Positions 1-64,000 of a stretch of 64,000 bases of DNA are shown here, one piece after another (positions within the stretch are counted from its first letter, which is position 1; each line of letters begins with the position of its first letter). The position numbers and the translations under genes were made by a program. Origin of the DNA: a virus (Duplodnaviria; Caudoviricetes); the IMG/VR virus record IMGVR_UViG_3300047160_001275, positions 1-64,000 of that record; one strand, written 5' to 3'. The notes below the pieces were generated by a model. It was not told the DNA's origin. It searched no databases and worked only from the letters and a program-made list of their open reading frames with translations.

Positions 1-866
1 CCTCGGCCGATCACCATTTGCTGCTTGACCCAGATGATCTGGCAACGGATGTCAAAGCCACAAGCGCGCAGAGCCGACTCGGTCACACTGGCATGCCGAC
101 CGGCATGCCAGACATAAGCGACCTCACCGGGGAACAGCCGGTAGGCGGCGCTCCAGTCGGCGCGATCATCGTTGGCCACCACACCTATAGCGCGGGCCAT
201 AACCGCCGTTCCATTGGCGCGCACAACGCGATCGCGCCAGCTGGGATCGTAATCGACCCCATACGGTGGATCGGTCACCATCAGGTGGGGCTCAACCCCG
301 CCGAGCGCCTTGGCGACATCCTCGGCCTGGGTGGAGTCGCCGCACGCCAGTCGATGGGCCCCCATGAGCCATACGTCGCCCGCTTGGCTGGCTAGGCTCT
401 CGGTCAGGACCGGAACCTCGTCGGGATCGGTGAGACCAGAAGTGGGCCCCAAGATACGGCCGATCTCGATCTGGCCGAATCCGGTTAGACTCAAATCGAA
501 CTGCATCTCCGCGAGGTCGGTGAGTTCGATCCTCAATAAGCCCAGATCCCAGCCTCCGTCCAGCGCGAGTTTGTTGTCGGCTATGAGGTAAGCGCGCTTC
601 TGCGCGGCGGTGAGCCCATCAAGCTCGATACAGGGAATTTGCCTCAAGCCCAGCTGCTTGGCCGCCAGGAGCCGCCCATGACCAGCCACGACGCCGTTAG
701 CCCCGTCCACCAGCACCGGATTGGTCCAACCAAACTCGGCAATGCTTCTAGCGATTTTGGCGACCTGTTCGGCCCCATGGGTGCGCGGATTGCTGGCGTA
801 GGGCAATAGCGCCGCAAGCGGCCGATAAGTGACGGCTAGCGGCGCGGCCGAGGATAGGGTGCGCAA
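1..866 (-). CDS. ParB-like N-terminal domain fused to DNA methyltransferase (N4/N6, DPPY); 3' part lies outside the window
   Basis: Not in ORF track; hand translation from TTG at 866 gives LLPYASNPRTH...IARSIAEFGWTNPVLVD...VAGHGRLLAAKQLG...YLIADNKLA (ParB) then HRLACGDST...MVTDPPYGVDY (MTase catalytic motif); frame stays open to position 1. Confidence 0.85.
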   Translation of the reverse strand, partial: MRTLSSAAPLAVTYRPLAALLPYASNPRTHGAEQVAKIARSIAEFGWTNPVLVDGANGVVAGHGRLLAAKQLGLRQIPCIELDGLTAAQKRAYLIADNKLALDGGWDLGLLRIELTDLAEMQFDLSLTGFGQIEIGRILGPTSGLTDPDEVPVLTESLASQAGDVWLMGAHRLACGDSTQAEDVAKALGGVEPHLMVTDPPYGVDYDPSWRDRVVRANGTAVMARAIGVVANDDRADWSAAYRLFPGEVAYVWHAGRHASVTESALRACGFDIRCQIIWVKQQMVIGR

Positions 867-1030
867 TTTCAGCTAAACCTCGCTCATCGATTCTGGTTTG
901 TTCTTTAACAGCCAGCAAATAGCCTTTGAGATGTCGCCGAGAATTTAGGCCGGGCGAGCCAACGCCCATCGGCCTTTCGCCCTTATCTCTGGTTCGGCTA
1001 AACCCGAGGCGGCGGCTTATGGCGGGGCTG

Positions 1031-1210
1031 CTAGATCCTGACGCCCAATCCAAGCGCGATCTCCTCGATCAGCGCCAACAGCCTGTTGATCTTGGGCTTG
1101 AAGTCCTCGACGTCCTGGCGCAGGGCGGAGAGGATCTCGCGGACGCCGGGCGGCGATGGCTCTTCTGGCATGGGCTCAGGGTCGGGATCGCCGTCGAATC
1201 TCAGGCTCAT
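1031..1210 (-). CDS. small hypothetical protein
   Basis: ATG at 1210 (MSLRFDGDPD...), coiled-coil-like C-terminal half. Confidence 0.5.
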   Translation of the reverse strand: MSLRFDGDPDPEPMPEEPSPPGVREILSALRQDVEDFKPKINRLLALIEEIALGLGVRI

Positions 1211-1356
1211 GCTTCGGCCATAGCTGCGCACGCTCAGGGCTTTGACCCGACCTGGGCGGGACGTCGCCGCGACTCGTCCCGGTTGGCCCCAGGGCATATG
1301 CCAGATGCTGCTGAGCGTAAAGGCATAGTCCCTAATCCCAAGTCACGCAAGCAATG

Positions 1357-1647
1357 TCACGCAAGCAGGACAATGAGCAGAAACCCGGCGACGCCCAGAG
1401 CCCATCCCATGATCCACAGGGCCCATTGGATATGGAGCAGGAGCGGCATATCGTCTCCGCCCAGATGCTTGATGATCAGCTGGAGCGCGCCGAGGCCGAT
1501 CGACGCCCAGACCAGCTGAGCCCCGCGCCACGACCGCCACGGCATCCACTCCCACAGCGGGTTGGGCTCTGGCGGGCTGAACAGCCAGGACCAGAAGCGG
1601 TCATTGAGCGAGAGCGGCGCGGGCCTTGGCCCGGCGTCGGTAGGCAT
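1357..1647 (-). CDS. small membrane protein (two hydrophobic segments)
   Basis: Trp-rich with two TM-like stretches (LVWASIGLGALQLII; WALWIMGWALGVAGFLLIVLLA). Confidence 0.5.
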   Translation of the reverse strand: MPTDAGPRPAPLSLNDRFWSWLFSPPEPNPLWEWMPWRSWRGAQLVWASIGLGALQLIIKHLGGDDMPLLLHIQWALWIMGWALGVAGFLLIVLLA

Positions 1648-2425
1648 AGGCGGTCCCCATGAAGCCGAGGAGCATCATAACCCATGTCCTTGGCTCTGGC
1701 GCCACCCCCGCTCCGGGGCCGATGCTGAAATCGATCTGCTTCACCTGATCCCAGGCATGGGCTTTGTCGGTGAAGGCGTCGATGCTGTCGACCGTCAATC
1801 CCTTGGGGAGAGCGCCGATCTCGTCGAAGCCAAACACCCCATCGTCGGCCTTGAGCTTGAGGGCGCTGAAGGTGTCGACGACGCTTGAGCCGTCCGAGAG
1901 ATTAACCTTGATGGTGAAGGACGCCGTGTCTGAATTACCCAGAGACCCGCCGCCAAGATCGGTGAACTGGCCACGAAACAGAATGCCATCAAAACCCAGA
2001 AACTTGGCCCCGAGCTTTCCGAGGACCGAGTTCGGGATGGGATCGAACTCCCAGCTTTGGAGGGCGTCGCCGACGCTTTTGACGTTGGCGAAGCCGTTGC
2101 CGTCGGTGAAGCCGGTGGCGCTGGAGGTCGCGCTGAGATCCTTGAACAGCGTGTTCTGATCGTTCGGCGTGAAGGTGTTTTTGGTCAACGAGAAATCGAT
2201 CTTCGGACCCAAAAACGTCGCCGATCCGCCTTTGTCCAAAAAGGCCTTTACGTCGTCGCCGTCGGCGGCCTGGTTGTTCGAGCTACAAGAGCCGTCATAG
2301 AAGACGAACAAGCTCGCGTCGCCTGGGACGCCGCTGTCAGCGCCATTGGCCGAGCCGCAAGTCTTGGCCGCCGCATGAAGCGGGAGGGCGGCGAGCAGAG
2401 TCGCCGCAAGAAGCATAGCGCGCAT
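1601..2425 (-). CDS. exported PEPxxWA-CTERM sorting-domain protein
   Basis: Signal peptide (MRAMLLAATLLAALPLHAAA), Gly/Ser/Asp-rich body, C-terminal APEPRTWVMMLLGFMGTAYAYRRR (PEP motif + TM + basic tail). Confidence 0.88.
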   Translation of the reverse strand: MRAMLLAATLLAALPLHAAAKTCGSANGADSGVPGDASLFVFYDGSCSSNNQAADGDDVKAFLDKGGSATFLGPKIDFSLTKNTFTPNDQNTLFKDLSATSSATGFTDGNGFANVKSVGDALQSWEFDPIPNSVLGKLGAKFLGFDGILFRGQFTDLGGGSLGNSDTASFTIKVNLSDGSSVVDTFSALKLKADDGVFGFDEIGALPKGLTVDSIDAFTDKAHAWDQVKQIDFSIGPGAGVAPEPRTWVMMLLGFMGTAYAYRRRAKARAALAQ

Positions 2426-2453
2426 GGAAATCGCCCTTTCCCGTGCGTAAGAA

Positions 2454-3188
2454 TCAGATCGCGAGGACGCGCGGCGTGCGCGCCTTACGCTTCCAGCCCA
2501 GAAGCCCCAGCAAGCCGAAGCCCAACATGCCCATCACCCATGTCCTGGGCTCAGGGATGGCGCTGGTGTTCATGGCTGACTCAAGCCCGACGATCGAACC
2601 GCCTGGCCTGATCGTGAACTCGTAGTCCAACGTCATGCTAAAGGGGCTTGAGGCGGTGAATCCGTCATGCTGCAAATTACCGTCGAAGGCGAACGGGTTG
2701 GCGCCAAAGACCGCCGATGGATTAAACAAGAGCGTCCCAGGAGCGTTGGGCGTGCCCGCCACCAGAATCCCGCCCTGACGATCGAGCGCATCCGCATGGA
2801 ACGACAGCGATCCCGATCCGCCGATGCTGTCCTCGACGGTGCCGCTTCCGCTCATGTTGATGAAATGGGTCGGCGCGGCGAATCCAGTGTCGCTGACGGT
2901 GAAGAACAGGGTTTGCGTCGCCCCGCTGGTGTTGGTGATCGTTAAGTTCGAATCGCTGAGGGTGCGCGCCCCGCTCTCCGCGAAGCTGCCCTCGACATGG
3001 AACGCGCCAATGAATTGACTCAAGACCAGCAAATTCCTCGACGGCCCGGCCAAATCACAGATTTGCCCGTCCTGACATTGCAGGCTCGACAAGCCGCTCT
3101 GAAACGCAATCGACAGCACCGCATGCGCGGGCGCGCACAATAAGCCAAGAGCCGCAGCCGAGGCCGCGCCAAGCAGTCCGTACCTCAT
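2454..3188 (-). CDS. exported PEPxxWA-CTERM sorting-domain protein (second copy of the sorting tail)
   Basis: Signal peptide (MRYGLLGAASAAALGLLCAPAHA), C-terminal IPEPRTWVMGMLGFGLLGLLGWKRK. Confidence 0.88.
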   Translation of the reverse strand: MRYGLLGAASAAALGLLCAPAHAVLSIAFQSGLSSLQCQDGQICDLAGPSRNLLVLSQFIGAFHVEGSFAESGARTLSDSNLTITNTSGATQTLFFTVSDTGFAAPTHFINMSGSGTVEDSIGGSGSLSFHADALDRQGGILVAGTPNAPGTLLFNPSAVFGANPFAFDGNLQHDGFTASSPFSMTLDYEFTIRPGGSIVGLESAMNTSAIPEPRTWVMGMLGFGLLGLLGWKRKARTPRVLAI

Positions 3189-3260
3189 CGAAATCGCCCC
3201 TTTCGTCTGGTCGAAGGACCAGCCCGAATAGTGGCAAAAATAAGTGACGGGGGCAAGACG

Positions 3261-3827
3261 CTATTTCAGCCTGGCCACCCAGTCGAGCGGGGCCTCGATC
3301 AGCCTGGGGCCGCCCAGCATCAGCACCCAGACCGCAACATAGCCGCGCTTGGTCAGCCGCAAGACCTCGGCCAGCTTGTCCTTGAGCGGACCAGCGACGA
3401 TGCGCGCCTTGGCCCCCGGCTTAACCCAGCGCGGAGCGCGATAGCGTCCGTCGCCCGCAAGCTGATCGAAATCGCCAGCCTCGGCGCGAGCCTTGAGGTC
3501 GTCCACCACCGCCCCAGGAATCGGCTCTGGCCCCTCCTCGGTCGACAGGAAGCCAAGACAGTGCGGCACCACGTCGGGCGCGTCCAGCGCCCTCCTAAAG
3601 GCCGGGAAACGACCATCGGCCCTCACCAGCACGTAACCTGGCATGGCTGGCCGGTCGACCTCGACCAGTTGGCGGGCGCGCGACGGACCGCGCCTGCGGA
3701 TGAGGCGTTTGCCGGTGGGATAATAAGCCTCGATTGAGAGATCGTCGGCGCGATCCCGAACGGAACGTTCATGCTGGGGCTCGACGGCGACGCAATACCA
3801 TCGCCCGCTCCCTATAGCCTCATCCAC
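3261..3827 (-). CDS. nusG: NusG/RfaH-family transcription antiterminator (NGN + KOW)
   Basis: RWYCVAVEPQHE, PAMPGYVLV, KOW-like VKPGAKARIVAGPLKDKLAEV; GTG start at 3827 with GGAGGAG RBS (ORF track starts at 3914). Confidence 0.85.
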   Translation of the reverse strand: MDEAIGSGRWYCVAVEPQHERSVRDRADDLSIEAYYPTGKRLIRRRGPSRARQLVEVDRPAMPGYVLVRADGRFPAFRRALDAPDVVPHCLGFLSTEEGPEPIPGAVVDDLKARAEAGDFDQLAGDGRYRAPRWVKPGAKARIVAGPLKDKLAEVLRLTKRGYVAVWVLMLGGPRLIEAPLDWVARLK

Positions 3828-3901
3828 GTCTCCTCCAGCCTGCGCCAAGGGCTTTGTACGCAGGCTTGTCCGAAGGCCGCAACCCGACAGAAATGGGTTG
3901 A

Positions 3902-3942
3902 GTGCATCGACCACTTGAACGGCGCACGGGGCGCGCTATATT
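3902..3942 (+). promoter_or_regulatory. early sigma70-type promoter with dyad operator, copy 1
   Basis: GTGCATCG-N10-CGGCGCAC straddling -35 TTGAAC (3915-3920); 16-nt spacer; -10 TATATT (3937-3942). Confidence 0.7.
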
Positions 3943-3965
3943 CACGTCATTCGAAAGGGAAGCAC

Positions 3966-4223
3966 ATGAACACAATCTTCAACGAACCGGCCGCGCACAA
4001 CGTGAGCCACATCGAGGCGGAAGCCATCCACCACGCCCGCTACCGCGAGGATCGCGGCTTCGTCAGACTCACCCTCAAGCTCTCTGGCCTGCAAGGCGAC
4101 AAGCCGGTCGAGGGCGAGTTCGACATCTACGGCCCAGCCGAGGTCGCGGAGCGGTTCCGCGCCGTCGCCGAGGCGATCAACAAGGCGTTCGACGTCCAGC
4201 CCGACGAGGAGGAGGCCGCGTAA
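3966..4223 (+). CDS. hypothetical early protein
   Basis: First gene after promoter; AGGGAAGCA leader; translationally coupled chain follows. Confidence 0.7.
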   Translation: MNTIFNEPAAHNVSHIEAEAIHHARYREDRGFVRLTLKLSGLQGDKPVEGEFDIYGPAEVAERFRAVAEAINKAFDVQPDEEEAA

Positions 4224-4396
4224 TGAGACGCCAGATCAAGAAGCCATTCAGCGAAATGTCGCGGGACGAGAAGATCCGCGAGGCGAGAGCCGCGATCGAG
4301 CGGCTGAGCCATCCGCACAATCGCTATTCGCAGGAATGCCAGGACGCCATCAAGCGCTGGCAAGAAACCTTACGCAATCTGGGAGCGACAGAATGA
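4223..4396 (+). CDS. hypothetical early protein
   Basis: TAATG overlap with upstream stop, ATGA overlap downstream (MRRQIKKPFSEM...). Confidence 0.6.
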   Translation: MRRQIKKPFSEMSRDEKIREARAAIERLSHPHNRYSQECQDAIKRWQETLRNLGATE

Positions 4397-4782
4397 CTAA
4401 GCAACCCGAACCCCTGATCTGGCTCAGCGACGCACGGGGGATCTATATCCCGCGCGATTTCGCCCAGAGCTTCGCCGCCCGCGCCAAGAACGTCAGCGGG
4501 GTCACCGATGAAGAATGGGAGATCCTTGAGGCTGGCCCCGACCACGAACTCTATTGGGACGCGTGGTCGGACGTCGAGCAGAAGGCGACCGTCACCGACG
4601 ACGATGGCCACGTCTACAACGTCTATCAGGACGGCGATGTCTGGCTGATCCCCGACGGGATGGAATGGGATGAGGAACACGACTTCTGGCGCTGGCCTGA
4701 GCCGGAACCCGACCCCGACGATGCGCGCGAACAGCGCAACGAGCGCCGCGCCTATGACCGGGAGCACCCGATCGATGACTGA
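4393..4782 (+). CDS. hypothetical acidic early protein
   Basis: ATGA coupling; MTKQPEPLIWLSDARGIYIPRDF... Confidence 0.7.
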   Translation: MTKQPEPLIWLSDARGIYIPRDFAQSFAARAKNVSGVTDEEWEILEAGPDHELYWDAWSDVEQKATVTDDDGHVYNVYQDGDVWLIPDGMEWDEEHDFWRWPEPEPDPDDAREQRNERRAYDREHPIDD

Positions 4783-5032
4783 CAACCCAAAGGAAGAACT
4801 CATCATGCGCGTCAGGAACTACGAGGAAGCCATCAATCAGGCGCAGGCGAACGCCAACCGCACCCAGACCCCGCGCTGGATCTTCCGCGACACCAACGGG
4901 GTCTGGAACGTCGAAACCCGCCCCAACGCCGCTTCCATCATTCACCGCATCGACCCGAAGCCCACGGTCGAGACCGAACGGGCGATGCGCGCCCAGTACG
5001 ACGCTTTCTCCAGCCGACCGGTGAAGAAATGA
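4775..5032 (+). CDS. hypothetical early protein
   Basis: Overlapping start; protein-like composition (RVRNYEEAINQAQ...). Confidence 0.6.
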   Translation: MTDNPKEELIMRVRNYEEAINQAQANANRTQTPRWIFRDTNGVWNVETRPNAASIIHRIDPKPTVETERAMRAQYDAFSSRPVKK

Positions 5033-5176
5033 CCGAGACCAACGTGACCCCGCCGACCGTCCACCTGAACGGCAGCGGCAAGAAGAACCTGTCGCCGCCG
5101 TCGCGTCGGTGACGAAAGACCGCGCGCCTGCGCCAACAATTTGTCATGTCAACATAAATTGAATGGAATGTAAAAA

Positions 5177-5428
5177 ATGGAAATTCGAACAGCTATCATC
5201 CTGGCGACGATCGCCGGTTTTGCCATTGTCGGAGCCAATCAGGTCAAGGGGACGCCTGACGATACCCCTGTCGCATGGATGATCCGGCATCCGAGACTGG
5301 TCTTTGTGCAACTAACCGACCCACCGCCGGGAGGACGCCAAGGCTCAACGGCGGCTTTGGATTGGACCGTCCGACATGCCGACCTCGCCTTGGAAGTCCT
5401 CTCTGATCCGCCGCCGCACACACCGTAA
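5177..5428 (+). CDS. small protein with signal peptide or N-terminal TM
   Basis: MEIRTAIILATIAGFAIVGA; AT-rich upstream region. Confidence 0.5.
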   Translation: MEIRTAIILATIAGFAIVGANQVKGTPDDTPVAWMIRHPRLVFVQLTDPPPGGRQGSTAALDWTVRHADLALEVLSDPPPHTP

Positions 5429-5492
5429 GCCGAGTCTATGACGCTGCCCACCTATGGGCCTTGATCGAGGCCCGCCAACCGGAGGAACTGAG

Positions 5493-5954
5493 ATGAGACT
5501 GACAACGACAATCGCCATCCTGGCGGCGCTGGGGACGTCCCCGGCGCTGGCGGACACCAGCCAGTGGAGCGTCGGGGCGCCGTTCAACGACCTCGCCGAC
5601 CTATTGCCCAAGGGACCAGCCCTGCACGTCGACGGCAACGGACCCGACGAGCGGGCCGACGCCCTCGAACTCATGCACGGGATCGACGGGCTGGAGAAAA
5701 GCGCCGCCAACGCCAGGGCCGATCTGGCCAAGGCCGGGAGCACCCCCTATGCCGCCCTGGCCCGCACCGACTGCGCCATCGCCCAGAAGACCGGCGCGGC
5801 CTACAGGACGGCGTTCGTCGGCTATATCAACTGGCTGAGGGCCGGGATGCCCGAACCGCGCAAGGCCCCCTACGCCAGCGACCGGTTCTTTCGCGCTGGC
5901 GACGCCCACACGCTGGCGCTCAGCCGCTGCATCAACGACGCGAAAGGGCTCTGA
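5493..5954 (+). CDS. secreted hypothetical protein
   Basis: GGAGG RBS, signal peptide MRLTTTIAILAALGTSPALA, two Cys. Confidence 0.7.
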   Translation: MRLTTTIAILAALGTSPALADTSQWSVGAPFNDLADLLPKGPALHVDGNGPDERADALELMHGIDGLEKSAANARADLAKAGSTPYAALARTDCAIAQKTGAAYRTAFVGYINWLRAGMPEPRKAPYASDRFFRAGDAHTLALSRCINDAKGL

Positions 5955-5961
5955 AAGCTTA

Positions 5962-6002
5962 GTGCGCCGTCCCCTTGAACGATGCACGGGACCGCCTATC
6001 TA
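5962..6002 (+). promoter_or_regulatory. early promoter with dyad operator, copy 2
   Basis: GTGCGCCG-N10-CGATGCAC over -35 TTGAAC (5975-5980); 16-nt spacer; -10 TATCTA. Confidence 0.7.
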
Positions 6003-6037
6003 AGGGCCATCGGAAAAATCAATAGGGAAGCAAACCG

Positions 6038-7642
6038 ATGACTGAAACACTCACCAGAAGCGCGAAGGTCCAGGTGGAGATCCGCGACCTCCTGCGCGCC
6101 AGGACCGCCCTCGTCTGGGTCAACACCCGCGAGGAGGCGCGGGCCGAGTCCTATCTCACCCAGGCGGCGATCGACGCGGGCTTCGTGCCCCGCATGTGGG
6201 ACGTCGGCGACGGAGTCACCGACCTCGCCGGAAGGCAGATCCCCAACATGGGCGGCCAGGATCTCGACGCCACCCTTCAGACCATCAAGACCCGCGCCGA
6301 TGGCGCAGCCGACCGTGGGGTGTGGATCTTGCGCGACGCGGTCCCGTGGATCACCGGAGCCATCGGTCTGGCCACCGGCCGCAGGCTCAGGAACCTCGCC
6401 AAGTACTTAGGCAACATCCCGGTCTCTCAGGCCCAGGCGATTATCGTCCTGGCCGCCAGCGGGCAGGTGCCTGACGAATTGGCTGGCCATGCGGTGGTGA
6501 TCGACTGGCCGCTGCCTGACCGCGCCGAGATCGCTCAGATCCTCGACACGGCGGTCAGCGTGCTGCCTGAGACCGACAAGCAGGGCAACCCGCTCAGGGC
6601 CAGCGCGCTTCAGAACGGCGATCGGGACGCGGCGATCGACGCCGCCGTCGGCCTGCTCGGAACCGAAGCCGAGAACACCTACGCCACCTCGCTGGTCAAG
6701 ACCAAGCGCATCGACCCCAAGCTGGTCACCGCCGAGAAGAAGCGGGTGATCGCCCGCGACAAGGTGCTGGAGTGGATCGACCCGCTCAAGGGCGGCATCA
6801 GCGCCGTCGGCGGGCTGGACGGCCTCAAGGACTGGCTCAAGGCCCGAGCCAACGCCTATTCGGCAGAGGCCCGCGCCTATGGCCTGCCTTCCCCCAAAGG
6901 GGTGTTGCTGGTCGGCATTCCAGGCTGCGGCAAGAGCTTGACCGCCAAGGCAATCGCCACGGCGTGGCAGGTGCCGCTGGTCCGGTTCGACCCCGGCGCG
7001 CTCAAGTCGAAATTCGTAGGCGAGAGCGAGGCGAACTTGCGCAAGGCGTTCAAGACCATCGAGGCTCTGGGCCGGTGCGTGGTGTGGATCGACGAGATCG
7101 AGAAGGCCCTGCAAGGGGCCACCTCTGGTTCGGCCGATGGCGGGGTCAGCGCGGACGCTCTCGGAGCGCTGCTCTCATGGATGCAGGACCGCACGTCGGA
7201 AGCGTTCGTGATCGCGACCTCGAACGACGTTAGCTCACTCCCGCCTGAGTTGCTCAGGAAAGGCAGGTTCGACGAGATTTTTTACGTCGATCTGCCGACC
7301 TCGGCCGAGCGGCGGGATATCCTCGACGCCGCGCTCAGGGAGCATGGGCGGCAGGTGCTGACCATCGGCCGGGACGAAGTGGCCGCCGCAACGGCAAACT
7401 TCACCGGCAGCGAGATCGCCAGCCTGGTGCCTGACGCCATGTATGCGGCGTTTGCCGACGGCAAGCGGCAGATCAGGACCGCAGACCTCCTGGCGGCGGC
7501 CTCGACCGTGGTGCCGCTAGCCAAGACCGCCAGCGAGAAGATCGCCAACCTGCGACGCTGGGCGATCGACGAGGGCCGCGCCAGGCCTGCGACCAAGGCG
7601 GAAACGACCGCCGCGCCGAAGCTCAGGGCGTTGGACATCTAG
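6038..7642 (+). CDS. AAA+ ATPase (Ycf46-like: degenerate N-terminal domain plus active AAA domain)
   Basis: Walker A GIPGCGKS, Walker B VVWIDEIEK, sensor TSND, LPPELLRKGRFDE Arg finger. Confidence 0.9.
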   Translation: MTETLTRSAKVQVEIRDLLRARTALVWVNTREEARAESYLTQAAIDAGFVPRMWDVGDGVTDLAGRQIPNMGGQDLDATLQTIKTRADGAADRGVWILRDAVPWITGAIGLATGRRLRNLAKYLGNIPVSQAQAIIVLAASGQVPDELAGHAVVIDWPLPDRAEIAQILDTAVSVLPETDKQGNPLRASALQNGDRDAAIDAAVGLLGTEAENTYATSLVKTKRIDPKLVTAEKKRVIARDKVLEWIDPLKGGISAVGGLDGLKDWLKARANAYSAEARAYGLPSPKGVLLVGIPGCGKSLTAKAIATAWQVPLVRFDPGALKSKFVGESEANLRKAFKTIEALGRCVVWIDEIEKALQGATSGSADGGVSADALGALLSWMQDRTSEAFVIATSNDVSSLPPELLRKGRFDEIFYVDLPTSAERRDILDAALREHGRQVLTIGRDEVAAATANFTGSEIASLVPDAMYAAFADGKRQIRTADLLAAASTVVPLAKTASEKIANLRRWAIDEGRARPATKAETTAAPKLRALDI

Positions 7643-7653
7643 GCGAGAAACCG

Positions 7654-7694
7654 GTGCGTCGTCAACTTAAACGGCGCACCGGCCGCCCTATATG
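7654..7694 (+). promoter_or_regulatory. early promoter with dyad operator, copy 3
   Basis: GTGCGTCG-N10-CGGCGCAC over -35 TTAAAC (7667-7672); 16-nt spacer; -10 TATATG. Confidence 0.7.
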
Positions 7695-7740
7695 ATGGTT
7701 CAGCGGGGCCAGACCGGCCCCAAGCAAAAGGGAAGCAAAA

Positions 7741-8508
7741 ATGAAACACTCAACGATTAGGCCCGGCCTGCTGGTCTCGCTGAAGACCAGCATCAATGGC
7801 GGGATCAAGTACAGCAAAACCGTGATCGATCGGAAGACCCGCAACGAGGACGGCTCGGAGACCGAGACCTGGGAAACCGAGCGGGTGACCGAGGACGCGG
7901 ACGAATACGCCCGCATGCAGAAAGCCCGCACCCTCGCCGCCGGGACGATCCGGCGCGTGGCCAAGACGACGGCCTTCGGCCTCTTGGCGCCGGAAGCAGA
8001 CAGCGATCTCTTGGACGCCGCGATCGTGAAGGCCCGCGAGATCACCTCGGCCGCCAACGCCGCCGCTCAGTACAGCCGCCTCAGCGTCTACGTGCTGGTC
8101 GGCAAGGTGGCGAGCGACGACGTCGAGGCCCAGCGCGCGATAAACAGCGAGTTGCGCGATTTGATGGCGCTGATGGAGCGCGGGATCTCTGAGGTCGACG
8201 TCAAGAAGATCCGCGACGCCGCTGACAAGGCGCGCGAGATCGGCGCGATGCTCAGCCCTGAAGCCGCTGGGCGGGTGCAGGTGGCGGTCGACGCCGCCCG
8301 CGAGGTCGCCAAGCGGATCGTCAAGGCGGGCCAGAACGCCGCGCAGGAGATCGACAAGTCCACCCTGCGCCGGATCGCCGAGATGCGGTTCAGCTTCCTC
8401 GACACCGAGGAGGCTCAGGACGTCGGGCAGGTCGCGGCCTCGACAGGGCGCGAATTGGACTTCGGCGACGGGGAGGCTTCGGCCTCCTCGACCACGGGAG
8501 CGCTCTAA
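7741..8508 (+). CDS. helical hypothetical protein linked to the AAA ATPase
   Basis: 255-aa ORF, AGGGAAGCA leader, coiled-coil-like, coupled to next gene. Confidence 0.75.
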   Translation: MKHSTIRPGLLVSLKTSINGGIKYSKTVIDRKTRNEDGSETETWETERVTEDADEYARMQKARTLAAGTIRRVAKTTAFGLLAPEADSDLLDAAIVKAREITSAANAAAQYSRLSVYVLVGKVASDDVEAQRAINSELRDLMALMERGISEVDVKKIRDAADKAREIGAMLSPEAAGRVQVAVDAAREVAKRIVKAGQNAAQEIDKSTLRRIAEMRFSFLDTEEAQDVGQVAASTGRELDFGDGEASASSTTGAL

Positions 8509-8849
8509 TGGCCTGCGACACACGGCTTAAGCCGCGCCAGACGCTCAGCGAGCGAAAGGCGGAAGTGAAGCAGGCGGTGGCCAAGCTGGACGCGCTCCTC
8601 GCCAGGGGAGCCGTCAAGCCCAAGGTCGGGCCGCAGGGGGCGATCGCCTTCCTCGACTGGCTCGACTCCGACCGGGAGGGCGTGACCGACGGTTGCGCCT
8701 ACCGGCAGGTGATGACCGGAGGCTCGGCTCTGGCCAAGGCCGCGATCGCGCGGGCCGAGGCGCTGGCTGGGCGGCAGGTGGACAAAGCCACCGTGGCGCA
8801 AGGGGCCCACTCGCATGACGGCGGGCGGACTTGGCGCCACGGCCACTAG
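8508..8849 (+). CDS. small hypothetical protein with possible metal ligands (MACD..., C-terminal HSHDGGxTWxHGH)
   Basis: TAATG coupling to upstream gene; Cys/His cluster. Confidence 0.7.
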   Translation: MACDTRLKPRQTLSERKAEVKQAVAKLDALLARGAVKPKVGPQGAIAFLDWLDSDREGVTDGCAYRQVMTGGSALAKAAIARAEALAGRQVDKATVAQGAHSHDGGRTWRHGH

Positions 8850-8904
8850 CCGAAGAGGAAGACGACCAAGAGGAGGACGACGAAACCGAAAGAGGAGCAG
8901 TCCG

Positions 8905-9702
8905 GTGCCTAAGCCGCACTACACCTACAACTACGCCGCCCGCGCGATCGTGGCCAAGGGCAACCAAGGCCCGATCCCGGTCTACGTCCAGCGCCCGTGC
9001 CAACCAAACACCCACACCCTGGTCGGCGAGGCCCCGGAAAGCTGGACCGCGTTGCAGGTCGCCGCCCACGTCGGAGTGCCCGACGGCTGCCTGATCGAGG
9101 GCAAGATCGTCGGCAGGAGCGCTCGCGCCAAGCACGGCAAGCGCTGGTTCCTCGTCGCCGACGTGTTCGTCCGCCACGGGGAGGCCCTGCGGTCGATCAC
9201 GCGCAGGGAATATTGGCCCACAAACGCGCCGACGCCGTCCAAGCTCAGCCGCGCAGATCTGGAGCGGTGGCTGGGCGAGGGCCTCACCTACAGCGGCATC
9301 GGCGTCAGGGTCGGGCTGACCCGCGCGCGGGTGCAGCAGATCGCCGAACGCGAGGGCCTGCTCGCCGACACCAGCCACACCCGCGTCCACGAGCGCTACG
9401 CGCGGATGGCCGAACTGGTCAAGCGCGGGATACCGCCAGCCGAGGCGGGCTGCATCGCGGGCGTCGCCCCGACCAGCCGGGGCATGATCGCCGCCAAGGC
9501 GGGACTGCAAGCGATCAAGCAGGCCAATGTCTTGGCTCGGATGGCTCCGCTGATCGAGCGGGTGCGCAATGGCGAGAGCATCCACAGGGTCGCAGGCGGC
9601 AACCGCACGCTGGCGACCAGGCTGCGCCGTTATTGCGAGCAGCTTGGCGTCAAGAGCGCCCACCCGTCCAACAACCCGCGCTACCGGAGGGATCTCCAGT
9701 GA
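8905..9702 (+). CDS. putative DNA-binding protein with HTH (sigma region-4-like)
   Basis: GTG at 8905 after GAGGAG; LTYSGIGVRVGLTRARVQQI helix-turn-helix pattern. Confidence 0.6.
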   Translation: MPKPHYTYNYAARAIVAKGNQGPIPVYVQRPCQPNTHTLVGEAPESWTALQVAAHVGVPDGCLIEGKIVGRSARAKHGKRWFLVADVFVRHGEALRSITRREYWPTNAPTPSKLSRADLERWLGEGLTYSGIGVRVGLTRARVQQIAEREGLLADTSHTRVHERYARMAELVKRGIPPAEAGCIAGVAPTSRGMIAAKAGLQAIKQANVLARMAPLIERVRNGESIHRVAGGNRTLATRLRRYCEQLGVKSAHPSNNPRYRRDLQ

Positions 9703-10391
9703 CCCCGTTCCAACACAAGCCCGACGGGACGTGGCCGACCATCCAGTCGATCGGCGCGCCGCACGAGATCCACGCCGATCGGATCATCTCCGAGATGCTG
9801 GTCCGCATGGCCAAAGAACAGGCCGAGATCTGGCCGCAGATCAAGAAAGAGATCGAGAGCGGCAAGGATGGCTCGCCAGAGGCGCAACTCAAGCTGCGCG
9901 ACCGGGTGATCGCCGCTGGCGCGGTCCAGGCCACCCTGGTCAAGAGCGGCAAGCGCGGGCGCTACGTGCTCGACTTCTACGACTGGACCGGATGGGACTG
10001 GGCCAAGGACCACGAGATCATGCAGGGCGACCCCATCCCGCCCAAGCCGGGGATCGCGGTGTGGCTCAACAAGGTCAAGGGCCTCGGCCGTCGGCAGTAC
10101 GACTATCGGGCCAAGCCTCTGATCTTCGTCACCCACCACGCCTGCTCCCGGCTGGCCCAGCGGTGCGGGGCGCGCGACGCCGACGATCTCCTAGCCGCGA
10201 CCTGCGGCATCTGGAACGCCGCCATCGAGCTATTGCACCGAAGCGGCTGGGACGCATGGCTGGCCCCGCCGCCGAAGGGCTGGCGGATTCCCTTCAAGGG
10301 CGGCGAGGTCTCGCTCGTGCGCCATGAGAACCCAAAGCGGAGCGCCTTGGTCGCCACCACCATCTACGAACCCAAAGGGGAAGAGAAATGA
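9699..10391 (+). CDS. hypothetical protein
   Basis: GTGA coupling at 9699; the C-terminal 230 aa of track ORF 8997-10391 are protein-like, the N-terminal part is shadow. Confidence 0.65.
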   Translation: MTPFQHKPDGTWPTIQSIGAPHEIHADRIISEMLVRMAKEQAEIWPQIKKEIESGKDGSPEAQLKLRDRVIAAGAVQATLVKSGKRGRYVLDFYDWTGWDWAKDHEIMQGDPIPPKPGIAVWLNKVKGLGRRQYDYRAKPLIFVTHHACSRLAQRCGARDADDLLAATCGIWNAAIELLHRSGWDAWLAPPPKGWRIPFKGGEVSLVRHENPKRSALVATTIYEPKGEEK

Positions 10392-11914
10392 TCATCCAGT
10401 TCGAGCCAGCCGAGATCGACGGCCTGATCGAGGCCCTCACCTTCGCCATCGCCGCCGCTTCCGGCGAGGGGGCGAAGGCCGACTGGTCGGCCCTGCTCAA
10501 GGATCTTGAGCGGGTGAAAGCGACGGTGTTCGCGTGATCCCGTCGCAGACCCATAAGATCATCGGCCCCGGTCAGACGCTCGCCGCTTCGATCTGGGCCA
10601 GCGACAAGGCCGTGGTGATCACCGGATCTGAGTTGGCGGACCTTAAGTGTCTGGTAACCAGACTCGGCGTAGGCGGTCCAATGACAGGCGACGAGATGCG
10701 GGACTGGCGGAATCGCCTCAACCTGATCCTCACAACCTCTGCCGTCATTCAAAGGGAAGCCCAATGACCACCGATAGAGAAACCCGATCCGCCAAACGCA
10801 TGGAAGGCGTGAAGACGCGCCAGGCCGCCGACGTCGACCGGCTCAACGCCCAGATCAACGCCGCCAACGCGGCGTTCGAGGATCTGCCCAGCGCGGCCTC
10901 ATTCCTGCACACGTTGCAGGTTCCGTCCGACCTCACCCCGGCGATGCTCACCAACCGTCCAGAACTGGTCAAGCTGGCCAAGCCCAGACCGCTCACCGCC
11001 GATGAATGCAAGATGCTTTACGCCCTGATCAGCGATCTGATGGAAACCAACGCCGCGCTCCGACGGCACGCGCAGGAGGTGGCGCGTCTGGCCGACAACT
11101 GGCTGACTGCGTTCACCGGCCTCGGCGCCGTCGGGCATAGGATCGCCCATTTCGCCAATTTCGAGAAGTTCGAGACTGAGGAATCCGACAATGGAGAATA
11201 ACACGCTCACCATGGCCGACATCTGGATCAAGATCGAGAAGACGGCTGACGCCCTCGATTACGCCATCCTCGAACTCGCCGCCGAGCTTGGCGATCTGGC
11301 CGACGTCGCCCGTCAGCAAGCCCTGCGCGGCGGCCATGCGATCGACGCCAACGACGCCAAGGACGTGCGCAACGCCTGCGACCGGCTGGTTGATTCCGCC
11401 AACGCCCGGCTCAATGAAAGGCTACGGGCCAAATGAAATTCCTGCGTGTCAACCCGACAAACGAGACAGTCTCGATTGTCCATGCCGCCAACGGCGAGAC
11501 GATCGACATCGGCGACTGCAGCCCCAAGCCGCTGTGGCTCAAGACGCGCGAGGATGTCGAGCTTGCCATCGCGGCGGGAATGGTCGACAGGCCGGTGACC
11601 AAGATCAATGGCGCGGTGATGTGGCAGTGGAACAAGCAAGGGCCGTGGGCATGAAGATCGTCAAGTTCAGCCGCATGGCCGTGCTGGTGATGTCCCCAGC
11701 CGAACTGGAGACGGTCGAGCGGCTCATGGACATCGCGCTGCGCATCGTCGCCCCGGAACCTTACGGTCTGGGCAAGGTCGAGAAGGAATGGATCACCAAA
11801 TGGCGCGGCAACCCGATCGCCGACGCCGAGATCCTGCACGGGTCCGCCCAAGGCGGGAAACTGTCGATGGAGGAATTGGTCAACCGGATCGACTTGCAGC
11901 GGCGGATCGGCTAG
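10388..11914 (+). CDS. run of six small coupled hypothetical early genes (10388-10537, 10534-10767, 10764-11201, 11191-11436, 11433-11654, 11651-11914)
   Basis: Successive start/stop overlaps (mostly ATGA/GTGA) and protein-like composition; no recognisable motifs. Confidence 0.6.
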
Positions 11915-12900
11915 GAGCCCCGCTGGCGGCCGTTCGCCGCCTCCGCCAGCAGGACATCGTTCCAGTCGCATTTGGCCGCCAGCGACGAAAGCGGACGGAC
12001 CTCGCCGTCTTCCGGCACCCTCACCTCGACCTCGATCGGATGCTTGCCCATCCTCAGCCGGTTGGCCAACGCCGTCGACGCCGCCAGCCCGGCGAAGTTC
12101 TGATCCCGATCGGCGAACACGATCAGATGCCGACAGATCTCAGGCGGCTCGAACCGGACCAGCCCCGCCGTGGACAGCGTCGCCCACACCGGCACCGTGA
12201 ACATCTGCGCCGCGCTCAACGCCGTCTCCACCCCCTCGGCCACCCCCATCGTCTCAGCCGGGGCGGCCAGACGGATCGCCCCGCCCTGCGGCGCTGGCCC
12301 CGGCATGGTCATGCGCGGCTTCTTGACCTCGGCCTTGCGCCCAGGCTCAGCCAAAAACAGCCGTTGCAGAATCGCGCTTTTGGCGTCGGGAGCGACGAAC
12401 TTCGACAACAACGCTGTGAACATCCCCTCGCAGCCGTCCTCGCCCCAGTACGGTAAACCGCTCACCCATCTGAGGCACGCGGGCCAGATGTCCATCCGCA
12501 AGCCCCGCTTCTTGAGGTAGCGAGAGGCGAGGTCGGTGCCGTCCAGCATCCTGGCCCGATACCACAGGGCCTGCATGTCGGCCTTCTGCATCTCCTGGGT
12601 GACGAAGCTCGGTTTGCGCCCGTCGAACCGCGCCCTCCCGATCACGCTCTCGACCAGTTTCACCGCCTCGGTCCAATCGATCTTCTTCCATGTCATCACC
12701 AAATCCAGGCCCGAACCGTGGCCGCAGTTGTTGCACCACCAATCGCCGTCGCCCTTGAAATTCGTGAACCGCCACCTGTCGACGCCGCCGCAGAACGGGC
12801 ATGGGCCGTTGCGGCGGCTGTTCAGGAAACTGCGGTCGAACCCCAGCGCCCCCAGAATCGACTCCCACCGACCGTGGGTCCGGTCAACGACGCTGTCCAT
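11911..12900 (-). CDS. phage primase (Zn-ribbon plus Toprim)
   Basis: GPCPFCGGVDRWRF...WWCNNCG Zn ribbon; GVAEGVETALS...LIVFADRD Toprim motifs. Confidence 0.88.
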   Translation of the reverse strand: MDSVVDRTHGRWESILGALGFDRSFLNSRRNGPCPFCGGVDRWRFTNFKGDGDWWCNNCGHGSGLDLVMTWKKIDWTEAVKLVESVIGRARFDGRKPSFVTQEMQKADMQALWYRARMLDGTDLASRYLKKRGLRMDIWPACLRWVSGLPYWGEDGCEGMFTALLSKFVAPDAKSAILQRLFLAEPGRKAEVKKPRMTMPGPAPQGGAIRLAAPAETMGVAEGVETALSAAQMFTVPVWATLSTAGLVRFEPPEICRHLIVFADRDQNFAGLAASTALANRLRMGKHPIEVEVRVPEDGEVRPLSSLAAKCDWNDVLLAEAANGRQRGS

Positions 12901-14386
12901 GCGCTTCCTTCCCCTTGGCGAACGCGATCTTGCGCGACTTGATCCACATCAGGGTCGGCCATGTCGGCGCGCGCGGGGCGTCGTCGTTCCACGCCCACGG
13001 CGGCCATTCTCCGAACCGGTTCCGGTAGCTCGCCGTCGGCCATTTCTGGTTGTGGAGCTTGTCGGCCCCATACCAGCGAAGCTCGGCGTAAAAGGCCCGC
13101 CGCTCGGCTCTGGTCCATTGCTTGTCGCCGACCTTGACCGTCGGCTCCTTGCCGACCTCGTACAACTCGCCGTTGACCGTCCTGACCTTGGAGGCGCGCT
13201 TGAACTCGTAGCCGCACCGGCACATCGTCGCCGTCGCCGGGACGATCTCGCCGCACCTTGGGCACTCTCTCGGCCTCGGCAATTCCGGCGGCTTCTTCTC
13301 CTCCGACCCCTCGGCGGGCTTGCCGCCGCGCAACTCCGTGCGCCCGATCTCGGTCACCAGCCCCAATTCGAGCGTGGCGTTCGAATGGTCCAAGATCAGC
13401 AAATGATCCTTGCCCTCGGCCTTGCGCAGACCCCTGCCGATCGCCTGCACATAGAGAATCTCTGACTTGGTCGGCCTGACGAAGCTGATGCATCGGACGT
13501 CCATGTCGACGCCGTGGGTCATCGTGCCGACCGAGCAGATCACCTCGATCTGTTTCATGTGAAACAGGTTGCGGATCGCCGCCCGCTCCTCGCGCGTGGT
13601 GTTCATGTCGACGTAAGCCGTCTTCACCCCGGCGTCGCGGAACTCGTCCGCCAGCTTTCCGGCATGAGCCCTATCCACAGCAAACAGCATGGTCGGCCTG
13701 CGATCAGCCTTCTCCAGCCACGTCCCCACCACGTCGGCGGTGATCTGCTTCTGGCTCATCCGCTCGCTAAGCTGGCCCTGGTTATAGTCGTCGGCCACCA
13801 TCTCGATGCCCTTGAGATCGGGCTTGGTCGGAGCGAAGCAGCGGAAATCGCACAGATCCCCAGCCTTGATCATGTCGCGGATGGTCGCCGGGATCAGCAG
13901 ATCGTCGTAATATTTGGCCATGCCCTTGGCCCAAGGAGTCGCCGACAATCCAACGAAAATCTTCCGCTCGTCCTCCTCCATCCACTCCAGCACCGATCGG
14001 TACATGAGATGGCTCTCGTCGACGATCACGAACTCGACCTTCGGATTCTCGCGCTTGCCCAAGGTCTGCACCGAGCAAATCTGGATCGGCGCATGTGGAC
14101 GCTTGAGCGGGTGATCGGCCTGCATCACCCCGATCTGCTCCGGGTCGATGCCGTTCTGCTCGAACCGCTCGATCGTCTGGTCGACCAGCGAAATCAGCGG
14201 CACCGTGAACGCGGCCCTGTTCCCCTTCTCCAACGCCGAGGCGATCATGTGCGCCGCAATCACCGTCTTGCCCGCCGCTGTCGGCAACTGAAGCTGCGGA
14301 CGTTTCTTGCCGCCGCGCACCGACGCCCGCATCATATCAAGCGCCTTGGCCTGAACCGGGCGAAGCGGGAACAGACCCTCGCTCAT
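12884..14386 (-). CDS. SF2 DEAD/DEAH-box helicase with C-terminal Zn finger
   Basis: LPTAAGKT (motif I), IVDESH (II), GLSATP (III), QAIGRGLR (VI), CPRC...CRC. Confidence 0.92.
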   Translation of the reverse strand: MSEGLFPLRPVQAKALDMMRASVRGGKKRPQLQLPTAAGKTVIAAHMIASALEKGNRAAFTVPLISLVDQTIERFEQNGIDPEQIGVMQADHPLKRPHAPIQICSVQTLGKRENPKVEFVIVDESHLMYRSVLEWMEEDERKIFVGLSATPWAKGMAKYYDDLLIPATIRDMIKAGDLCDFRCFAPTKPDLKGIEMVADDYNQGQLSERMSQKQITADVVGTWLEKADRRPTMLFAVDRAHAGKLADEFRDAGVKTAYVDMNTTREERAAIRNLFHMKQIEVICSVGTMTHGVDMDVRCISFVRPTKSEILYVQAIGRGLRKAEGKDHLLILDHSNATLELGLVTEIGRTELRGGKPAEGSEEKKPPELPRPRECPRCGEIVPATATMCRCGYEFKRASKVRTVNGELYEVGKEPTVKVGDKQWTRAERRAFYAELRWYGADKLHNQKWPTASYRNRFGEWPPWAWNDDAPRAPTWPTLMWIKSRKIAFAKGKEAHGQRR

Positions 14387-15223
14387 TGTTCTTCCGCCCA
14401 CTCCAAGAGCTTGCGCGCCAGCTTGGCCGCCTCTCCCCTGGCGAGCGTCACCAGACGCCTGCCACGGCTGCCGCCATGACGAATCACGAACTCTCCGTCA
14501 TCATCGCAGAACGTCAGCAGATCCTCCGCGTCCTCGCTGTCGAGGATTTGGTAGATCACCCACTCAAAGTTGTTCGGCTTGCGCTTGCGCGTGCTCCCAG
14601 AGCCAGGCGCCCTCTCCCTCACTCATTGCATCCCGCCTCGGCTGACGTCGCTCATTGCAGCGTCTCGCCCTCATGCCGATCGGCGTGCGTCTCGGAGTAA
14701 GCCCCGTGCGCCGCATTGACCACCGACTGGCGTGCGGACTCGATCCACTCGGAGACGTCTTCGATCTCCACCCCCCGTTGCACCATCGCCGCCATGAATC
14801 CACCCATCTCAGCAGAGAAATGAACGGCCGCCGCGCGCGGATTGCGCTTGTCGTAATAGCGCTGGGTCGCCTTGATGATCTTGCTCGCCGTCTTATACGC
14901 CCAGCGCTTGGCCTTCTTCTTGTTCATTGCTTGCCGCTCCAGCCGTTGTCAGAAATCCATTGCGCCTCTGGCGTCAGCTTGGCCTTGGGCAGGTCAGGCG
15001 GCCGGTTCCATCTGGGCGCGCACTCCCGGAAATGGGCCAAGCGCGGCGCAGCGTCCAGCGTCACCATCTCGCCGCAGTGCGGGCACCGCTTGCGCCCCCA
15101 TGTCCTGCTGGTCATCCCCGGTCCTCCCATTGCTTGATCTGTGGCCCGTCTCCCGTCATGCCCACACGGCGTCGATCCGCCAAGTTCTGCTTCCCCAACG
15201 TGGCCTCCCATAGCCTCATCCAC
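14383..15223 (-). CDS. three small hypothetical genes upstream of the helicase (14383-14622, 14652-14927, 14924-15223; the last has CPHC Zn finger)
   Basis: ORF track; co-oriented with replication genes; starts uncertain. Confidence 0.5.
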
Positions 15224-15704
15224 CCTAGAGCCTTGGCAGCCGAAGCCGCGAGCGAAGCGAGAAAGGAAGGAAGCCCTGTACCGTCGGGTTCCACCGCGCT
15301 CCGCTGTGCCAATGCCCTAGACAGCATCGGCACCAAGGCCCCGCATCAGTGAGAGAGGACGCTATCAGGTCGCCCCGTGACGTGGGGCAAGGCGCTTGGC
15401 TGTGGGTACGTCGCCCCTCACAAGGCTACTGTGCCGCCAATATCCTGACCTGTTTCGCTCCTTGCCAACTGCGGGAATTGAACGGGAACCGCCGGGTCAG
15501 CGGGCCTCTCTTCGCCACGATGCGCGTGGCCCTGCGCCTCGACCCATTGCCCGCTCCACAGACGCAGGCTACCGGCATTCCGGTCGTGGCTCTGGCGTGG
15601 CTTGGACGGGAGGAGGACTTGGGGATCGGCTATTTCAGCGCCGCCGGTGGCGCGTCTCAGGCGGGCATTGGCGACCCCATGCAGAAGCTGAAGCCGCAAG
15701 CGCC

Positions 15705-15820
15705 TTGACGGGGCCGGATCTTTTTGCTTAAGTTTGCGTCAGGCGACGCCATCTGAAGCTCGCGGCATTCGAGTTTCGTGGCGGTAGGGGGGTTGGTTCC
15801 ACGGCCGACCTCCCCGCCAC
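15705..15820 (+). ncRNA. candidate small antisense RNA (promoter plus hairpin) in the non-coding gap upstream of replication genes
   Basis: TTGACG(15705)-N18-TAAGTT then hairpin GTGGCG..GGGGGGTTGG/CCGACCTCCC-CGCCAC (15778-15820); no credible ORF in 15224-15878. Confidence 0.3.
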
Positions 15821-15878
15821 TTCCATTCATATCGACTCATGTCCGACCGAGAGTCAAGACAGTAGTCTGACGAAATTG

Positions 15879-16247
15879 TCACGCCCCGCGCCCCGCCGTC
15901 ATTTTGTGATGCAGGTCGCAGTAGCGCGGCTCCCGGTCGATCGGGCAAGGCGCGCAGCAATAACGGAAATCCTCACCCTTGGGGTCGCCGAAGGGATAGC
16001 GGCACTGGTCTGGCTCGATCGACAGGATCGCCAGCCCGGCGGCCGAGACGGTTGTGAATAGCGGGGATAAGTCAGTCGGCCGGGGCGGCAAAATTGCGGT
16101 CGCGCTGAGGCCTAGCCTCCATATCTTCCCAACGATCGCCCCATACGACCGCTGCATCATCACGGCGATCATCGTCGCCTGGAACTCGCCCACGAGGCTC
16201 CTCAGTTCCGCGATCTCCGCCTCGGTCCACAGATCCTCCCTTGGCAC
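15879..16247 (-). CDS. gcrA: GcrA-like cell-cycle transcription regulator
   Basis: WTEAEIAELR...IA...RSYGAIVGKIWRLGL N-terminal HTH and CRYPFGDPKGEDFRYC...YCDLH C-terminal Cys motif, both characteristic of GcrA. Confidence 0.8.
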   Translation of the reverse strand: MPREDLWTEAEIAELRSLVGEFQATMIAVMMQRSYGAIVGKIWRLGLSATAILPPRPTDLSPLFTTVSAAGLAILSIEPDQCRYPFGDPKGEDFRYCCAPCPIDREPRYCDLHHKMTAGRGA

Positions 16248-16972
16248 CCTTGGCCCTCAGCAATTCGCGCAGCACATCCTGCGCCTGTTCATCGTTGCTG
16301 ATTCGGGTTAACAGCAGCAAGATCTTTTCCAGCACCAGCGTCTTCCGTCCCCAGACTGGGGCCCCGGTCCGCCATTGAGGATCAACCTTGGCCCAGCCGC
16401 GCGCCGAGGCGCAACGCATGGCGATCTCCTCGTCGAGGACGGCGATCATCTCGGCCAAGAGAACCTTGCCTTGGCTCTGCGCCGACAGGAGAGCCACGTC
16501 GACCTCGGCGCGCGCTTCGTCGTCGGTCAATGGACAGACACCTGGGACAGTTCCAGCCAGCCCTCCCGCAGCCCGATCCGAGTCAGCGACAGCGACGTGG
16601 TCAAGAGGATCTTCTCGTCCAGCTTGGCCGCCTCGACCACCGCCATGGCCAAGGCGGCGCTTAGCAGCATGTGCCGGTGGTCCTCGTCATCGACATGGGC
16701 GGCGATATAGGCTTGCGCCAGCCGGATCATCCGGCTCGCCACGGTCGCCACGATGTCTCTGTCAGGGGCGTCGAGCGGCATCAGGATTCCGCGAACTCTG
16801 GCGTGAGGGGGCGCACATGGACCTTGCACTCCTCGCCGTGCATCTCCTGCGCGGCCAAGTGGTAGCCCTGAATGTTGAGCAGGCGGTTAAGGAGCGGATA
16901 GAGGGCGCGGTCAAGCAGCAGCGGGCGGTCCACCTGCATCGCCGTCTCGATCACTTTCTCTAGGCTGGTCAT
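16072..16972 (-). CDS. three small hypothetical genes (16072-16530, 16527-16829, ~16781-16972)
   Basis: ORF track, coupled overlaps; exact boundaries uncertain. Confidence 0.45.
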
Positions 16973-17972
16973 CTCCACTGGCGGCCTCCAAGTCCAACGG
17001 CGCCTCGGCGCCATAGGCGTCCCAGCCCGCGCGCCGCTGGCGGGCGTAGAGTTCGATCTTGGGAACAGTTGGGAAGTAGTCTTCGACCAACTGATAAAAT
17101 TCCTCTGGCTTCTCACTGTGGTCGCCTTGGTTGGCGTCGAACGCCGACGGCCATTGCCTTCCCTGCGCAGGCGCAGGGGGCTTGCCGCGCACCCCAACCA
17201 GCAGGAGTTCGTGAATGTTTCGGAACCAGTAGCCTAAGCCTTCGCGTTCCTTTAGCCACACGCAATGGCTGCGATAGTCAAAGCCCCATGCGGCCATGAC
17301 GTCGAGGGCGGCGTGGAGCATGGGAACCGTGGCCCACAGGAACAGGACACAGTCGTCCGCGCTGATCGACGCAATGTCGCGATCCTTGATCGCCCTCAAG
17401 GGTGATGTGGCATAATGGTTTTCAGGAGCCCTGTCCATCCCCGTCTCGTCCGACCAGGGAATGAACTGCCACGGCGGATCGGCCATGATGACGGCATAGC
17501 GCTTGGTCGGCAGGGCCAAGACCCGCTCGGCAAGGGCGGCCTCATGGGCGGCTCGGCGGGCCTGTTTCTCAGCTTTGGTGGTGCCATCGAGAGCGTGGTT
17601 GGCGCGCTTCTGAGCTTCCAGCACTCGCTTCTCGAAATCCTCTTGAGCCAGCTTGCTAAGGCTTTGCCAGTCGTGGGATTGAGCCTTAGTGACTCCAAGT
17701 TCCTTGTTGCTGGGCAAAGTTCGTTCTCCCGAACTATGCTCGCCTCCCCGCCTCTCGCCAAACTGTCGAATCAATTCTCCAGCCCGCCGCTCCGCGCGCA
17801 TCCGAATGTCGGTGGCGTCATTGAGCATCTGCCGGTCTCTGGCCTGCTTGGCGTAAGCCTGATAGGCGACCATCTTGTCGCGGATGTTCTTGACCTCGTC
17901 GACTCGCCTCACCTCGGCGAGGGCTGACTTGGCGGCGTCGTACAGGATGAGTTGAACAGGCTCGTCGTTCAT
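16911..17972 (-). CDS. MT-A70 family N6-adenine methyltransferase with N-terminal helical domain
   Basis: YAVIMADPPW, DCVLFLWAT, GLGYWFRNIHELLLVG, HSEKPEEF, KIELYAR. Confidence 0.9.
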   Translation of the reverse strand: MNDEPVQLILYDAAKSALAEVRRVDEVKNIRDKMVAYQAYAKQARDRQMLNDATDIRMRAERRAGELIRQFGERRGGEHSSGERTLPSNKELGVTKAQSHDWQSLSKLAQEDFEKRVLEAQKRANHALDGTTKAEKQARRAAHEAALAERVLALPTKRYAVIMADPPWQFIPWSDETGMDRAPENHYATSPLRAIKDRDIASISADDCVLFLWATVPMLHAALDVMAAWGFDYRSHCVWLKEREGLGYWFRNIHELLLVGVRGKPPAPAQGRQWPSAFDANQGDHSEKPEEFYQLVEDYFPTVPKIELYARQRRAGWDAYGAEAPLDLEAASGDDQPRESDRDGDAGGPPAAA

Positions 17973-18490
17973 GTCAGGGCGAAGCTCGCTGCTCGATTGG
18001 CGAAATGGCTGCACGCGAAGTCGTACAAGGCGACCGCGTCGGCCATGTCGGTATCGTAGCAGTCCTTGGCGATGTAGCCCAGCACTTGCGCCGTCTTGAC
18101 CACCATTTCCTTATCGGCGAATCCGTTGCCGCAGAAATGCTTGCGGATGGTCTGGACCGCCGGGGCGCGCACCGCCGTCTCCTGCAAACCGCAGACGGCG
18201 CGGATCGCCCCATGCATCAGCACGGCCGCGTCGCGGGTGTCGGACGACGTCCTGCCCTTAAGCGCCCCATGCGGAATGTAGGCTTCGACCGCCACCAGAT
18301 CGATCGCGCCCGTGTCGGCCCCGCCGATGAGCAGCTTCTCCAGCCATAGCGCGAGGCGCGGGATCGCCTCCTCGATCCGCTCATCCTTCTGGCGCAGCTT
18401 GAACACGCCGATCTCAGGCTTCGCTTTGCCAGAGAAGCCGAGCGCCCAGCCGACCCGGTGTTCGGCTGGGTCAAGCGCCAGGATACGCAT
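17969..18490 (-). CDS. RuvC-like Holliday junction resolvase
   Basis: MRILALDP..GWA, VAVE, DMADAVAL: RNase H-fold acidic triad. Confidence 0.75.
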   Translation of the reverse strand: MRILALDPAEHRVGWALGFSGKAKPEIGVFKLRQKDERIEEAIPRLALWLEKLLIGGADTGAIDLVAVEAYIPHGALKGRTSSDTRDAAVLMHGAIRAVCGLQETAVRAPAVQTIRKHFCGNGFADKEMVVKTAQVLGYIAKDCYDTDMADAVALYDFACSHFANRAASFALT

Positions 18491-18646
18491 CGAGCCTCGT
18501 CAGTCCGACAACCCACCACGCGCCCATGTCCAAGCTCGGCGAGGATGCGTTCGCGGCCAATGCCATACCGGCTGCCGCCCCAAATCTTGTCTGGTGGCCC
18601 CACCAGCCAAGTCTAACTTTGAGCTTGGCAAGTTCAACACGCATCG

Positions 18647-18901
18647 TTATTGCGCCGCCACCGCGTCAAAGAGGTCCGCCTGGAGCCCGAGCGGGCGCTT
18701 GAGCCACGCCGCCACCCGGATCTGCAACTCGACGCGCTCACGCGGCTCCTCGCCTTCCTGTCGGCGCAACCAGAGCGCATAGGTCCGCTCTTCGAGAGAG
18801 AAGCCCTCGATCTTCATCGGGTCCATATCGCCTGCGGCTCGCCGGAAATCCTCAAGGCGGTGGGCTGCATCTCGGAGTGCAGGCGGGAAGGCGTGAGCCA
18901 C
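18647..18901 (-). CDS. N-terminally shortened paralog of the adjacent GapR-like gene
   Basis: MKIEGF..EERTYALWLRRQEGEE.RER...Q.RVAAWLKRPLGLQA aligns with 18987-19313; in-frame TAG just upstream of GTG. Confidence 0.55.
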   Translation of the reverse strand: MAHAFPPALRDAAHRLEDFRRAAGDMDPMKIEGFSLEERTYALWLRRQEGEEPRERVELQIRVAAWLKRPLGLQADLFDAVAAQ

Positions 18902-18986
18902 GTTGCGCTACGGCGCAGCCGGAACGCCTTGATCAGAACTACCGCCGCCTCACGCGCCAACGTGGGGGCGGCTTCCTCAACATAAG

Positions 18987-19313
18987 TCACTGCGCCGCCA
19001 GATCCAAGGCGGCCTGGAACCCCAGCGGCTTGCCGAGCCACTCGGCCACCTTCAGTTGCTGGGCCAGCCTTTCCTTGGCGACCTCCTCGCCTTCCTTCCT
19101 GATCCACAGCGCATAGTCGACCTCGGGCCGCATGAACCCCTCGACCTTCATCTGTTTGCGGTGAACCCGAATCGCCGCCACCGCGCCGTCCTTGGCGTCG
19201 ATCAGCTTCTCAAGCCGCTGGAGGTTGACGACGAACAATCTGGCCTTTGCCTCGTCGTCGAGATCGTTGCTTATCACCGGCCGCAATTCCAACGACGCCT
19301 GCTTTCTGGGCAT
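18987..19313 (-). CDS. GapR/DUF2312-like nucleoid-associated protein
   Basis: LQRLEKLIDAKDGAVAAIRVHRKQMKVEGF...V...L.IRK resembles GapR IERIERLEEEK..I..DIKEV...K..GFD...V...I..RK pattern. Confidence 0.5.
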   Translation of the reverse strand: MPRKQASLELRPVISNDLDDEAKARLFVVNLQRLEKLIDAKDGAVAAIRVHRKQMKVEGFMRPEVDYALWIRKEGEEVAKERLAQQLKVAEWLGKPLGFQAALDLAAQ

Positions 19314-19512
19314 GATCGATCTCTCCTAAGAAGTCGTTGGGCGTCACCTCGCCTGCCGTGAGGGTAAAAATACGCATAGCGATGTCGCGGCGAACCGGCC
19401 ACCAGTCGTCCTGCCGACAGCGCCACACCTGGGTCGTCCTGACCCCCATCTGCCGCGCCACCTCGGCGAGGGTCAGATCGTGCGCCTCCATCCACCGGCC
19501 GAACGCATTCAT
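19210..19512 (-). CDS. Cro-like HTH transcriptional regulator
   Basis: LTLAEVARQMGVRTTQVWR HTH; ...IFTLTAGEVTPNDF typical Cro-like end; lies at a divergent promoter. Confidence 0.75.
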   Translation of the reverse strand: MNAFGRWMEAHDLTLAEVARQMGVRTTQVWRCRQDDWWPVRRDIAMRIFTLTAGEVTPNDFLGEIDHAQKAGVVGIAAGDKQRSRRRGKGQIVRRQPPAA

Positions 19513-19563
19513 GACGGATGACGCTAGCATGACACAAATTTTCACGCCAGCGTGTCTTTTCAC

Positions 19564-19591
19564 TTGCGCGTTAAAAACGAACGTCTATATA
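19564..19591 (+). promoter_or_regulatory. rightward promoter of the recombination operon (divergent from Cro-like gene)
   Basis: TTGCGC-N16-TATATA in AT-rich gap. Confidence 0.5.
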
Positions 19592-19624
19592 TTCGGTCCT
19601 ATTAAGAGTTTCGCCGAGGGCAGG

Positions 19625-19933
19625 ATGAAAGAGATCACGATCGTCGCCTATGAAAGCTGGGACGGCGAGGTGTTCAAAACGCGCGCCGCCTGCGAGGCGC
19701 ACGAGGCCAAAAGCATCCACAAGCGGATCGTCGGCTTGACCGAGGAGCAGTGCATCAACGCGATCAATCGCGACGACTGCGAACTGGCCGAGGTGTTAGA
19801 GAAGGTCGGGCTGATGATCAGGGCGGCTAGGCGGAAGGCTGGCGACCTCAAGCGCCCGCCGCGCGCCCAAAGCCCGCCCAAGCTCGCGTCAGCGACTCCG
19901 GTCAACGGAGCCACCGAGGGGGCGGCGCTATGA
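19625..19933 (+). CDS. hypothetical protein
   Basis: ATG at 19625 after promoter; coupled to recE-like gene. Confidence 0.6.
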   Translation: MKEITIVAYESWDGEVFKTRAACEAHEAKSIHKRIVGLTEEQCINAINRDDCELAEVLEKVGLMIRAARRKAGDLKRPPRAQSPPKLASATPVNGATEGAAL

Positions 19934-20895
19934 ACATCCTGCCATGGAACGGCAAGCCCATAACAAAGCCCGGCTTCTACTCCGGGGTGCCGATGACCAA
20001 GTACCACAGCGGTCGGCTTTGCGTCGGCCCGTCCCTGTCGTCGAGCGGCCTGCGCAAGATCTTCTACCAGTCGGAGGCCCACTTTTTCGATTCCTGGCCG
20101 CTCAACCCCAATTTCGACCGGGACGCCCACAAGCCGAACGAGGGCATGGTGTTGGGCCGCGCCGCTCACCACTTGCTCCTGGGTCAGCCCGCCTTCGCGC
20201 GCGAGTTCGTCATCACCCCGCAGATGGCGGCTGACGCCAAGGGCGTCTTGAAGCCCTGGTCTTACCAACTGACCAGCGCCAAGGAATGGAAGGCGCAGCA
20301 AGAGAAGTCGGGGCTGACCGTGCTCACGGTCGAGCAGGCCGAGGCGGTGATGGCGATGGCCGAACGCTTAGGGCGGGAGCCGCTGATCAGGGCTGGCGTC
20401 CTCAATGGCTACAGCGAGATCACGCTCGCGTGGCAGGATCGGGACAGCGGCGTGTGGCTCCTGGCGCGGCCCGACGTGATCCCGACCGACGATGATTTCT
20501 GCGATCTGAAGACCACCCGAGACGTGGTCAGCTACGGCAACCTCGTGCGCGCGATCGGCGAGCACGGCTACCATTGCCAAGCGGCCCTGACCGGCGAGGG
20601 CTGGCGGGTGCTGGAAGGCAAGCCGATGAAGAGCTTTTCGTTCTACTTCGTCGAGAGCCGCCGTCCGCATTGCGCCAGGATGGTGACGCTCAAGGCCGAG
20701 GATCTCGATCTCGGCTGGCGGCAGTGCCGCTCGGCGCTGAAGCGATTTGTCACAGCGATGAACTCTGGATCATGGCCGGGGCCAGGCGGATTGCAGGAGG
20801 CGGTGCAATACGTGGATCTCTCGGAGGCCCGCCGCCAAGGGATCGAGAGCGAGCTTAGCCAGCAAGGCGAGGCCAAGGAACGGAGGGCGGCGTGA
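19930..20895 (+). CDS. RecE/exonuclease VIII-like PD-(D/E)XK nuclease (DUF3799-like)
   Basis: YH..PSLSSSGL, LGRAAHHLLL, LARPD...CDLKTT, GYHCQAA motifs. Confidence 0.85.
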   Translation: MNILPWNGKPITKPGFYSGVPMTKYHSGRLCVGPSLSSSGLRKIFYQSEAHFFDSWPLNPNFDRDAHKPNEGMVLGRAAHHLLLGQPAFAREFVITPQMAADAKGVLKPWSYQLTSAKEWKAQQEKSGLTVLTVEQAEAVMAMAERLGREPLIRAGVLNGYSEITLAWQDRDSGVWLLARPDVIPTDDDFCDLKTTRDVVSYGNLVRAIGEHGYHCQAALTGEGWRVLEGKPMKSFSFYFVESRRPHCARMVTLKAEDLDLGWRQCRSALKRFVTAMNSGSWPGPGGLQEAVQYVDLSEARRQGIESELSQQGEAKERRAA

Positions 20896-21153
20896 GCCAG
20901 CGCGATCCAACCACATGGAGCGTCCACCCAGTCGGCTGCGGCGACGATAAGTCATGGCTATTCGAAATTGAGGACGACATCGGCGTGACGCTCGACGTCT
21001 GCCCATGCTGCGGCGACAGGGCTGACCAGACCGATGGCCGACGCCATCGTGCGCAAGCTCAACGGCGGGGCGCTAAGCTGGATCGCTCTTTTGGATGAGA
21101 GAGAGAAATGGCGGTGACGGATGCGAGGCCAAAGAGCGGAGGGCGGCGTGAGC
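20867..21153 (+). repeat. 31-bp direct repeats (20867-20897, 21123-21153) flanking a small frameshifted ORF
   Basis: GCGAGGCCAA[G/A]GA[A/G]CGGAGGGCGGCGTGAGC, 29/31 identical. Confidence 0.8.
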
Positions 21154-21226
21154 GATTACAACAAGCCAGACTACTTGGTATGCGAGGATTTCATCCCCTC
21201 CGCGCGCAAGGAAAAGGACAAGGACA

Positions 21227-22333
21227 ATGGCTGAGCAGGGTGACCAGCGAGGCGAGGATCTGCGCGCCGAGAGAATCGAGAGCCGCGTCAACGAGGAGCG
21301 GGCCAAGTCGATATCGGTCTCCCTCGGCGGCGGACTGGACATCGCCGATATGGCGCAAGTCTTTGAATACGCTAAGGGCATGTCCCTCAGCGGGCCGATG
21401 GTTCCAGCATTTTGCCGGAACAGGCCGTGGGTCTGCTTTGGGATTTGCGTCCAAGCGATCGAGTGGGGGATCAGCGCCTTTTCGCTGGCGCGCGGAGCCT
21501 ATGAGGTCAAGGACAACCGGTCGGGCGAAACAACGGTCGCGTACACGTCCCAAGTCCTGCACGCGGTGTTAGAGAAACGAGCCCCGATCAAGGAGAGGCT
21601 CGACGTCCGCTACGAGGGCGAGGGCGACGATCTCGTCTGCATCGTCACCGGCGCCTTCAAGGGCGAGGAGAAGGCCCGTGAATGGAGGTCGCCGAAGCTG
21701 GGCGAGCGGCGGCCGGAAAAGATCAAGAAGCGCAGCCGCTATAACGATGGCGAGGAATATGAGGTCATCCCCGGCAGCCCGCTCTGGTATTCCAAGCCGA
21801 TGGTGCAATTGTTTTATGACACCAGCCGGGACTGGGGAAGAGTGTTCTGCCCCGATGTCATCATGGGCGTCTATGACCGCGACGAGATGCAGGAGCACGG
21901 GTTCGAGCCGACTGCTGGCTCGACTGGGACGCCGCCAGACGACGGCGGTCTCGGCGAACGGCTGAGCGCGCGGGCGATCTCGCAGATGGGGTTCGCCCCG
22001 GCGCACGTCGTCGCCAACGCGGTTGACGAAGCCAAAGCCAAGGCCGATATGTCACAAACAGCGAGCCATCAGGTAGCTTCCCCAAGTCCTGATGCCGTTA
22101 GCGGCGAGGTTGAGACTCCTTCTCCCTCGCCGCGCCTTTCTCCAGATTCAGACGCGCCGCCACCCGAAGCCGCAACGACAGGCGGCGGCGCTACCGACGA
22201 GTCTATCCCCATGGAGTCGTCGGGGCCGCCGGTCGACAGTGGCTCGCCCGCCGCGAGTCGACCGGCGGATGCTTCAACACGTCCCAGCCATAGGGTAAGA
22301 AGAGGCCGTGAGGAAGGGGCTAGGCTGGTGTAA
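21227..22333 (+). CDS. RecT-like ssDNA annealing protein with disordered C-terminal tail
   Basis: A..MS...PM VP.F.RN.P..C..I..QA..WG...F.LA...Y.V, AYTSQ..HAV, QLFY...RDW.R.FCPDV.MGVY..DE pattern; follows recE-like gene. Confidence 0.7.
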   Translation: MAEQGDQRGEDLRAERIESRVNEERAKSISVSLGGGLDIADMAQVFEYAKGMSLSGPMVPAFCRNRPWVCFGICVQAIEWGISAFSLARGAYEVKDNRSGETTVAYTSQVLHAVLEKRAPIKERLDVRYEGEGDDLVCIVTGAFKGEEKAREWRSPKLGERRPEKIKKRSRYNDGEEYEVIPGSPLWYSKPMVQLFYDTSRDWGRVFCPDVIMGVYDRDEMQEHGFEPTAGSTGTPPDDGGLGERLSARAISQMGFAPAHVVANAVDEAKAKADMSQTASHQVASPSPDAVSGEVETPSPSPRLSPDSDAPPPEAATTGGGATDESIPMESSGPPVDSGSPAASRPADASTRPSHRVRRGREEGARLV

Positions 22334-22376
22334 TTGCTAAGGATAGTTGCAACCAATAAGTTGTTCCGTGAACGTT

Positions 22377-22802
22377 ATGGATAAGATCGCCGACAACCGG
22401 CAATGGGTGCTCGACAAGCTCAAGCACGAGCCCGTCATCGCTTGCGGCGGTTGCACCCGATGCTGCTGGAACAAGGCGGTGTTTCTCTATCCCGACGCTG
22501 GCGACAATCCGCTCCTCTACCAAACGGTCGAGGCGTACAACCCATATTGGGGCGGTCCTGGCTTCAGGCTCGACCACAAAGCAGACGGCTCATGCGTCTA
22601 CCTGACAGAAGCCGGATGCGGTATCCATGCCAATAGGCCAGCAGCGTGCCGCGCCTATAGTTGCGTCGAGCAGGTGGAAATGTGGAGCCGAGCCGAGATC
22701 CGGCGGCTGAAGAGGGATAAGAAATGGCGACCGGAGGACGACGAGGGCGAGCGCCGTCTAAAGCTTCAGAGGACGTCGGCGCCACTCCCAGACCAAAGCT
22801 GA
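22377..22802 (+). CDS. YkgJ-family (CxxCxxCC) cysteine-cluster protein
   Basis: CGGCTRCC...CVYL...CGIHANRPAACRAYSC. Confidence 0.8.
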   Translation: MDKIADNRQWVLDKLKHEPVIACGGCTRCCWNKAVFLYPDAGDNPLLYQTVEAYNPYWGGPGFRLDHKADGSCVYLTEAGCGIHANRPAACRAYSCVEQVEMWSRAEIRRLKRDKKWRPEDDEGERRLKLQRTSAPLPDQS

Positions 22803-23173
22803 CCCCGACCCAGCGGCTGGCCTTGTTCGAGGTCCACCGGGGGATCTGCGCCATCTGCAACAACAAGATCGAGGGGTCGTTCATCTGCGAGCACATGCGG
22901 GCGCTGGGTCTCGGCGGCAAAGCCAGAGGCGATAACCTCGTGGTGGCCCACACCCGGTGCGCCGAGCTTAAGACCAAGGCCGACCGCGCCATGATCGACA
23001 AGGCCAAGGCGCAGAAGAAGGCGCGCCACGGGATCAAGCGACACGCCGCCCCGCTCAAGAGCCGCAACGATCTGCCGACGAGCGCCCAAGCCGAGAAGCG
23101 GGCCAAGGACCGCTTGCCGCCGTCGGAAGGGCCGACCAACCTTCAGCGCCGCTATGGGATCATCGAGAAATGA
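22724..23173 (+). CDS. HNH endonuclease
   Basis: R..LF....G.CAIC...EH...LGLGG....NL...H..C...KT. Confidence 0.75.
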   Translation: MATGGRRGRAPSKASEDVGATPRPKLTPTQRLALFEVHRGICAICNNKIEGSFICEHMRALGLGGKARGDNLVVAHTRCAELKTKADRAMIDKAKAQKKARHGIKRHAAPLKSRNDLPTSAQAEKRAKDRLPPSEGPTNLQRRYGIIEK

Positions 23174-23723
23174 CCAACGAGATGCGCGCTTTCATGGAGA
23201 GGCGCGACGCCGCGTTCCGAAACCCCACGCTGGAGACCGCGCGCGGCCTATTGCCTGAGACGATCGTCGTGGGGAGGGTAGACTCGCCGCTCGCCGCGCT
23301 GCACAAGGCGAGATTGCAATGGCTGGAGGCCACCGACGCCATGCTGGTCGAGTCGAAGAAGTGGCTGGAGGATCACGGCTATATGCCGTCATGGAGGGGA
23401 GCGCCGCCGATGACCCCGCTCCAGCGGGATGTCGATCGGATGCGGCTTGGCAAGCCGCCGCTGAGGGGCAAGTGAGAACGGAGTGGGCGTGGTTCCTCTT
23501 GCTGATCGCCTTCTTGCTGACGGTGGTCGCCCTCATGGCTTACGCCGCACCGGCCGAGGCCCATTGCTACAGCGTCTGGAAATACCCTTACCCGCAGCGG
23601 TGCGGGATCTATGCGCGGGCCGACAACGCCCGCGTGTGGTATGTGGAGATCACCAAATTCCCCGCCGACTGGGAAAGAGACGAAGCGGTGGCCAAGCTGA
23701 AGGCTATGCTCAACGGACATTGA
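23170..23723 (+). CDS. two hypothetical genes (23170-23475; 23472-23723 with signal peptide/TM)
   Basis: ATGA/GTGA coupling; end of the plus-strand unit converging on late genes. Confidence 0.55.
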
Positions 23724-23946
23724 CGAGCCTCGCCTCGTCGCAATCCATCGGGACAAAGACGCCGGTAAACCGAGCCCTGACGTAGCAGAGCCGTGGCTGG
23801 TCTTGCTGCTGAAGCGCCCGCCGCAAGAGCAGCACCCCGCCGCCAGGAAGCGTGATCGCCTCGTCGTTGCCCCCGGCGTCAATCACCTGCGGCCGGTCAA
23901 CGTTGCAGCCGCTAAGCAGAGCGGCGAGGACGATTATGGCCCTCAT
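23710..23946 (-). CDS. small lipoprotein
   Basis: MRAIIVLAALLSGC lipobox. Confidence 0.6.
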   Translation of the reverse strand: MRAIIVLAALLSGCNVDRPQVIDAGGNDEAITLPGGGVLLLRRALQQQDQPRLCYVRARFTGVFVPMDCDEARLVNVR

Positions 23947-24316
23947 AGACGTAGCCTCCTCGTCCCGCTTGCAGCCATTTCTGGACGCTGGTGGTGGTGA
24001 CGCTGAGTTCGACCCCGATCGCCTCATGGGTCCAGCCCTGATTGCGAAGCTCGATGATCCTGGCCATAGTGGCTTCGGAATAGCGCGACGCTTTCCTGCT
24101 GCGATGTCGGCGCATCTTCGCCTCTCCTTGCAGCCTCCCCCGCTTGCAGCCGCACGATTGCGTCCATCCCTCCCGCAAGGAGGTCCACCTCGCCACCTTC
24201 CGTCCGCCGCAGTCGCAGCGGGCGACGACGAACATTCCGAGATCTTCCTCGACTGTCAGACGACCGAAGCGGACGCCGATCAGGGACGGATGCTTCCGCC
24301 GCACACCAGCGTGCAT
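23912..24316 (-). CDS. homing-endonuclease-type Zn-ribbon N-domain fused to HTH, no nuclease motif
   Basis: IGVRFGRLTV...CDCG...LREGWTQSCGC then GWTHEAIGVELSVTTTSVQKWL. Confidence 0.6.
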   Translation of the reverse strand: MHAGVRRKHPSLIGVRFGRLTVEEDLGMFVVARCDCGGRKVARWTSLREGWTQSCGCKRGRLQGEAKMRRHRSRKASRYSEATMARIIELRNQGWTHEAIGVELSVTTTSVQKWLQAGRGGYVYEGHNRPRRSA

Positions 24317-24561
24317 GGGCCGCTGCCGGGCGGGTGGCCGGGTCCGATCGCCGACCTCACCATGTCGCAATTTTCGTGGACCGGGATGAACCTTCCCGAA
24401 GTCGTCACGATCAGGCACCCCGTTCCGTGCGCCCAATGACCGGCCGAGAACGTCCTCGGGTCGCGGATCGAGGTGATCTCGTTCGGATTGATGTCGACCC
24501 TGTGGCTGCCGTCAGGGGTCGAGAACTGGGCTAGCACGAGGGCGACGGTGAGCAGGCTCAT
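24280..24561 (-). CDS. small hypothetical protein (possibly exported)
   Basis: Hydrophobic N-terminus, Cys pairs. Confidence 0.5.
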   Translation of the reverse strand: MSLLTVALVLAQFSTPDGSHRVDINPNEITSIRDPRTFSAGHWAHGTGCLIVTTSGRFIPVHENCDMVRSAIGPGHPPGSGPCTLVCGGSIRP

Positions 24562-25465
24562 GGCCGAGGTTCCAGTAATGACGCGCTCCCTCCCGCAGGG
24601 AGGCGAAGCGGAAATCAGGGACGATTTCCATGAGCTTATGGGTGTCGGCTTGGGTGAAGCTTTGATAACGTGGCCGCCACCCGTCAGGGAACGGCGCGAC
24701 CTCCAGCGCCACGCTCTGGCTCGCCTCCTCCATGCAGATCTTGGCGACGTCGACGAAGCTCACCGCGACCCCGGTGCCGACGTTGTAGACACCAGGCGGA
24801 AATGGGCCGCCGGTCAGGAGATCGCACGTCAGGCGAGCCACATCGTCGACATAGACCCAGTCGCGTTTGTAGGCGTCGCTGCCCTTGAGGAGACGGATCG
24901 GGACGCCAAGACGGATGGCGTCGAGGCACTTGCTGACGAAACTCTTCATGTCGCGCTTGTGGGCCTCGCCAGGCCCGTAGACGTTGAAGAGCCTCAAGCC
25001 CGCCCATAGCGGCGGCGCGGGTCTGAGCTTGGCCAGCGCCTGATCGGCGGCGAGCTTGCTGGAGGCATAGGGGCTAAGCTCCGAGAGAGACGCCGGATAA
25101 TCCTCCCGCTGCTCCTCTCGCCGCCCATAGACCGAGGCGCTCGACGCATAGAGGAACGGCCAGCGCCGATCGGCGCACAGGGTGAACAGGTCGATCGTCA
25201 GGTTGGTGTTAGTCTCGAACAGCGCCGCCGCGTCGTTGTCCAGGGTCGAGGTGCGCGCCCCCATGTGGATGACAGCGGTGTCGCGCGGGCAGGCGGACAG
25301 GAAGTTGAAGGCGTCGCGCGGGTCGATCAGCGTGTGCTTGAGGCGCTTACGGTCGATGTTGGCCCAGCGCCGGTCGATGGACGCAATCGGGCCGAGGCCG
25401 CGGCACCGGAGCGCGCGGACGATGGTCGAGCCGATGAAGCCTGCGCCTCCGGTGACGACGTACAA
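24512..25465 (-). CDS. hldD: ADP-L-glycero-D-manno-heptose 6-epimerase (extended SDR)
   Basis: VTGGAGFIGS, H.GA..ST, YASSASVYG, YASSK, FNVYGPGEAHK..MKS, RDWVYVDD, YNVGTG, YQSFTQAD. Confidence 0.88.
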   Translation of the reverse strand: MYVVTGGAGFIGSTIVRALRCRGLGPIASIDRRWANIDRKRLKHTLIDPRDAFNFLSACPRDTAVIHMGARTSTLDNDAAALFETNTNLTIDLFTLCADRRWPFLYASSASVYGRREEQREDYPASLSELSPYASSKLAADQALAKLRPAPPLWAGLRLFNVYGPGEAHKRDMKSFVSKCLDAIRLGVPIRLLKGSDAYKRDWVYVDDVARLTCDLLTGGPFPPGVYNVGTGVAVSFVDVAKICMEEASQSVALEVAPFPDGWRPRYQSFTQADTHKLMEIVPDFRFASLREGARHYWNLGHEPAHRRPRASPVLDP

Positions 25466-25911
25466 GCGATCCTCTCGATAAGCTGGGTGGTGCTGATCCG
25501 GTTGACCAAGGGGACGAACTCGACCCTGTCGACATGCTCAGCCCCAACGATCGTCTTGCCCTTCCAGTCCGCGCCCTTGAACAGGACATCGGGGGCGATC
25601 CCGGCGATCAGAGGATCGAGCATGTCCTCGCTGAACACGATCACCGCATCGACCGGCTTCAGCGCCGCCACCATTCGCGCCCGCTCATTGGCCGAATAGA
25701 TGGGGCGGCCCGGCCCCTTCAGCGCCCTGACCGCCGCATCGTCGCTGATGCCGACGATCAGCCGCCAGCAATGCGCCTTGGCGTGGACGAGCATCCCCAC
25801 ATGGCCGAGGTGGAGGAGGTCAAAGACTCCGTTCGTCCAGCCTATCGTGAGATTACTTTCACGCCATCGAGCCACGCGCCTCGCCAGCGTCGCTTGGGTG
25901 TCGATTCTCAT
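25327..25911 (-). CDS. hldC: D-glycero-beta-D-manno-heptose 1-phosphate adenylyltransferase (HldE/RfaE domain II)
   Basis: TNGVFDLLHLGH (HxGH), LIVGISDD..VR.LKGPGRPI, ER..MVAAL..VD.V..F, KGADW, ISTT. Confidence 0.9.
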   Translation of the reverse strand: MRIDTQATLARRVARWRESNLTIGWTNGVFDLLHLGHVGMLVHAKAHCWRLIVGISDDAAVRALKGPGRPIYSANERARMVAALKPVDAVIVFSEDMLDPLIAGIAPDVLFKGADWKGKTIVGAEHVDRVEFVPLVNRISTTQLIERIACTSSPEAQASSARPSSARSGAAASARLRPSTGAGPTSTVSASSTR

Positions 25912-26114
25912 CGCGCGAACGCGCCATGCAGATCTTCCTCGGCCGCCCGTCTGTAGCTTCTTCCGTCAATCCTTATCAGTCGATAACCCTGATCGTTGAC
26001 CGCCCCAGCGTCATTGCCTGCTGGATTGCGGTTAGAGGCGGTAGCGATCCACGTCCAATTGCCGGTCTCAAGTTCGTACAGAAGCAGTTGCTTCAGACGC
26101 ACCGCCGTCAACAT
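25908..26114 (-). pseudogene. internally deleted HNH-AP2 homing endonuclease relic
   Basis: N-terminus LT..RL..LL.Y..ETG.W.W...AG..AG...GY..I.IDG.SY joined directly to C-terminal AA...LHGAFAR; HNH core and AP2 domain missing. Confidence 0.7.
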
Positions 26115-26126
26115 CCTCGCCCCCTT

Positions 26127-27116
26127 TTAGTGAAGCCGATGGAGAGATTCTTCTCTCTCCACCGCCCGACCTTTTTTGCCAGCGTTGCCTGCGTGTCGAT
26201 CCGCAATGGCTTTGACCTCGTCCAGCGTCACCGCCGCCGTGCCCGCCCTGGAGACGGCGACCGCTCCCGCCGCGTTGGCGAACAGCGCCGCCTCCATCAC
26301 GCTTTGACCAGATCCCAGAAGGACCGCCATCGCAGCCGCAACCGTATCCCCAGCGCCGACAACGTCAACCGCGTCGATCTCCAGCGGCGGGATCGACAGC
26401 GCCCCGTTGCCGTCGGCGAGCATCATGCCGTTCGCGCCGCAGGTCAGGAGAACGTGATCAATCTCGGTCGCCTCGCGCAGCGCCATGGCCGCCGCCGCCG
26501 CCTCGAACTCGTTGCTCGGCGGGGAATGGTGCAAAGCTTCGCCGATCTCCTTGAGGTTGGGCTTGATCAGGGTCGCGCGCTTCCAGCACGGGGCCATCGG
26601 CGTCTTGGTGTCGACCACGGACGGGATCGAGCGTTTGCGCGCCTCCTCGATCACGGCCTTGGCCACCGCCGGGGTGACGCCGCCTTTGGCGTAATCTGAG
26701 ACCACAACCGCGTCCGGTTCGTCCGCCTTGGCGATCTCGGCCAGGATCAGCATCTCGGCGGCCTCGCTGAGGGCCTCGGTCCGCTCGATGTCCATGCGGA
26801 ACACCTGCCCGCCATTGACCAGCATCCGCTGCTTGACCGTGGTGACCCTTCCCTCGCAAGAGACGAGGCATGGCGTGATGCGCTCGGTCATGGCCAGCGT
26901 CTTGTTGAGGCTCGCGCCGCTGTCGTCCTTGCCGATCGCCGCGATCAAGGTCGCGTCTTGACCTAGCGCGGCGACGTTCATCGCCACATTGGCGGCGCCG
27001 CCTGGCATGACCATGCTGGCGAAGGGCATGAAGATCGGCGCAGGCGACTCCTGGCTCTCCCGTATCTTGCCGTGGATGTAGAAGTCGATCATCACGTCGC
27101 CATAGACGAGGATCAC
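26127..27116 (-). CDS. hldA: D-glycero-beta-D-manno-heptose 7-phosphate kinase (HldE/RfaE domain I, PfkB fold)
   Basis: GDVMIDFY, PGGAANVAMNVAALG, T.VKQR, VSDYAKG, LIKPNLKE, DVVGAGDTV, AN.AG..V...GT. Confidence 0.88.
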   Translation of the reverse strand: MILVYGDVMIDFYIHGKIRESQESPAPIFMPFASMVMPGGAANVAMNVAALGQDATLIAAIGKDDSGASLNKTLAMTERITPCLVSCEGRVTTVKQRMLVNGGQVFRMDIERTEALSEAAEMLILAEIAKADEPDAVVVSDYAKGGVTPAVAKAVIEEARKRSIPSVVDTKTPMAPCWKRATLIKPNLKEIGEALHHSPPSNEFEAAAAAMALREATEIDHVLLTCGANGMMLADGNGALSIPPLEIDAVDVVGAGDTVAAAMAVLLGSGQSVMEAALFANAAGAVAVSRAGTAAVTLDEVKAIADRHAGNAGKKGRAVEREESLHRLH

Positions 27117-27706
27117 CGCGCCCTCACGATCACCGCCTGGGTGGTTTGCTGGCGGTTGGCGATCAGGTGGCCGAGGACGGTGAAATGGGTGGCCATGTAG
27201 CCCTCGAACTCATCGAAGCTCCACTCCCTGACGTGGCTCTTGTTGATCGGCGGCCCTAGCCTCAGATCGCGCGGCAAGCCGTAGAGGTCGCGGTCCGGGG
27301 TCGAGATCACCGCCAGTCCGTCCTTGCGCATCAAGGACTTGATGAACGTGATCGTCTCGTTGGCGTCGACCACATGCTCGATCACATCGGCGCAGAGCAC
27401 GAGATCGGCCTTGGCGGTCGCGCCCGCGTCGATCGAGCACCACATCCGGTCGGGGTGCTGGACTCTGAGCCAATCGACGATCTCGGGCGTCTCAAAGCCG
27501 AGCGTGTCGTAGCCGCCGAGCATCGTCACGAGCTTGAAGCCTGAGCCACAGCCGACATCGAACACCGTCCGCCATTGGTTGGCGGCCATCAGCGCCTGGG
27601 CGATCAGGTAGACCTCCCGCTGCCACTCGTCCCGCAGAGCGCGATCGTCCCACGGTTCTGGGTCAGTGCGATGACGGTAATGGTCGGGCAGGCAATACGC
27701 GCCCAA
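27113..27706 (-). CDS. class I SAM-dependent methyltransferase
   Basis: VFDVGCGSG, DLVLCADVIEHV, VISTPDRD, HVREWS. Confidence 0.85.
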   Translation of the reverse strand: MGAYCLPDHYRHRTDPEPWDDRALRDEWQREVYLIAQALMAANQWRTVFDVGCGSGFKLVTMLGGYDTLGFETPEIVDWLRVQHPDRMWCSIDAGATAKADLVLCADVIEHVVDANETITFIKSLMRKDGLAVISTPDRDLYGLPRDLRLGPPINKSHVREWSFDEFEGYMATHFTVLGHLIANRQQTTQAVIVRAR

Positions 27707-30700
27707 TCAGGCCGCCTTGGCCGCCAGCCCAATAAAACTTAGGTCAGGCTCGCCAAACGCCTCGCGCGTCCAGCCGCTCCATGAGCGTAGGAACGGGGCT
27801 AAGGCCGTCCTGCGGTTGTCCCAGGCCAGCCTGAAGCTGTCGCAGGCGTTCCAGTGCCCAGGCCCGCGCTTGAAATGGCCGCCCTCCTTGGTCATCGGCA
27901 CCCCAGCCAGGATGATCCGGTCGTAGCCAAGCTGACGCGCCACCGCCACCGCGAACAGTCCGCTTGAGCCGCGCCAGTCGTCGGCGACGTCGGTGATCCC
28001 GGCAAACGGGTGCCTTCTATCGCCCTTGGTGTGCGCCCACACTTGGCTCGGCGGCAAGCGTCGGGTCCGCGCCCGCGCGCTCAGCCAGTCCTTTGCCTTG
28101 TTGGGATGGAGGGTGACGCCGACGCAGTCGCCGTCGAACTCACTGATCATGTCGTTGATCACGAACCATGTCGCCTGGACGCCGTCGAGCAGGGCGCGGG
28201 TCTGCTCGACCTCGTGCAGGACGTCGCCGCCGCCTCCGACCACCACCGCGATAGGCTTCGTTAGGGCTTGTCCATCAAAGTTGCCGGTCTGTTCCCGTCT
28301 GGTTCCTGATTCGGCGGCGAGACGCGGATTTAATTCGGCGGAAATTCGGGCGGCTCCCGGCTTGGCCGCCTCGAACGCCATCGACTCGATCTTGTTGAAG
28401 ACGTCGCCGATCACCTTGCCGTGGCCCTCGACGCCACGAAGCTCAGGATGGGGGCTTTGCCCGACCTCCCGCTCGCAGAGATATGAGAAACCAGCGTAGC
28501 GAAGCAGGGACGCCATCACGCTCACCGTCCACGCCATCTGGTGGCCATGTGAGAACAGGATCGCCTTGGCCGCGCCATGGGCGGAAGCCTCGCCGCTCCA
28601 TTTCTTGGTGAACTCGAAATACGCCTGATCGTCGCAGGCCATGATCTTCTCGATGCTCGGCACCGTCACCCGCAAGATCCCGCCGGGGGCGAGCACCCGG
28701 AACGCCTCCTCGAAAAACCGGATTGCCTCGTGGCAAGAGACGTGCTCGACGCAGTGCTCGATGAAGATGTAGCTCGCCGAATTGTCGCGCCATGGCAACG
28801 GGCGGGCGATGTCGACGTCGGAATCATGGTTCTCCCAGCCGGGGAGCTTGTTGTCGCCGCAGCCGAGGTTGAGCTTGATCAGGGCCGTCCGCGAATCGAC
28901 GCGGGATGAACTGGAAAGGGGACTGACAGCCTCCCGGCCCACCAGCGCCGCCTCGACGAACCGATCGTAGCAGAAGACATCGTTATGGCAGTGCGTCACC
29001 CAGTCGAGATCGAGCGCAACGACGTTGGCGTTAGTGATTTGATGCTTGTCGCCGCGCCAGCCTTTGATCGGCAGCATGTAGAGGTTGGGATCGCCGACGA
29101 TCCCGCGCACCACCACCTCAGGGGTTGGCCTGACCTCCCGGTGCGGCCAATCGTAACGCTGGGTGAACTGGTTCCGTTTCACCCAGTCGACCGAGAAGGC
29201 CATCAGCCCCGTCTCGACCCATCCGGCGAAGTCGCGCTCCATGCCGCTGACCGGGATCGACGCGACCGGCTTGCCCCATTTGACCATGTCGGCGACGAGG
29301 TTGCGCACCGGCAGGCGCAGGAGCGAGTCGCCCTCGATATGGGCGACGAACTCGTAGCCGCGTTCGACCGCCAGATCGAGCCCCTTGGTGAACGCCCGTC
29401 CCCAGCCGTCGCGGCCCTTGCGTGAGAGATGGCCGACGTTGTCGCCGAACTGGAACACCTCGCAGCGCGGTCCATTGCTTGGCTGGATAATCGGCAGAGG
29501 CGAAGCGCTGTCGACAAGTAGGAAGTCGCAGTCCGGGTTGAGCGCGCGGTGCAGGAAGAGCCACTGCACCGTCAGCTTCTGCCGGTCGGCCGAGTCGACG
29601 TAGGTGGTGCCGAAAATCAGAGTGCGGGAGCGAGCGCCGCCTTCTGGAGGGGGTGCCGCGCCCGCTCCCTCCGTCGGTCCCGCAGCGGGGGTCGTCTTCG
29701 GGAGCGACGTGCGCCATTGCGCGGCAAACTCCCTCACCCTGTCAAGCGCGGGCGGCAGGTCGATCTTCTTGTCGCCGCAGTCGTGCCGCTCGGTGTGGCA
29801 GTCGCACGGCTGGATCGGGTCTATGCCGAGAGTCGGCGCAAGATGCGCGCCTGCCCGCTGAGTCGTCCGGTAGGATTCCCGGCCGCCATAGACGCATATC
29901 GACGGCGTTCCGACCGCCTGAGCCAAGACCGGGGCAAATCCGGCATTACAAAAGACGATGGCAGCCTGTTTGAATAGCGCAGCCATGCTCTGGAACGTGA
30001 GTTCGCCGCCATGGAATTTCAGGTCCGCTTCTGGTTCCGGCCCGACGATCCACTCCTCCCCCGGCTGGAGGTCGGCGATCGACACCACGAAATAGCCATC
30101 CTTCGCCGCCTTGTAGAGCGTCTCGTAGCCCTCTGGGTCTGGGTTGCGGTTGGCGCTGTTCCATTCTCTTCTCAGGACGATGGGCCGATAGACGAGGAGT
30201 GGCTTCCCTCCGGTGTCGAACGCGGGCGCTCGCCATGAGCCGGGAACCGGCAGCGAAAAGTCGAGCGGCTTCAGGTGGTCGACCGGATGGCCCTGCTCGC
30301 TGATCGCCCCCGCCATCGCTTGAAGAATCGTGCCGTAATGGTCGATGGCGGGCTTCTTGTACCACAATTTGATGTGATGGGCGGACGCTGGCGCAGCGGG
30401 AACGACCCCGAACAGGCCCCGCTCGCGCGCGATTGTCTTGGCCTGCGCTCTAAGCCTTGTGTCCTTGAAGATCAGGTGCAGCCGGTCGCCGATCAGGTCA
30501 TGATAGACATGCCAGTGCGAGGTGTGCAGCCACACCTCTTCCCGCTTCATCAGTTCCCGCAGGATCGCCCGCTGGTGGAGGTTGTCGCCGATGCCATACA
30601 TGCCGTCGATGACCACCGCGCCTCCGGGGCGAGCCATATCGGCTCGGTGCTCGGAGATCTCAAGTTCGTGCGGCGACCGATAGAGGGCCTGGACCAACGT

Positions 30701-30814
30701 GTACGGCAGGTCGACCCCTTGGATCGCCTCCCCCGGCTTGACCCGCACCTCCAGTCCAAACGAATCGTACACGATTCGCGTCGCTCGGCTATTATTTCGG
30801 AGGTCATACAACAT
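27707..30814 (-). CDS. glycosylation polyprotein: capsid-protein-like N-module + GT9 heptosyltransferase + second GT-like domain + SAM methyltransferase + DUF115/GT42-like domain
   Basis: Start taken at ATG 30814 (MLYDLRNN). GT9: GMYGIGDNL..RAILREL and MAALFKQAAIVFCNAGFAPVLAQAVGTP..CVYGG (~29715-30625). GT-like: FLLVDSASP...GWGRAF..G...HIEGDS (~28945-29625). MTase: LNLGCG...EHCVEH...RVLAPGG (~28365-28880). Last domain: VVVGGG...GSSGLFAV..A..LGY.RIIL.G.PM (~27710-28257). Confidence 0.8.
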   Translation of the reverse strand: MLYDLRNNSRATRIVYDSFGLEVRVKPGEAIQGVDLPYTLVQALYRSPHELEISEHRADMARPGGAVVIDGMYGIGDNLHQRAILRELMKREEVWLHTSHWHVYHDLIGDRLHLIFKDTRLRAQAKTIARERGLFGVVPAAPASAHHIKLWYKKPAIDHYGTILQAMAGAISEQGHPVDHLKPLDFSLPVPGSWRAPAFDTGGKPLLVYRPIVLRREWNSANRNPDPEGYETLYKAAKDGYFVVSIADLQPGEEWIVGPEPEADLKFHGGELTFQSMAALFKQAAIVFCNAGFAPVLAQAVGTPSICVYGGRESYRTTQRAGAHLAPTLGIDPIQPCDCHTERHDCGDKKIDLPPALDRVREFAAQWRTSLPKTTPAAGPTEGAGAAPPPEGGARSRTLIFGTTYVDSADRQKLTVQWLFLHRALNPDCDFLLVDSASPLPIIQPSNGPRCEVFQFGDNVGHLSRKGRDGWGRAFTKGLDLAVERGYEFVAHIEGDSLLRLPVRNLVADMVKWGKPVASIPVSGMERDFAGWVETGLMAFSVDWVKRNQFTQRYDWPHREVRPTPEVVVRGIVGDPNLYMLPIKGWRGDKHQITNANVVALDLDWVTHCHNDVFCYDRFVEAALVGREAVSPLSSSSRVDSRTALIKLNLGCGDNKLPGWENHDSDVDIARPLPWRDNSASYIFIEHCVEHVSCHEAIRFFEEAFRVLAPGGILRVTVPSIEKIMACDDQAYFEFTKKWSGEASAHGAAKAILFSHGHQMAWTVSVMASLLRYAGFSYLCEREVGQSPHPELRGVEGHGKVIGDVFNKIESMAFEAAKPGAARISAELNPRLAAESGTRREQTGNFDGQALTKPIAVVVGGGGDVLHEVEQTRALLDGVQATWFVINDMISEFDGDCVGVTLHPNKAKDWLSARARTRRLPPSQVWAHTKGDRRHPFAGITDVADDWRGSSGLFAVAVARQLGYDRIILAGVPMTKEGGHFKRGPGHWNACDSFRLAWDNRRTALAPFLRSWSGWTREAFGEPDLSFIGLAAKAA

Positions 30815-30848
30815 GGGGATCTTAGGCGGCGATGTTGTCTGATGGGAT

Positions 30849-31034
30849 GTGTTTCGGTCGTTGGACCATCCTTCGTTTCTCCCACACCATAGCTTTGAGA
30901 ATTTCCTGTCCGACATGGGGACAAAGCCAAGCCTGAAACACAGCATCGACCGTATCGACAACGGCGGCCATTACGAACCATCCAATTGTCGTTGGGCTAT
31001 GGTGTTGGAGCAAAGACGCAATCGTAGGTCTTAA
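30849..31034 (+). pseudogene. C-terminal fragment of an HNH homing endonuclease, antisense to the late operon
   Basis: [35 protein letters not shown]...EQRRNRR. Confidence 0.8.
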
Positions 31035-32722
31035 CCGCGAGGACGGACAGTCACGTTGCCCGCAACTCGCACGACCGGGCGGCCGTCATCACGCCGCTCA
31101 AGTCGTACAGCATCGCGTCCTCTTGTCTTCGCCTTGGCCGACTGCGGCTGCGACGGCGGCCCCTGGTCGCCATGCAGGCTGGGGTCGGGCTTATAGGCGA
31201 CGATGGTCTTGTGCGGGATGAAGTCGCCGGTCGGCGAGGCTTGGCCTTCGTCGCTGAGCGAGCCCCGGTTCTCGCCGTTGATCCACTTGTTCGAGCCGTG
31301 CAGGAGGATCAGCGGCTCACCCAAGGCATGCGCCGTCACGCGGGGGTCGACCGGCTTGCCGTCGGCGTCGACGAACAGCCGCCGGTTGGCCTCGCTGGCC
31401 GGATCGAGGATCTGGCCGGTCCACATCTGGAACTCCGCCATCTCGACCCGATAGATGTTGTCGACGTATTTAGGCTGGGCCGGGAAGCCCATCGGCTGGT
31501 CCTTAGCGGGCACCGACGGGTCGGTCAGCGTGTACTTGGGCAGGACGCCCGTGTCATAGTAAGCGCCGCCAGGGGTGCGCAGGCGCAGAAGTTGTGCTTG
31601 GTCCTGGCCGAGCAGGGTGAAGGCGTCGTCGGTGATGACCGCGTTCAGGTCGTCGGGATTTCCGGGCCAGTTGCTGTCGAGGTCGTAGCCGGTGAGGTTC
31701 TTGTCGTCGAAGGCCATATAGAGGTGCGACGCGGCGTCGACATAGGTCCAGTTGGGGCCGAATGGCTCACCCAAGATCGTGCCGTGGGTCTGAACCGTCG
31801 CGAGGTCTACCGAAACCAGAAGATGGTGCCACTGGTTCGGCGTGACGTTGATCCCCAGGCTGTAGATCGACCCGGTGGCGTTGAGCACGGTGGAGGAGAT
31901 GTCGACGTAATTGAACACCGGGTCGACGACCACCGTAGGGCAGTTCGGAAAATCCACCCAATGGGTGTTGTCGGAGACGGTCCACGCTGGGCCGATCTGC
32001 TCGCTCACGAGCCCGAGGCCGGGATAGTGCCACTGCTCAACGCGGGTGCCGGTGAAGAAGGCGGCGCAAGGATCGTCAGGCGTGCCACCCGTCCCGCCAA
32101 AGTACACGCTGACCACGCAGGGAGGGCCGTAGCCGTACTCATAGCCCTGCGTCATGCTCCTTAGCTCGTACTGGAAACCCTCCACCGTCGCCTTCTGGCC
32201 GGTCTCAAAATTGACCCACAATTGCCCACCAGTGTTGACGCCGATGAAAGTCGGAAAGGTCGGATCGCCCAGACCGGTCGGCTCGGTGTCGTAGACCGTC
32301 CACATATCCGGCGGCTCAGTGACCGGCTGCAAATAGGCGCTTGGGTTATAGACGTAGGTGCCTTGGGCGATGTTGTTGACCGTATCGACAGCCTCGATGG
32401 TGACGGAGTTGTCGACGCCGCAGTTCGCCACCCCCCAAGTGTGGGTAACCGAGGCGACGACCTGACTCGGCGTCCCTTGGTAAGGCGTCTGAGCCTCGCC
32501 CTCCTTCCCCATCGTCACCAGCGGGATGACTCCCACCATAGGCGGCGGGTTGGCCGGAAACAGGTTGGCGGCGCTCCAGGCGTTATAGTCCGCATTGACC
32601 TGATCGAGCGCCGATTGCGGGATGCGGAACCAGAGCGAGATGATCGCCTGAGTGAAGTCGGGAATGCCGTCGGGCAGGTTCAGATAGCCCACGGGCTCAG
32701 GTGTCCTTGGGGTAGAACTCAA
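31031..32722 (-). CDS. tail-tip/receptor-binding protein with LamG/ConA-like fold
   Basis: ISLWFR...WHHLLVSVD...MAEFQMW LamG-like motifs; last gene of the tail block. Confidence 0.55.
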
Positions 32723-33491
32723 CCGCGAGCCCCGTGCTCCACGCCACGTTGACGATGGTCTGGAGAGGGTCGAGCCTGACCAGGGTCGCGTCGTCAGGCG
32801 ATTGCTGAAACAGGGCGGCGACCGTCTTGTTGTTGGTCAGGACGTAGGTCATGTCCTGGCCCCTGTCGCCGGTCAGGACGTCGGCCCCGATCCTGAGCTT
32901 GAAGCTCTTGCAGCACTCGACGTCGACCTTCTGGCTTGAGTCCTGCTTGCCGCTCTGGAGCGCCGTCTGGTAATCGTCCCAATTGACCGGCCCCTGCGTC
33001 ATATCCAGGCCGCCTTGGGAAGGATCGCCGCCGAGGTCGTTGTTGACCACCCGGATCGGCGACACCTCGCGCACCTGCGACGGGTCCATCGTCTGGTCGC
33101 CGGGATCGCCGTCCTTCGGCACATTGTCGAAGGTGTAGGCGCGGACGACATGGGTGGCCGGGCCGCCCTTCTTGCTCGGGTCGTCGTCGCGATGGTCGAT
33201 CTTCAGCTTGTCGACGATCCAGACCTGAACAAACTGGCTCTTGTCGTCGGGGTTGTAGACCTTGCGCTCGTCGGTCTTGCGCACCGGATTCTCTTGCCCG
33301 GTGTCGTCCTGAGCCTCGTCCTTCCATTGCTGGACGTAGAGCGTGTCCTGCGCCGTGGCGCCGCTCGGCTGGCCGCGATACTGGAACGCCCATTGGTCGA
33401 TCCGCAGGATGTCGAGCCAGACGTCCTTGTCGGCGACGTTGCCCTGGTCGTCGGTCTGGTAGATCCGCTTCACATGGGCCTTGCGCACCAT
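32697..33491 (-). CDS. tail-associated hypothetical protein
   Basis: Protein-like from MVRKAHVKRIY; upstream part of track ORF is shadow. Confidence 0.6.
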   Translation of the reverse strand: MVRKAHVKRIYQTDDQGNVADKDVWLDILRIDQWAFQYRGQPSGATAQDTLYVQQWKDEAQDDTGQENPVRKTDERKVYNPDDKSQFVQVWIVDKLKIDHRDDDPSKKGGPATHVVRAYTFDNVPKDGDPGDQTMDPSQVREVSPIRVVNNDLGGDPSQGGLDMTQGPVNWDDYQTALQSGKQDSSQKVDVECCKSFKLRIGADVLTGDRGQDMTYVLTNNKTVAALFQQSPDDATLVRLDPLQTIVNVAWSTGLAVEFYPKDT

Positions 33492-33502
33492 GTCCACGGG
33501 GG

Positions 33503-34261
33503 TCAGATCCCCACCGCCAGCGCAGCCCCACGCGCGCGGATGGTCATGGCGACGGCGCTGGCCTGCCCGTTCGCTAGCCCTGCCGCCGTCGCCGGGGAGA
33601 TCGCCGCCGCATTGGCCGCGCCGCCCGCCATACCCGCGCCCGCGAAGGTGTAGATCCCGCTCGGCCCGGCCGAGAAGCCGCCGGGCACGGAATAGGCGAA
33701 GGCCGTCGCGCCGAAGTTCGCCGTCTCGGTGGTCGGCGACGAGGAGGCGTTCTGGAAAGCCAGACCGGCAAAGGCGACGTTGGTCGGAAATAAGGCTGAA
33801 ATGCTGATGCCGCCCGTGTTGGTCGCCGGGTTGGCGGTCGAGGAGGCGTTCCAAAGCTCGTTGTTGGTGCGGAACCAGATCGTCGAGTCGGTGAGGTCGA
33901 CCGCGACGCAGCGAGTGGCGATATAGACGCCGCCGCTGGGATAGGCGGTGAGATTGGAAATCGCGACCCCGGTCGACGTCCCGTTGACCCAGATCCCGCC
34001 ATTGGCGTACACGGTGGCGCTGCCCAGCGCGCTGGCCAGCGGCGAGCCGATCAGCGACGCGGTCATGGCATAGACGCCGCATCCAGTGACAGAGCCCGCG
34101 CCGCCCCAACTGAACGCGACCTCGAAATAGAACTTGCCCGACGACTGCCCTTGGGTCGACCGCACCGCCGTCGACCCGTCGGTGGTCGCGCCAGCGGTCA
34201 GGTTGCCGTTCGAGAGGACAACGCCGGGGGCGGCGTCGTTCGGATTGAGGGCGGTCGTCAT
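33503..34261 (-). CDS. SPRY/B30.2-like fibre protein
   Basis: VVLSNGNLTA...SGKFYFEV...AVDL...ANFGATAFAY; paralogous to the N-terminus of 49404-51203. Confidence 0.6.
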   Translation of the reverse strand: MTTALNPNDAAPGVVLSNGNLTAGATTDGSTAVRSTQGQSSGKFYFEVAFSWGGAGSVTGCGVYAMTASLIGSPLASALGSATVYANGGIWVNGTSTGVAISNLTAYPSGGVYIATRCVAVDLTDSTIWFRTNNELWNASSTANPATNTGGISISALFPTNVAFAGLAFQNASSSPTTETANFGATAFAYSVPGGFSAGPSGIYTFAGAGMAGGAANAAAISPATAAGLANGQASAVAMTIRARGAALAVGI

Positions 34262-34698
34262 CAGCCTTCGGTGATGGTGGTGCCGGTGGTCAGTTGCGGC
34301 GGCGTGCCGACGGTGATGACGATGTTCGGCGTGATCGGCCCGCGATAGAGGATCATGCTGGCCCCGCTCGCCGCCACCCCGAGCGAGAAGTAGACCAGTG
34401 TCTGCCCCGCCCCACTGGTCGGCGCGGGGAAGTTAACCGCCGCCGCCAGGGTGACCGAGGCCCCGGAGACGGTGAACCCCGCCGTCGACCGCGCCACCGC
34501 CGTTCGCGCATAGCCGCCGTAGGTCGCCTCGCTGGCCGTCTGGTCGCCGCCGACGCCAGGATCGGCGGTGTGCAGCGCCAATTGATAGCTGGTCAGCGGG
34601 CTCGCCGTGACGTTCTGGGCAATCCCCGCGATCGTAGTGCCGTTAAAGATGAGGAGAAGCAGCGCATTGTCAAAAGCGTTCGCCTTGCCGCCAGCCAT
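34261..34698 (-). CDS. tail fibre/baseplate structural protein
   Basis: LALHTADPG...E..YGGYAR.AV...V.FP pattern common in tail modules. Confidence 0.6.
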   Translation of the reverse strand: MAGGKANAFDNALLLLIFNGTTIAGIAQNVTASPLTSYQLALHTADPGVGGDQTASEATYGGYARTAVARSTAGFTVSGASVTLAAAVNFPAPTSGAGQTLVYFSLGVAASGASMILYRGPITPNIVITVGTPPQLTTGTTITEG

Positions 34699-34707
34699 GA
34701 TGGTCCC

Positions 34708-35727
34708 CTAAGCGTAAGCCTGTCCTACGCTATTGCCATAGACGGTGGCGCCGTTGTTGAAGCTGAGGAGGACAACGACGTCCTTGCCATTGGGCGTCAG
34801 CACCGGCTTCAGGCCGCCGGGAAAGAGTACGCCAGCCCCGCTCCAATCCCAGGTGTAGCCGCTGGTGTTGACGATCTCCAGCACCAAGCGGGCGGCCTGC
34901 GCCCCGGTCGGCCAGCCGGTAATGGGATTGGTGGTGACGTTGCCGGTGACCGAGAACCGCTGCCACTCGCCGTTGGCCCGGCTGATGGTGACCGCGCCGT
35001 TGGCGGCGATCGGCGCGGCGCACGGCAGATCGACCGCCGACACGTTGGCCCATTTGGTCCCGTTAAAGACCAGCGGCTGGCCGACTGCGGGCGAGGAGAC
35101 GAGGACGTCGGTGAGCGAGGCGAGCGTGCCCCCGCCGCCGCTGGAGACGATGACCCCGTTGGTCCAGTTGGCGCCGGCCCACATGAGGACGTCGCCGGTC
35201 ACTAGAGGCGAGGCGATCGAGACGTCGGTGAGATCTTCCAGATCTGGCTGGCCCCAAGTGGTCGAATAATCGACCGCAGACGCCTTCATCAGGAACGAGC
35301 CGACGGGGCCGCCTGGCGGCAAAGCGACCGACGGCTGGTTGAGGATCATCTGATAATAATTGTGGCCCGCGCCATCGTTCGCGCCTGGATCGAAGGCCGC
35401 CGCCGAGGTGTGGTTGACCAAAACCACATAGGCCGCGCCGTTCTCACTCACCACGTCATTGGCGAGGTAGGAGGTGTTCGGCGCCCACGCGCCCCGGAAG
35501 TTCAGGGTCGCGACCGGCAGTTCGTAGGGGCCGAGCAGGGTGTGATCCGACAGCGCCACATACATCAGGTTGCCAGTCACCGTGATGTTGGCGATCCCGA
35601 CCCCTTGCACGGCCTTGGCGGCGATGTCGCCCTGCGCCTGCCAGAAGTTCCCGTCCACCTCGGCGGCGGTCAGGTTCGCGCCCTTGCCTGGCCCCCACGC
35701 GCCTGGGGTGCGGTAAATGTAAGCCAT
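34708..35727 (-). CDS. tail fibre protein with CBM5/12-like motif and L..LTDV repeats
   Basis: GAWAPNTSYLANDVV; LEDLTDV...GDVL.W.G..WTN and LASLTDV...GQ.LVFNGTKWAN. Confidence 0.65.
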   Translation of the reverse strand: MAYIYRTPGAWGPGKGANLTAAEVDGNFWQAQGDIAAKAVQGVGIANITVTGNLMYVALSDHTLLGPYELPVATLNFRGAWAPNTSYLANDVVSENGAAYVVLVNHTSAAAFDPGANDGAGHNYYQMILNQPSVALPPGGPVGSFLMKASAVDYSTTWGQPDLEDLTDVSIASPLVTGDVLMWAGANWTNGVIVSSGGGGTLASLTDVLVSSPAVGQPLVFNGTKWANVSAVDLPCAAPIAANGAVTISRANGEWQRFSVTGNVTTNPITGWPTGAQAARLVLEIVNTSGYTWDWSGAGVLFPGGLKPVLTPNGKDVVVLLSFNNGATVYGNSVGQAYA

Positions 35728-35733
35728 CGAGGT

Positions 35734-35967
35734 TCAGCCCGCCGACGTCGCCAGTTCCACCGCCGACATGTCCATGTACGACGTGATGGTGAGCGAGGCC
35801 GAGCCGCCGCTGACCTGAAGCGGCGGCAACTGTCCCGACGAGGTGCCGCCGAACCCAGGCTTGACGATCACCGGCTCGTTGGTGGCAAGGTTGAAAGCGT
35901 TGAGCACGGTCTGGGCGAGCGTGTTCTGCGGCAATTGGTAGGGCCTGACATTGTCTTCCCACGCCAT
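35734..35967 (-). CDS. small tail protein
   Basis: Co-oriented ORF between tail genes. Confidence 0.55.
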   Translation of the reverse strand: MAWEDNVRPYQLPQNTLAQTVLNAFNLATNEPVIVKPGFGGTSSGQLPPLQVSGGSASLTITSYMDMSAVELATSAG

Positions 35968-35970
35968 TGG

Positions 35971-38900
35971 CTATCCTCCTGTGGACGGGGCCGAAAGGTC
36001 GATGGTCTTAGGGATCTGAAGATCGGTGGTGGTCACCACATAGGCCGCGCCGAACGGCCCGTTGGTCAGGGGCTTCATCACGAGTTCGTACCACAAGCCA
36101 TGGCCTTGCTGAAGTTGCTTGATCACCGCCTGCTCGACCGCGTTGGCGATTGCACCCCAGTCGGTCTGCGGGACCGAGATGCTCTCCGACGCCGTGCCGC
36201 CGATCGCCGAGACCGGCCCGCTATAGGTCGAATGGGCCGCCGCGACCGCCTGCTTCACCGTGGTGTTGATGATCTCGTTATAGGCGTCGACGTTCAAGCT
36301 ATCGAGGGTCGAAGCGGTTCCGTGCCAGGCGCTGATCAAGATCAGATCGTTGGGCGAAGCCGGAAAGGTCAGCCCGTCGTCGGTGACCTGCTCGACCGGC
36401 GGCGCATAGCCCATCGCCCCTGGCGGCTCCTGAAGCGGCGGCGGGATCGGATCGGAGACATAGCCGCCGCTGACTGGGGGCGCTGGCCACCCCGATGGCG
36501 GCCCATTGCCAGGAGGCGCCCCCCCGGCCGGGATTGCGCCCTGCCCTGCGGGCGGCGTTGGAGCCACAGCGGCTATTGCGCCGTCATAGACCTGATAGTC
36601 GAGCACATAGCCGTCGACCACGTATTCCGGCACGCCCTCGACCGCAGGGCTCGACGGCGAGGACAGCGTCATGGCCGAGGGAACCCCCGGCGCATATTGG
36701 CCGATCGAGCAGCCGAGGGTGACGTTGGCGGAAACGCGGCCGGTATCGCCGTCAGCGATCAGCTTGTAGGCAATCACCTTGCCATAAGCCTGAGCGCCCG
36801 GCAGTCGAGCGTCGGCGATGCCCGCGCTCATCCGGCAGCTAAGCTGCGCCGCCTGCTCGAACCGCGTGTCGAACGAGATCTGCACCGCCCGTGCGCGTTT
36901 GCGCAGATGCGCCCGCGCCCGCATCATCATGTGCTGGAGCGATTGCTGGCCACGGTCGGACGGGAAGTAGGATCGGGCTGGCGTCATCCCAGGCCAGCCG
37001 CCGATCGGCACCGTCACCAGCCCGATGTTCTGCCAAACGACCGTCCCGTCCGTCGTCTGCGAGCCGTAGTTCTCGTTGAAGGTGGTGCGGAACAGGCCCG
37101 TCTGCCCGCTCTTCACGCACACGTACAGGAACATGCCCGACGGATTGATAAAGGTCTGCATCACCGCCTGGGCGCTCGCCGTGCTCGTCCCCGCTAAGCC
37201 GAGAGACGACGGCGTGGTGCCGCTCAAACCGCCGATGAACCCTGCTTGCGTCACTTCGTACATGGCCGCGCCTGGGCCGCCAGCGCCGTCGGTCAAGACC
37301 TCGAACGTGGTCACGGCGGTCCCGCTCGGCGGATAGTTGAGCGAGCCGGGCTTGAGCATCGAGTTCATATCCGCCACCCCGGAGAGCGGCTTCGGCAGCA
37401 CCATCGCGCCCAGCGGCACATTGGCGCTTCTCACCCAGTCCTGCACCTGCTCGACCGGCTGGCTCGCGCCGAGCGAGGTCCAAACGACCGTGCCGTCCGC
37501 CGTGGTCGCGCCAGAGACATTGGAGAACAGAGGCTCGACCAGTCCCGTTGTTCCCGCTGTAGTGCAGATCTGGCTTGAGGTCTGGCCGGGCGCCAGCGGA
37601 TTGTCGGGGAAGACCATGGTCCCCAGGCTGACCGGCTGCCCCGCCACGCTCGACCAGTTGAGCAGATTGGCCACTGGCATCGACAGGTCGCCGGTCTTCA
37701 GCGTGATCTGCTCGGTGTCTTCGGTGACCAGCGGATCGATCAGGATCGGCTGGACGTCGGCCTTGAGGGTGAACTCCAGTTGCTCATTGCGCTTGCGGTT
37801 GGGCTCGTAGACGAGGGAGAGCGTGGCGACCGACTGCTTGCCCAGGAAGTCCAGGGCGTAGGTCCGCCAAGTGACGAAATGGGACTCCTCATGCAGCGGC
37901 TGGTTGGTCGGATCGGGATTTCCGCCCGCATCGACCGTATACGGGTTGATGATGCCGGGGACCGACACCGAATAGGTGACGACCATGTTGCTGTTCGGCG
38001 GCAGCGAAGTGTAGTCGGACACGATCGACATCGTGTCCCCTTGCTCATGGTGTTTGGCGGTGTTGCGCCACTCGTAGTGGACTGTCGGCGCGCCTCCAGC
38101 CATCTGCGCCAGCATCGACGCCGCTATGCTGGGGTCTCGTTCTCCTGCCCACGAGATCGCCGCCGAATAGCCGCCGCCAAGCCCAGACCCGCTCTTCGGC
38201 CAGTCGCCGACAAAGCTGTCGCCGCCGAGCGTCGGATAGGACCATGAGCCGACGTTGAAGAAGCCACGATAGCGTTGCTCCCAGGTCACCTCGGCCTTGA
38301 CGTTGACCGCGACCAGCGGGCTTTGCAGGAGCCGCATCTGGACGCTGTCGTAGAAGACATCCTGGGTATGGAAGGAAACGACCGCGTCCTCGCCCAGCAA
38401 AATGTCGGAGACGCTGACCTGATTTGTGATCCGGTCGACATGATAGAGGGCCGACCAGCCCTCAAGGATGGCGTCGGGATCGTCGCGCTTGGACGGCTCG
38501 AAGAAGATCGGATCATATTCCGGCAGGATCTTCAGCGACTCGGCGACTTGCTGCTTCTGATAGATGTAGTTCGGCGCGCGGGCGATGAACTGCATCTCCA
38601 CCACATTGGCCAGGATCGAGGTCGGGATGCCGACCAAGCGGCCGAAGAACAATGGCTGCGCCGGTCCCGCGTCGCGGGCGTAAGAGAGCCAGAACCAATA
38701 GTTGCGGGACGGATTGATCAGGCCGACACGCGGGTTCTTGACCTGAAGGGTGAGCTTGGGGATTTGCCCTTCGTCGTGCTCGATGGTGAATGAGAAGACG
38801 TTCTCGTCGAACCGCGCGTATGACTGGCTCCAGGCGGTCGCGGTCTGTGGCTCCCATGCGGTGTAGAAGGTGAGCCCGGCGGTCGACCCTGGCGCGATCC

Positions 38901-39480
38901 ACGCCATAACCTTGATGGCGTCTTGCGCCTGCGCCCGCTCGGCCACGGCGACTTTGGTGTGAACGACGACCGAGAGGTGGTCGGACGCATTCGCCGCGTG
39001 TTCCACCACCACAAAGGCTTTGTAGGCGAAGATCGTTGGATGATCGGCCGCATGGGACGCCTCAACGACGGCGACATGGCGAACGATCGCGCTGTTCAAA
39101 TGATCGGCGGCGGATGCGGCGTCGGTCTGGGTGAACGTCCAGCGGGTGGGAGAGGCCGGATGGTCCTGCGCCGTAGCACGCTCTACGACAGACAGAAGGG
39201 CGCGAACGGTGACGCCGACGATATCAGCAGCGGACGCCGACTCATTCAGCGACTGGCGCGGGATATAGACGCCGATGCTGTCGACGGCGGTCGCTCTCTC
39301 GGTGAGGCTGACCGACCAATGGGCGGGGACGTGGGCGTCGAGCGTGTCGACGGCATGCGCCGTCTCGACGATCGCCGATGACGGGATGACGACGGCGTCG
39401 ACGGCATGCGCCGTCTCGACGATCGATACGGAGACGGGCGGAGGCGGGGCGACGCCGAGTCCTGGCAGGAACCCCGTCAT
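35971..39480 (-). CDS. large tail hub/central fibre protein with N-terminal E-x-A-x-A-x-D repeats
   Basis: 1169 aa; ETAHAVD/ERATAVD/ESASAAD-type repeats; two C.TAG..G..EP....TTDGTVVW motifs; follows distal-tail-like gene. Confidence 0.7.
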   Translation of the reverse strand: MTGFLPGLGVAPPPPVSVSIVETAHAVDAVVIPSSAIVETAHAVDTLDAHVPAHWSVSLTERATAVDSIGVYIPRQSLNESASAADIVGVTVRALLSVVERATAQDHPASPTRWTFTQTDAASAADHLNSAIVRHVAVVEASHAADHPTIFAYKAFVVVEHAANASDHLSVVVHTKVAVAERAQAQDAIKVMAWIAPGSTAGLTFYTAWEPQTATAWSQSYARFDENVFSFTIEHDEGQIPKLTLQVKNPRVGLINPSRNYWFWLSYARDAGPAQPLFFGRLVGIPTSILANVVEMQFIARAPNYIYQKQQVAESLKILPEYDPIFFEPSKRDDPDAILEGWSALYHVDRITNQVSVSDILLGEDAVVSFHTQDVFYDSVQMRLLQSPLVAVNVKAEVTWEQRYRGFFNVGSWSYPTLGGDSFVGDWPKSGSGLGGGYSAAISWAGERDPSIAASMLAQMAGGAPTVHYEWRNTAKHHEQGDTMSIVSDYTSLPPNSNMVVTYSVSVPGIINPYTVDAGGNPDPTNQPLHEESHFVTWRTYALDFLGKQSVATLSLVYEPNRKRNEQLEFTLKADVQPILIDPLVTEDTEQITLKTGDLSMPVANLLNWSSVAGQPVSLGTMVFPDNPLAPGQTSSQICTTAGTTGLVEPLFSNVSGATTADGTVVWTSLGASQPVEQVQDWVRSANVPLGAMVLPKPLSGVADMNSMLKPGSLNYPPSGTAVTTFEVLTDGAGGPGAAMYEVTQAGFIGGLSGTTPSSLGLAGTSTASAQAVMQTFINPSGMFLYVCVKSGQTGLFRTTFNENYGSQTTDGTVVWQNIGLVTVPIGGWPGMTPARSYFPSDRGQQSLQHMMMRARAHLRKRARAVQISFDTRFEQAAQLSCRMSAGIADARLPGAQAYGKVIAYKLIADGDTGRVSANVTLGCSIGQYAPGVPSAMTLSSPSSPAVEGVPEYVVDGYVLDYQVYDGAIAAVAPTPPAGQGAIPAGGAPPGNGPPSGWPAPPVSGGYVSDPIPPPLQEPPGAMGYAPPVEQVTDDGLTFPASPNDLILISAWHGTASTLDSLNVDAYNEIINTTVKQAVAAAHSTYSGPVSAIGGTASESISVPQTDWGAIANAVEQAVIKQLQQGHGLWYELVMKPLTNGPFGAAYVVTTTDLQIPKTIDLSAPSTGG
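39346..39425 (-). repeat. 29-bp exact direct repeat (39346-39374, 39397-39425), in frame, encoding IVETAHAVD twice
   Basis: GTCGACGGCATGCGCCGTCTCGACGATCG twice, 51 nt apart. Confidence 0.85.
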
Positions 39481-39484
39481 GGGC

Positions 39485-39970
39485 TTAGATCTCTTCTAAG
39501 CCAAGCTCCCAGCTATACAGCGCGGGATATTCGCTGAACGACGACGTGATCTTGGACACCATCATGGTCAGCACCGGCCGGTAATAGGTGATGGTGCCCT
39601 GAGCGCGCGGCGAACCAGAAACCGCCGACCGCTGCGGGATCGCGCCTTGCGGAAAGGAAAGCTCGCAGGCGCACTCGACCTCGCATTGCTCGCCGAGCCA
39701 CGCCCCGTCGAGGCACGGGCTTTCGCCGTCGCGGCAGGTGACGGTCGAATGGTACTTGCGGAACCGTGGATCGGCGACCGATCGCATCCAGCCATTGACG
39801 TCTCGCCGTAGCCACGCGCTTCCCTGCCCGCCCGCGCCAGAGATCGGCTCCAAGGTCTGGGTGATGCCGCGCGCCGAATAGGGGGTGAGGGTCACCGCCG
39901 TCGAGCCAGACAGCGGGATCAGCACCAGAAGCGTGCCCTGCGGCAGGAGAAGCGGGGTCACGAGTACCAA
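39485..39970 (-). CDS. distal-tail-like protein
   Basis: Position immediately after tape measure; 161 aa. Confidence 0.55.
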   Translation of the reverse strand: MVLVTPLLLPQGTLLVLIPLSGSTAVTLTPYSARGITQTLEPISGAGGQGSAWLRRDVNGWMRSVADPRFRKYHSTVTCRDGESPCLDGAWLGEQCEVECACELSFPQGAIPQRSAVSGSPRAQGTITYYRPVLTMMVSKITSSFSEYPALYSWELGLEEI

Positions 39971-42900
39971 GACGGACGGGTGCCCGTCGACGTGAGCTTG
40001 GCGCCGATGGCGGAATTGGTGATCGCGTCCATCACGCCCTGGCTGGCGGTAACCCCGAACTCGCCGCCGTCGGTGACCAGATTGAGGCTGTAGCTGGGGG
40101 TCGCGCCCATCCGGCCGAGGCTGCTCATGGAGCCGCCATAGAGGTCGGCGGTCGGCACCAGACCTTGAGCGAAGCCCATCTCGGCCTGCATCGCCTGCCG
40201 GGCCGCCATGGTGACGCCAGGCTGACGCATCGCCAGCGCCATCATCGAGCCAGAGAGCGAGATGTCTCGCGCCAAGGCGGGGTTCAGCGCGAGCGCCCCG
40301 GCGATGCTGAGCGGCGGGCCGCCAGCGCCCTCGCCAGCCGCCAGCGAGGTTAGGCCGGTGTATTGCTGCGACACTGCCCCAGGAGCCAACGGAGAAGCTC
40401 CAGAGAAGCCAAAGAACGGGCCGCCTGCGGCGAACCGGCCAGCGTTGAGCGCGTCGAACAGGCCGATCCCGTAGCGCGACACCGCCCCGCCGCCCATCAG
40501 GTATTCGCCGTTGGAGACCAGCGCCGGAACGAGGCCGCCGCCGCCGTAAAACTCGCCCGCCTCATAGCGCCGCGACCAGCCGAAACCCGCCTCGCTGCCT
40601 CCGGTCACCGGATTGAGGGAGCGCAGCCGACGCTCCCAATCTGGCATGGTTGCCTGCGGTCGCTGTGCAAGCGACGCCCAATACTGCCACCATGCCGCCG
40701 CTCGCTGGGCCGCCTCCAGCCTGCGCTTGGCCAGAGTTCCTTTCGGCACGCCGAGACGATTCTCTTCTGCGGCGTCCTCGGTCGCCTGATCCGGCGCGCC
40801 TGCGCCGAAGCCAGAGAACGAGCCGAAAGCTCCCAGCGTCGGCTGATTGGGGAAATTGGGATCGGGGCCGATGACAGGGATCTTATTGATTACAGACACG
40901 CCTGGCATATTGCTGGTGTAGTCGATCACACCGCCGCCCTGGAAGCGGCGGCCGTTGAGCGCATTGAGCAACGGCAACCCGATCCGCGCCGTCTGAGCGG
41001 CGTTGATCACGTACTCGCCCGCCGACAGCATCATCGGGATCGAGTCCGAGGTGCCCGATCCCGGACCGACGATCAAGCCGCCTGCCGCCTGTCCAGCAGG
41101 CCCAGTGCCGTGGGGCTCCTCTGGTGTGACCCCGGTCGCGCCTTCCGGGTTCACCTGCTGCGGGATGGCGCCGCCGAAGCCATGCGGGCCGATGGTTATC
41201 GATTGGTTGATCGTATTCAGAATCCTATCCAGCGCCTCCAGCCCAGTCGCGGCCCGTCCCGCAGCGTCTCCGAGCCGCTTCAGGTCATCGGTGGCGGCGG
41301 GCATGGCCGCTAGGCCAGCCTTCACCTGTAGGATCTGCGACTGGAGATCGGCCATGGCGGCGGCGCGGCCATAGGCGCTGGATGGCTCATAACCTCCCAG
41401 CATGGTCTCCGCATACCGCCGCCGGATCGGCTCCAGTTCTGGGGCGACCTCGGTCATTTCAGGACCGATGGCGCGCAGCTTGCTCAGGAGTTCGACCGGA
41501 GCCATCCCGCCGAGCACGCGCGGGGTCAGGCCGAGCGCCTCGAACATCCTGAGCGCCGCCTGGGTCGACGGGCCGGGAGCCGCCCCTTCCTTTTCCTCTG
41601 GCACGTATTGACGGATGAACTGCGCCAACGCCGAGAACGGTTGGCCCTGAAATTGAGTGTTGGCGATGTCGAAGACGGCGGCGCGCAAGGTTTCAGGCCG
41701 CGCCGTCTGCAAGATGCCAGGGACATCGCCGCCCCGGATCATTTGCTCGACCGGGCCAAGCTGCCGTCCACGCAAGTCTTCGGCCGCCCGCTCCGCTGCC
41801 CGCTCCCCCCTCTCCATCTGTTTGATCAGGTCGCGGGTGGCGTCGATATTCTGCCGCGTCGTGTCGGCATTGCGCTGAAGCTGTTCCGCGAACGCCTGCG
41901 GTCCAGGCCCTCCGGTCGGGCTTAAGCCCCTCCCCTGATACTCGCGCGCCTTCTCTCCTTCTTCGACCGCGCGCTCACGGGCGGCGGTGGCTTCTCGCGA
42001 CTGCAACGCCGCCGATTGAAGGTCCAATTGGTTAAGCTGATATTGCAGGTACTGCGCCATTTCCGGGTTGTCAGCGCCAGCCACCCGCATCTGGGTCTGG
42101 ACTTCGCGGATCTGCGCCCGCTGCTCGGCGATGGCCGCCGACTCTGGCCGGAACTTCTCAAGCTCCTGCGCTTGCAGCCGCTGCTCCTCGGCTGCGTGCT
42201 CGCCCTCGATCGTCGCCTTGGCCTGGGCCTCGGTCGCCGACTCGATCGCGTCCTGAAGGCTGCGCTTGGAATCCGCCACCTTGCGGTCGGCGGCGACGAT
42301 GGCGTCAGTCGCAGCCTCCGTCTCGTCCGCCGCGTCACGCTGGGAGCGGGCGATCTCCTGCATCGAGGCGCGGGACTCGGCAGCGACGCGAGCGTAGGCG
42401 CGCCCCAAGACCTCGACATGCGCGCCATGGCTGGCGAAATTGACCGCCAGCGCCGCCATCTGCTCGGCGGATATACCCGCCGTTTCCGCCATCTCGCGGA
42501 ACCCGCCGACCAGTTCCTTGGCGTTGCGGGCGGCGATCTGCTCGGCCGTCTCGACCGCCGCCAGACCGGCGATGATCGCGGTGATCGGGCTGGCCAGCGC
42601 CGTCAGCGCCCGCGCCATGAACCCGATTGCGCCGCCAGCCTCGGTGGCCGCCGTGGTGATCTTGACGAAGCCTTCGGCGACCTCGGCCAGAGACCCCGCC
42701 TCCACGCCCTCGGAGATGATCTTCAGCGACTCGCCGAACTTCTTCATCCCCTCGCCAGCCTGGGTGGCGCTCTCTCCGGTCTCCTTTAACTTTTCCGGCA
42801 ACCCGCGAAGGAAGCCGAGAATGCCGCTGAAAGCCCCGCCGCCAACGCCGCCTGCCGCACCGCCGCCCCCGCTCACCATGGCTTGCAACGCCTGGGCGAC

Positions 42901-43233
42901 CGCCGCCGTGCCCGCCTGATGCGCGGTGGGCTCGTTCAGCGCTTGCCGGATCGCGGCCATCCCGGCGCGATGGGCGCGTTGCGTGTGCTCGACGAAAGCC
43001 TTGCCGTATGCCTCCCCGTGCCGAGCCCCTTCGCGTTGAAGCGCCTCCCCAATTGGGGACATTCCTTTGACGATGTCGTCAGACTTAATCGCCTTCGAGA
43101 CATCGATCTGACCGAGCGCCTGCTCGACCCCTTGCTTGATCTTCGACCCGGTTTGCGACGCCTTCTGAGCGACGTCCGAGTCGTCGTACTGGACTTTGAT
43201 CGTAAAGACGTCGCTGGTGTCGTCGTCAGCCAT
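39958..43233 (-). CDS. tape measure protein
   Basis: 1091 aa, Ala/Gly/Gln-rich helical; C-terminal GGLI.GPG.GTSDSIP.MLS.GEYVINA motif with a degenerate second copy. Confidence 0.85.
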   Translation of the reverse strand: MADDDTSDVFTIKVQYDDSDVAQKASQTGSKIKQGVEQALGQIDVSKAIKSDDIVKGMSPIGEALQREGARHGEAYGKAFVEHTQRAHRAGMAAIRQALNEPTAHQAGTAAVAQALQAMVSGGGGAAGGVGGGAFSGILGFLRGLPEKLKETGESATQAGEGMKKFGESLKIISEGVEAGSLAEVAEGFVKITTAATEAGGAIGFMARALTALASPITAIIAGLAAVETAEQIAARNAKELVGGFREMAETAGISAEQMAALAVNFASHGAHVEVLGRAYARVAAESRASMQEIARSQRDAADETEAATDAIVAADRKVADSKRSLQDAIESATEAQAKATIEGEHAAEEQRLQAQELEKFRPESAAIAEQRAQIREVQTQMRVAGADNPEMAQYLQYQLNQLDLQSAALQSREATAARERAVEEGEKAREYQGRGLSPTGGPGPQAFAEQLQRNADTTRQNIDATRDLIKQMERGERAAERAAEDLRGRQLGPVEQMIRGGDVPGILQTARPETLRAAVFDIANTQFQGQPFSALAQFIRQYVPEEKEGAAPGPSTQAALRMFEALGLTPRVLGGMAPVELLSKLRAIGPEMTEVAPELEPIRRRYAETMLGGYEPSSAYGRAAAMADLQSQILQVKAGLAAMPAATDDLKRLGDAAGRAATGLEALDRILNTINQSITIGPHGFGGAIPQQVNPEGATGVTPEEPHGTGPAGQAAGGLIVGPGSGTSDSIPMMLSAGEYVINAAQTARIGLPLLNALNGRRFQGGGVIDYTSNMPGVSVINKIPVIGPDPNFPNQPTLGAFGSFSGFGAGAPDQATEDAAEENRLGVPKGTLAKRRLEAAQRAAAWWQYWASLAQRPQATMPDWERRLRSLNPVTGGSEAGFGWSRRYEAGEFYGGGGLVPALVSNGEYLMGGGAVSRYGIGLFDALNAGRFAAGGPFFGFSGASPLAPGAVSQQYTGLTSLAAGEGAGGPPLSIAGALALNPALARDISLSGSMMALAMRQPGVTMAARQAMQAEMGFAQGLVPTADLYGGSMSSLGRMGATPSYSLNLVTDGGEFGVTASQGVMDAITNSAIGAKLTSTGTRPSWYS

Positions 43234-43846
43234 TGCGGGTGGCTTTCATCTTCGCCTTGAACAGGAGCGGCAGCTTCTTGGCCGCCGCCAGCGAGATCGG
43301 GCGCAGGTGGAATTTTTGCGGGATGGTCACCGACTCCTTGCCGAAATATTTCGGCTGCTTGTCTTCGGCGCTCAGCAAGAGCGGCGCGAGATAGCCGCCA
43401 GCGAACCGGCCTGTCGTCGGATTGCGCTTCTGCCCGCGCCAGCCAGCGCCGCTCTGACGGGTGCGATCGACCCTAAACAACCGGCCGGGATAGTCGCGCG
43501 CCCAGATTCCCTGGGCGTCCTGGGCGAACGGCAGCGGTATCCACAAGAGCGGCTTGCCTCGGATGACCGCCCCGTACTCGAACACGGTCCAGTAGGGCAC
43601 GTCCTCAATCACGTCGATCTTGACCTGCCCGCCGCCCTCGGAGATGTCGGCGTGAAAGCCGTCGATCCAGCGCGAGCCGAACCTGCCCGCCCGCTCGATA
43701 TCGGCGCGGCCCTCGGTCTCGATCTCGGTCGCCACATCCTTGGCCGAGGCGCGCAGGGCGTCACGGCCGCGCTTGCCCCATCGGTTCGAGGCGCGCTTGA
43801 ACACCTCGGTGATCTGGTTGTCGTCGACGTAGATGCGGACCTTCAT
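43226..43846 (-). CDS. HK97 gp10-like neck/tail-completion protein
   Basis: Basic N-terminus, Y..VFEYGAVI....LLWIPLP motif. Confidence 0.55.
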   Translation of the reverse strand: MKVRIYVDDNQITEVFKRASNRWGKRGRDALRASAKDVATEIETEGRADIERAGRFGSRWIDGFHADISEGGGQVKIDVIEDVPYWTVFEYGAVIRGKPLLWIPLPFAQDAQGIWARDYPGRLFRVDRTRQSGAGWRGQKRNPTTGRFAGGYLAPLLLSAEDKQPKYFGKESVTIPQKFHLRPISLAAAKKLPLLFKAKMKATRNG

Positions 43847-44121
43847 GTCTGCCGCTCGATCTCGTTGAGCCGCTCCTTGACCGACTCGGCGGCGCCCCGC
43901 GCGCCCAAAGCCGCCGTGTGGATGGCGAACGCCTGATCGAGCAGCCTGCGCCGGTCGGCGAAGAACATGGTCGCCGCTAGCTGGCGGGGGGTGAGTTCCC
44001 AGACTCGGTCGTCGAGGGGTGCGCCGCAGGCGGCGGCGGCGTAGGCGATCTCGTACCCTGGCCCCTTGAAGGAGCGACGGTGAGATGCTCCATCAGCGCC
44101 CCCAGGCGCGTGACGAAAGGG
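43843..44121 (-). CDS. tail chaperone T extension via putative -1 frameshift at C-CCT-TTC (44115-44121)
   Basis: XXXYYYZ heptamer CCCTTTC in G frame; -1 frame open to 43843 (YEIAYAAAACG...WELTPRQL...). Confidence 0.6.
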   Translation of the reverse strand, partial: PFRHAPGGADGASHRRSFKGPGYEIAYAAAACGAPLDDRVWELTPRQLAATMFFADRRRLLDQAFAIHTAALGARGAAESVKERLNEIERQT

Positions 44122-44462
44122 CCGAAGCCTCTGGAGAAGGTGAGCTTGAGCGACTCCGTGATCACGTAGCTCTGATCCTCGGCGGTGAGGTTCTCCTCGG
44201 CCGACTTCTCCGCTTCGGAATCGTTGTGGTTGCCGCAGGCAGAGGCGATCCACGCCGCGATCGCGCCCGGCGTCGCCTTGAGCGCGTCGGCTGGCGACAG
44301 GTTGCCGCCGATGGACATGGTGGCGAGCGGCGGGAACCGCTCCAGATGATCGCAGATCTCGCGCGCCGACAGTCCCTGAACCCTGAGTCCTTGCTCGCCG
44401 CCGTCGATCGGCACCAGCGCGGACTTGCGCCGCAGGTCAGAGAGGCTGATCGGCTCGGTCAC
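43977..44462 (-). CDS. tail assembly chaperone (G)
   Basis: GTG at 44462 overlapping tail tube stop; lies between tail tube and TMP. Confidence 0.7.
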   Translation of the reverse strand: MTEPISLSDLRRKSALVPIDGGEQGLRVQGLSAREICDHLERFPPLATMSIGGNLSPADALKATPGAIAAWIASACGNHNDSEAEKSAEENLTAEDQSYVITESLKLTFSRGFGPFVTRLGALMEHLTVAPSRGQGTRSPTPPPPAAHPSTTESGNSPPAS

Positions 44463-45067
44463 GGGTGGGCGTTGGGCGAGTAGAGCCAGCCGAATTGGCC
44501 GCTCGTCTGATCGAACAAGACGTCGCCCTCCATGTCGATCGCCGACCATGTCCCGGTGCCCTCCGAGATCATCTGGAAGGCGGCGGCTGGCGACAGCAGC
44601 ACCAATGGAAACACCGCGTTCCATTGCGGCCCGACGCTCGACGTGTCGGTGAAATTGAGCGAGGCGTAGTATTGTGGGTTGGTCATCAGGTCGACCGAGC
44701 CGGTCGCCGACTCCAGCGGGAAGCCCAGGCAGTACATCGCCATATTCCTGACCGTGGCCTCTTCAAGGCTCATGGTCAGTTTTGCATCCAATTGCGTCAC
44801 CACCGTCAGATCTTTCTTGCGAATGCCGACGCGCGACGAGTAGTGGTCGAGGCGGGTGACGTTATTAATGAACGTGAACCGCGTGCAGTTGCCCATGTCT
44901 TGATAGGTCGACTCGCCTTGCAGCCTCATCGACAGATAACCTCTGCCGACCCTGTAGTTGCCGACATTGGGCGAGGAGCCGGTCGGCAGGTTCATAGGCA
45001 TCACGCCGGGGCCGCGCGGAGTTCCGCCTTGGTCGATACCGGCGACATTGATTGCAGGCGCAGCCAT
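44459..45067 (-). CDS. major tail tube protein
   Basis: GRGYL...DMGNC..F...L.HYSSR.G.R.KD..VV...LEE...NMA pattern of siphovirus tail tubes. Confidence 0.75.
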   Translation of the reverse strand: MAAPAINVAGIDQGGTPRGPGVMPMNLPTGSSPNVGNYRVGRGYLSMRLQGESTYQDMGNCTRFTFINNVTRLDHYSSRVGIRKKDLTVVTQLDAKLTMSLEEATVRNMAMYCLGFPLESATGSVDLMTNPQYYASLNFTDTSSVGPQWNAVFPLVLLSPAAAFQMISEGTGTWSAIDMEGDVLFDQTSGQFGWLYSPNAHP

Positions 45068-45141
45068 GGGTCATTGCTCCTTCGGGAGGGCGCGCGGGAG
45101 CGTCCCGCCACGCGGGGTGAGAGGGGTTCAGGGTGGGAGGA

Positions 45142-45669
45142 TCAGCGGCCGGTCAGAACTTGCGGCGGCTGCCAGATATAGTGGAAATCAATGAATAGCT
45201 GGAGTTCGCCGCGCAGCAGGCGGCCGGTCGCCATGTCGGTCTGGCTGCCCCGGTAGACGATCTGGCCCGACGTAGTCAGCATCGACACCAAGGTTGGGTC
45301 ATTGACTAGATGCGCCAGCACCACGTCGCGCCAGCCGCTGAGTTCCGGCCCGATCGGGTCGTCCTGGCCGTCGAGGGTCAGGTTGGTGGCGTCGTCGCGC
45401 TCCCGGCAGATGACGAAGATCTGCGGCTGGAGGCGGAAGATCGCGGGCGTCATCTGCACGCTCTTGAGCGGCGGGATATTGGAGACGATGTCCTCGCGCC
45501 CGTCCAAGACCACGATCGCGGGCAATTTCTCGTCGCCCATCAATCCTCGGTCGCGATAGACGCCCATGACCCCGGAGATCGAGCCCAGGACGGCGACGAT
45601 CTGCGCCAGGATCTGCTCGCGGGTGGCGATGGCCTGGGCGGCGAGAACGTTCATGGCATTGTCGAACAA
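45142..45669 (-). CDS. tail terminator-like protein
   Basis: REQILAQI...L..I.G...VYR...LPAIVV pattern; directly upstream of tail tube. Confidence 0.6.
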   Translation of the reverse strand: MFDNAMNVLAAQAIATREQILAQIVAVLGSISGVMGVYRDRGLMGDEKLPAIVVLDGREDIVSNIPPLKSVQMTPAIFRLQPQIFVICRERDDATNLTLDGQDDPIGPELSGWRDVVLAHLVNDPTLVSMLTTSGQIVYRGSQTDMATGRLLRGELQLFIDFHYIWQPPQVLTGR

Positions 45670-45841
45670 TGACCGAGCGCACGCCCATCCGAGATGAGAC
45701 TGGACTCCAGTTCGAACGGTGGACGGTCCTCAGATTCTCGCACAAGAATCATCGGCTTCAGCCTTACTGGTTACGTGATTATTGCTTTTAGACATCGGAA
45801 GCAACATTCGCAGGCGACCGCTCTGAAAAATCTGCGCTGAT

Positions 45842-47020
45842 CTAGACAATCTGCGCTTCTCTTTCTTCCTGCCTCGCCGAGGCTCGTTTCACGCGCGGCT
45901 TGCGCTGCGCGCCAGAGCGTTCCTCTCCGCAGGCTGTCGCCGCAGAGCTTGCGGCGTAGAGTGAGAGATTGACCGCCGCGTTGACGTCGCGGTCAGCCTC
46001 GAAACCGCAATCGGCGCACTCAAAAATCTCTGCGCCGCGAGCCAACGTCGCCTTGACGACGCCGCAGCAAGAACAGGTCTTGCTCGATGGATACCAGCGG
46101 TCGACCATCACCATGGTCGAGCCGTAGAGCTTGGTCTTGTAGTCCAACTGGCGGCGGAACTCGTGAAAGCCGCCGTCCATAACCGAACGCGCGATGTTGC
46201 CGCTCGCCATGCCGCGCACGTTGAGGTCCTCGACGCCGATCGCCTGATAGGTCTTGGCCAACCGAGTGGTCAGTTTGTGGGTTGCGTCGCGCCGGATGTT
46301 GGCGATACGAGCGTGCAGGCGCGCCAGACGACGCTTGGCCTTCCTGAAATTGGCCGAGCCGCGCCGCTTGTGGGCGAGCGCTTTGTTGGCGCGACGAAGC
46401 CGTTTCAGCGCCGCCTTGTGCGCCTTCGGCCCTTCGATCTTCTCTCCGGTCGACAGCGTCGCCAGCGTGCGGCAGCCGAGATCGACGCCGACGACGGCTT
46501 CCGGCTGCTCGACTGGCTGGATGTCGTCCGTCTCGATCATGATCGAGGCGAACCAACGGTCGGCCTCGCGCGCCACCGTGACGCGCTTTAGAGCGCCGCT
46601 GAAGCGGACGCTCTCGCGCATTCTGACCCAGCCGATCACCGGGAGCTTGATCTTTTCGCCGTCGCAACGGAACGTCCCGACCTCGTTGGCGGCGCAGAAC
46701 GACGCCTTGCCGTCCTTGCGCTTGAACTGGGGATACTTGCCGCGCTTGGCGAAGAACGCCTTGAACGCCATGCCGACGTCGATCACGGCCTCCTGCGCAG
46801 CACACTTGGTGACGTCGAAATACCAAGGGAATTGTTCACGCTTGAGCGCGTTCAATTGCCGCCGCAATGAGACTTCGGACGGTTTCAAGCCGAGCGCGTA
46901 CTGACGCTTCCATTCGCCCAAGGCCCAATTGTAGGCGTGGCGAGCCGTTCCGGCAGCACGAGCGAAATAGACTTCCTGTTCTGCGTTAGGTGCAAGTGCG
47001 ATCTTATGCGCCAACAGCAT
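45842..47020 (-). CDS. tnpB: TnpB RNA-guided endonuclease
   Basis: HKIAL.PN.EQ..YF.RAAG.AR.AYNWAL; RuvC D (GVDLG), E (VEDLNV), D (DRDVNAA); SSKTCSCCG...C..CG Zn finger. Confidence 0.93.
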   Translation of the reverse strand: MLLAHKIALAPNAEQEVYFARAAGTARHAYNWALGEWKRQYALGLKPSEVSLRRQLNALKREQFPWYFDVTKCAAQEAVIDVGMAFKAFFAKRGKYPQFKRKDGKASFCAANEVGTFRCDGEKIKLPVIGWVRMRESVRFSGALKRVTVAREADRWFASIMIETDDIQPVEQPEAVVGVDLGCRTLATLSTGEKIEGPKAHKAALKRLRRANKALAHKRRGSANFRKAKRRLARLHARIANIRRDATHKLTTRLAKTYQAIGVEDLNVRGMASGNIARSVMDGGFHEFRRQLDYKTKLYGSTMVMVDRWYPSSKTCSCCGVVKATLARGAEIFECADCGFEADRDVNAAVNLSLYAASSAATACGEERSGAQRKPRVKRASARQEEREAQIV

Positions 47021-47231
47021 GGCCGTTCGCTTCGCTGAAAGCCTCGATCAATTTCTTGGTCTTGTGGGAGCGCGCCCCATAGAGCCGCGCCGAGAACACC
47101 GTGATGATCTCCAGCACGTTGGCGGCGAGGAACAGGTTCCAGACCGCGCGGCATTGCCCGCCGATCCGCGCCACAGCGCCAAGCCCGCCGCCATAGAGCC
47201 GTCCCTTCGCCGCTTGCATGACGGTGGTCAT
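47004..47231 (-). pseudogene. chimeric relic: TnpB N-terminal fragment fused in frame to IS607 TnpA C-terminal fragment
   Basis: K.RLY...ARIGGQCRAVWNLFLA (TnpB HTH-like) joined to VLEIITVFSARLYGARSHK.KKLI (IS607 serine recombinase C-terminus). Confidence 0.7.
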
Positions 47232-47257
47232 GCGAACAACTCGCGCAAGCGGAGCTA

Positions 47258-47647
47258 TTAGCGACGAAGTGAGAGCTTCCAGAACACCAGAGTGCCCGCT
47301 GGCTTGATCGGCTCTGGGCGGACGATGATGCGCAGGTTCTCATCCTCGACCGGGACATCTCCGAGCGGCTGCAAGAACGTAATCAGCCGGTCGAGGTCGT
47401 GATCAGGCGGCGGATTGATCGGGGCCAGAAGCGCCATCCTGACCAAGGGATCGGCGAGGCCGCCCATCATCTCGCGCGCGTTCCAGCGGCGCAGGAACAC
47501 CCTGACCCAGCGGTCCTGGGCGTTGAGTTGGCCGCCCCGACGCAGGATCGCAGGCTGTCCGTGCTGGGCGATGATCGCCGCGCATTGCTGCGACAAAGCC
47601 CAGTAGTTGAACGGCGCGGCGGGGTGGGGGATCGGCAGCGGGATCAT
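47258..47647 (-). CDS. head closure/head-tail joining protein
   Basis: Position after adaptor; I..HGQ.AILRR pattern. Confidence 0.6.
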   Translation of the reverse strand: MIPLPIPHPAAPFNYWALSQQCAAIIAQHGQPAILRRGGQLNAQDRWVRVFLRRWNAREMMGGLADPLVRMALLAPINPPPDHDLDRLITFLQPLGDVPVEDENLRIIVRPEPIKPAGTLVFWKLSLRR

Positions 47648-48018
47648 ACCAGGCCTACCGCCGGGATCTTGAGCGAGCAGATCTCAAGGAACCGCACGCC
47701 GAACGGAGTGGTGGCGAGGTCGGTGTGATCGGCCAGGGTGGGCGGCGGCACCGTCTCGTAGCTGTAGGAGATCTCGCCGCCGACGCTGACCGAGCGCAGC
47801 ACCTGCCCCGCCCCCCCGGCCAGGGTCTGCATCGCCCGCATGACGATGTGGGCGACATAATAGAGGAACGCCATCAGATACCAGTCATCGAACACCGACG
47901 GGTCGACCGAGAGGTTGGCCTCCTCGATCGCGAACTCGATCAGGGCGTCCTCGACATTGCGAAAGACGGGGAAGCGGATCTTGACCGAGGCTGCGGTGAT
48001 GGCGTTCGGCAGACTCAT
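47644..48018 (-). CDS. DUF4054-like head-tail adaptor
   Basis: RFP.F..V.D..I...I.EA...LYY.AH...S.SVGGE.SYSY...L..TP.G..FL. Confidence 0.75.
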   Translation of the reverse strand: MSLPNAITAASVKIRFPVFRNVEDALIEFAIEEANLSVDPSVFDDWYLMAFLYYVAHIVMRAMQTLAGGAGQVLRSVSVGGEISYSYETVPPPTLADHTDLATTPFGVRFLEICSLKIPAVGLV

Positions 48019-48054
48019 GGCGTCGTCTCCATGATTCGGGAACAAAGCGCCGCG

Positions 48055-49023
48055 TCATTCCACATTATACGGAGGGCCGCCTTTGTATGGATGTCCTGCC
48101 GGAAGGTTAGCTTGCATCCCCCACTTCCAAGCGAGGTAGCCTTCGAGCTTCTGGCGGTCGGCGGTTGTAACGCCAGCGCATGCTATCGCTTCGCCATAAG
48201 TGCCGGAAGTAAACGGATGCCCATAGGCCGTGCCAAACCGAACCTGATCGCCAGTGGACCCGTAAGAAGTTGCGCCAGCTGGCTGGCTATTCGTGACAAC
48301 TGTTCCATTGTTACTTTCAACCAGCGCATCGCTCGGACGATCATAATTGCGGATAAACACAACTGGGGTAGTCGTTTGCGGAAATGCTGAGCCTAATGCT
48401 GCTTGCGTGGACCCATCTCCGATATAAACCCCCCCGCTTTCATCGTATATTGGGTCAGCGTTGTACGGAGAGGCAGACAACACTTGGGAAAACAATCCAC
48501 CATGAAAATTGACGGTGTTTGCCGTAACCACATAGGCGCAGCTTACGGCAGTGGGGAATTGGCCAGTGGGAATAGATAATTGCAAGTAATTGTTCGTTCC
48601 ATTGAACGTCAGCGCCGGATAGCCGTTCAGCCCCGTTGCATTATAGGTTGGCTGGTAAGCGGCAGTCCCCTGCACGGCGTTGTAGCCATGCCCGCTCTGA
48701 TCGTTCCATTGCGATACAGTCAAACCATTGAGGATAATGCTCGATGTATTTTGTGCGTCGTACCAAGCAACGAGGTTAGACATGAGGGCAGGTGTCCAAG
48801 CCGCTGCAAAATGCTCATAGTCCCACAACGCCCTAACCGGATCGAGATAGGCGGCCTTGGAGAACACCGGCTGACCGAGCGCCGCCTCGATGTGCCTCAT
48901 GGCGTCGACTGGGTCCAGATAGGTGTGCGGCGGGAACAGCATCGGACTGTTCAACTGGATCGCAATCTGTCTCATCGTCAGCGCCGGATCGAGATAGCTA
49001 TATTGGGTGAACGGAACGATCAT
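48055..49023 (-). CDS. LamG/ConA-like fibre-tip protein, AT-richer than flanks
   Basis: Three N-terminal YLDP repeats; LVAWYDA...VSQWNDQSG.G..A.Q.T...QPTY; EGYLAWKWG. Confidence 0.65.
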   Translation of the reverse strand: MIVPFTQYSYLDPALTMRQIAIQLNSPMLFPPHTYLDPVDAMRHIEAALGQPVFSKAAYLDPVRALWDYEHFAAAWTPALMSNLVAWYDAQNTSSIILNGLTVSQWNDQSGHGYNAVQGTAAYQPTYNATGLNGYPALTFNGTNNYLQLSIPTGQFPTAVSCAYVVTANTVNFHGGLFSQVLSASPYNADPIYDESGGVYIGDGSTQAALGSAFPQTTTPVVFIRNYDRPSDALVESNNGTVVTNSQPAGATSYGSTGDQVRFGTAYGHPFTSGTYGEAIACAGVTTADRQKLEGYLAWKWGMQANLPAGHPYKGGPPYNVE

Positions 49024-49030
49024 GGCCGCC

Positions 49031-49396
49031 TCACGCGATCATCGCCAAGGTGACCGCCATCATCCCTTGCGTCACCGTGGCGCGGTTGCCGTTGACGTCT
49101 TGGATCGCGGCCTCGTGGTAATAGTTGCCGGGCGGCAGGCTGATCGTGTCTGCGCTCGCCAAGTGAACGATGAACTGGAGCGGCGACGGCAGGATGGTGA
49201 TCTGGCCGAGGGCCGTGCTCGCCTTCAGGATCACCTCGCCGCCCGAGGCGAGGCTGGTCGGCACGGCGAAGTTCTGCTCGAACGCCGCCCAGGTCACCGT
49301 CGCGCCGGTAAGCGAGATCTGATCGGTCGGGTCGAGGTTGAAGACGACGTCCATGTCATCCCCCTGCGGGACGCTGAAGTCCTGAATGGCGGGCAT
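49031..49396 (-). CDS. BppU-N-like/Ig-like fibre adaptor
   Basis: V.QGDD..VVF....ISLTGATV.W...L...DT..LPPG.YYHE..I.D..G...TV..G. Confidence 0.55.
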   Translation of the reverse strand: MPAIQDFSVPQGDDMDVVFNLDPTDQISLTGATVTWAAFEQNFAVPTSLASGGEVILKASTALGQITILPSPLQFIVHLASADTISLPPGNYYHEAAIQDVNGNRATVTQGMMAVTLAMIA

Positions 49397-49403
49397 TGAA
49401 GCC

Positions 49404-51203
49404 TCAGATGGCTGAGATCGATGGCCGGTCGCGATCGGCGCGCAGGCCGACGGGGGCGCGTGAGGCGGCGACGAACGCCATGTCGCGGTCGGCGCTGACC
49501 GAGATCCGGCGCGCGTTGACGCCCGTGCGGTGCTGAGTCGCGCTGATCAGATCGGGGGCGATGGCTGCTTCCGCCGCCGCGATCACCCCGCGCCATGTCG
49601 CTCTAGGCAAGTCGCTGGCGGAGGCCGCCTCGATCAGAGCCTGATGGTGGTTGGCGACGGCGGATGGCGCGTCGATGGCGAGAGCGTGCTCGTCGCCGCG
49701 CTCCAGCCATACCGGCGGCGGCGGAATGGCGAACAGGTCGATGGCGCGGGCGGTGTCGGCGACCAGCGCGTTAATGACCCGCTGCGCCGACACCACGTCG
49801 CCTGCAACGGACCCCTCGACTACCGATGGGTTGATGGTCCTCGTCGCCAGCGGAGATCCAGAGGCCGCCGCAAGCTCATTGACCACAACGGCGTGCTTGG
49901 CCGCAGTCGTCGGCTGATCGATCGCCGACGCCATCTCGACCAGGGCGGGACGCCATGCCGACGGGCTGATTTGCGGATGGTCGATGGCCGCCGCCGCCTC
50001 GGCCGCCATGCCCGTGAAACCAGCGATGAGCAGCGAATGGTCGATGGCCGCCGCCGTCGCGCTCAAGCCCGCCACGCCCTTGAAGCCGCCCGTCGGGTGG
50101 TCGATGGCTGAGGCTGGCGCAGTCAGAGCGGCGACGAAGCTCGCCTTGAGCGATTGCACCGACCCCGCGACCGCCGCCTCGGTGAAGCTGACCGGCCACG
50201 TCGGGCCGGTGGGGAGCAGCGCCGCGATCCCTTCCTCGCGTTTGTGCTCGATCCTGAGCGCCCGCGCCTTGCCCGTGCGTGCGCCGAAGAACTTGGGAGC
50301 CTTCTTGTCCTTGCCGGTCTGGCTGCCCTTGCCGGTGGTGGCGGGAGGCGGCGGCACGTAGACCGGCGGCCCCGACGTCTCGATCAACGCGGCGCCAGGC
50401 AGGAACGAGTTGACCGACTGGGTCTGGCTGAGGGCGACGATCCCGAAGCTCGGAGCGCCCGGCGTCACCACGCTCTGGCTCTTGGACGGCGCTCCGACCA
50501 CGTTGACCGAAGCCCACACTTCGACCGCGCACTGGGTCACCTGCATTCGCGGCGGTTGTGGCGCTGCCCAGATCTCGGTCGCCGCCTGGGTCACCTGCAT
50601 CTGGGTCGGCGGGGGGACAATCGAGTCCCATGACGAAAAGCCGCTTGGAACCGGGTAGGCGAACGCCGTCGCGCCGAAGTTCGCTACGACTGCGCTGCCG
50701 GAAAGGAAGGAAGCAAAAAACGGATATGCGCTCTGCCCACTGAAACCTGCGCCAGAAAGGCTTATGCCCCCGGTGTTGGTCGCCGGATTAGCGGCGCCCG
50801 AATTATTCCAGTTGCCGCCGTTGATCCGCGCCCAGAAGGTCAGGTTGACGAGATCGACGGCGATGGAGACGACTTGCCCCGTAGCGAGAGTTACGCTCAC
50901 AGCCCCAACGATGGCGTTGTTGCTGACGATGTTGCTGGGCGGCTGAACTAAGCAAGAATGCAGGCAATTCTGGGTGTTCAGGATTTGGGCCGCCGTTGCG
51001 ACGCCAATGTCGATGATCGCGCCGCCGCTGCCGCCACTGCCAAGCGTCAAAGTCGCTTCAAAATAATATTTGCCCGCAGCGGCGGCAGCGGCGGGGTAGC
51101 CCCGAACGCCGCTGTCGGTCGAACTCGACATCGTCGCTGTCAGGTTGAAGTTGCTGAGAACGACACCGCCAGATAAATCAGCCGAGTTCCAAGTCGCAGT
51201 CAC
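49404..51203 (-). CDS. fibre protein: SPRY-like N-domain plus C-terminal EAAxAxD repeats
   Basis: WNSAD...VVLSNFNLTA...GKYYFE...ANPATNTGGIS...ANFGATAFAY; repeats AEAAAAIDH, EMASAIDQ, EHALAID, EAASASD. Confidence 0.65.
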   Translation of the reverse strand: MTATWNSADLSGGVVLSNFNLTATMSSSTDSGVRGYPAAAAAAGKYYFEATLTLGSGGSGGAIIDIGVATAAQILNTQNCLHSCLVQPPSNIVSNNAIVGAVSVTLATGQVVSIAVDLVNLTFWARINGGNWNNSGAANPATNTGGISLSGAGFSGQSAYPFFASFLSGSAVVANFGATAFAYPVPSGFSSWDSIVPPPTQMQVTQAATEIWAAPQPPRMQVTQCAVEVWASVNVVGAPSKSQSVVTPGAPSFGIVALSQTQSVNSFLPGAALIETSGPPVYVPPPPATTGKGSQTGKDKKAPKFFGARTGKARALRIEHKREEGIAALLPTGPTWPVSFTEAAVAGSVQSLKASFVAALTAPASAIDHPTGGFKGVAGLSATAAAIDHSLLIAGFTGMAAEAAAAIDHPQISPSAWRPALVEMASAIDQPTTAAKHAVVVNELAAASGSPLATRTINPSVVEGSVAGDVVSAQRVINALVADTARAIDLFAIPPPPVWLERGDEHALAIDAPSAVANHHQALIEAASASDLPRATWRGVIAAAEAAIAPDLISATQHRTGVNARRISVSADRDMAFVAASRAPVGLRADRDRPSISAI

Positions 51204-52726
51204 GTCAACACCTTAGGCCCGACCTGGAGGCTATTGACTGCGGACGCGGTCCACCCCGCCCCAGTGTTCGGGTCGTTAAGATAAGCGCCCCACACCCACC
51301 CAAAGGAGGTGTTCAACAAAGTCTGCCCGTTGGGGGCCTGGACTGTCGTCGCGCTGCTCTTCAATTGCACCGTTCCAGTGCGCGAGCCCGCATCGCCCTT
51401 CTGCGCGAACCCACGGGCAGTGACGCCAATAATGGAGGCGGGTGTGAACCCTAGCGGGGCGACGCCATAGAAGTCGGCGTCGCCGGGGGTCGAGTCGTAA
51501 ACAAGAGTCGTCGCGCCGTCTTGCTGCGGCTCGCTGCAAAGAAAGGCGTTTAACGGCGTGAGCATGGCCGCAAGCTCGCTGCCGAGCACGTTTGGGGCTT
51601 GCAGAATCGCGCTGGCCCCTGTCGATGGCAACGACCCGGTGTACGTGTAGCTCTGGCGATAAACGCCGGGGTCAGTGGCGGCGCCGTAGACGCTGATCGA
51701 CACGTTCCCGTTGAGCGCGACAAAGTATTTCGTCCCCACCGTGATCGTCGGCGGGGTCGCGAACGTGAAGATGTTGTTGCCGATAATCCCGTTCACGAGG
51801 ACCGAGGTCGTGCCGTTCGTGAGGAGATTGCCCGGCCCGCCGCCAGTCCCGGTCGCATCATAAAGGCCGCAAACCGCATTTCCCGTGAAACCGGCGGACG
51901 AGCGGATGATGATCGATTGGACGGGGCCGAAGATCCCGACCGGCGCGGTGAAGGGCATGAATTGAAGGACGTTCCCGGCCGGGCCGGTCGCATTGCTTTG
52001 CGGCGGGGTCAACTGGAACTGGAGCGAAGACGGAGACTTGCTGAATTGCACGCCCTGATCGCTAACCGGCATCCGCGTGTAACAGCGGATGTCGCCCACC
52101 CATGGAACCGAGGACGGATCGGAGCGCCAGAGAAGGTCGTCCATCACTGGGCCGACGGGGAAGCCGTTGTAGCCAACCACAAGCTTACTGGCGTAATTGT
52201 TCGTGCTGCCAGCCCGCGTGTTCAATCCGGTCGCCGAAAAGCTGTTGGCGGTCGCGCCGTTGGTCCTAACCGCGAACGAACCCGTGGCGTTATTGACAAC
52301 CACCTCGAACTCGAACGCGTACCACGTGCTGGCTATCGGGATCGCGTTGGCGTAAGTCGCCAGCGTCGCGCCGCCGATGCTGCCGGATTGGAGCAGCACC
52401 GTGCCGTCCAGCCGAAAGTAGACCGTGCATTGGTTGGTCGCGCCGTCGGCGAAGGTAAAGTATGGCCCGGCGCCGGTGTTCCCGTAATTCTGGTTTATGT
52501 TGATGGCGACGACAACGTGGTGAACCGCATCGTTGGCTCCGCTTGATTTTGTGAAGCATGTCCCTCCGTTGTTGCCAAAGTACCAACCCCGCCCGACGCC
52601 AAACCGCGTCGTGGCGCTAACACCTCCGTTGTTGCCGCCTGCGCTTCCTGAGTCCCAGTATGCTGCGGCGGCGTCCGCAGTCGCCGCATAAAGGTCGAAT
52701 CCGTCCCCGAACATCTGCATGGTCAA
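51200..52726 (-). CDS. fibre/virion structural protein
   Basis: 508 aa, Gly/Thr/Ser/Asn-rich beta composition; WYAFEFEV..NN..G...VR.NG; ends DPNTGAGWT..AVNSLQVG. Confidence 0.65.
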   Translation of the reverse strand: MTMQMFGDGFDLYAATADAAAAYWDSGSAGGNNGGVSATTRFGVGRGWYFGNNGGTCFTKSSGANDAVHHVVVAININQNYGNTGAGPYFTFADGATNQCTVYFRLDGTVLLQSGSIGGATLATYANAIPIASTWYAFEFEVVVNNATGSFAVRTNGATANSFSATGLNTRAGSTNNYASKLVVGYNGFPVGPVMDDLLWRSDPSSVPWVGDIRCYTRMPVSDQGVQFSKSPSSLQFQLTPPQSNATGPAGNVLQFMPFTAPVGIFGPVQSIIIRSSAGFTGNAVCGLYDATGTGGGPGNLLTNGTTSVLVNGIIGNNIFTFATPPTITVGTKYFVALNGNVSISVYGAATDPGVYRQSYTYTGSLPSTGASAILQAPNVLGSELAAMLTPLNAFLCSEPQQDGATTLVYDSTPGDADFYGVAPLGFTPASIIGVTARGFAQKGDAGSRTGTVQLKSSATTVQAPNGQTLLNTSFGWVWGAYLNDPNTGAGWTASAVNSLQVGPKVLT

Positions 52727-52732
52727 CCAAAC

Positions 52733-54670
52733 CTAATAGATTCCTGGGTCGAGGTAATAAACCATCGAGGGCCGGGAAAATTTCGGGTAACAATAGAGAT
52801 ACCCGGCCAGTCCAGGCTGCGGCGACGACAGGGTGAGCGTCATCGAAAACCGGCAGCCCGCCCTGAAGGTCGCGGCGCCGTCGGTCACCGGGACGCCGTC
52901 GACCGCCGACGCATAGCCCGGCTCGCTCGACGCGCTGGTCCCCGCCGTGATGCAGAAGAACACGCGCCCCGGATTGCTCGCCGTCTTGATGACCTGCCCC
53001 ACGGTGTAGGCGGTCGAGTTGGCCCTCAGCGGCGCGCCCGTGTCCCAGGCCGAGCCGTCGGCGGGCAGGGCCGTTGGCGACGCCAGCGACAGCACCCCGC
53101 CGCGCGCGTAGGAGGATTGCGGGGTCGAGGACGAGCCGAGGTACTCGACGTCGAACCACGCCTCGGCGTTGGTCGGCACCCGCGTGTCGTTGGCCACGCC
53201 GAAGATCGAGACGTTGCGGTTGGCCCCAGTGACCGTGTTCCAGACCGCCAGCGGGATGGCGTTGTAGACAGACATCCAGTTGACGGCGTTGGCGCTGGTG
53301 GCGACCTGATGCGAAACCGCGACCCCGCCGTCGGCCGCCCCGCCCGTGCGGACGACCGTGGTCGACGTCGTCTCTGTGGCGAGACTGGTGTGCCGTTCGT
53401 TGCGGTAGGCGGCGCCGCCGCTGTCGCAGCGGTTGAGGTCGATCACCAGACTGTCGGGCATAGCGGAGTCGCCGCCCCGATAGACGCTGGCCATGGTGGA
53501 TGAGAGCTTGCAATCCTTGAACACGATGTAGCCAAAGGGCACGCTGGCGTCGTAGTTGTTCGGCCCGACCAAAGGGGTGCTGCTGACCACGTTGGTGCTG
53601 AGGTCACAGCCCTCGATGACGGCGTTCACCTGCTGACTGCTGCCGCCGAATATCTCGTTGGCGGAGCCGCCGATTGATCCGGTGATCGAACACCCCTCCA
53701 GCCTGACCGAGCCGAACAGCGTGAACACGTGCCCCGCATTGCCCAAACACTGCAAGCTGCAATTCCTGAACGTGATCAACCCGCCGCAATTGTTCTGGTC
53801 GCCGAGGCCGTAATTGTATGGATTCGTGTTGGCGGAGCCCGATCCAACGACACACTGCTCAAATATGACGCGCGATCCCTGCGCGTTCCCGACCGACCCG
53901 TTGTTTCCGCCGCAATATGCGGTCACCCCGTAAACGTAACTGTTAAACGCTCCGGTTGCTGTGCTGTACCAAAACGGCGTCCCATTGTTGGAATAAAATG
54001 TCGCCCCCGGTTTCAAATTGGCGGACGTCAATGGGAACGCCGCCGTATGATCGACAGAGAGCAGTCGCGTGGTTAGCCCATACGCCCAAGTCGTGGTCCA
54101 AGGCCCTTCGTTATGATCGTCGCCGACAAATATCGTTACGCCATTATTTCGCGTCCAAGTGAACTGGAAAACATTGTTCAAGCTATTGATCGGAGCCGCC
54201 CAGCGCGCCGTGAAAGCGCTGATCGCGCCGACGCAGGTCCAGACCGCGCTGGCGTCTGTCGTCGTCGATCCGGCGGTCGTGTTCCAGGCTGGCTCGGCCC
54301 CCGTGCCGCCAGCCCCGGCTGTGGTGCAGATGAAATAAGATGTCGCCGCGACGTTCTTGATGAACTGCCCGAGCGCCGGGGTCTGGCTCGCCAGCCAGGA
54401 GTTGCTGTTGGCGCTGTCGCCGTTCGGCGCAGGCTGAGCCGAGCATTCCTGCCACACCGGGCCACCCGTCTCGGTGGTCTTTGCTCCCTGCCCCGTGCTC
54501 CAAGTCGGCTCAGTCGAGAGCGACGTTCCGGCCGTGATGCAGATGTTGCAGCGGTTCGACGCAGATCCGCGAACAATCTGCCCGACCGTATAGGCGTGAG
54601 TCGCCGCCCATGCCGCGACCGCAGTGTAGGCGACCGAATCGATGTAGATCGCGCTTTCGGTGTAAGCCAC
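52733..54670 (-). CDS. fibre protein with three CBM5/12-like repeats and a beta-helix-like core
   Basis: Repeats W.A..AYTVGQ...C.TAGTS..EP.W...TT....W.C; AT-richer central segment. Confidence 0.65.
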   Translation of the reverse strand: MAYTESAIYIDSVAYTAVAAWAATHAYTVGQIVRGSASNRCNICITAGTSLSTEPTWSTGQGAKTTETGGPVWQECSAQPAPNGDSANSNSWLASQTPALGQFIKNVAATSYFICTTAGAGGTGAEPAWNTTAGSTTTDASAVWTCVGAISAFTARWAAPINSLNNVFQFTWTRNNGVTIFVGDDHNEGPWTTTWAYGLTTRLLSVDHTAAFPLTSANLKPGATFYSNNGTPFWYSTATGAFNSYVYGVTAYCGGNNGSVGNAQGSRVIFEQCVVGSGSANTNPYNYGLGDQNNCGGLITFRNCSLQCLGNAGHVFTLFGSVRLEGCSITGSIGGSANEIFGGSSQQVNAVIEGCDLSTNVVSSTPLVGPNNYDASVPFGYIVFKDCKLSSTMASVYRGGDSAMPDSLVIDLNRCDSGGAAYRNERHTSLATETTSTTVVRTGGAADGGVAVSHQVATSANAVNWMSVYNAIPLAVWNTVTGANRNVSIFGVANDTRVPTNAEAWFDVEYLGSSSTPQSSYARGGVLSLASPTALPADGSAWDTGAPLRANSTAYTVGQVIKTASNPGRVFFCITAGTSASSEPGYASAVDGVPVTDGAATFRAGCRFSMTLTLSSPQPGLAGYLYCYPKFSRPSMVYYLDPGIY

Positions 54671-54672
54671 GG

Positions 54673-55143
54673 CTAGCCGCCGATTTCCTCGAACGTCACC
54701 CCGCCGCTGAGATGCACAGCGGGCGAGAAGGCGGTCAGAAGCTCGAACACGTAAGCCGCGCCCGCCGGGATGACGTAAGGCTCGTCCAGGGCGTCGTCAT
54801 AGCCGTTGTAGAGATGCGCCCCGTCCTCCCACAGGATCACCGCCGTCGCCGAGGTGGTCGCCTTGGCGGTCGAGTTGCAGCGAATGGTGGCGGTGGTCAG
54901 CGGATCGCCGGGGTCGAGCGATCCGACCTGCGGCGTCGAGCCGCCGCTGCCATGAGTCACCGTGGCGGGCAGGTAGCGTTCCCTGAGCGCGAACATCTGC
55001 GCCGCCGGGATGTTGTTGTCGGTGCAGCCCACCCACCGATGCAACACCCTGATCATCCTGGGCGCGACCGGCGAGATCTCGACGAGGTCCGTGAAGGTCG
55101 AGCAGGCGATCTGTTCGAACGTCACGCGGCCGATGCGGCTCAT
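54673..55143 (-). CDS. structural hypothetical protein
   Basis: Co-oriented ORF in the fibre cluster. Confidence 0.6.
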   Translation of the reverse strand: MSRIGRVTFEQIACSTFTDLVEISPVAPRMIRVLHRWVGCTDNNIPAAQMFALRERYLPATVTHGSGGSTPQVGSLDPGDPLTTATIRCNSTAKATTSATAVILWEDGAHLYNGYDDALDEPYVIPAGAAYVFELLTAFSPAVHLSGGVTFEEIGG

Positions 55144-55223
55144 GAGCGATAAATCCTGTTATGGATGATGTTCTGGATTGTCCGATTAGTCAGCGGTAAG
55201 TAATTGATATTATAAATAAAATT

Positions 55224-55820
55224 TCACATGCTTGTTGAATAACTGACAGTTACGGTGTCACCCGAGCCGACGGTCTTCGCCCCGCCGGAGAAGGTGCCCG
55301 CGCTCCACAGCACGCCAGCGGCGCTGTCCTTGGTCGCGGTCGCCCCGGTGCCGTAAAGGACGAAAGCCCCCTCCAGCGTGCCCGCGCCGGTCATCGAGTA
55401 GGAGAGGTTCGAAGACAGCGCGATGGCCCCGCCCGAGGCCGCCGCCCAGGCGCAGGTCTGCCGGTTGCCCGAATACGGCGGCGCGTTGGTCCCGCCCGCC
55501 TCCTTCCATTGATTGGTGCCGTTGATCTGCGCCCCGGTGTCGCTGGCCTGGGTCTGGGTCCAGCCGACCGACGAGATCAGCCCCATGAACGGGCCGATGA
55601 CGGTGTAGGCGGTCCCGGCCAGGAAGGTGCCGAACGCGAGGTTCTTGCCTTCCGTACAGACCACGTTCGAGATCTCCTCGAACCATTTGATCGCGCCGTC
55701 AGGGCCATGGCACCAGATCTTATAGACGCCACCGGCGTGCGCCTGCTCCTCCATTCCCGCGCGACGCGCGACCGTCGCGCCCACCGCGTCAGCGGCGGCG
55801 GCCTTGGCTTTCATGTTCAT
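55224..55820 (-). CDS. structural protein (fibre anchor-like)
   Basis: W.E.I.N.V...GKN...; ends F.GG.KTV.SGDTVTV.Y, a motif common in fibre-attachment proteins. Confidence 0.6.
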   Translation of the reverse strand: MNMKAKAAAADAVGATVARRAGMEEQAHAGGVYKIWCHGPDGAIKWFEEISNVVCTEGKNLAFGTFLAGTAYTVIGPFMGLISSVGWTQTQASDTGAQINGTNQWKEAGGTNAPPYSGNRQTCAWAAASGGAIALSSNLSYSMTGAGTLEGAFVLYGTGATATKDSAAGVLWSAGTFSGGAKTVGSGDTVTVSYSTSM

Positions 55821-55835
55821 GTCCTTCGATGAGTC

Positions 55836-55896
55836 GCGGATCGTCCCGCTTGGGGCCGTTACCGGCGCGTTTACGGGCTTAGGCGGGACGACCCGC
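55836..55896 (-). terminator. 14-bp stem-loop downstream of the capsid genes (attenuator/mRNA stabiliser)
   Basis: Arms GCGGATCGTCCCGC (55836-55849) and GCGGGACGACCCGC (55883-55896); one G-U on minus strand; no clear U-tract. Confidence 0.45.
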
Positions 55897-55928
55897 TTCT
55901 TGGCTGGTCATGCCAAGCCCGGTGGTTC

Positions 55929-56255
55929 TCAGCGCGGCGAGCGCTTGACGTGGCCGTGCGGCTCTGGCGCAGGCTCAGGAGCAGCGTCGGCAGGAGGGCT
56001 GACGAATGGGCGCAGCGGAGCGAACTCCGACTCGAACTCGCCCTCGAACGGCCCCTTGTCCGTATATCGGACCTCTTGACCTTCGGCCGCCTTCGCCGCG
56101 CCCTTGAGCAGGAAAGCGAGCAGCGGCCGGGGGAGCACGATCTCCTTCGTCTCGCCCGGCCCGATGCGGTACTGCTCCATGCCGTCAGGGCCGCCGTGGA
56201 TGACGCGCGGCGCGGGTGTGACGTTGGCGACTTCGACTCTGACCAAATCTGGCAC
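55929..56255 (-). CDS. small protein immediately downstream of major capsid gene (probable capsid-associated)
   Basis: GGAGG RBS; N-domain V.NVTPAPRVI..G.E.YRIGPGE....LP plus Pro/Ala tail. Confidence 0.7.
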   Translation of the reverse strand: MPDLVRVEVANVTPAPRVIHGGPDGMEQYRIGPGETKEIVLPRPLLAFLLKGAAKAAEGQEVRYTDKGPFEGEFESEFAPLRPFVSPPADAAPEPAPEPHGHVKRSPR

Positions 56256-56265
56256 ACGCTCCTCC

Positions 56266-57210
56266 TTAGATGCCGTCAGTGTAACAGAACGCGCCAGGCC
56301 GCCGGATCTCGGTCGAGCCGATCCTGAACACGCCGGGGATGTCGAACGTCATCGGCCCCGTCTGCCAGACCGAGAAGAACCGATGCGGCATCGGGATGTG
56401 CAGCTTCACGATCTGCGGGTCTCTCCGATAGGTCACCATTCTCGCGGTGCCGCCGATCCCCATCGTGTCAAGGTTGATGGTGGCCAGGATGGTGAGGTCT
56501 TGGCCGGTGGTTTGCTTGTAGAGGTTGTACTTCTGCAAGTACTCCAGCGCGTTGCCATAGGTGTTAGGCACGCGGGTGTTGGCCAGAAGCTGGAGGTTGG
56601 CGATCGGCAGCAGCACCGTGTCGGCCATCTCGACCGTCAATGACCCCTGATAGACCTGGGTCAGAGAGTTCTGGACGTCGGCGATCATCTGATCGGCCGT
56701 CTTGTTGACCCACAAGGACGATGAGCCGGTGCCGGTCGCTGGCGCAGTGACTTGCTGGACGAGGGCGTTGTTGAACAGGCCGGTGACATTCTTGCGCTTG
56801 TCGCCGACGCGGGCCATCCGGTCGACGAACTCCTCATAGGCGCGTCTGGCCGCCGCCGCCCTTTCGGTCGACAAGTTGAGGTTGGGGATCATCATCGCCT
56901 GCCCCAGTTCCTCAAGCGTATAGCGGTAGCCGATCGCCGCCATCTCGATCGATTGCTCGTATTTGTTGCGGTTGATGTCGGCGACCGGCATGGCGGTTGC
57001 GTAGCCGTCGTACCAATCGGCGTTGCCGACCTTGTCGACCGAGTAGTAAGTGACGCTCTTCGCCCATTCGGACGCCGAGCTATCGATCGGGATCAGCCGT
57101 GTATAGAGAATATCCGGGTACTGGATGCGATAGACTTCCGGCTCTATGTGAGACGTTTGAGAAACGAGGAACCCAAACGCTTGTTGGGTGTCGTACATAG
57201 GGAATCGCAT
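56266..57210 (-). CDS. major capsid protein (DUF2184/encapsulin-like HK97 fold)
   Basis: FL.SQ...IE..VY..QYPDI.Y..LIP, YRYT.EEL..A, A.AARRAYEE, GL.N, MP.RF, G..IRRP. Confidence 0.9.
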   Translation of the reverse strand: MRFPMYDTQQAFGFLVSQTSHIEPEVYRIQYPDILYTRLIPIDSSASEWAKSVTYYSVDKVGNADWYDGYATAMPVADINRNKYEQSIEMAAIGYRYTLEELGQAMMIPNLNLSTERAAAARRAYEEFVDRMARVGDKRKNVTGLFNNALVQQVTAPATGTGSSSLWVNKTADQMIADVQNSLTQVYQGSLTVEMADTVLLPIANLQLLANTRVPNTYGNALEYLQKYNLYKQTTGQDLTILATINLDTMGIGGTARMVTYRRDPQIVKLHIPMPHRFFSVWQTGPMTFDIPGVFRIGSTEIRRPGAFCYTDGI

Positions 57211-57318
57211 AGCTGTCTCCTCGCCCGCCGTTGCGCCATGCGACGTGCCTAGTCTTGAGATTTAGTTGTGGGGAGGAAGAGAAGCCCGCTTAGACCATCG
57301 CGGACGTAGTACGAACGA

Positions 57319-57855
57319 TCAGGCCATCGAGGTCAGACGAATGACCGCCAGACCGTTGAAGTTGATTTGCGGCTGCGACGAGTTCGGCAACGAGGTCATC
57401 CAGATCGAGTCCTCGATCAGCACCGCATTGGCGATGCCAGAGCCGCCAAGCTGGCCGGTGACCGAGTTGAAGTAGGCCGGGTTGCCCGACGCCACATTGC
57501 CGAGCGGCTGGACCCAGATGTCGCCGAAGGTTTGCACCGGCACCGTGTCGGTGTCGTAGAACGTGTCGATCTTGCGCGATGCGCCGCTGGGAAGCGGCGT
57601 GGTGGCGACCGCCAAGACGCTGGAGGCGTGAGTGATGCCGACGAACGCGCCGCCAGAGAGTGCGCCCAAGGTGCAGCCCTTGTCGCTCTTGTAGCCCTGA
57701 CACACGGCCAAGCCGAACCCGACGCCGTTGCCGGTCGGCTCCTCAAGGATGCGCGGATCGAGTTGCGGCTGGCCTGCGGTCGAGGCGGTCATGCCGTTCT
57801 GGGCCACGGTTTCGTATTGCTGATAAGTCGTTTGGGTGGGTGCCGGGACGATCAT
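57319..57855 (-). CDS. head decoration/cement protein
   Basis: Between DUF2213 and MCP; G..FG.AV.QG...G.F.GI...G.IWV pattern. Confidence 0.7.
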   Translation of the reverse strand: MIVPAPTQTTYQQYETVAQNGMTASTAGQPQLDPRILEEPTGNGVGFGLAVCQGYKSDKGCTLGALSGGAFVGITHASSVLAVATTPLPSGASRKIDTFYDTDTVPVQTFGDIWVQPLGNVASGNPAYFNSVTGQLGGSGIANAVLIEDSIWMTSLPNSSQPQINFNGLAVIRLTSMA

Positions 57856-57935
57856 CGCCCGTCTCCTTTCTCTTCAGGTTGTTAGGGAGATTTCTTGCTT
57901 TCGCGCCTCATTTCGAGGAGCGAGAAAGCTGGAAA

Positions 57936-60044
57936 TCAGTTGCGCCGGTCGGCCATTGGGGTCTTGTAGTCGTCCTGAATGCGCTTGCAGTACTCGTCGT
58001 AAGCGATGTCCTTGTCGGTCATCTGCACGCCGCTCTGATAGAAGCCAGCGCTGCGGCGGACGCCGTCCGACATGCCGTCGGCCATCCTGCGCACGCCCGA
58101 TGCTTGCGCCTGGGCGGGGCCAGCGACTGCAAGATTGAACGCGCCGAGAACCTGGGCGTCGTCCCAGCCGTCGATGAGCTTCTCGCCGCCCATCGCCGCC
58201 GCCGCGACCGCACGGCGGATCTCCTTCAGGCTCTGGGTTCCAAACTCATACGAGTCGCCGAGAACCTTGCGCGCCTGCGCCTTGACGGTGTCGCGGTCGC
58301 GCAGGATCTGCTCCTGCCGCTCCTCGCTGAACTCGGAATCCCTGAGCTTCTTCTTCAGGAGCGCAATCTCGCCGTCGCGGGCGGCGATCGAGTCGCGATA
58401 GCCGCGCTCCTTCTTCTCACGCGCCTGCTCAGCCGCCACCGCGTCTTGATCGCGGGCGTCGGTGTCGTCTTCGTCATCGTCGTTGTCGTCGCCGCCATTG
58501 CCATTCTTCTTCTTGAACGGCGTGGCCTTCTTGCCGCCGAAGTTCTCGGCCTGATCGGCCACAAACTGTTCGAGGATCGACGCCGAAGCGCCATCGGAGA
58601 CCTGCACCGGCAGGCCCCGGATCATCACCGTAACCATGTTCTCTGCTCCTTCCACGCCGCCATCGGCGTCTCCAGTTTCACCCAGTCCAGGCTCGCCCAG
58701 TTCGCGGGCGCGGCGGTTGATCAAGGCGCGGGCTGCCGCTGGGTTCTTGGCCCGCCCAATCGCCTGCTTGGCGTTAGCGAGATCGGCCTTGTTCTTGATC
58801 GGAAAGCCGCCATGCGGCAGCGCCTTGCCCTGCTTGGCGAGGCTCTTGCGTTCTTCTTCGCTGACGTCGCGGTCGTAGACCGCGGCCTCCGGGTATTTGG
58901 CGAAGTAGGCTTCCAGATCGGCGTCGCGGGTTTGCTTGCTCTTCGGCTGCCAGCGCTGAGCCTCGGTCGGCTTGCGCCAGCCGCGTGGGCCGAGCGGGCC
59001 TTCGTAGGAGTCAGGCTCACGCTCTGGCTCTTGGCCGGGCTTGCGCCAGCCGCGCCGGGCCAAATAGCCTTCAGAGGTGTCTGGGCTGGCCTTGGCTTCC
59101 TTCTCCCGCGCCGCCCAGGTGCGCTTCCGCGCCTCCAGCGCCGCCGCTCGCGCCTCCTCGCTCCAGGCGTCGTCGATGTCCGCGTCGCCGCCTTGGGTCG
59201 GCCGCTCGCGATAGCCGCAGGACGGGCATTCGTTGGCGTCCATCATCGCGCCACAGTTCGGGCACGGGCTCTTGGTCACCCCGTCGCCGAACCGTAAGGA
59301 GCGCCCGCCCCTGGCCACCGGCACCAGGGCGTGATGATTGGCTCTGATGTCCCGCTGCACCCCGTCATAAGCCTCGCCGTCGGGCGTCTGGCCTGGGGTC
59401 CAATCAATGTCGGTGGTGTAGCCGACGCTGAGTTCACGAACCCCGTTCTCGTAAGCCTCGATCGCCGCCGCGTCGGTCAGCATCAGCGGCACCCGCACAT
59501 ACTCGCCGTCCCTGACCACGTCGGAGCCAGAGAAGCCCTTGGCCACCTTGGCCCACGTCTTGGTGTCGACCATGCGCGACGGATGGGTGAGGGTGATCGG
59601 CTTGTTGGCCATCGAGTGCATGGCCGAAGCCGAGAACACTTCTTCCGGCGGACGATAGAGGGTGACGAAGTCGCGATCCCTCAGCCCGACCTCGCGGCCC
59701 CGGTAGCGCTGGGTGCCGACGCGGGCCACCAGCGCCTCGCACACCATGTAGCCGTCGCTAGTTCGCCTAACGTCGTCGAGCAGCGCCACGTCGTCGAGCA
59801 GCACGTCGCGGGTCCACATCTGTCCCTCCTGGTCGAGCAGGGCGTCGGCGGCGTGGGGCGGATGGGCCTGCCGCCACGCCGAGGACTTCTTGCCTCGGAG
59901 CTTGCCTTGCTTGGTTGCGGTCGCAGTGCCGGGCTTAAGGTTTCCGGCCTTCTGCATGGCTGCGGTGGCGATGGCCCAGGCCGAGGACTCGGAATGGCCC
60001 TTGGCCTGAATCTTCTCGGCCGCCTTGTGCAGGATGACGGGCAT
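57936..60044 (-). CDS. DUF2213 head maturation/scaffold protein with extra N-terminal and internal modules
   Basis: DGY...ARVGTQ.Y...E...LYRPPEEVFS..AM.S.A.KPITL.HP...RELSVGY...Q.DI.ANH.ALV..ARGG; coiled-coil scaffold-like C-terminus. Confidence 0.88.
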   Translation of the reverse strand: MPVILHKAAEKIQAKGHSESSAWAIATAAMQKAGNLKPGTATATKQGKLRGKKSSAWRQAHPPHAADALLDQEGQMWTRDVLLDDVALLDDVRRTSDGYMVCEALVARVGTQRYRGREVGLRDRDFVTLYRPPEEVFSASAMHSMANKPITLTHPSRMVDTKTWAKVAKGFSGSDVVRDGEYVRVPLMLTDAAAIEAYENGVRELSVGYTTDIDWTPGQTPDGEAYDGVQRDIRANHHALVPVARGGRSLRFGDGVTKSPCPNCGAMMDANECPSCGYRERPTQGGDADIDDAWSEEARAAALEARKRTWAAREKEAKASPDTSEGYLARRGWRKPGQEPEREPDSYEGPLGPRGWRKPTEAQRWQPKSKQTRDADLEAYFAKYPEAAVYDRDVSEEERKSLAKQGKALPHGGFPIKNKADLANAKQAIGRAKNPAAARALINRRARELGEPGLGETGDADGGVEGAENMVTVMIRGLPVQVSDGASASILEQFVADQAENFGGKKATPFKKKNGNGGDDNDDDEDDTDARDQDAVAAEQAREKKERGYRDSIAARDGEIALLKKKLRDSEFSEERQEQILRDRDTVKAQARKVLGDSYEFGTQSLKEIRRAVAAAAMGGEKLIDGWDDAQVLGAFNLAVAGPAQAQASGVRRMADGMSDGVRRSAGFYQSGVQMTDKDIAYDEYCKRIQDDYKTPMADRRN

Positions 60045-60046
60045 GG

Positions 60047-60379
60047 TCAGAACTCCACGGGAACGAAGAAGCAGCGGAGCGTCGGATCGCCTGCGATGTA
60101 GCCGAAGAACAGCCAGTACTCGCCGTCTTGGCTCGGCAGGGCGAAACGGTTCGGGATCGGGTGCGGGAAGATGTCGACCACCCAGTCGCCTGCGCCGTTG
60201 CGGTGAACCTGCTCAGGCTTGAGGTGATGCGCGTCCGTCTGGCCGCAGCACGCCGCCTTGACCCAGCCGGGAACGATCGCCCCATCGGCCCATTGGTCGT
60301 GGCCGAACGCCGATGTTGAGACTAACGCGAAGAACGCCGAAATAAATATTTTCGCCTTCGTAAGTCCTTTGCCCGTCAC
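60047..60379 (-). CDS. small Cys-containing exported protein
   Basis: Signal peptide, CCGQTD, SQDG.YWL, RCFFVP. Confidence 0.6.
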   Translation of the reverse strand: MTGKGLTKAKIFISAFFALVSTSAFGHDQWADGAIVPGWVKAACCGQTDAHHLKPEQVHRNGAGDWVVDIFPHPIPNRFALPSQDGEYWLFFGYIAGDPTLRCFFVPVEF

Positions 60380-60430
60380 ACCAGCCCTCGCGCAAGTCCT
60401 TTATGTTATCTCAATTCCACAAACCGCGAT

Positions 60431-60458
60431 TTGCATTTGGCGAACTAATGCTTATATT
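60431..60458 (+). promoter_or_regulatory. sigma70-type promoter of an isolated plus-strand gene
   Basis: TTGCAT-N16-TATATT; AGGGAAGCA leader at 60502-60510; lacks the dyad operator. Confidence 0.55.
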
Positions 60459-60513
60459 ACAGACTCGAGGCGATAACCCTCGCATGCTGTTTGACAACCA
60501 AAGGGAAGCAACT

Positions 60514-60879
60514 ATGAAGAACGGAATCCACCCGAACGCCAACCTGTCGAAGCTCAAGAAGTTGCTTGGCGCGAACTTCCGCTATCGGCTCGATCCGAAG
60601 GCGGCGACACAGGAGGAAAGGGACGAGGCGCGGGAGAAGGCGCGCGACGACTATCGCAATGCGCTCCTACAAGGCGATCAGAAGCACCAAGAACTGGTCG
60701 CCGCCGCGAAGGACGCCAAGGAGCGAGCCGGAAGGCTCATAGCCAGATCGAGGAGCTACAAGATCACGGCTGGCACGGTCGATCAGGCTGGGAGCTTCGG
60801 CTTCTTCAGCGTGAGGGCCGAGGGCGACACCTGGGCGCAGATCGTGGAGAAACTGGACAGGACGGACAGGCGAGCCTAA
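60514..60879 (+). CDS. hypothetical early-type protein, antisense to the late region
   Basis: ATG 60514 with same leader as early genes; protein-like. Confidence 0.7.
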   Translation: MKNGIHPNANLSKLKKLLGANFRYRLDPKAATQEERDEAREKARDDYRNALLQGDQKHQELVAAAKDAKERAGRLIARSRSYKITAGTVDQAGSFGFFSVRAEGDTWAQIVEKLDRTDRRA

Positions 60880-60961
60880 GCTCCCAGCGGTCCTCAGATT
60901 GGACTGCACTGGAAGCGAATTAACCCCCTCTACTACTTACTCTCGATGACTGGCGGCCTCG

Positions 60962-61141
60962 TCAAAGGGGCCGCCTTTCTTTTTGCCCGAACACCTTCTC
61001 CAGCCGGTCGCGCGCAAGCTCGACCCGCCGCGCGGTGTCGGTCATCCGATACGCCCGCCACGCCAGCAGCCACGCGCTCACCGCAATGAGCGCCGCCACC
61101 GCCGCCAACGCGACGGCGATGGCGGGCAGCCAATCGTTCAA
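60962..61141 (-). CDS. small single-TM protein
   Basis: Hand translation from TTG 61141: MNDWLPAIAVALAAVAALIAVSAWLLAWRAYRMTDTARRVELARDRLEKVFGQKERRPL. Confidence 0.5.
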   Translation of the reverse strand: MNDWLPAIAVALAAVAALIAVSAWLLAWRAYRMTDTARRVELARDRLEKVFGQKERRPL

Positions 61142-61527
61142 CGGCGGCCAGGAAGGTCCGGCTCAAGGCCCGAGCCTTCGTAAGGCACGAACACCATGCA
61201 CTTGTAGTAGGGCGAGTAGGCCCAGAAGCCCCTGGCCCCGACGATCTCAACGCCGCCTTGCGCTGGGCGAGAACGCATTACGGGCTCATTGTCATCGGCT
61301 CGAGGATGACCCTGACGACTGGCCATGATAGGGAGCGCCATGATGACCCATGAAGACGCCCATGAAGACGTGATGATGCTGTTCGACATGGAGGAGCCCG
61401 AGGCGCTCCTGGGCGAGCATCCTCCACGCCAAGCCCGGCTTAATGTTGTGAGATGACTTTCCGGCTTACGGTGCGAGGATCAACGGCCGACATTCTGCGC
61501 GCCCAGATGACTCTACCTCATGGAAAT

Positions 61528-61679
61528 GGCGGCAAGGTTTTCACGCCTCGCCGCCTCGTTTGGTCGCTGCCGGATGGCGAGGGATTCGACCCCCTCGCCT
61601 TCACCGCTCGCATCGGGGCGCGCGCCGAATTTGGACGGGTCTTCGTCGTCCCAGATTCAGGGGGCGGCGAAGCCCGTCC
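61528..61679. ncRNA. candidate structured RNA/terminator cluster (three GC-rich hairpins)
   Basis: Stems 61528-61555 (10 bp), 61576-61599 (8 bp perfect), 61633-61679 (19 bp, 2 G-U, 1 bulge). Confidence 0.3.
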
Positions 61680-61707
61680 GAGCCGCGGCAGATGCGCTGC
61701 CTTTCGC

Positions 61708-62256
61708 TCACGCGGGCGGCGTCGGGGCCGAAGGAGTCGGCACTTCCGTGCCTTCCGTCGGCACGATGATCACCGTCCAACCGGTGCGCAGCGTCCATAC
61801 GGGCTTAGCCTCCCAACCCTTGATCGGCTCGGGCGGCGTCTCGCCTGGAGGCAGCGGATGACCGGCGACGGGCGGATAGCCGCTGCCCGGAGGCAGTTCG
61901 ACCCCCGGAGGCCCCCAGATCGGGAACGTCGGCTCCCCCGGCGATCCGCCGCCCGGAGGCTGTCCGCCACTCGGCGGCTGGCCGGGAAAACCGGGCCAAT
62001 AGATCGGCGGCGTCGGTCGCGGGTCGGTTGGCCCCCAAATGCCGGGAGGCTGGCCGCCTTCCGGCGGATAGCCGCCCGGAGGCACGATCGGATGGGCCGG
62101 GAACACCGGCTCGCCGGGCTCCGGGGGCGGCACGATGGGACCGCCGCCGATGCCCAGCCCCAGGATTGAGGCTTGGCCGGTCAGGGTCACCTTGGTCGGT
62201 TTCTTCTGGGCGTGGTCCCATAGCACGCCGTCGATTTGAATAGGCACTGACGCCAT
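61708..62256 (-). CDS. Pro/Gly-rich low-complexity protein
   Basis: IGGGPI, GIWGP, PPIY motifs; coupled to upstream paralog. Confidence 0.7.
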   Translation of the reverse strand: MASVPIQIDGVLWDHAQKKPTKVTLTGQASILGLGIGGGPIVPPPEPGEPVFPAHPIVPPGGYPPEGGQPPGIWGPTDPRPTPPIYWPGFPGQPPSGGQPPGGGSPGEPTFPIWGPPGVELPPGSGYPPVAGHPLPPGETPPEPIKGWEAKPVWTLRTGWTVIIVPTEGTEVPTPSAPTPPA

Positions 62257-62257
62257 T

Positions 62258-62578
62258 TTATTTCGCTCCTTTGCTGGATGTCGCAGTCGGCGGAACGAGC
62301 ATTCCCGGCGGCGGCTTGGGTGTCTCTTCCGGCGGCAGCACCGGAATATAGATCGGATGCTCGGGATGGGCGTCGGTCGGCGGCGTCCACCCTTCCGGCG
62401 GCTTCTCCCCGCCGTTCGGCGGCGGCCCCGGGATGTAGATCGGCGGCTTCGGCCATGGGCCGGGCGGACCCCATATGCCCAAGGGCGGCTCGCCGGGACC
62501 GGGAATGATCGGCCCGCCGCCGATGCTCAGACTGCCGTCATAGATCTCGCCCTTGATGACTATGGGCTTGCCTGCCAT
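62258..62578 (-). CDS. Pro/Gly-rich low-complexity protein (paralog)
   Basis: GGAG RBS; IGGGPII, GIWGP, PPIYIP motifs. Confidence 0.7.
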   Translation of the reverse strand: MAGKPIVIKGEIYDGSLSIGGGPIIPGPGEPPLGIWGPPGPWPKPPIYIPGPPPNGGEKPPEGWTPPTDAHPEHPIYIPVLPPEETPKPPPGMLVPPTATSSKGAK

Positions 62579-62712
62579 CCTTAATCTCCTGCGATGCTGA
62601 GTTAACCCTTAGGTGCGGGGATCGCCCATGGGTTGAGCGAGTGCAGCGTTACGCTCCTCCGCGCCCACGCGCTAGAGCCTTATGCCAAAATTTCATGTCG
62701 CCCTGCTGACGA

Positions 62713-63099
62713 TCAATGACTCACGATCGTCACGTCGGCCGTCCCGCTTAGGACCACATACAACCCGACATGGTACGCCCACGGCGTGCTGCCGGTGATC
62801 CCCGCGCCGTTCTTCGACACGTCCAGCACCCCTATCACCGCGCCGGTCGCATCGACCCCGTCATAGACCCTCAGGCTGCCGCTGGTCGCGGCGGTGTTGA
62901 CCGCGATGCTGCTGATCCAGCCCGAGCCGGTCTTGATCAGCGTCGATCCCGCCGCGCTCAGGTGAGTCAGCGTCTGGCCGTTCGGATTGGGCGCGAGCCA
63001 CACCGGCTGGGCGTTAGCCGGATTCTCGGTCGGCGGCCGAGGCTGCTGAGCCAAAGCGGGAGAGGCCAAGAGCGCCAGCGCGAGACCGAGCCGTCTCAT
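62713..63099 (-). CDS. exported/virion beta-sandwich-like protein
   Basis: Signal peptide MRRLGLALALLASPALA; IKTGSG.I.SI.VNT...LRVYD. Confidence 0.65.
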   Translation of the reverse strand: MRRLGLALALLASPALAQQPRPPTENPANAQPVWLAPNPNGQTLTHLSAAGSTLIKTGSGWISSIAVNTAATSGSLRVYDGVDATGAVIGVLDVSKNGAGITGSTPWAYHVGLYVVLSGTADVTIVSH

Positions 63100-63344
63100 C
63101 CGGTGACGAGCCCGCAAGCCGCAGCCAGACCGTCGGGCGACCAGTGCGGATCGGTGATGCCGCGATCAAGCGGGCTCAGCTTGCGGAACGCGTTGAGCCC
63201 GGAATAGGCGTTCAACTGCTTCTCGGCCCGCGTCGGGTCGAGCACGCTCCACTTGTCCAAGATCACCGAGCCTGCCTGGGCGTTGACCGCCTGCATGATC
63301 GCCAGCGGGCTCTTGGCCTTATGCGGGTCGAGCGGGTGAGCCAT
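63096..63344 (-). CDS. small hypothetical protein
   Basis: RBS GGAGATGAGAG; coupled to downstream gene. Confidence 0.55.
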   Translation of the reverse strand: MAHPLDPHKAKSPLAIMQAVNAQAGSVILDKWSVLDPTRAEKQLNAYSGLNAFRKLSPLDRGITDPHWSPDGLAAACGLVTG

Positions 63345-63347
63345 CTC

Positions 63348-63944
63348 TCATCTCCTCACATAGATGTCGTTGTGAGTGCAGCGCTGCGCGAACTCATAGC
63401 CCTGCGGCTCCAGCACGGAGCAGATCGCCTGAGACTCGGCGTCGCACATCGCCTCGACGCAGATGACCATCGGCCCGTTGATCTTGAGGTTGGCGGTCTT
63501 CAGCACCGGCAGGTCCATGCCCTCGATGTCGAGATCGAGAAAATCGGGATAGACGCCGCCCCAGTGCGCGTCGACGATCGCCCTCATCGTCGTCAGCTTG
63601 ACCGTTTCCTGGCTGGTGACCGGGGCGTAGCTCAGAAGCCGCCCCTTGACCAGCGAGTTGCAGCCCCTCGTCTCGGTCGAACGATAGAACGTCGCCTCGC
63701 CCGGCGCGACAGAGATCCCTACGCACAGGTTGACGTCGTCTGGCCGGTGCTTCTGAAAAAGCTCGATCGCCTCATGATCGGCGTCGACATTGATGCCGCG
63801 CGATCCCCGCTCGTAGAGCAACGCGGTGTTGGAGATCTCGAACGGATGGAAGCAGCCGACGTCGAGATAGCCAGGCTTCTCCACCCCCAGCTTCTGGAAC
63901 AGGTCGACGAGGATGATGTCCTCGCCGTGCTGGGAATAGCCCAC
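63348..63944 (-). CDS. FkbM-family methyltransferase
   Basis: YSQHGED, YLDVG.FHP..ISNT.LLY.RG.RGINVDA, DFL.LDIEG.D..VL. Confidence 0.9.
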   Translation of the reverse strand: MGYSQHGEDIILVDLFQKLGVEKPGYLDVGCFHPFEISNTALLYERGSRGINVDADHEAIELFQKHRPDDVNLCVGISVAPGEATFYRSTETRGCNSLVKGRLLSYAPVTSQETVKLTTMRAIVDAHWGGVYPDFLDLDIEGMDLPVLKTANLKINGPMVICVEAMCDAESQAICSVLEPQGYEFAQRCTHNDIYVRR

Positions 63945-64000
63945 GCTTTTAGGCGGGACGGCGCGGGGGCTTGGGGGGCTTGGAGTGCCGCGCCGTCCCT

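What the first reader, a model, noticed from the sequence alone, without database searches (positions are those of the whole stretch)
30647..30814. Glycosyltransferase polyprotein starts with a module resembling the small post-capsid protein: a possible capsid-docking tag
Seen: the first ~45 aa of the polyprotein (YDLRNNSRATRIVYDSF-GLE-VRVKPGEAIQGVDLPYTLVQAL) align by eye with the N-domain of 55929-56255, encoded right after the major capsid gene (VEVANVTPAPRVIHGGPDGMEQYRIGPGETKE-IVLPRPLLAFL). About 13 identities (N,A,R,G,E,R,PGE,LP,L,L) with a matching hydrophobic pattern. Inference: a capsid-binding domain has been fused to the enzyme to tether four glycan-building activities onto the assembling head. 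This is the best in-sequence support that the acceptor is the virion and may be an undescribed targeting mechanism.
Basis: partly seen in the sequence, partly recalled or inferred. Interest (0 to 1): 0.85.

Follow-up and report, generated by a model that had tools for sequence, protein, structure and literature searches.

The report
Shared domain: head protein and glycosyltransferase
The first 55 residues of this phage's large sugar-transferring enzyme are a true second copy of the small protein encoded next to the capsid gene, an unnamed domain that most likely serves as an address tag, although what it binds has not been shown.

Summary
By pairwise comparison the two stretches look like chance (BLASTP nothing; Smith-Waterman p about 0.02). 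Profiles show they are homologous. An HMM of 80 foreign enzyme N-termini hits only two of 1170 six-frame segments of the window: the enzyme start (1.8e-14) and the post-capsid ORF (1.6e-7). hhalign gives 98.7 %, E 2.3e-16.

The module is translated, because the conserved start is ATG 30814. It folds alone (four strands, a helix, a strand) and hangs on a proline-rich linker of 3-45 residues. Complete genomes of this roughly 75-kb uncultured phage clade carry exactly two copies: a free protein of about 100 aa right after the PF09950 capsid gene, and one on the enzyme. Elsewhere the module heads three other kinds of downstream domain, sometimes in tandem. It has no Pfam, PHROG or PDB match.

The carrier's first catalytic domain resembles heptosyltransferases, with the protein heptosyltransferase TibC the top structural match. 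ADP-heptose genes lie beside it.

The capsid-docking reading is plausible but unproven. There is no binding evidence, the complex predictor was closed, the module evolves much faster than the capsid protein, and a separate cement protein exists. Rivals are module-to-module pairing and a TibC-like built-in accessory domain.

The parts
30641..30814 (-). Enzyme-borne copy of the module (residues 1-58 of the polyprotein). Predicted strands 2-7, 13-16, 22-25, 30-35, helix 38-46, strand 51-55. The start codon is ATG 30814.
   Evidence: HMM hit 1.8e-14 and 1.3e-18. AF2 pLDDT 92-96 over residues 1-50. Conserved start.
30620..30649 (-). Linker between the module and the catalytic domain (residues 56-65).
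   Evidence: pLDDT about 80. In 81 homologues this linker is 3-45 aa (median 18), 24 % Pro and 14 % Ala.
29699..30619 (-). GT-B, GT9-like heptosyltransferase domain (residues 66-372).
   Evidence: Foldseek top hit TibC 4rap, E 5e-9. VIA: TibC Z 19.4, GT9 3tov Z 19.2, WaaF 17.5, WaaC 17.0.
29777..29806 (-). Conserved Cys-x-Cys-His ... His-x-Cys cluster (residues 337-346), at about the place of TibC's iron finger.
   Evidence: C337, C339 and C346 are invariant or nearly so in 59 sequences. TibC's iron finger uses C339, C342, C358 and C370 (PMC4358343). Equivalence is inferred, not tested.
27707..29698 (-). Rest of the 1035-aa polyprotein. It holds a class I SAM methyltransferase (Pfam match residues 671-714, window 28673-28804) and two further domains not identified here.
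   Evidence: PF08241, 6.1e-6, above the cut-off. Domains 2 and 4 have no Pfam or PDB sequence match.
55929..56255 (-). Free-standing small protein (108 aa) with the module at residues about 4-69 (window 56049-56246), followed by a low-complexity tail with a basic end.
   Evidence: HMM 1.6e-7 and 1.5e-15. AF2 gives the same order of four strands, helix, strand, with pLDDT about 90 in the module.
56266..57210 (-). Major capsid protein gene, directly upstream of the small protein.
   Evidence: PF09950, 3.1e-76; phrog_264.
57319..57855 (-). Cement (decoration) protein gene, upstream of the capsid gene.
   Evidence: PF22758 Phage_cement, 1.3e-17.
24512..27116 (-). ADP-heptose supply genes just downstream of the polyprotein and a 197-aa methyltransferase: HldA-like kinase 26127-27116, HldC-like adenylyltransferase 25327-25911, HldD epimerase 24512-25465.
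   Evidence: NCBIfam TIGR02198 3.1e-76, TIGR02199 2.4e-41, TIGR02197 2e-67. These are the best hits but lie below the equivalog cut-offs.

Best explanation
The first 55 or so residues of the polyprotein are an independently folding, flexibly tethered copy of a previously unnamed phage domain. Its free-standing form is the small protein encoded between the major capsid gene and the head-tail adaptor genes. The domain is most likely a protein-recognition (address) module rather than a catalytic part. In this reading both copies recognise the same head-associated partner, most plausibly the PF09950 capsid shell. The fused copy would then park the heptose-glycan-building enzyme on assembling heads late in infection, while co-encoded HldA/C/D enzymes supply ADP-heptose. 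Shown here: the homology, the translation, the domain's autonomy, the two-copy pattern per genome, its portability between enzymes, and the TibC-like/GT9 fold of the carrier. Inferred: that it binds anything, that the partner is the capsid, and that virion proteins are the glycan acceptors.
For: Homology. Autonomous fold in both contexts. Variable Pro/Ala-rich linker of 3-45 aa. Present in 81 of 119 enzyme homologues and absent from the rest, so it is dispensable for catalysis. Exactly two copies in the window's own genome and in 11 further complete or near-complete relatives, free after the capsid gene plus fused on the enzyme. The free copy sits directly after a PF09950 capsid gene in all 18 contexts examined, with a cement gene upstream and, in one locus where it was annotated, an E217_gp27-type adaptor downstream. 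The module also heads three other kinds of downstream domain, one module per cluster, and occurs in tandem in three proteins, as binding modules often do. The same polar residues are conserved in 126 free and 97 fused copies (Asn 94/100 %, Arg 98/95 %, Asp 91/84 %, Asp 69/76 %), which argues for a shared constraint. The carrier's GT domain has TibC as its top structural match. TibC glycosylates a protein, and its own N-terminal beta domain is needed for acceptor glycosylation; PMC4358343. ADP-heptose genes lie in the same late-strand block after the tail genes. Among 40 records with a module-less GT, only 1-2 have a PF09950 capsid gene.
Against: There is no binding evidence of any kind. The capsid protein is 54-76 % identical across the clade while the free module is only 17-35 % identical. 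Free and fused copies of one genome are no more alike than copies from different genomes (28.8 vs 28.2 %, p = 0.29). A separate PF22758 cement protein is encoded. In the solved relatives Pam3 and E217 such trimers fill the threefold sites and no further ordered shell protein was built (PMC9942802, PMC10329688); their post-capsid proteins are not detectably homologous to this module. GT homologues work without the module in two PF09950 phages (G004, G051). The link between the module and the PF09950 clade may simply be shared ancestry. No fold match gives a functional precedent.
Confidence: 0.4

Rival explanations
1. Module-to-module pairing. The enzyme's module pairs with the free protein's module, so the small protein is the enzyme's adaptor or is itself the acceptor, with its Pro/Ala-rich tail (about 5 % Thr) being glycosylated. 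The capsid need not be touched by the module.
For: No complete genome carries the fused copy without the free one (12 of 12), while the free copy occurs without a fused one (G003, G004). A PF09950 phage that lacks the free protein (G051) also has a module-less GT. The free proteins share an architecture of module, acidic low-complexity linker and basic tip.
Against: The free copy is universal in the clade, so 'fused implies free' may be plain inheritance. There is no within-genome covariation between the two copies. G003 keeps the free protein with no glycan enzyme at all, so the free protein has a role of its own.
Confidence: 0.2
2. Built-in accessory domain. The module is the phage counterpart of the N-terminal beta domain of TibC-type protein heptosyltransferases, used for acceptor recognition or oligomer assembly. 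The free-standing paralogue does an unrelated head job, for example as a packaging or assembly helper in the gene position of lambda gpFI. The two copies would share a fold but not a partner.
For: TibC has an N-terminal beta-barrel (residues 1-97) whose deletion abolishes TibA heptosylation (PMC4358343). The structural alignment to TibC starts at model residue 1 (chain 30), whereas other GT9 structures align only from residue 56-65. Some residues (Thr33, Pro10, Gly20) are conserved mainly in the free copies.
Against: The module alone does not retrieve TibC; no chain reaches Z >= 5. The profile finds no TibC by sequence. The long, variable Pro-rich linker argues against a packed integral domain. 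The module is missing from a third of homologues and heads other downstream domains. The main polar residues are conserved alike in both copies.
Confidence: 0.2
3. Packaging tag. The module directs proteins into the head interior, as T4 capsid-targeting sequences or encapsulin cargo tags do, so that the enzyme and the small basic-tailed protein travel inside the virion.
For: The module is N-terminal. The free protein's last 12 residues are basic (mean +1.9; 71 % at +2 or more) and some relatives end in a HeH-like motif, which would fit DNA contact. First-stage notes report other enzymes fused to portal and MuF in this genome; this was not checked here.
Against: The unfused ADP-heptose genes beside the enzyme point to action in the producing cell. 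The tag is a folded 55-aa domain, not a short peptide. No protease site is known.
Confidence: 0.08
4. Chance resemblance or untranslated leader. The similarity is accidental, or the gene really starts at ATG 30637.
For: Pairwise statistics alone are weak. The collection's own gene call (1021 aa) starts 14 codons inside the module.
Against: Profile evidence is decisive. The start is conserved, with upstream stops in relatives.
Confidence: 0.01

Closest known systems
N-terminal beta-barrel domain of TibC/AAH autotransporter heptosyltransferases (BAHT family; PMC4358343)
   Same: It is a small beta-rich domain ahead of a GT-B heptosyltransferase domain. It is not catalytic but is needed for glycosylating a protein acceptor. 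The carrier domains superpose (Z 19.4).
   Different: TibC's domain has 97 residues in two four-stranded sheets and packs on the catalytic domain. This module has about 55 residues (four strands, a helix, a strand) on a flexible Pro-rich linker. It is optional, moves between enzymes and also exists as a free gene. No sequence similarity or module-level fold match to TibC was found.
Capsid-targeting tags (T4 capsid targeting sequence; encapsulin cargo-loading peptides; scaffold fusions)
   Same: Each is a terminal add-on that would address an enzyme to an HK97-fold shell.
   Different: Those are short linear peptides that load cargo inside the shell. Here the tag is a folded domain with a free paralogue, and neither a shell face nor any shell contact is established.
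Phage lambda gpFI (DNA-packaging helper encoded right after the capsid gene E); from my own knowledge, not tested
   Same: The gene position directly after the major capsid gene is the same. Both are small proteins with a folded domain plus a flexible charged segment.
   Different: No sequence or fold link was found, and gpFI has no copy on any enzyme.
Trimeric cement/decoration proteins (PF22758; Pam3 gp6, E217 gp24)
   Same: They are small head-module proteins that bind the outside of PF09950-type capsids.
   Different: This phage has its own PF22758 gene upstream of the capsid gene. The module protein has no Pfam match and a different predicted topology.
Mycobacteriophage virion glycosylation (cited in PMC11256854; the primary paper was not read here)
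   Same: Phage-encoded glycosyltransferases are thought to glycosylate capsid and tail proteins.
   Different: I know of no targeting domain described there. The chemistry (heptose) and the host group differ.

Membership tests
New module family (defined here) | About 55-aa profile: Y-D-I-x-N-P-T-x-x-x-R-V-I-Y-D-G ... I-x-I-x-P-G ... V-x-L ... L ... D-L | tested here: met
   Both window copies match: 1.3e-18 and 1.5e-15. hhalign between the two sub-families gives 98.7 %. 317 representative proteins match at E<=1e-3.
BAHT / TibC-type protein heptosyltransferase | GT-B catalytic domain superposable on TibC | tested here: met
   Foldseek E 5e-9. VIA Z 19.4, rmsd 5.2, 298 residues aligned. Other GT9 enzymes score almost as high (19.2, 17.5, 17.0).
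BAHT / TibC-type protein heptosyltransferase | Four-cysteine iron finger | tested here: inconclusive
   Three conserved Cys plus two His at residues 337-346, against C339, C342, C358 and C370 in TibC (PMC4358343). No residue-level alignment was obtained.
BAHT / TibC-type protein heptosyltransferase | N-terminal beta-barrel packed on the catalytic domain | tested here: inconclusive
   The alignment to TibC reaches model residue 1. The module alone gives no TibC match, and the linker is long and variable.
BAHT / TibC-type protein heptosyltransferase | ADP-heptose donor and a protein acceptor | not testable with these tools
   The only indirect support is the adjacent HldA/C/D-like genes.
Pfam GT9 (PF01075) | Sequence match above the gathering score | tested here: not met
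   E 0.11, 12.3 bits against a cut-off of 22. The similarity to GT9 is structural only.
Phage cement/decoration protein (PF22758, PF09956) | Profile match by the small post-capsid protein | tested here: not met
   P0002 has no Pfam family at E<=0.01 and four relatives have none at E<=1. PF22758 matches a different gene, 57319-57855.
Short capsid-targeting peptide (T4 CTS, encapsulin cargo tag) | Short linear peptide | tested here: not met
   It is predicted with high confidence as a folded five-strand, one-helix domain.
Lambda gpFI-like packaging helper | Gene directly after the capsid gene; folded domain plus flexible charged segment | tested here: met
   Position. Tail composition. These features are not specific to gpFI.
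Lambda gpFI-like packaging helper | Sequence or fold similarity to gpFI | tested here: inconclusive
   gpFI is not among the listed fold or sequence matches. It was not compared directly.

The most novel reading that the evidence does not exclude
A portable capsid-address domain. One 55-aa fold would park both a free head-accessory protein and a multi-domain heptose-glycan assembly enzyme on the PF09950 shell. That would be the first described targeting mechanism for phage virion glycosylation, and a ready-made tag for displaying enzymes on capsids.
Probability: 0.3. Interest if true: 0.8.

Novelty: new variant of a known kind. Interest (0 to 1): 0.6.

Why it matters
Virion glycosylation is documented for a few mycobacteriophages, but how the enzymes find their targets is unknown, and almost nothing is known for phages of Gram-negative hosts. 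Here an unannotated domain family (317 clusters at 50 % identity) links the head gene block to the glycan-enzyme block. Each genome has one free copy next to the capsid gene and one copy at the head of a glycan cluster. This gives a concrete, cheap experiment: does the 55-aa module bind capsids, or does it bind its free twin? If it is an address tag, it explains how a cytoplasmic enzyme is focused on assembling particles, and it offers a natural handle for capsid display. If it is not, the family still marks a conserved, unexplained head-module protein.

Tried and rejected

2. Fold searches of the free-protein model found nothing usable. Foldseek PDB had nothing at E<=0.001; the best was PsaD at 0.07. 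BFVD gave only weak hits to unnamed small phage proteins. VIA against 48,161 chains gave no Z>=5. A profile search against PDB sequences gave a best E of 0.01 to a putative anti-sigma factor, judged chance. The ESM Atlas returned only unnamed viral clusters.

3. Pfam and PHROGs gave nothing for the module or the free proteins.

4. A word-based homologue search with P0002 found only itself. tblastn of P0002 and of two consensus-like relatives against 50,697 phage records found nothing, so no cultured member is known.

5. The positional counterparts in cultured phages (Pam3 gp8, RHEph04 gp19, Pa193 gp27) look vaguely similar by eye, but the HMMs do not detect them. They are treated as positional analogues only.

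6. An N-x-S/T sequon idea for the invariant Asn was rejected. Position +1 is often Pro, and position +2 is Ser or Thr in only 10 of 15 sequences.

7. Within-genome covariation of the two copies gave a null result.

8. A tree of 223 modules is unresolved (65 columns). The labels cluster (22 changes against 73 when shuffled), but no origin story can be read from it.

9. Split clusters were checked for 'one module per enzyme'. Only one enzyme per cluster carries the module.

10. Four representative-search hits (P0124, P0204, P0218, P0245) are repeat proteins and were discarded as spurious.
Full report
WHAT IS THERE

The window is 64 kb of a 76,249-bp IMG/VR virus record. On the minus strand a head-to-tail structural block runs from about 60,000 down to about 31,000.
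- DUF2213 protease/scaffold protein: 57936-60044.
- PF22758 cement protein: 57319-57855.
- PF09950 major capsid protein: 56266-57210.
- A 108-aa ORF: 55929-56255.
- Further virion genes follow.

The big ORF comes next. Its frame is open from 30961, but homologues start at the Met of ATG 30814, giving 1035 aa ending at 27707. After it lie a 197-aa methyltransferase and HldA-, HldC- and HldD-like genes (24512-27116), that is, ADP-heptose supply.

CHECKING THE OBSERVATION

As a pair, the two stretches are not convincing.
- BLASTP gives no alignment at E<=100.
- The best local score is 33, against 22.5 +/- 3.8 for shuffled sequence, p = 0.0175. That is weak for a match picked by eye from a whole window.

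Relatives settle the matter.
- A search with residues 1-420 returned 120 homologues, most of them about 1000 aa from contigs of 70-90 kb. About two thirds begin with the same M-x-Y-D-x-x-N...R-I-x-Y-D...P-G...V-x-L pattern.
- An HMM of 80 such N-termini, with the window excluded and filters off, was run over all 1170 six-frame segments of the window. It found exactly two matches: the enzyme's own start (1.8e-14) and the post-capsid ORF (1.6e-7). The next best was 0.38.
- In six related IMG/VR loci fetched through the capsid protein, the small ORF right after the capsid gene matched the enzyme-module HMM every time, at 1e-18 to 1.5e-6.
- Profile against profile, 15 enzyme modules versus 7 post-capsid proteins, gives 98.7 % probability and E 2.3e-16 over 46 columns.

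The profile alignment is significant, and the module is translated: Asn7 is invariant in 59 sequences, and several relatives have stop codons within six codons upstream of the conserved Met. The collection's gene call (1021 aa, starting at GTG 30772) would cut off the first strand and the invariant Asn, so it is probably 14 codons short.

ANATOMY

AlphaFold2 on residues 1-420 with 59 sequences gives mean pLDDT 91.
- The module is strands 2-7, 13-16, 22-25 and 30-35, helix 38-46 and strand 51-55.
- A linker follows at residues 56-65.
- A GT-B domain comes after that.

The free protein is predicted with the same order of elements, followed by a poorly ordered tail. That alignment mixed both sub-families, so the second model is not independent of the first.

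In 81 of 119 enzyme homologues that carry the module, the linker is 3-45 residues (median 18), 24 % Pro and 14 % Ala. The other 38 start directly at the catalytic domain. The module is therefore an optional, tethered, self-contained domain.

Among 126 free representatives the median length is 107 aa. The tail is net acidic (-2.7), but the last 12 residues are basic (+1.9; 71 % at +2 or more). A few end in a HeH-like motif.

The same polar positions are conserved in free and fused copies: Asn 94/100 %, Arg 98/95 %, Asp 91/84 % and Asp 69/76 %. A few positions (Thr33, Pro10, Gly20) are conserved mainly in the free form.

DISTRIBUTION

- The window's genome has exactly two copies.
- Ten further records of the clade, most with direct terminal repeats and 71-78 kb long, show the same pair: a small ORF directly after the capsid gene, and the N-terminus of the 794-1282-aa enzyme. 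G001 and G002 do too.
- One complete genome (G003) has the free copy only, and no part of the polyprotein.
- G004 has the free copy and a module-less enzyme.
- No complete genome has the fused copy alone.
- Of 80 IMG/VR loci with a related GT, 17 have the module fused. The other 63 have none within 3 kb.
- Of 40 module-less records searched whole, only one clearly has a PF09950 capsid gene (G051). That record has no module anywhere.
- Free and fused copies from one genome are no more alike than copies from different genomes (28.8 vs 28.2 %, permutation p = 0.29). They are old paralogues without concerted evolution.

A profile search of 1.84 billion representatives found 317 proteins at E<=1e-3 and 77 at E<=1e-10. 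Most are proteins of 72-200 aa. Some have the module at the N-terminus of other downstream domains:
- a domain like the polyprotein's last domain (P0166; weak MptE/DUF115 hit, E 0.023);
- an unnamed domain of about 290 aa (P0146, P0181, P0193);
- a domain resembling the polyprotein's second domain (P0241, P0125).

Three proteins carry two modules in tandem (P0096, P0125, P0144). In three such split clusters only one gene carries the module.

Two divergent free proteins again sit in the order cement, capsid, small protein; in one of them an E217_gp27-type adaptor gene follows.

No Pfam, PHROG, PDB-sequence, Foldseek, VIA or ESM Atlas match names the domain. No cultured phage in the 50,697-record collection has it at BLAST level.

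THE CARRIER ENZYME

The first catalytic domain is structurally a GT9-like GT-B enzyme.
- The top match is TibC, the iron-containing heptosyltransferase that glycosylates the TibA autotransporter: Foldseek E 5e-9; VIA Z 19.4, rmsd 5.2, 298 residues aligned.
- Close behind are a Veillonella GT9 (Z 19.2), WaaF (17.5) and WaaC (17.0).
- By sequence it falls below the Pfam GT9 threshold.
- A conserved Cys-x-Cys-His...His-x-Cys cluster (residues 337-346) lies about where TibC has its four-Cys iron finger (PMC4358343). This equivalence is inferred.
- TibC also has an N-terminal beta-barrel that is needed for TibA glycosylation (PMC4358343). Only the TibC alignment extends to model residue 1, but the module alone does not retrieve TibC.
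- A class I methyltransferase domain is confirmed.

HOW IT MOST LIKELY WORKS

The module is optional for catalysis, tethered, portable between enzymes, sometimes doubled, and keeps the same polar residues whether free or fused. That is the profile of a recognition or address domain.

The free copy's fixed place between the capsid and adaptor genes points to a head-associated partner. So do the late-operon setting of the enzyme and its nucleotide-sugar genes, and the protein-glycosylating nearest structural relative. I put 0.4 on the reading that both copies dock on the capsid shell, so that the enzyme works on assembling heads.

The evidence against should be stated plainly.
- Nothing here shows binding.
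- The capsid protein is far more conserved than the module.
- A separate cement protein exists. In the solved relatives Pam3 and E217 no extra ordered shell protein was built (PMC9942802, PMC10329688).
- In Pa193 the product of the gene after the capsid gene was detected in virions by LC-MS but could not be placed in the map (PMC11456595). None of these three positional counterparts is detectably homologous to the module, so they bear only on gene position.

The rivals are:
- module-to-module pairing with the free protein as adaptor or acceptor (0.2). It fits 'fused never without free', but that pattern may be plain inheritance.
- a TibC-like built-in accessory domain whose free paralogue has another job (0.2).
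- a tag for packaging inside the head (0.08).
- chance (0.01).

VERDICT

The capsid-docking interpretation is a reasonable leading hypothesis but is untested. Two simple binding experiments would decide between the main readings.

Noticed in passing
window 24512-27116 (-): HldA-like kinase, HldC-like adenylyltransferase and HldD-like epimerase lie directly downstream of the polyprotein and a 197-aa methyltransferase. This is a phage-borne ADP-heptose supply. The scores are the best hits but fall below the NCBIfam equivalog cut-offs.
   Followed up: partly
window 29777-29806 (-), polyprotein residues 337-346: A conserved Cys-x-Cys-His...His-x-Cys cluster sits in the GT domain at about the position of TibC's four-Cys iron finger. 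It is a possible small metal site.
   Followed up: partly
window 57319-57855 (-) versus 57290-57703 (-): Two overlapping ORFs lie upstream of the capsid gene. The 178-aa frame is the real gene (PF22758 cement protein, 1.3e-17). The 137-aa frame has no match.
   Followed up: yes
window 30772 and 56246: The public gene calls for both module-bearing genes are shorter than the conserved forms: 1021 aa against 1035 aa, and 105 aa against 108 aa. The enzyme's call removes the first strand and the invariant Asn.
   Followed up: yes
window 52733-54670 (-): A 645-aa protein has three stretches matching phrog_20658 ('head decoration') and no Pfam match. It may be a second, large head-surface protein and a candidate glycan acceptor.
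   Followed up: no
L006:5363-5980 (G003): The free module protein of the one complete genome without any glycan enzyme is twice as long (205 aa) and carries N-P-D-P-x-K-P-L repeats in its tail.
   Followed up: no
P0165, P0190 (representative hits); L092:4421-4780, L093:4475-4861: Some free module proteins end in a HeH-like helix pair. The non-homologous post-capsid proteins of Pam3 and RHEph04 do too. This slot after the capsid gene may often hold proteins with a DNA-binding-like end.
   Followed up: no
L112 (Pseudomonas phage PAJU2, NC_011373) 3504-5447: In D3-like and PAJU2-like siphophages, related module-less GT9-like and methyltransferase genes sit inside the head-tail connector gene block, between the head closure and tail terminator genes. 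This is another hint that such enzymes act on virions.
   Followed up: no
P0107, P0108, P0117, P0119: Mesorhizobium genomes and prophages encode polyproteins with the domains in a different order, with the last domain first and no module. They are possible cultured entry points to this enzyme family.
   Followed up: no
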